In this document: one piece after another, positions 1 to 23,260 of the stretch | How the letters are laid out: each line of letters opens with the position of its first letter | Numbering within the stretch: position 1 is the first letter of the stretch | Source of the DNA: Savitreella phatthalungensis | Lineage: Eukaryota | Length of the DNA stretch: 23,260 bases | Reading direction: 5' to 3' | NCBI GenBank assembly: GCA_051599415.1 | Contig: AP039701.1 | Span: 434,001-457,260, forward strand | The notes under the pieces: generated by a model | Databases searched by the model: none | What the model saw: the letters and a program-made list of their open reading frames with translations, nothing else | Told to the model about the DNA's origin: nothing | Made by a program: the position numbers and the translations under genes

Positions 1-1170
1 CTGCTCAAACTCACTCCCACCGTCCGTATGGTCGCTTTCGAGCTTGCCCTGCCAGAAGCTCTGCTTAGATGCGCTTGGCTTCGCATCCATCTTTTCCTGC
101 ACTAGCCTGTGGACATATGCATCGCTTGCGTAATCCCAGATGCGGCCCGACTCCAAATCCATTGCAAAGGCGTGTTCGCACGCTGTAAAGTGTGCGATCG
201 CATGCTGACTCTCGTATCGCCCACAGGCGACATTGCCGCAGATTAAACACATCCAAAGGTTCTTCTCGGCTAGACAGATATTGCAAGCCTGCGGCTCCTT
301 CGACTCTAGCACAGCGCGGGCGTTACTGAAGCGACACACAGGACAGGTGGACTGAGTTTCGACCCATTTGCGGATGCAGGAGCAATGAAAAGTGTGGTCA
401 CATAGAATGGTGAGAAGTCCCGTGACTGAGTCATCCATCCGCTCAAGACAAATGACGCAGGTAGGCAGCTCTACCAGGGCTCCTGTCGCGGGTGGCAGCG
501 GACGAATGACGGTATTCTCTCCATTCGCTGCGTGGTGTTGAGAATGATCATCGCGTGCAACGATGCGAGGAAATGCTTCAGGCTCAAGGATCGACCCCTG
601 GAAGCTGAGGCTTCTTATGCGAACGACGTGGCATGTCTCGGCATCGATAGAGTTGAAGGCCTTACCATTGTAGTCATTGCGAAAAGCCTTAGCATCTTTT
701 GCACGTCGGAACCGGATCAATCCCATGAAGCGATTGAGTTTCGCAGTGCGGACCAAGCGAATGTTCGCCATGCCAGACACGTAGCCACCAAAGAATCCGA
801 GGAGATCTGCGGTCGTCATGTATGACGGAACCGCCAAAATAGCAACGACGTGCTGCGCACGTATAAGATCATCTGCGCCATCCTTTATGCAACCTGTGGT
901 TTCGGATTGCTCACCTTCCTTGTATAGATGAACAACACCCGCGCCAAGGTCGACGCTCTCGCTCTGATCCGGTTGATAGACTCCCTGAAGAGACGGCATT
1001 GCTAAATAATCGATCGTAAGCCCTGCGTATCGGGGCGATGGAGTAACCTGCTTCACTGAAGCCTTGCTGAGCAGTTCGCGCAGTCGCGATGGATGCGCGA
1101 ATACACTGACGGTGTCAATTTCTTTCACTGCCTCGCTGACTTGGATTGACAAACGATACACAACGCTCAT
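1..1170 (-). CDS. ETP1: BRAP2/Etp1-family RING-finger E3 ubiquitin ligase (BRAP2 + RING-H2 + zf-UBP), 3'-partial
   Basis: Translated by hand; not in the ORF track because it has no stop in the window. The frame is open from the ATG at 1170 (in-frame upstream stop at 1219-1221) to base 1: MSVVYRLSIQ...VAILAVPSYMTTADLLGF...NRFMGLIRF...YNGKAFNSIDAETCHVV (BRAP2), ELPTCVICLERMDDSVTGLLTILCDHTFHCSCIRKW...CPVCR (RING), NLWMCLICGNVACGRYESQHAIAHF...IWDYASDAYVHRLVQ (zf-UBP). Alternative start at 999. Confidence 0.93.
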   Translation of the reverse strand, partial: MSVVYRLSIQVSEAVKEIDTVSVFAHPSRLRELLSKASVKQVTPSPRYAGLTIDYLAMPSLQGVYQPDQSESVDLGAGVVHLYKEGEQSETTGCIKDGADDLIRAQHVVAILAVPSYMTTADLLGFFGGYVSGMANIRLVRTAKLNRFMGLIRFRRAKDAKAFRNDYNGKAFNSIDAETCHVVRIRSLSFQGSILEPEAFPRIVARDDHSQHHAANGENTVIRPLPPATGALVELPTCVICLERMDDSVTGLLTILCDHTFHCSCIRKWVETQSTCPVCRFSNARAVLESKEPQACNICLAEKNLWMCLICGNVACGRYESQHAIAHFTACEHAFAMDLESGRIWDYASDAYVHRLVQEKMDAKPSASKQSFWQGKLESDHTDGGSEFEQ

Positions 1171-2786
1171 GTGGGACAAGCTGTTCCCGTTGATGTGGAC
1201 GAGATTTTGTGCATTGGATCAGCCCACAACAGGTTACAGCTACCGACCACTGTGGTTTACACACGCGATGCAATATATTATGGATAAAAGATTTGCGACT
1301 GTATATCCTACGCACACAGTTAGGACTCTCGGCGAATCGTCTGCAAGCCGCAGATGTAGGCTGGGACGATATAAGGCTTGCAGGACATGGCCCTTTCGGC
1401 TAGGACACGAAATAGTCAGCGGAATCGTCACTTATGTGACCTCGTTATTCATGTGATCGTTGACTGATCCCCTGATGACTTTCTCGTACGTAAGTGAGAC
1501 GACCGGGTCGCTTCCTCACCTCTTTCTTCACGTTAGTAGACTCCCATAGCAGAGATTCAATTTCTCTTCCGTGACAAGGACGCAATCTGTGGAGCCGGCT
1601 GCATATGGAAACCTGGATACCTGCGCAAAGAAAGCTCAGGTCCGCGCTTTCTGTGGTCCAGGTGTGGCGTACCAAAGCGACCGGGTTGGAGCAGTGGAGC
1701 TCCCAACATAGCGTCTCGTTCTCCTAGGTCTCGACGCGAGAACTGACAGTCTCCATTGGCCATCTACATTGGAAAATATCACATCCTGCAGGTCAATTGA
1801 TTTCAGCTAGCGACCTCACTAGGTGGGGTTCCGGAGGCGTGCATACCGACGCCGTTTCACCATGCCCTGGAGACCCCGCGGCTTTATCTCGGTCCTGTTG
1901 ACTCCAATCATCTGTGTGCAATCAGAAAATAAGATTTGAATCTGGGCGTGGGCTTGACCCTGGTTCTGTTGCACGTGGATCTGAGACGGGAGTCACTCCA
2001 TTTTAGAGCGCGGTCCGTTTCAATGATATATCGTACGATAGACCGAGTGGCTCCCGCGCGATGGTACCGTGACCGTGGTAGCATTTAGCATATACACATG
2101 AGGGGCAACAAGCGCGACGACGAACACTTCAGAACCGCTCTTTTTCTATCACAAAATATATCTTGTCTTGTCTCTTTGAGCACAGAGCTGCTCGTGTCAC
2201 CGATTTCAACAAAGCGCGTCTTTCATGCTCAAACACGGCATAGACTTGCGATCTTTAGGCATTTCGCATTCGGCAAGATTCTATTTCTCGGCGTCTGGGT
2301 CTATTTCTCGAAGGTGTCAATTCTCAATGCGGAAAGGTGTGGCTTTAACTTAAAAGGGACAAAAAAGTTGAGTCCTTAATTTGACCGCTATCAGCGTTTG
2401 CGCCACTGTAGAAAGGGGTGCCCGCCCTCCTCGAGGAGTGCGCGGAGGACCCCCTCTCCTGCAACATCAGCCATTGACAGAATTCGGTCAATGTCTTTGA
2501 TCGAGTCTGTTCACCACAATCCGTGTCTCTTATGCAGTGGCGCGTGCAGGTCTATCGAGCGCACTCGCGCGTCCTGCGAGCTGTTGCGTGGCCGGGAAGC
2601 GATAAATATCGCCGTTGTCCTCGAATTGCACGGCCATCGCTTCCATTGCCGTCGTCCTCGCACTTCTCTCCATTACGGTCAAGGCCTATCACTCTCTAAG
2701 GCCTTACTGTATTACATCGTCGTCCGCACTACAGCCCTGAACTCGCAGTAAGTATCGGATTCTGCTCTTGGGAGGCATTATCGACA

Positions 2787-4298
2787 ATGCTCTTTGCAAG
2801 TCTCCTCGCTCTTGCCTCAATGGCTTACGCCGCGCCGGCCGCGGTTGGAGTCGAGATTTTGCCAAAACGCGCTGTCACTGTTTACCAGACGCAGACCGTA
2901 GCGTACACTGTTATGGCGCCGGTTGCCTTCGCCACTGCGTACCCAAACACAGGAACCACTCTTACGACGTCTTCCACGAAAAGCACTGCACCGACCACGG
3001 CCCCGATGACCACGAAGACAAGTTCGACGGCTGCAGCAACAACGACAGCGCAGGTCAACACTGGCTCTAGCACCGGCGCCAAAAAGGTGTTCGCCCACTA
3101 TATGCTGGGCAATTCGTATCCGATGGGAGTCGCTGACTTCCAGGGCGAAATTGCTCGGGCGCAGGCCGCGGGAATCGATGGCTTCGCTCTGAATGTCGGG
3201 CCAGATTCCTGGATGGCGGACAGAGCGAGCAAGATGTATCAGGCAGCTATCGGCACTTCCTTCAAGCTCTTCATCTCCTTGGATATGGCAGTCATGGCGA
3301 GCAGCGCAATCCAAGATTTGACTCACTGGGTTACAGACTACTCATCGCATCCCAACCAGTACTTCTACAACAGCAAACAATTTGTCTCCACCTTTGCCGG
3401 AGAATCCGTCACTTTTGGTCAAGCTAGCGCAACAGCTGGCTGGGCTCTTTTCAAGTCAACGCTCGCTGCAAAAGGTGTCAACATCTTCTTCGTCCCCTCA
3501 TTCACCGCACTCGGTCCGACGAATGCTATGGGAATGTCTTCGAATGATGGCGCCTTCTCTTGGGATGCATGGCCAACAGGTAATAGTGCCATGTCTACCG
3601 CAGAGGATCAGGGCTACATGGCCGCTCGCAACGGCAAAGTGTACATGGCAGGAGTCTCACCATGGTTCTTCACGCACTTCAGCTACAAGAACTGGATTTA
3701 CAAATCTGATGATCTGTACACTACGCGTTGGGAGCAGCTTGTGCAGATGCAGCCCGACTTTGTGGAGATCATCACGTGGAATGACTACGGAGAATCTTCG
3801 TACATCGGTCCCATCACTGGAGCCACGCCTTACGACAGCACCATCAACTCGGCTCAGTGGGTCAACGGTCATGACCACACCGCCTGGCTCGATCTTACTG
3901 CCTACTATATTCAGGCATACAAGCAGGGCGCCTTGTTTACCCCGTCGTCAAACAAGCTTTTCATGTGGTACCGTACACAAAGCAAGAACGCCGCGGCGTC
4001 AGCAGACCCTTATGGTCAGCCGACCAATTCCAATTTCGCCAGCGACAATATCTACCTCACTGTGCTGCTCACATCGCCTGCCACCGTCACTGTCTCTCAA
4101 GGTGGACAGACACAAACTTTTGCAGGCCAGGCAGGCGTCAACAAGTTCCAGTTTGTCGGTTTCACGGCGGGCGCGGCTCCTTCTGTGACCGTCACTCGCA
4201 ACGGGGCGACAATCCTCTCGCAGTCTGGTCCTCGTTCCATCGACAGCAACCCAACCCTATACAACTACAATCCCGTTGTAGCATCTTGGTCTTTCTAA
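2787..4298 (+). CDS. Secreted GH71 endo-alpha-1,3-glucanase (mutanase/Agn1-like)
   Basis: 503-aa ORF with a signal peptide, a KR Kex2-like site and a Thr/Ser-rich linker. GH71 motifs: KKVFAHYMLGN, AQAAGIDGFALN, FKLFISLD, FVSTFAGE, YMAGVSPWFFTH, KNWIY, VEIITWNDYGESSYIGP. Confidence 0.95.
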   Translation: MLFASLLALASMAYAAPAAVGVEILPKRAVTVYQTQTVAYTVMAPVAFATAYPNTGTTLTTSSTKSTAPTTAPMTTKTSSTAAATTTAQVNTGSSTGAKKVFAHYMLGNSYPMGVADFQGEIARAQAAGIDGFALNVGPDSWMADRASKMYQAAIGTSFKLFISLDMAVMASSAIQDLTHWVTDYSSHPNQYFYNSKQFVSTFAGESVTFGQASATAGWALFKSTLAAKGVNIFFVPSFTALGPTNAMGMSSNDGAFSWDAWPTGNSAMSTAEDQGYMAARNGKVYMAGVSPWFFTHFSYKNWIYKSDDLYTTRWEQLVQMQPDFVEIITWNDYGESSYIGPITGATPYDSTINSAQWVNGHDHTAWLDLTAYYIQAYKQGALFTPSSNKLFMWYRTQSKNAAASADPYGQPTNSNFASDNIYLTVLLTSPATVTVSQGGQTQTFAGQAGVNKFQFVGFTAGAAPSVTVTRNGATILSQSGPRSIDSNPTLYNYNPVVASWSF

Positions 4299-4455
4299 GG
4301 TGTGTCAATGCTTCCAATCTGGCGCAAACGCGTTTCGCCATCCTGTTCACGTCATTCATTCAACTCTTTTTACGAAATCTATGTACCTTTAGATACTTTT
4401 CCTCAGTCATGGCGTTTCTCATCATCGATCATCCTTGATTCATGCTCGCATAGCG

Positions 4456-6075
4456 TTACATTGACAGAATGCGTTGTGCGGCGTGTTCTGCAGCAATCAT
4501 GATTCCCATCTGAGGGTTAACAGTCAGTGGCGCAACGATTGATGCATCAACCACATGGATATTCGTGGTACCAATCACGAGCGTATTGACGTCCACGCAG
4601 CTCTGTAGAGCGCACGAGGAAGACCAATGGTTGACCTGACCGACTGCATAGGGCGAAGACGTAGTGATGTACGCACGGATTTCTTCGATAGTCGCGTCCT
4701 GCCGAATGTTGAGTGGCGTAAGGTCATCTGGTAGGAAATCAAACAGTTCCCGGATGAAAGTCGCAATGTCAAGAGCATCTTGCGGATCCTGATAAAGCAC
4801 CTTGGAGCTCGAACTTTTTAACGAATCGTCAAGCACAACCTGTCCGCGGCTACGCAATCCGGAGGTGCCGTACACGTTTAGTGTCATGGTGTGGTTCGAG
4901 GTGTAGTCCTGGTAACCTGCTGTTCCCACGGTCCCTTGCAGACCGACGAGATCTGTTTGTGTGTCTGTAGTCCTGTTGATAAAGTCCCAGAACGTCACTG
5001 TCTGTCCAGCGAAGGTGTAAGGACCTGTGCGATTCTGGACGTACGCCGCTGCGTCAGCTTCTGCAACCGCATCGTAAGAATATGTGTACGAATCAATGCG
5101 CGTCGACTCAAGCTCAATGAAGGTGTTCGGGTTATCGTAGAGGCCTTGGCCTATGGCCTCGTTAACAATCCATTCATCCATCGTTTGCACGAGGACTCCT
5201 GCGGATTGGAGTTTCGACAGCTCGGTAGTAGGACCAATGCCGGAATACATGAGCAACTGCGGTGACTGTATGGCGCCGGCAGAGCTGATAACGCGACCAT
5301 TCACAGCTAGGCTGATGATTTCGCCGGAGTCCAAAACGACGCCGTCGGCAGTGCCCTGTCGTTGCGATATCCTCATGACGCGAGCGCCGGTCCGGAACCC
5401 AAAATTCTCAAGTTTGAGTGCATCTTGCAGGTAATTGGTGACGGGGCCGCCACGCTGACCACCCGAGTAGTCATAAATTGGGTGACCGAACACCTTTGAT
5501 TTTGTGTCTGCCTCGCGATTCAGATCAACTTCTGTGTAGCCAGCGCGCGTCAACCAGTCATTGGTTACATCGAAGGATGTCTGCTCGTAGCGGATACCAT
5601 CAGCGGATGTGTCGTTTGTGCTAGGCTGACGTTGCTCGAGGCGTTGTGTCGCGTTGAGCACGTCACTGCTTTGCCAACCAGATGGAAAGTAGAGGTCCCA
5701 ATCCGAAGCGGGCGGTTTAAACCACAGGCCAGCATTGATTGCTGAAGATCCGCCAACTGTGCAGCCACCATATGCCGCTGACCAGCGCTCGCAGGTCAAA
5801 TTCCCACTATTCGCGAAAATCGAATTATAGAGCCCTGGGACATCGACACGAGACAAGTTCGTATTGTCAAGCCAGCTAGGACGCTGTGTGCCGCCAGTAA
5901 CATAGTAGGACGGGCCTCCAGCTTCGAGCAGAAGCGTTCGACCTCCTGCTTCAGCTATACGTGTCGCCGCGATGATGCCTGCTGGACCAGAGCCAATCAC
6001 GATAGTGTCCCAATCGACGACGTCTCGTCGAGTCAGGGGTGCTGCGAGGGCGAGGGGTAGAATGCTGAACAACAT
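4456..6075 (-). CDS. Secreted GMC oxidoreductase, cellobiose dehydrogenase flavodomain-like (AA3_1), no cytochrome domain
   Basis: The ATG at 6075 gives the signal peptide MLFSILPLALAAP followed by LTRR. FAD motif IVIGSGPAGII, TLLLEAGGPS, SRVDVPGLYNSI, GCTVGGSSAINAGLWFKP, and C-terminal NHWSSSC and VVDASI...NPQ. The ORF track starts 17 codons earlier at 6126. Confidence 0.88.
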   Translation of the reverse strand: MLFSILPLALAAPLTRRDVVDWDTIVIGSGPAGIIAATRIAEAGGRTLLLEAGGPSYYVTGGTQRPSWLDNTNLSRVDVPGLYNSIFANSGNLTCERWSAAYGGCTVGGSSAINAGLWFKPPASDWDLYFPSGWQSSDVLNATQRLEQRQPSTNDTSADGIRYEQTSFDVTNDWLTRAGYTEVDLNREADTKSKVFGHPIYDYSGGQRGGPVTNYLQDALKLENFGFRTGARVMRISQRQGTADGVVLDSGEIISLAVNGRVISSAGAIQSPQLLMYSGIGPTTELSKLQSAGVLVQTMDEWIVNEAIGQGLYDNPNTFIELESTRIDSYTYSYDAVAEADAAAYVQNRTGPYTFAGQTVTFWDFINRTTDTQTDLVGLQGTVGTAGYQDYTSNHTMTLNVYGTSGLRSRGQVVLDDSLKSSSSKVLYQDPQDALDIATFIRELFDFLPDDLTPLNIRQDATIEEIRAYITTSSPYAVGQVNHWSSSCALQSCVDVNTLVIGTTNIHVVDASIVAPLTVNPQMGIMIAAEHAAQRILSM

Positions 6076-6582
6076 TGTGTGACTCACTAGCCATCGCGAC
6101 AGTCGAGTTGGTTTATGTATACGCATACTGCAAGGAGTACTGGCAAAGCCTGTCGGATTTGCCGAGTGACTGACAATAGAAGCACTAGACTTTTGACTGA
6201 TGAATTCTAACAGCCACGCGGACTGACTGATGCGTCATAACGGTCACTTGCCACACAGCTGTCATGGTGAAATCCGGATGATATCTATAATGTGTCGACT
6301 GAGGGTGAATCGATACACAAGGATCAGTATTGTCTAAAAATACCTCAAACCGAATTCATCCACTAATTTCAGGCTAAATTGTATGCCCATACTGGTAGCA
6401 TTCTGCGTGGTCTGCACCCATGGCAAACGTGTTCCACCCGACATTCCACGTGTATTTTGATGAGAGAATATATATGCCTACATTAGCATACCGTGTACAA
6501 TGCCACCACAGGTATGTGTATCCAATAGATTGATCGCATTCAAGCGTAAACGGCTTGTTCACTTGCAATATGTGGGTATCTT

Positions 6583-7233
6583 ATGTCATCGATAGCTACT
6601 AATCAACACTGTATTCCGCTGATACTCCTGATGTCCTTCGAAAAGGTCTTCGCAGCCATTGATGATGGACATCGACTCGATCCGAATAAGCTCATAGATG
6701 GCACGCCATATGAGCTACACTACGCCGTAAAATCCTCCAACTATCTCGCAAAACACACGCCGAATGCCAGCGAGTTGCTCAGGATTGCTGTTCGGGCGCA
6801 GCACTTCCGAAGATTTGAGATTCCGCGCAGCACATATCCGATGACAAAACTCGGCTATCTGAGATGGAGATCTTTTCTGAAACAACGACAGGGCGATATG
6901 GTAGCCAAATTATGTATTCAGGCAGGCTATTCTGAGTTCGAAGCGAATAGGGTTGCCGCCCTGATCCGCAAAGACGATTTCAAAAGCGATGTAGAAGCGC
7001 AAGCTCTCGAAGATGTGGCTTGCCTCGTCTTTCTGGACGACCAGTTCGAGGACTTCAACAAGAATCATGATGAGGCTAAGATCATCCGAATTTTGCGGAA
7101 AACTTGGGTCAAGATGTCGAGCCGCGGCCATGAGCTCGCCCTGGAGATGGACATAGCAGAGCCCTGTCGGTCCGTGGTCTTGAGAGCGCTTTCTGGGGAA
7201 TCACATGCAAGCGATGACCATCTTCTCGAGTAG
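6583..7233 (+). CDS. DUF4202 family protein
   Basis: Motifs AIDDGHRLDPN, PYELHYA, SELLRIAVRAQHFRRFEIPRSTYPMTKLGYLRWR and QALEDVACLVFLDDQF...ILRKTWVKMSSRG are typical of DUF4202. The true start may be the ATG at 6631 (MSFEKV). Confidence 0.85.
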   Translation: MSSIATNQHCIPLILLMSFEKVFAAIDDGHRLDPNKLIDGTPYELHYAVKSSNYLAKHTPNASELLRIAVRAQHFRRFEIPRSTYPMTKLGYLRWRSFLKQRQGDMVAKLCIQAGYSEFEANRVAALIRKDDFKSDVEAQALEDVACLVFLDDQFEDFNKNHDEAKIIRILRKTWVKMSSRGHELALEMDIAEPCRSVVLRALSGESHASDDHLLE

Positions 7234-9330
7234 CGCAGCCAACAGGCCTTGCATCAATCGCTCTTCCTGTAATGCGTCAAATACAATCTGCAGCGACTCC
7301 TCAGTCGCACTTGTGCCCATCAGGCTGCGCACCGATGACGGCAAGGCGTGATTCATGAATGCTGTCTCCGCCTTTTTTCTGAGCTCTGAATCTGGAGAGC
7401 CTGCCTCAGCTGGGTGTGTCGCGACGATTCTGTCGTTGATCTTCGACAGATAATGCGCCATACTACTGTCCTCAACCAGCATAGCTAGAAACATCTCAAG
7501 AGATGCCTTCAGATCGCGACTGTAGCGCGAATTGCGCGACAGATATTGCGACCGCAGGATACTCAGTATGGTGCCCCGGATTGACCAGGTTCGAGGCGAG
7601 AGTGCGAAAAATGAGAGCATGAGCTCCATAGACTCGTCGACAAGGTCTTGCACGTCGTCAAGGGTCACTTCTGGAGGCCTGCTGATGACAGTTGCGACCA
7701 TGCGAGGTTGCGGGCTAGCAGGACGCGACTCGGTGCTTGAAAGCATCTCGACTAGCTCTCTCGTGGATCCTATAGTTCTGCGAAATTCCGGTGAGTGAGA
7801 ATGAGTAGAGGAGGATGCTCGGCGCTGTCGCCGTTCGTGCACGAGATTTTCGAGGATGAAGGGTGGTGCTTTGAATCCTTCATGATGGGCTTGCGCAAAT
7901 TCGCCGATTGCCAAGCTCGGCTCGCAGAAAGTAGCCATCTGCGCGGTATACGTGTCCGCCGATGCTAAACGCTGGAGCATCGCCTGCAGACGCTGTCTTG
8001 CATCTGAATAAGTATCTGTGTCTTCAGTGCTGCCACACGCCTGGCAAGTCAGATCCCTGAGTAAGGTCACATCCGCCTGGTTTCTCATGACTGTGTAGCC
8101 AGCTCCGTCTGAGCTATGGACTACCATAACTCCATAAATCGCTGGTATACTGTCGGCAACACGAGAATCTTGCGTGATGCCGCCCTCATACTCAGTAAAG
8201 TCTTCGACCGTTATGCGAGCCATTCTGAGACTTTTCTGAGGCGAGGATGAGCGCGAGCGCGATTTTGAGAATGCTCGGCGAAGGAAGTGAGGCCGCTTCT
8301 CTGGTGTGGCCGTCTGAGAGTCCGGAGACAGCTCGCGCTTACCGAAGCTAAGTCGTCTGCCTCTTCGCCGGCTCATGATCGGCGTCGGAGGTGGGTCGGT
8401 GACTTCAGGGACATCTGCTAAACTCCATGACTCAGCTGGTGGTGGGCGCATCAGAGAAGACGGACTCAATGCATATTCCAGAGCCTGCCCAGGTGCTGTG
8501 AAAGATTGATGAACATCTTGTTCACCTTTTGCATCCTTTCTATCTGAAGAACTCATCTCAGGAGACGATGGCGAGAAGAGAATCAGAATGAGCTGATTGA
8601 CCGCTGTCGACGTCGATGAGGCTCGGACAAGTGGCAGCAGAACAGAGGTTGCCAAGATCTGCTGCAAGAAGAGCCTTGCTGCTTCGCATGCGAGGTCTTC
8701 AGGTCGCGCCAACTTGCGCAGAACTCGGGCGGACAGCAGCCGTATTCTGGCGTTGGTATTGCTCTCATCCGCAAGCTGTGCAATCGCACTTTGTGGCTGC
8801 GCACTTATGAAGGCTTCTAAAGATGTAGGATTGTGTCCGGCGTGCATCGATCGGAGGTCGGCCAAGACGAAACCCATCGTGCTCGTCATTGACGTCCAAA
8901 TACATTTCAGCGTGCGAGTTGTATCCCGGTTCCGCAGGTTGGAATATAAAGTCGAGATTGCATCTCCGAGCGCGGCCTTACAAGCATCGACAACGCGAGA
9001 ATCAGTTGTGAACGTCGGCTCTTTATACCACCACAAGACGTAGTCGCGCATCACTTGATCAACAAAGCGTTCGACCTGTATTGCGCATGCCGGGGGCAGC
9101 TGCAGAACAATAGACTCATCGAAGCTAACGTCCTCATCTGCCTGACTCACCTGCAATCTGTGCGCCTGACGCTGACGTCGAAGCTGTCTGTGAGGATAAA
9201 GGTAGAAAACGGCTCCTGCCCCAGCAGCGAATGCTAGAATTAAGGTCGGCCGGAAGATGGTCAGCAGAGCTACCAGCGTACCAATACATATCCCGGCGAG
9301 CATTCTTTGACGACTCATTCGGATCGACAT
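7201..9330 (-). CDS. PXA-domain protein (Pxa1/Mdm1/SNX13-related) with N-terminal transmembrane segments and a C-terminal Nexin_C-like region
   Basis: The first in-frame ATG is at 9330 (the track start at 9468 is TTG). Two hydrophobic N-terminal segments, then PXA-like FVDQVMRDYVLWWY...VLRKLARPEDLACEAARLFLQQILATSVLLP, and C-terminal SSVRSLMGTSATEESLQIVFDALQ. Confidence 0.75.
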   Translation of the reverse strand: MSIRMSRQRMLAGICIGTLVALLTIFRPTLILAFAAGAGAVFYLYPHRQLRRQRQAHRLQVSQADEDVSFDESIVLQLPPACAIQVERFVDQVMRDYVLWWYKEPTFTTDSRVVDACKAALGDAISTLYSNLRNRDTTRTLKCIWTSMTSTMGFVLADLRSMHAGHNPTSLEAFISAQPQSAIAQLADESNTNARIRLLSARVLRKLARPEDLACEAARLFLQQILATSVLLPLVRASSTSTAVNQLILILFSPSSPEMSSSDRKDAKGEQDVHQSFTAPGQALEYALSPSSLMRPPPAESWSLADVPEVTDPPPTPIMSRRRGRRLSFGKRELSPDSQTATPEKRPHFLRRAFSKSRSRSSSPQKSLRMARITVEDFTEYEGGITQDSRVADSIPAIYGVMVVHSSDGAGYTVMRNQADVTLLRDLTCQACGSTEDTDTYSDARQRLQAMLQRLASADTYTAQMATFCEPSLAIGEFAQAHHEGFKAPPFILENLVHERRQRRASSSTHSHSPEFRRTIGSTRELVEMLSSTESRPASPQPRMVATVISRPPEVTLDDVQDLVDESMELMLSFFALSPRTWSIRGTILSILRSQYLSRNSRYSRDLKASLEMFLAMLVEDSSMAHYLSKINDRIVATHPAEAGSPDSELRKKAETAFMNHALPSSVRSLMGTSATEESLQIVFDALQEERLMQGLLAALLEKMVIACM

Positions 9331-9550
9331 GCTATTTGAAGCGTCTTTGGTGTGGCCATGCACATGACTGCCGGCATTATTGAGAGATCCGAGACTCGTT
9401 CTGCGTGCAATATATGTACGTGTGCATTTATGTGCTTGTTTACCTACGTCAGGGCATATTCCCCGCAACTGAAAATGTGATCGCGCGCGTGTGATACGCC
9501 CACGCCTATAAGATTGTACTCAAGCAACGCACAGGCTGCGCACGAGAGCA

Positions 9551-10326
9551 ATGCTGCCTGTGCTGTTGAGTGCGCTTGCTGGCTACAACGCGGTCGCGCA
9601 CAGACTGTTTTGCGACTTTCGCCCCAAGAATGACGTCGGTCTTCCGTGCGTGATCGATCATGAGCAGCACGGGCGCTTTGAACTGGTAGCTTCGGGTACA
9701 CGTAGGGTCACCTTCCTCTCAATCCGTGTATATAATGTTGGCATTTACATTGCGGCCGAGCACGCTTTGCGTGTCCGAGAGCTCGTACGTGAGCGAGCTC
9801 ACTTGAGAAATGAGGATGTCAAAGAGTTCCTGCTTCATCCAGAGCACGGCACCCAAGCGATTCAGAGTATATCAGCTAATGTAAAGATGATGGTTCGAAT
9901 CGTGCCAGTCCGCGATACGGTGAGTGGAAAGAAGCGCTCCGAAAGACATGGGCTGACAGCAGGACATTGCTCACAGTAGGTATGCTCGTGCGGTACGCGA
10001 CAACTGGCTGACAGACAGTGCGGGATGGATTCGTGCGTGGCATTAGCGCGAGAATAGAACCGCAGACGGATGCACTCGTGGCTTTCAAGGAGTTCTTCCC
10101 AAATCCACGGATGAAATTACCCACAACGTCCGTCATGCAACTGATTTCGTTACCCGGCAACCCTGGCCGACTTGCGCTCGAAATAGACGGCCACGATTAC
10201 GGCACGTACACCGGCCCGAGAGCCTTGCTAGACGGCCTCATCGGCACATACTGTAGCGGCAGCAAGGTTGCTTCGGAAGAAATGCGTCAAGAATTCGTTG
10301 AACAACTTGCAAATCATGCGTCCTAG
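9551..10326 (+). CDS. AIM18: Aim18/Aim46-like chalcone-isomerase-fold mitochondrial protein; exons 9551-9919, 9963-9975, 10019-10326 (229 aa)
   Basis: Motif GTRRVTFLSIRVYNVGIYI. Removing introns 9920-9962 (GTGAGT...GCTGACAGCAG) and 9976-10018 (GTAGGT...GCTGACAGACAG) restores VRIVPVRDT-DIAH-MRDGFVRGI, matching the family motif RIVPxRxTDFxHLRDG. Confidence 0.85.
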
Positions 10327-10613
10327 CTGAATCACAGCAGATGTACCATGCGTTCGACCCACGGGAACTTTCACTCAACCATCATTCGACTGGTTCTACA
10401 ATCAATCGACTGCAAATATGGAACAAACTTTTTAACATAGCTAGTTAGCTATAGAGATGATCAGAGATGAGTCCATTTACATGAGATATTTTCTACAAAC
10501 AGCTGCTGCATGCGCGCACGAACGTATTCACGAAGTCGTATGAACCTAAATGGGAGAAGTGATTATATCGCATTTCAGCACGACAGTTGTTCAGGACACG
10601 CTGCTGGCGCGCC

Positions 10614-13600
10614 ATGACTGATGTTGCCAGGGCGGCACAATTCCTGCGTCTTCCTGAGGAAGCGATTCAGCAGCGCGATTGGAGTCTTGTGCTCACAGCG
10701 ATCGTGAACCGCGCGGAAGCCGTTGAGGAGCTCGAAGCTTCCGTGCTCGTTCTTACTACCGAGGCTGAGGAGCTTCGCCGAAGCAGCCGCCAAGAGACGA
10801 CAGTCGCGGATGATCGCGAGACTCCGCGAACAGATGCAAACACCGATGTGCCGGCACGTCAGTTGCAATACCAGGTAGATGAGCTCAGGCATGACAAAAC
10901 GCAGGTTATGGCACTGCTCGCGCGAGCTAATGCAACCATCACGCAGGGCGAAGATGACTACAAGGCACTATCCGATCGCTACACGGCGCTGCGTAAGGAG
11001 ACTGCGCAGTTGGAGGCCTCCTTGCACACGAGCCGCACATCCGAGCACGAAGCGACTTTAAAACGCGATCTCGCGATTCAGGAACTCGACCTCGAGAAGA
11101 AGAATGCTAAGTGGTTGACCAGCGAGCTCTCAGGTAAGGTGGATAGTTTCGCAGCGTACCGCAGTGAGGCCAGCGACAACCTTTCGAAATTGCAGCACCA
11201 ATTAGAAACGGTTCAATCCGCGCTTCTTGCTAGCGAACAGTCCAGGGAGGCGCTGCAGCGCACCTTGTCAGAACAGACTAAGCGTTTTGAGCAGGCACTC
11301 GAAGACTTAGCAGGACTGAAAGTTCAGGCTGCTGCGCGAGAGGAGAGCTTTCGTGCGGAGCTAGCCGCGCAACAACGCTTAGTCGATCTTTGGGAGCGAT
11401 CTGCAGCTGAGGCTGTTGAGCGGGCGGAACGACTGGAAGCAAAGCTTGGCAACGACGCCGAGAACGCCACTGTGCAACGCCTTCGCTCGTCTCTTGCTGA
11501 CTCACGTCAGCGTCTGACAGAGCTATCGGAACAGGTTGCGACACTACAGGCCGACCTCGAAAAGGTCAACGATGAGCTCGCCATTGCCAACGAGCGTCTT
11601 GCCATGCAGGATGCCAGTGTGCTATCGCCGACTGCACATGCCATGACGAAGCTACGTGCCGAAGGCGCTTCGATGACAGAGCTTTATACCGAGCTGCTAA
11701 AGCTCCGACAGGCACTTCAGCATGAACGCAGCAAGAATGGACGCATTCAATCCAGCTTTGACAAGCTTATTGCAGAATTGGAGGAACGAGCGCCACAGAT
11801 TCAGGAGCAACGACAAGAGTACGCGTCCATCCAGGAGGAGCTTGTGCGAATGTCGGAAGACATGCAGGAGCTCCTAGCAGAGCGTGACAAGCAGGCTCAT
11901 GTCTTGAACTCTACACAAACGAGGCTTTCTGATCGCGATCGCGAACTTTTACTACTACGCCAACAGGTTCGCGACATGTCTCGTCAAGTACAGTGCTTGG
12001 TCTTCGAAGTCGAACAAGGCGGCTTCCGCACGGCGGCTCTTACGGACGCAGAGGTCGTGCAGCTTAACCGACTACTGTCCGAGCCGGACGAGGTGAGTTC
12101 TGCAGTCGATGCCCTCATAAGTGACAGACTCGTCGTCTTTCGCAATATACAAGAGCTGCAGCAGCAGAATGCCCGCCAACTCCAAATAACTCGTCAACTT
12201 GGCGCCAAAATGGAACGAGAAGAGCAGCAAAACCGCAAGCGTGTTGAAGAGATTGAGAGTGAGCTTCTCCAGCGAGCTCAGGAGACGATTACCCGCCTCA
12301 ACAAGGAGGTCTCTGCTCTGCAAGCGCGGCTTGAAGCCAGTACTTATGAGCGCGAACTTTTCCGTAGGTTAGCGGACGGTCGTCAGGAGGCGCCGGTGGC
12401 CGCTGTCAGCAACGATGAAGGAATGAAGGCTGCTTTCGACGCCTTCAAGCTCGAGTCGAATGAAAACTATGAGGCGCTGGCCGGCCAACTCTCAAGCGCC
12501 GAAAAGGAGCGTGGAGAACTCCGGGTGCAGTGTGCTCGCGTGGAGGCGCAACTCGAGTTGGCGACAGAGCGCATCGGTCTTCTCAATGGGACGATTCAGA
12601 TGCTCCGCCAAGAGAACGAGCATGTTCGATCTCGCTACGAAGACCTACAGTCCAGCAGTGCCAAGCTCGAGGCCATGTCGCAGCAAAATACAGAAGAGCT
12701 TGCGAAGGCAAGGGCGCAGCTCAGTAGAATGACGACCGATTCCTTCAACCACCAGGGCGAAAAGCAATTGTGGAAAGCGATCGAAGCTCGAGTCACCTCG
12801 GAACTTTCAGATGTCCGTGCGGAGCGAGATAAGTTTGTCGGCACCGTGGCCTCTCTTCAAGCACGCCTGTCCGAGAGCGAGCGTCAGGAGCAGGAGGTGC
12901 GGACGAGGACCAATAAGCAGCTTGCTAACCTGCAAGAAGAGCTAACGCAAGCGAAGGTGACACTCCGGGCGGAACGAGAGGAGGTAGCACGGCTTGTATC
13001 GATGCGAGACCTAGCCGCTCGCGAGTCTGCAGCTAAGATCGAAACATTACTGAAGCAAATTGCCGACGAACGTGAAGCACAACTGCTCGCGAATGGCCAC
13101 AACTCAACGGACGCCTCTGTGGCTAACGAAGAAATGAGTCACGAGCTCCAACTGCTGCGTGCGGAACTAGAGACTGCAACACGCGAAAAGGCTCAGTACG
13201 AGCAGATCGCATCGACGGCAGAAGCTGCCTTGCGCGAGCACAATGGCGCACATGAACAATTCCTGAAGAGCATCGAGCAGGAGAAGTCGGAGCGAGAGGC
13301 GAGAAGCGCACAGCTAGAAACTCAGATTGCGCAGCTTGCATCTGAGCTTGGTACAATCAGACAGGTCGAAGAGCGGAAGCGAAGAGATATTGAGGCAGAA
13401 CTCGGCGACATGCAAGAACGGCTCACCGCCTCTGAAGATCTGGAGAAACAATATACCATGGCTACACGCTTTTATGAAGAGGATTTACGAAATCAGTCCG
13501 AGATCGCTCAGGAAGCGCATCAGAATTACGAGGCCGAACTTGTCAAGCACGCAGAGGCTGCTCAAGCTCTGCGGGCTCTTCGACACGATTACAACGAGCT

Positions 13601-15149
13601 CAAAGCGGAAAGTCTACAATTGCGCGAAAGAAGCGAGTGTTTTGATGAGCGCTTGGAGGCAGAGACTAATGCATGGGGTGAACAACGGGCACTATACGAG
13701 CGCGAGATTCGCGATTTACGGTCCAGGATCTCAGAGCTTCAGAGGCAGAATGAGGTCGTCCTCGAGCAACTTGAGGCGGTCTCCAGAACTGGAGAAATGG
13801 AACCATCAAGTTCAGATGATCAATCTCCCGCGGCGCTTGCGGAGGTGGTCAAATATCTCCGACGGGAGAAGGAGATCGTGGATGTCCGTCATGACCTGCT
13901 ACAGCAAGAACTGCGAAGGTCTAAACTCGAGATTCAGCGGTTAGAAACAGCACTCTCGACAACGACTGCTCAGCTCGCTGAGGAGCGTTCGCGCGCTGTG
14001 CAGCTCTCTGCGCAGGCACGTGAGCCCACAGATGAAGTTTCGCTGTACAAGGAGAGCAACACGGTGCTACGAAGTGAAGCTCAACAGGCATCTGCAAAGA
14101 ACATACGCCTCGAGATGAGAATCGCAGAACTTTCATCGCAACTGGAACCGCTGGAGTCTCGGGCACGCGCCATTGAGAGCGAGAGCATCGCCAAGGATGG
14201 TCAGATTGATCTACTTCGCCAGGAATGCGACCGCTGGAGACAGCGCAACCAGCAGATATTGCAAAAGTACGAGCGTATCGATCCTGATGAGTTGCAGAGC
14301 TTGAGGCAGACTGCGGAACAGCACGCAAACGAGCGTGCGCGACTCGAACGGGATCTGATCGAACGACGGGAGGCGATGGAGCAGAGCAAATCGGCGCTTG
14401 ACGCTTTACAAGCCAGGTACGAGGCATTGTCGAACCAGGTCAAGGAACGCATCAAGAAAGAGCGTGCAGCCAGTAAGGAGGCAAAGCAACAGGCCGACGC
14501 TGCCCAGGAGGAATTGACTGCTGCCAAGTCGGAGCTTGACTCCGTGAAGGTCGAACTCTCACATCTCAAGCAGCAGCATGAAGACATAAAGGCACAATCG
14601 CAAGCGCTTGCAGCAGGCCCGTCCCTCGAAAGCTTGACGCAGGAATCCGAGTCATTGAAAGCGGCTCTGACAGCCAAAGATACTGAGCTCGAAGCGCTAC
14701 ACCAGAGACTGCGACACGATTCGATCACGGGTGAGCAGTCTGACCAATTGGCGGAGGAGCTCGCAAAAATAGGCACTGAGCACGTCAACCCGGATCTCAG
14801 ACGTGTGCTCGACGAAAAAGTGGCCGAGAAGGAAGCAGAACTACGTCTCAAGTATCAGACCGCAATGCGTGACAAAGTCGACGGCCTTGTCGAGACAAGG
14901 CTTGCAACGAGGCTTGAAGCCGAGAAAGGCAAGTGGAAAATCGAGAGCGACGCAGCGAAGCAGAAAGCTGTGGAAAACACCAAGCGAGAGGTAGAGATGC
15001 GAAATAAACTCGTGCTCTCCGCGAGGGACCGCGAGATAGCGAAGCTGAAGAAAGAGGCTTCACTCGTGGTCGCCTCTGCAGACCCTGCTCATGGCAATGT
15101 TGCTACTCCTGGCTCTGACCCGGCCACTGCGACCGCTTCAGTAAACGCG

Positions 15150-15244
<95 letters not shown>

Positions 15245-15671
15245 CCCTGCTCCTGCCCCTGCTCCTGCCCCTGCTCCTGCCCCTGCTCCTGCTCCTGCTC
15301 CTGCGAACCCTTCTATTCCAGCCGATATTGATACTCAGGCTGATACGCATGCTCCCTCTACCGCGCTTGTCTCAGCAGCGATCGAAGACAGCCCGGAAAA
15401 GGCCAAAATGTCTGGCCTACTGCCGACTGGGGCCCTTGATCACACACCTGGATCGACCGCATCAGCCAACAATGCTGCACCCGAGGGTGAAGACCATGGG
15501 TCTGATGACGAACAGGGAGCGGATGTAGAAGCGGAAAATCAGAATGCACAACGCAGGCCCAAACGCGGCGGATCTCGGGGAAGGGGCAGACGCACTGGGG
15601 GCCCGACTGGCTCGAAGCGAGCACGAGACGACGCTGATGTGGCCGGCCCCGCAGCGAAGAAGGCCGCCTAG
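10614..15671 (+). CDS. MLP1: Nuclear pore basket coiled-coil protein Mlp1/Tpr/Nup211
   Basis: About 1685-aa coiled coil. Family motifs: ISDRLVVFRNIQELQQQNARQL, AQEAHQNYEAELVKHAEAAQAL, EVVKYLRREKEIVD, LYKESNTVLR, DRWRQRNQQILQKYERIDPDEL. Basic RG/NLS-like C-terminus. First ATG is 10614 (the track start is TTG). Confidence 0.92.
15150..15305 (+). repeat. Coding hexanucleotide microsatellite (CCTGCT/CCTGCC)x26 encoding (Pro-Ala)26
   Basis: Read directly: 15x CCTGCT, 4x (CCTGCC CCTGCT), 2x CCTGCT, then CCTGCG. Confidence 0.97.
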
Positions 15672-15764
15672 ACGCTTAATCAACAGAAATGCAAGTGGAG
15701 CATACGTAATACTTAAATATGTGTACAGTTCAAAGAACCGAGTAGTGTCCGAGGGGTGTAATTA

Positions 15765-16829
15765 ATGCGACGTGCACGGCTCGGGTCTCAGTTCTCGACG
15801 AAGGCAGAGTCGAAAGCAGACGGAAATGCGATATCGCGCAGGCTTGCCGAACTTGAGGGTAGCGCGGCTGACTCACACGACGATGCACTGTCACGAATGC
15901 GCTTCGACACGAATCGACTGACCTATGCAGGCACGTCGCGCACCCCCATCCGGCAAACTTCGCCCTCAAATGCTGCGCGATTGGATCGCAAAGTGGCCGA
16001 GAGACTACGGATCGCTCAAGCTCACGCAGAAACAAACTCGTACCGGGCTGCGACTGAGCGGTCGAAGGAGTTTGCAGCAGCCGAGGAGAAGTTCCGACCA
16101 ATGCCAGATACGCTCGAGGGGTTGCAAAGCCTCGCAGAAGAGCGAATCGAAGAGGCTCGTCGCAATGGGGCATTTCGAAACCTCGAAGGTAAGGGCAAGG
16201 CCCTCGATCTCGCAGAAGCTCGCCAGCCAATGGTAGATCGGACAGAGTACTTTCTCAATCAAATCATCAAGAAGCAGGGCGCATTGCCGCCCTTCGTTGA
16301 CGCGCAGGTCAACTTAGATAAGGCTGTCGCAGATTTCCGTAGGTGTCTTCGCCTGGAGTGGGCCAGCTTTGCCTGCAAGGTCATTGCGATGGCGGGTGGC
16401 TCATTGGAAGATCAGGTCGCAAGGGCGCGCAGATACGGCACGGCAGAGATCACGCGCGTCGATCGCCTGCGAGACACCAACTGGGAGCGCCGCGAATGGC
16501 CATTCATCAAAGCGAGAGTAAAGGACCTGAACGACAAGGTGCGCGGTTACAATATCATCGCGCCATTCAACTCACGCCGGGTCTACCTTGCGGCTCGTGA
16601 GGAGCTCGACGCCGCTTACCGTGAGGCGACGCCAATGGTCGCAGGTCAGCTCATCGATAGAGCAAACGCGCCGAAGTTCAAGGAGAGTCGTGTTTACTCG
16701 GCTAGATATGGGAGGACCTCGATTCTCGACCACTTGGCAGGCAGAGCCAAGAGCACCTTTTACGAGCGCGACATTGGCACTTATGGTTTCAGTGAATGGT
16801 GGAAGGACACGTTCCGGCGCAGTGCCTAG
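15765..16829 (+). CDS. DUF1992 / DNAJC28 conserved-domain protein, probably mitochondrial
   Basis: SLAEERIEEARRNGAFRNLEGKGKAL...DRTEYFLNQIIKKQGALPPFV and LNDKVRGYNIIAP match fungal DUF1992 proteins. The N-terminus is Arg-rich. Confidence 0.8.
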   Translation: MRRARLGSQFSTKAESKADGNAISRRLAELEGSAADSHDDALSRMRFDTNRLTYAGTSRTPIRQTSPSNAARLDRKVAERLRIAQAHAETNSYRAATERSKEFAAAEEKFRPMPDTLEGLQSLAEERIEEARRNGAFRNLEGKGKALDLAEARQPMVDRTEYFLNQIIKKQGALPPFVDAQVNLDKAVADFRRCLRLEWASFACKVIAMAGGSLEDQVARARRYGTAEITRVDRLRDTNWERREWPFIKARVKDLNDKVRGYNIIAPFNSRRVYLAAREELDAAYREATPMVAGQLIDRANAPKFKESRVYSARYGRTSILDHLAGRAKSTFYERDIGTYGFSEWWKDTFRRSA

Positions 16830-17151
16830 GGCTGTGACGTCTCATCGGTAGCTGTGATGAATGACAATGAATCATGTGTAATAAACGTATCGACCGCTAA
16901 GAGTGGCAATCATGTACATGACTCCTCACAGGTGCAAGAGCAGGTTGACTCCATTTGTTGATGACTAAGTTAGCACGATCGACAGAGTAGGTGAGCGCGT
17001 TCGATGTCCAGACCACTATGGTCATGGTCGAACACATGGAACAACCCACTGAACCCTGTCACAGTGACGAAAGCCTGCGCAACCGTGTTAGAAGAGACCG
17101 TGACATCACATTGCGGTATATGTACCGTGCGTCAGCGGCGCAGCACAGGCA

Positions 17152-17266
17152 GCTCCTGTGGCCAAGCAGGTTAAGGCCTCATGCTTATACGCGCATACGC
17201 AAAAAGGTTTTGACGAATCTTTTCAGGTGAACGTGAAAATCGGGAGTTCGAGCCTCCCCAGGAGCA
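17152..17266 (+). tRNA. tRNA-Ile (anticodon TAT) with a 41-nt intron at 17190-17230
   Basis: Acceptor stem GCTCCTG/CAGGAGC plus discriminator A; D arm GCC...GGC with TGGCCAAGCAGG A-box; anticodon stem TCATG/CGTGA with loop CT-TAT-A^A; T arm GGGAG-TTCGAGC-CTCCC. The intron is at the canonical 37/38 position and the mature length is 74 nt. Confidence 0.93.
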
Positions 17267-17341
17267 CATTTTGGGGATGCCGCCGATCTAACTGCACTTT
17301 TCGTCACGCTTGTTTTTGTCACTTTGCTTGTTTTGTCACGC

Positions 17342-17373
17342 TTCTCGAATTGTTGGCCGTTCTAGCCACGTTC
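17342..17373. promoter_or_regulatory. Possible heat-shock element upstream of FES1
   Basis: TTCtcGAA (17342-17349) plus further TTC units at 17360 and 17371. FES1 is an Hsf1 target in yeasts, but the spacing here is not a perfect three-unit HSE. Confidence 0.3.
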
Positions 17374-17614
17374 TCTCGCATCACCCACGATCGCTCGGCT
17401 CGTTGTCATTCCTTTCCTTCTGCGAAGCCGAGCGGCACTTTTTACCTCGCGATACTCGCGTTAAACAAGGACTGTCCAGAAGATCTCTTAAGCATCACTC
17501 GACGGTCGCTCCCTCACAAGTTTGCGGCGCCGATCGTCCTCTTTGAGTAATCAGCCTGTGCCTGAACGACGTCATCCTTGGGGACGCGGAACGGCGATAC
17601 CCGTGTGAGCGAGG

Positions 17615-18520
17615 ATGACAGATAAGCGCTCGCTCGAGCAGCTGTTGCAATTTTCCACGTCCCTTCACTCAAATAACAATGATCTGACTGCAGCGCAGGC
17701 GCGGACCGGCTCAAGGCTCGACCCTAGCGTCATCGACAGCATCATGGGACCATCTGACGCGCAGCTCATGCTAGACTCAATGAAAGCTATTGCGTCGGCT
17801 CCCTCTTCTGACGACGAGGTGATCGAGACGGCGTTCGAGAATCTTGAGGCCCTCGTCGAGCAGATTGACAATGCAAAGAATCTCAAGAACATGGGACTTT
17901 GGCCACCGCTTATCGCACAGCTGGACAGATCGCCGGTACATCGACGGGGCGCTTGTGCCGTTATTGCTGCCGCTCTGCAGAACAATCCGGAAGCACAGGA
18001 TGCATTCCTTGCGCTCGAGGGAGCACTGCAAAGAGTGCGTGGTCTCGTGCTCGACTCTGATCCAGCTGTTCGACGGAAAGCCTTATTCGCCATGACGTCA
18101 GCCGTGAGAAATAATTCCAAGGGGTTGCGAAAGCTTTCTGAAGTGGACGGGTGGAGACTATTCCTCTCCTTGCTCGACAACGATGAGCTCCGGAAGCGCA
18201 CAGTATTCTTCCTCGGCAATGTGTTTGCCCAGATTAACGACGCGGATCTCGAGCCGTCAGAGCACCTCATCCAAATCGACCAAGATCTGCTTGCGACCCT
18301 CAAACAGGTAAGGGCAGAATGTGTGCCGAAGCTCGTCAAGCTCCTTTCCCTCGATAAGGTAGTAGATGACGAAGATACCGTTGAAAAGGTTGTCCAGGCC
18401 CTCGAGACAGCCATCAAATCTGGCGAGATCAAGGTCGCAGGACTTTCCCAAGTAGCTGACCCAATCAGGCAAAGATATGGCGAGGAGATGTGTGATTGGA
18501 GCTTACTGTCATCATCATGA
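17615..18520 (+). CDS. FES1: Hsp70 nucleotide exchange factor Fes1
   Basis: LEQLLQFS, GPSDAQLMLDSM, AFENLEALVEQIDNAKNLKNMGLWPPLI, AALQNNPEAQDAF and VRRKALFAMTSAVRN form the Fes1 domain plus ARM repeats. Confidence 0.93.
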   Translation: MTDKRSLEQLLQFSTSLHSNNNDLTAAQARTGSRLDPSVIDSIMGPSDAQLMLDSMKAIASAPSSDDEVIETAFENLEALVEQIDNAKNLKNMGLWPPLIAQLDRSPVHRRGACAVIAAALQNNPEAQDAFLALEGALQRVRGLVLDSDPAVRRKALFAMTSAVRNNSKGLRKLSEVDGWRLFLSLLDNDELRKRTVFFLGNVFAQINDADLEPSEHLIQIDQDLLATLKQVRAECVPKLVKLLSLDKVVDDEDTVEKVVQALETAIKSGEIKVAGLSQVADPIRQRYGEEMCDWSLLSSS

Positions 18521-18813
18521 ACATCGCAAATTCCAACAAGACGTCGCCCAGACTCCAGACCGTACCTTACGCCCTCTGGTCTGTCGAAGTGCCGCGACGA
18601 ATGAACACAAGGCCAAATCATCGGGTGGTCGGAGCGAGCTTGCATTCGTCCATAGATTGTGTACCACAACATGCTGTAATTTCCATCAGTGAATGTGCGT
18701 TCGTGTATGCCACGTCGACACATCGATGTCGCCACTTATCAGCCGTAGTAGAGATCATCCCAAACGACCAACCTTCTTTAAGGCGCTTAATCAGATTCTT
18801 CGGGCTAGTCGCC

Positions 18814-19370
18814 GTTGCAAAGGACGATTGCTGGGCTCAAAAGAGCGACGGAGAAAGCGATCTGGACACAAACCAGACAACACCTGAGGACACACTCAAA
18901 GCTTACAGAGAGACACAGATGGCAAAACAGACACAGACTGGCACGGTCTCGCGGAGGACGAACGCGGGACCCGACAGCGACGGACAAAGCAGCACGAATA
19001 CAACCCAGATAACACAGGAGGACTCTGACGGAGCGCACTGAAGGCTACAAACGACCACAAATGCTTACAAACAAGTGGTAATAGACACAGAAGGACTACA
19101 AGAGGTTCATTTGGGCGGTGGTGCCAATCCATACTTCCCTGATATACCACAAGTCTGCTGCGGTGCTGAACGCTGCTGGCGTGTCAGGCTGGACCTAGCT
19201 ACAAGAAGACACAGCACGCCGTATGAGAAATGGCGTACAAGATATTATCAACCCCAGGACCTAGCACAGAAGAATACTATTGAATAGCTCTACACAGGAC
19301 TACCATCTTGTCGTACAGAGACTGAGCAATTGCGGAAGTAAAAGTGTCAAGAACGAGTGTATACAATCAG
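18814..19370 (+). repeat. Proximal diverged subtelomeric repeat block X-X-Y
   Basis: X copies start at ~18814 (AAGAGCGACGGAGAAAGCGA...) and 18949 (TCGCGGAGGACG...ACAGAAGGACTACAAGAG). The Y copy at ~19140-19370 shares CCAGGACCTAGCACAGAA(G/C)AATACT with the distal copies. Confidence 0.75.
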
Positions 19371-20412
19371 CACGAATCACGTGAGCGATTGTGATAGCAT
19401 TCAAGCGATGATCATCATTGCATGGAACAGAGAGCAATGTCAATATCGTTTCCGAATCCTCCAGTCTGACAGCTTTGTATCGAGTATTTACGGGTCTAAA
19501 AGCGCTGTGTACTATTTGTACACGGGTGACCCGGACAAGAGACCGGTCGCAACATCTGTAGGCACATTGACGGGATGTGCCGTCGGCATCACGCGCTGAC
19601 AGATGTCGTCGCATCAGAAAATGACGTATCCATCTCCCTCGAAGTGTATCGCTTGCAATGGCCAAGGTGCTGCCGCACGGTTCACAATACGACCTGCGAT
19701 TGACACCGCATCCGTTATCGCACGGGCACTACTGTATACACCGCAGGCAGCGAGCGCGTTTTGGTGTTGCGAAGTGTTGCTGATTCTTTCGCAATCAAGA
19801 TCACAACATGTCAGCAATGCACAGGATATTATGACAAAGATCATTTTGCGGTCTTTGTGCGCATTTGACCCGTCACATTGATTCTGCCCGGTTTGAATTG
19901 AAAGCACAAATGATCACTTTCGGGCACAAATGTTATCAAGAAATAAGTCTGCGCTGCACAACGTGTCCAATTGTCTCATTTGATGCGATATTACAAAGCG
20001 CAGTCTGTCCATCTCTACGCCGAGCCTGTTGTGGCGCACAAAGAGAGTGAATTTGCCGATATTCACAGCATCCGGGGCTGCACAAGGACTACAAATCGAC
20101 ATGGGCCGTAGTTTGACAGAAACTGCTTGCAGGATGTCAAACGCGACGAGAAAAACAAGATAGTCCTGAACCGAACAATGCAGTACGGTCCGGCACAAGA
20201 GGAAAGTCGTCACAGGGAACAGCTAAAAAAATGCGATCTTAGACAGACGTCACTATTTTGACCCGTTTCAGGAGCCTGATGTCTGATGCATACTTGCAGC
20301 TTCGAGCATCGATCGGGACCGTGCTTATCCTATATCGCGCATAACTTGGTCCCTGTCACATGCGTCGCGACACACCTTGTGCAGAGGACATGCAAAATCT
20401 TGTTCTGTTGTT

Positions 20413-20740
20413 TGTCGCGGAGGACGGCCGTAGAACCCGAGAGCGGCGGACGAAGCAACATAGACACGAGCCAGACAACCAGCAGGACACAGACGGAGTC
20501 CACCAAGGAACACAAAGAGAGATGCAAACAAGGACAAACAGATACAGAAGGACTACAAGAGACAGTCTAGGCAGTGACGCCAACTGTCGCGGAGGACGGC
20601 CGCAGGATCCGAGAGCGACGGACGAAGCGACACGGACATGAGACAGACGACACAGGAGGACCCAGACGGAGTCCACCGAGGGACACGGAGAGACACGAAC
20701 GAGCACGAACAAACACGGAGGAATCACGAGAGACAGTCTA
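20413..20740 (+). repeat. Tandem subtelomeric repeat X, two copies, period 172 bp
   Basis: TGTCGCGGAGGACGGCCG at 20413 and 20585. Both copies contain CAGACGGAGTCCACC and end in GAGACAGTCTA. Confidence 0.9.
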
Positions 20741-20745
20741 TGCGG

Positions 20746-21236
20746 GACACCGACCATGCTATATCTGATACATACCACAACTCTGCTCACGTGGCAGTTT
20801 GGTATGGGGTACAAGAGGACGCAATACGCCGTACGGAGACAGCGTGCCAGATATCAGCAACACCAGGACCTAGCACAGAACAATACTATTTGACAGCTCA
20901 ATACGGGGCTACTATCTTGTCATATGTAGACCAAGTGATTGCAGGAGTGACAGCGTTGTGTACAAACCGTATACAATCGACCTGGGCCATCGACCGGCCG
21001 TGACACCGACCATGCTATAATTGATACACACCACAACTCTGCTGACATGGCGGGTTGGTAGGGTACAAGAGGATGCAGTATGCTGCACCAAGACAGTGTG
21101 CCAGACATCTCCAACACTAGGACCTAGCACAGAACAATACTCTTTGACAGCTCTGGACAGGGCTACTATCTTACAATACATAGACTGGGTGATTCTGGAG
21201 GTGACAGCCTTGTGCACACAATTGACCCGGGCCATC
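20746..21236 (+). repeat. Tandem subtelomeric repeat Y, two copies, period 256 bp
   Basis: GACACCGACCATGCTATA at 20746 and 21002. Shared ACCACAACTCTGCT, GGGTACAAGAGGA, AGGACCTAGCACAGAACAATACT and GGGCTACTATCTT. Confidence 0.9.
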
Positions 21237-21416
21237 CAGCAGTCGCAACATTGTTAAGTGGCATTCTAGCACGCCATGAGCTCTGTAAAACCTGACCCTA
21301 ATCATGTTCTGTTCAAAAATCTTGAATTGTTTTCACTGTAGCCAGGTTATAGCCATAAAGTTTGGGATCAAAGCTCGCACGGCTTCCCTAATTGTAATTT
21401 GACAATTAAGGACACA

Positions 21417-21553
21417 CCAAACTGCATGCCAAACTGCAGAACCAAACTGCAGCGCTCCAGCAATTTGGACTTAGTTGCAGACTGCAAAACCAAACTGCAG
21501 AACAAACCTGCAGAATAAAATTGCAAAACCAGAGTGCAGCGCTCAACAAATTT
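21417..21553 (+). repeat. Degenerate ~12-13 bp minisatellite (CCAAACTGCAGAA-like)
   Basis: About 8 AACTGCA-type cores in tandem, with two higher-order ends TGCAGCGCTC(C/A)(AG/A)CAA(A)TTT. Confidence 0.75.
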
Positions 21554-21567
21554 GTAGCATGCCCACA

Positions 21568-21598
<31 letters not shown>

Positions 21599-21634
21599 GT
21601 AGTTGTGATGGTAGTAGCAGCAGTAGCAGCAGCA
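21568..21634 (+). repeat. (CAG/TAG)n trinucleotide microsatellite
   Basis: AGCAGCAGTAGCAGCAGC... interrupted by TTGTGATGG. Confidence 0.85.
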
Positions 21635-22299
21635 TTTGTAACAGCGTTATAATGAGTGAAAATAATGGGAGGAGTAGGAAGTATGTTAGCCGTAGCAGTC
21701 ATCACAGTCAATAAAGCACAGACTATGTAGGAGAATGAGGCATGCAAAAAGCACAGACCAGCGCAGTCGAAGCAGAGTAGACAGTGTACAATGCATGACA
21801 GGGTATAGTAAATGTGACAGTGCACAAGCCAGGCAATAGGAGCAAGTGAGAGTGAGTTAGAGTGAGTTGTGAAGGAAAGGACACAGCACAGTGCAAGCAA
21901 TGGATTTGACAAGCAACAGTGGAGGAAACAGTGCATGCCAAATGACATTGCAGTCAATTGCACTTAATTGATGTTGCACAACAGGCGCCAGTGCCAATTA
22001 CAGTCCAAGGAATGAGAATGCAGGCAACAGGGTAGTGCACAGCCAAGCAGGTGGTGTTTATAACAAGCAGAGACAGAGTCAGTGGCAGGGCCAGGTGTTC
22101 AAATGACAAGTGATAGTGCAGGAATGATATATCAAGTGATGTTGCGGTGTTTAACATATGGCAGTGCAGTGATGAGACAAGGTACAGTGCGGGCTACAAG
22201 TGTGTGATACACAACAGGGGTTGACAGGTCAACAGCAGTTGGCCGATCCAGGGTTTGACAAATGCCAGGTCACAGAGCAGGGCAATGAGGCAAGTAGTA

Positions 22300-22712
22300 G
22301 CGCAGGTGATGGTATTTGAGAGATGATGACACAAGTGACAGTGCAGATAGCACCAGGTGACAGATGATGGTGCAGGCAACAGCACATGGCAGACAACAGT
22401 GCAGATAACAGGATTTGAAGGAGACCAGGCAGGTAACAACATTTGACAGAGACAGGGCAGATGACAGCATGTGGGGGTTACAGGGTGTGTGATGGCAATT
22501 GAGAGATGGCAGTGCAGGTGTTGGGATTGATGCGTGATTTTGACAGTTGATGGGATTTGGCAGGTGATGGCATTTGCCAGGCGGCAGGGCGGATAACAAT
22601 ATTGGATAAGTGGCAGTTCAGGTAACAGCATGTGACAGGTGACAGGTGACATACCGATAACAGCATTTGGCATTTGGCAGGTGACGGTGCAGTTTCAGAT
22701 GAAACAGATGGT
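22300..22712 (+). repeat. Degenerate array of an ~18-bp motif, consensus near GGCAGGTGACAGCATTTG
   Basis: Variants include GCAGGTGATGGTATTTG, GCAGATAACAGGATTTG, GGCAGGTAACAACATTTG, GGCAGATGACAGCATGTG, GGCAGGTGATGGCATTTG, GGCGGATAACAATATTG, CAGGTAACAGCATGTG and CCGATAACAGCATTTG. Confidence 0.7.
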
Positions 22713-22938
22713 AGGGTTTTTAAAAGTAGAAATGAGGGGAGCAAATGGCATGGGATGTATTGGGTGAACGGGGGAAGAGTGTCAGATAGATGAGGGATTG
22801 AGAGCAGGAGTACAGCGGAGAGAGGAGCAGCAAGGGCACAGCAAGATGATGGTGATGTTGAAGACCAGCAGGGGCGTATGCGTGCGGACAAGCGTAGTGT
22901 AGCAAGGCAGCAGGGGTGAGCAGAGAAACAAGGTTAGG

Positions 22939-22979
22939 AAGCAAGCAAGCGAGCAAGCAAGCGAGCAAAGCGGAGCAAG
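22939..22979 (+). repeat. (GCAA/GCGA)n tetranucleotide microsatellite
   Basis: AAGCAAGCAAGCGAGCAAGCAAGCGAGCAAAGCGGAGCAAG. Confidence 0.75.
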
Positions 22980-23019
22980 GGTTGGGGCATTGGTTAGTTT
23001 GATGTTGGTTAGTTTTTGT

Positions 23020-23045
23020 GGGTCAGGGTGAGGGTCAGGGTGAGG
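23020..23045 (+). repeat. Telomere variant repeats (TCAGGG/TGAGGG)
   Basis: GGGTCAGGGTGAGGGTCAGGGTGAGG lies just proximal to the canonical tract. Confidence 0.8.
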
Positions 23046-23057
23046 CAGCAAGAAAAC

Positions 23058-23187
23058 AGGGTTAGGGTTAGGGTTAGGGTTAGGGTTAGGGTTAGGGTTA
23101 GGGTTAGGGTTAGGGTTAGGGTTAGGGTTAGGGTTAGGGTTAGGGTTAGGGTTAGGGTTAGGGTTAGGGTTAGGGTTAGGGTTAGGG
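23058..23187 (+). repeat. Telomere, (TTAGGG)21
   Basis: 21 perfect TTAGGG units at 23062-23187, preceded by AGGG. The G-rich strand runs 5'->3' toward the end, as expected for a right chromosome end. Confidence 0.97.
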
Positions 23188-23260
23188 TTCTCGCAAAGGC
23201 AGAAAGTAGTCTTAACCTTAGCAATACGTAACTGAACCTTAGACTTACGAACTGAACAGG
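23188..23260 (+). other. Sequencing artefact: Oxford Nanopore barcode 06 plus native-barcode flank plus ligation adapter
   Basis: TTCTCGCAAAGGCAGAAAGTAGTC (23188-23211) is ONT BC06/NB06 as recalled. It is followed by the flank TTAACCTT (23212-23219) and AGCAATACGTAACTGAAC (23220-23237), the reverse complement of the ONT adapter end GTTCAGTTACGTATTGCT. Confidence 0.93.

Follow-up and report, generated by a model that had tools for sequence, protein, structure and literature searches.

The centromeres of the basidiomycete Cryptococcus neoformans contain Tcn LTR retrotransposons that are CG-methylated by Dnmt5 (PMC5866544, 10.1101/149385). In Saccharomycotina, Ty5 clusters mark centromeres, including the 1.2-kb clusters of Saccharomycodes ludwigii (10.1101/2025.04.25.647736). 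The transposable elements (TEs) of Pucciniomycotina show a "RIP-like" hypermutation at TpCpG (PMC3318451, PMC4352252), and fission yeasts harbor the Tf1/sushi chromoviruses (10.1101/2022.12.06.519325, PMC4600332). In Taphrinomycotina, centromeres have been described in fission yeasts and Pneumocystis only; to infer the ancestral state would, according to the Pneumocystis study, require additional species (10.1101/2023.05.12.540427). The same subphylum is scored as having no RIP footprint in the surveys cited here (PMC7882544, PMC3648899).

We analyzed a 23,260-nucleotide stretch of Savitreella phatthalungensis DNA (the window) at the right end of contig C13 (C13:434001-457260), in a genome of 12.7 Mb and 27 contigs. 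An earlier note on this DNA had described repeat copies that diverge by CpG transitions and had suspected an affinity with Taphrinomycotina; the latter agrees with the database label, Taphrinales, and with the best named matches of a gene in the window, which are from Taphrina and Protomyces. The repeats prove to belong to retrotransposon islands with CpG decay, which might be regarded as a variant on the Cryptococcus Tcn/Dnmt5, Ty5-cluster and Pucciniomycotina TCG themes; they do not show the marks of Neurospora RIP.

Nested solo LTRs and their parent retrotransposon

The earlier note had treated the repeat units X and Y as subtelomeric repeats. They are not two tandem families but the halves of solo LTRs of one retrotransposon, a younger LTR being nested in an older one (Table 1). 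The old LTR (X2+Y2) spans 20413-21250, has termini similar to those of X3+Y1 and is flanked by TTGTT on both sides; X2 ends in the 5 bases CCAAC; this left target duplication, produced by the nested insertion, carries a CpG to CpA change. Compared with the intact LTR found on contig C23 (see below), X3+Y1 shows 42 differences, with 14 CpG losses and 1 gain, and X1+Y0 has diverged by ~25% at non-CpG sites. The nesting, the target duplications and the existence of internal islands on other chromosomes rule out a reading as subtelomeric tandem repeats. The strongest CpG loss of the window (observed/expected ratio, o/e, 0.27) is found at 21256-23057, beyond the region that the earlier note had considered.

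Table 1. Repeat features at the right end of the window (positions in the window)
Feature	Position	Strand	Evidence
Decayed LTR, 5' fragment; left edge of the island	18814..18945	+	nhmmer model positions 2-133, E=2e-13
X1+Y0, oldest near-complete LTR of the island; ends approximate	18947..19395	+	nhmmer 18949-19368, E=5e-88; alignment to intact LTR
Left 5-bp target-site duplication of old solo LTR, TTGTT	20408..20412	+	
X2, left part of old solo LTR	20413..20584	+	
X3+Y1, younger solo LTR, 421 bp, termini TGTC...GACA, nested in old LTR	20585..21005	+	
Y2, right part of old solo LTR; opens with right target duplication CCGAC	21006..21250	+	
Right 5-bp target-site duplication of old solo LTR, TTGTT	21251..21255	+	
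True subtelomeric repeat family, common to most chromosome ends	21256..23057	.	105 matches at contig ends
Telomere repeat (TTAGGG) x22	23058..23189	+	

Among 40 LTR copies with both termini, 12 have a perfect target duplication, 5 have one with a single mismatch and 23 have none. A CpG change accounts for 1 of the 5 mismatches, which we count against the methylation and deamination discussed below; use of these mismatches as a neutral clock was dropped, five being too few.

The intact Ty3/gypsy parent lies at C23:220681-227390. Its 424-bp LTRs are identical except at one base (CpG/CpA), its target duplication is CCCAT, and it contains gag, a 1172-aa frame with protease, RVT_1, RNaseH and rve domains (Pfam), and a purine tract. 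A chromodomain (PF00385) is matched at E=0.0012 and 19.2 bits, under the cut-off of 25.1. Bases 3-13 past the 5' LTR are complementary, over 11 nt, to LTR position 263, and this complement is paired in the MFE fold; the primer site appears to be of the self-priming type. The Gag, the PR-RT-RH-IN order, the ~400-bp LTRs (TGTC..GACA), the 5-bp target duplications and such a primer site are all shared with the Tf1/sushi elements as these are described, and the C-terminal end may be chromodomain-like, as it is in them. In the same descriptions, Tf1 and Tf2 target promoters, Tj1 targets Pol III genes and the LTRs of S. osmophilus are without regional enrichment. The Savitreella family differs from them in its distribution, nearly all of it lying in one island per chromosome, and in having an additional antisense ORF. 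This 430-aa frame occupies the interval from pol to the 3' LTR (3560-4852 (-) of the examined piece), contains a cysteine cluster and matches no Pfam family; partial relatives occur at C7:525.5-525.9k, and its top Atlas match (0.91), to a cluster of which 29% of the members have DUF8257, is a lead only. A genome search found no second long copy of the internal region of the C23 element, except for 375 bases in the C7 island.

Other gypsy elements reside in the chromosome arms. Several of these are full-length, the short LTRs (112-164 bp) of each being identical, and they have a tRNA-type primer site in common. Since a chromodomain is present in 3/3 arm elements tested, the chromodomain does not explain targeting to the islands, and it is unsupported as a cause.

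Because nesting, target duplications and an intact parent are seen in the sequence, we infer that one Ty3/gypsy family inserts repeatedly at one small site on each chromosome and often lands in its own older LTRs. Recombination between LTRs would then remove the internal region and leave stacked solo LTRs.

Two further features of the window may be recorded here. A tRNA-Gln gene with an intron (17152-17266) is missed unless intron mode is used, and a perfect (Pro-Ala)n hexamer run of 26 copies (15150-15304) lies near the end of a coiled-coil ORF of 1685 aa (10614-15671), which is presumably Mlp1/Tpr-like.

LTR islands as candidate centromeres

In the whole genome, BLAST gave 85 matches to the LTR family, which form a single cluster on each of 27/27 contigs; a profile search recovered 150 LTR pieces, and the islands measure 0.6-4.2 kb and are of mixed orientation. 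Fifteen islands lie 19-533 kb from the nearest contig end and 12 within about 10 kb of it. The description of the repeats as subtelomeric could thus not be upheld: the family forms one island per chromosome, mostly distant from telomeres. At the ends of the 11 chromosomes with internal islands, the profile found no LTR piece (0/22 scanned ends, the right stretch scanned on C8 being 603-610 kb and not its last 7 kb). The ends of C21, C22, C25 and C27 and the far ends of the 11 chromosomes with terminal islands were searched by BLAST and patterns only, which gives lower bounds. Two exhaustive motif searches had 61/66 and 47/53 of their matches within islands. Beyond them were 5/66 (control 2) and 6/53 (control 8), and nhmmer found no LTR at 10 of these 11, the remaining one being a lone LTR on C17. 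The ORF-free gaps at islands have a median of 4.2 kb (25 measurable) vs 0.43 kb in the arms. GC falls only slightly at the islands (0.46-0.52 vs 0.525; 0.467 in the non-LTR interior), and no non-LTR core common to all islands was found. Targeting to tRNA genes is ruled out, since such genes are close to just 1/27 islands.

Contig C2 consists of two telomere-capped segments with a head-to-head junction. A non-genomic tail identical to the one that follows the telomere repeat in the window (23190-23260) occurs at another contig end and at about 311,110-311,160 of C2; we take it to be a nanopore barcode or adapter. C2 is probably two misjoined chromosomes, so the genome would have ~28. The full island predicted on the 311-kb segment C2:1-311k was not found: LTR sequence on this segment amounts to just ~170 bp of scraps close to one end, with a weak match close to the other. 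There is therefore one island on each of 27/28 putative chromosomes, and lone LTRs occur outside islands at C17:3.6k and C14:88.3k. Telomeres are listed for C1-C3 only and are elsewhere deduced from the subtelomeric repeats.

A single site per chromosome that is independent of the telomeres suggests a centromere, and this layout makes it probable that the LTR islands, as candidates, do mark the centromeres. The scraps on C2:1-311k, the lone LTRs, the small GC dip and the position of 12/27 islands near ends count against it. Alternatively, the islands could be graveyards of retrotransposons that perpetuate themselves in tolerated heterochromatin and have no relation to centromeres. The nested LTRs show that LTRs draw further insertions, and the 12 near-end islands, the one island-less segment and the two lone LTRs would also be understandable on such grounds. 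A graveyard would, however, require a landmark that occurs once per chromosome (27 islands on 27/28 chromosomes, p about 3e-10 under uniform placement), and it is at odds with the empty ends of the internal-island chromosomes (0/22) and the lack of a tRNA link; we consider this explanation rather unlikely.

As candidate centromeres, the islands would be like those of C. neoformans in that LTR retroelements, mostly remnants, rarely occur outside one region on each chromosome, and in the company of DNMT5, a CG methyltransferase. The regions described in that basidiomycete are far longer (630 kb altogether, the Savitreella islands adding up to ~70 kb), and methylation and CENP-A were measured there. 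The accounts of C. neoformans cited above describe it as being without a second DNMT, whereas the Savitreella genome has a RID/Masc1-like gene. The described Ty5 centromeres are closer in size, each being a single compact cluster of diverged LTRs per chromosome, but they are AT-rich with CDE elements, whereas the islands of Savitreella are Ty3/gypsy, with a GC of ~0.49 and no common non-LTR core found. Unlike the Ty5-cluster Saccharomycotina, the Savitreella lineage has DNMT5, Pre-SET and Argonaute genes. Ty5 is an element of the copia type.

Islands are near-terminal on 8/11 chromosomes shorter than 300 kb and internal on most large chromosomes, a pattern that centric fission or fusion would give. 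The C4 island (C4:468.2-470.4k) consists of LTR pieces in an inverted duplication. A second, diverged repeat of ~340 bp is present in eight islands (C1, C5, C9, C17, C19, C21, C22 and C27) and was not found in the scanned ends or in C2:1-320k; it is perhaps an older island-targeting element.

CpG transitions in LTR copies and other compartments

The nine word pairs from which the earlier note had argued are all at homologous positions of the window (9/9), and the CpG-context excess that it suspected is borne out by a formal count: between the young (X3, Y1) and old (X2, Y2) copies, transitions affect 19/66 CpG vs 17/162 other C/G positions (Fisher p=0.0011). The direction, CpG to TpG/CpA as had been proposed, is explained by age: the older copy, X2/Y2, has lost 19 CpG positions and created 4 (binomial p=0.0026). 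From young to old, CpG dinucleotides go from 20 to 11 in X and from 14 to 4 in Y; the CpG o/e of Y2 is 0.26.

The same spectrum is seen in the family as a whole. When 120 pieces were compared with the intact LTR (both intact C23 LTRs having been excluded beforehand), transitions were found at 1734/6560 CpG (26.4%), 260/3531 CpA (7.4%), 441/3727 CpC and 269/3447 CpT positions, that is, at 7.4-11.8% for non-CpG C, while CpG transversions were not elevated (0.028 vs 0.047-0.051). When CpG columns were left out of the tree, parsimony counted 9.0 changes per CpG site vs 2.8-3.5, with TCG the highest and CpA the lowest class, and the ranking in the island LTR copies is TCG 0.33, CCG 0.18, ACG 0.12 and GCG 0.09. 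The CpA values agree with the view of the earlier note that Neurospora-type RIP (CpA to TpA) is not at work. With sites as replicates, 31 young copies show a 4.3-fold CpG excess (p=3e-16) and 32 old copies a 2.3-fold one; one arm of the C4 inverted duplication, gap-adjacent columns and sites with the reference base in <30% of copies (12-19 per set) were excluded from these counts. CpG loss rises with non-CpG divergence (Spearman 0.52, 62 copies), and the CpG rate exceeds a copy's own non-CpG rate in 58/62 long copies. There is no strand heterogeneity between copies (chi2=56, df=60, p=0.61), both strands being affected.

Other pairs of sequences were counted in the same manner. The C7 island copy differs from the intact element at 24/146 CpG vs 7/312 other positions, with a direction of 23:1 and TCG at 16/24 (p=7e-5). 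Near-identical, unlinked 6-kb duplicates of a second gypsy family in the arms give 16/858 vs 8/2310, with TCG at 12/16 (p=3e-4), and odds ratios in young near-identical pairs are 5-9. The excess is absent in one old pair (23/98 vs 37/147, p=0.88) and in one subterminal gene-like duplication (7/313 vs 32/929). The CpG o/e is 0.27 in the subtelomeric repeats, where depletion is strongest at TCG, 0.81 in the island LTRs (1.31 in the intact LTR) and 1.05 in ORFs. In 52.7 kb of non-ORF arm and intergenic DNA it is 0.93, and TCG is not deficient (P(G|TC)=0.214 vs G 0.236). Synonymous sites show a mild avoidance of CpG (C before G 0.44 vs 0.56, 0.57 vs 0.65 and 0.68 vs 0.77).

Such differences might come from base-calling errors at methylated or otherwise difficult CpG sites of a nanopore assembly, a type of assembly to which the identical tail at the window end and the C2 junction, presumably a barcode or adapter, would point. 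Contigs of a public run (X1, depth 82-88), whose library and chemistry are not on record and which possibly comes from the assembly's own sample, show 0 differences from the window over 17000-20513, 20485-20638, 20977-21148 and 21120-21561. These stretches take in the whole old copy; 20639-20976 of the young copy is collapsed with other copies in the contigs of that run. Since the old copy is matched base for base, the loss tracks copy age inside one locus and long ORFs are intact, this explanation is largely refuted, and we give it hardly any weight. In a second run (X2, library not on record), the contig depth is, unlike in X1, very uneven (342 at 17196-19858, 3-5 at 19915-20638).

Methyltransferase genes and the cause of CpG loss

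A genome search with PF00145 gave 3 matches in 2 genes. The first gene encodes a DNMT5 of 2082 aa in an open frame, with methylase, SNF2 and helicase C domains and intact catalytic and ATPase motifs; no Pfam chromodomain was matched in it. It matches PDB 7r76 (an entry named Rad8) at 1362 bits, and we take this entry to be Cryptococcus Dnmt5. Among the best 120 of its 1147 matches, Saitoella is the only other Taphrinomycotina name. The closest relatives of the second methylase, of 487 aa, are Pezizomycotina methylases of 566-752 aa with which it has N-terminal blocks in common and none of which is labelled RID; it reads as RID/Masc1-like, an assignment that we base, presumptively, on its motif-VI variant. 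Of the enzymes for which the earlier note had suggested a search, DNMT5 and a RID/Masc1-like gene are thus present, and DNMT1 and DIM-2 were not found among the 3 PF00145 matches in an exon-wise search. Genes for heterochromatin and RNAi comprise one Pre-SET and one Argonaute (Piwi). The contrast with unmethylated S. pombe, on which the note had dwelt, is less surprising than it supposed, DNA methyltransferases having already been reported in Saitoella and Neolecta (10.1101/2023.05.12.540427); T. deformans is listed with UHRF1 and DNMT4 and without DNMT1 in another source (10.1101/2023.01.30.526367).

We infer that an inserted copy is CpG-methylated as repeat heterochromatin, the methylation being kept up by DNMT5 and probably established by the RID/Masc1-like enzyme. 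Deamination of 5-methylcytosine to T on either strand would then cause a steady CpG loss with copy age. The same process would act on the subtelomeric repeats and young arm retrotransposons, and little on ordinary intergenic DNA. We favor this repeat-directed methylation with slow deamination, as a reasonably likely account of the sequence data, because the CpG loss is gradual, two-stranded, transition-only and compartment-specific. Several observations weigh against it: the old pair and the subterminal duplication without a CpG excess, the lack of a Pfam chromodomain match in DNMT5, and the sequence preferences considered in the following two explanations.

In the first of these, a RID/Masc1-like enzyme would recognize duplications around the sexual cycle and convert TCG to TTG, directly or via transient methylation, an active RIP-like process of the kind proposed for Pucciniomycotina (PMC3318451). 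The TCG preference observed here matches the signature reported in that group, where, as in Savitreella, TEs show C to T change at CpG with TCG preferred. The system described in these basidiomycetes is, however, strictly TpCpG and is associated with a Masc2-type DNMT1 and no RID, whereas Savitreella is an ascomycete with DNMT5, a RID-like gene and a graded context. Three data sets put TCG first among the contexts (0.33 vs 0.18/0.12/0.09; 16/24; 12/16), the genome does encode a RID/Masc1-like protein, the unlinked 6-kb arm duplicates are affected and the subtelomeric repeats are most depleted at TCG. Strand-biased bursts in individual copies, however, are not seen (p=0.61), the loss is gradual and correlated with age, CCG and ACG are elevated too while CpA is not, and several retrotransposons are still intact with identical LTRs. 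We regard an active process of this type as unlikely.

Secondly, CCG/TCG could be hypermutable throughout the genome, independently of methylation, and be seen to be so only where selection is absent. Mutation-accumulation lines of yeast point in this direction, in that C mutation is raised at CCG/TCG in S. cerevisiae and at CCG/GCG in S. pombe, both without methylation (PMC4704713), and so does the mild avoidance of CpG at synonymous sites. Such hypermutability should not spare the 52.7 kb of non-ORF DNA, where the o/e is 0.93 and TCG shows no deficit, vs 0.27 in the subtelomeric repeats. CpG transversions are not elevated, unlike in the C to A pattern of the S. pombe data as reported (PMC4704713); the odds ratios of 5-9 in young pairs and the intact DNMT5 also speak against it. 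We think this explanation improbable, and retain methylation followed by deamination as the preferred one.

Taken as a whole, we can only tentatively propose, and would not quite expect every part to hold, that the genome has ~28 minimal centromeres of 1-4 kb made of the solo LTRs of one intact, centromere-targeting element, and that TCG-biased methylation of these and other repeats by DNMT5 and the RID-like enzyme, the latter acting de novo, would let erosion of centromeric DNA by the host compete with renewal by insertion. The literature searched, subscription papers aside, yielded no account of this element, of centromeres or of methylation for the genus Savitreella. The analysis supplies sequence evidence that CpG mutation is directed at repeats in a subphylum to which surveys assign no RIP footprint; if the tentative proposal above is true, the verdict that Taphrinomycotina have no RIP-like process stems from indices that consider only CpA. 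The natural pair of a DNMT5 and a RID-like gene, without DNMT1 or DIM-2, offers a system in which the TCG signature could be assigned to an enzyme and a role of RID/Masc1 as the de novo partner of DNMT5 could be examined. The candidate centromeres carry a larger value than the CpG decay alone: they provide 27 sets of coordinates in a culturable yeast and, if they are centromeres, compact LTR-cluster centromeres would have arisen independently outside Saccharomycotina, in a lineage that retains H3K9 and RNAi genes.
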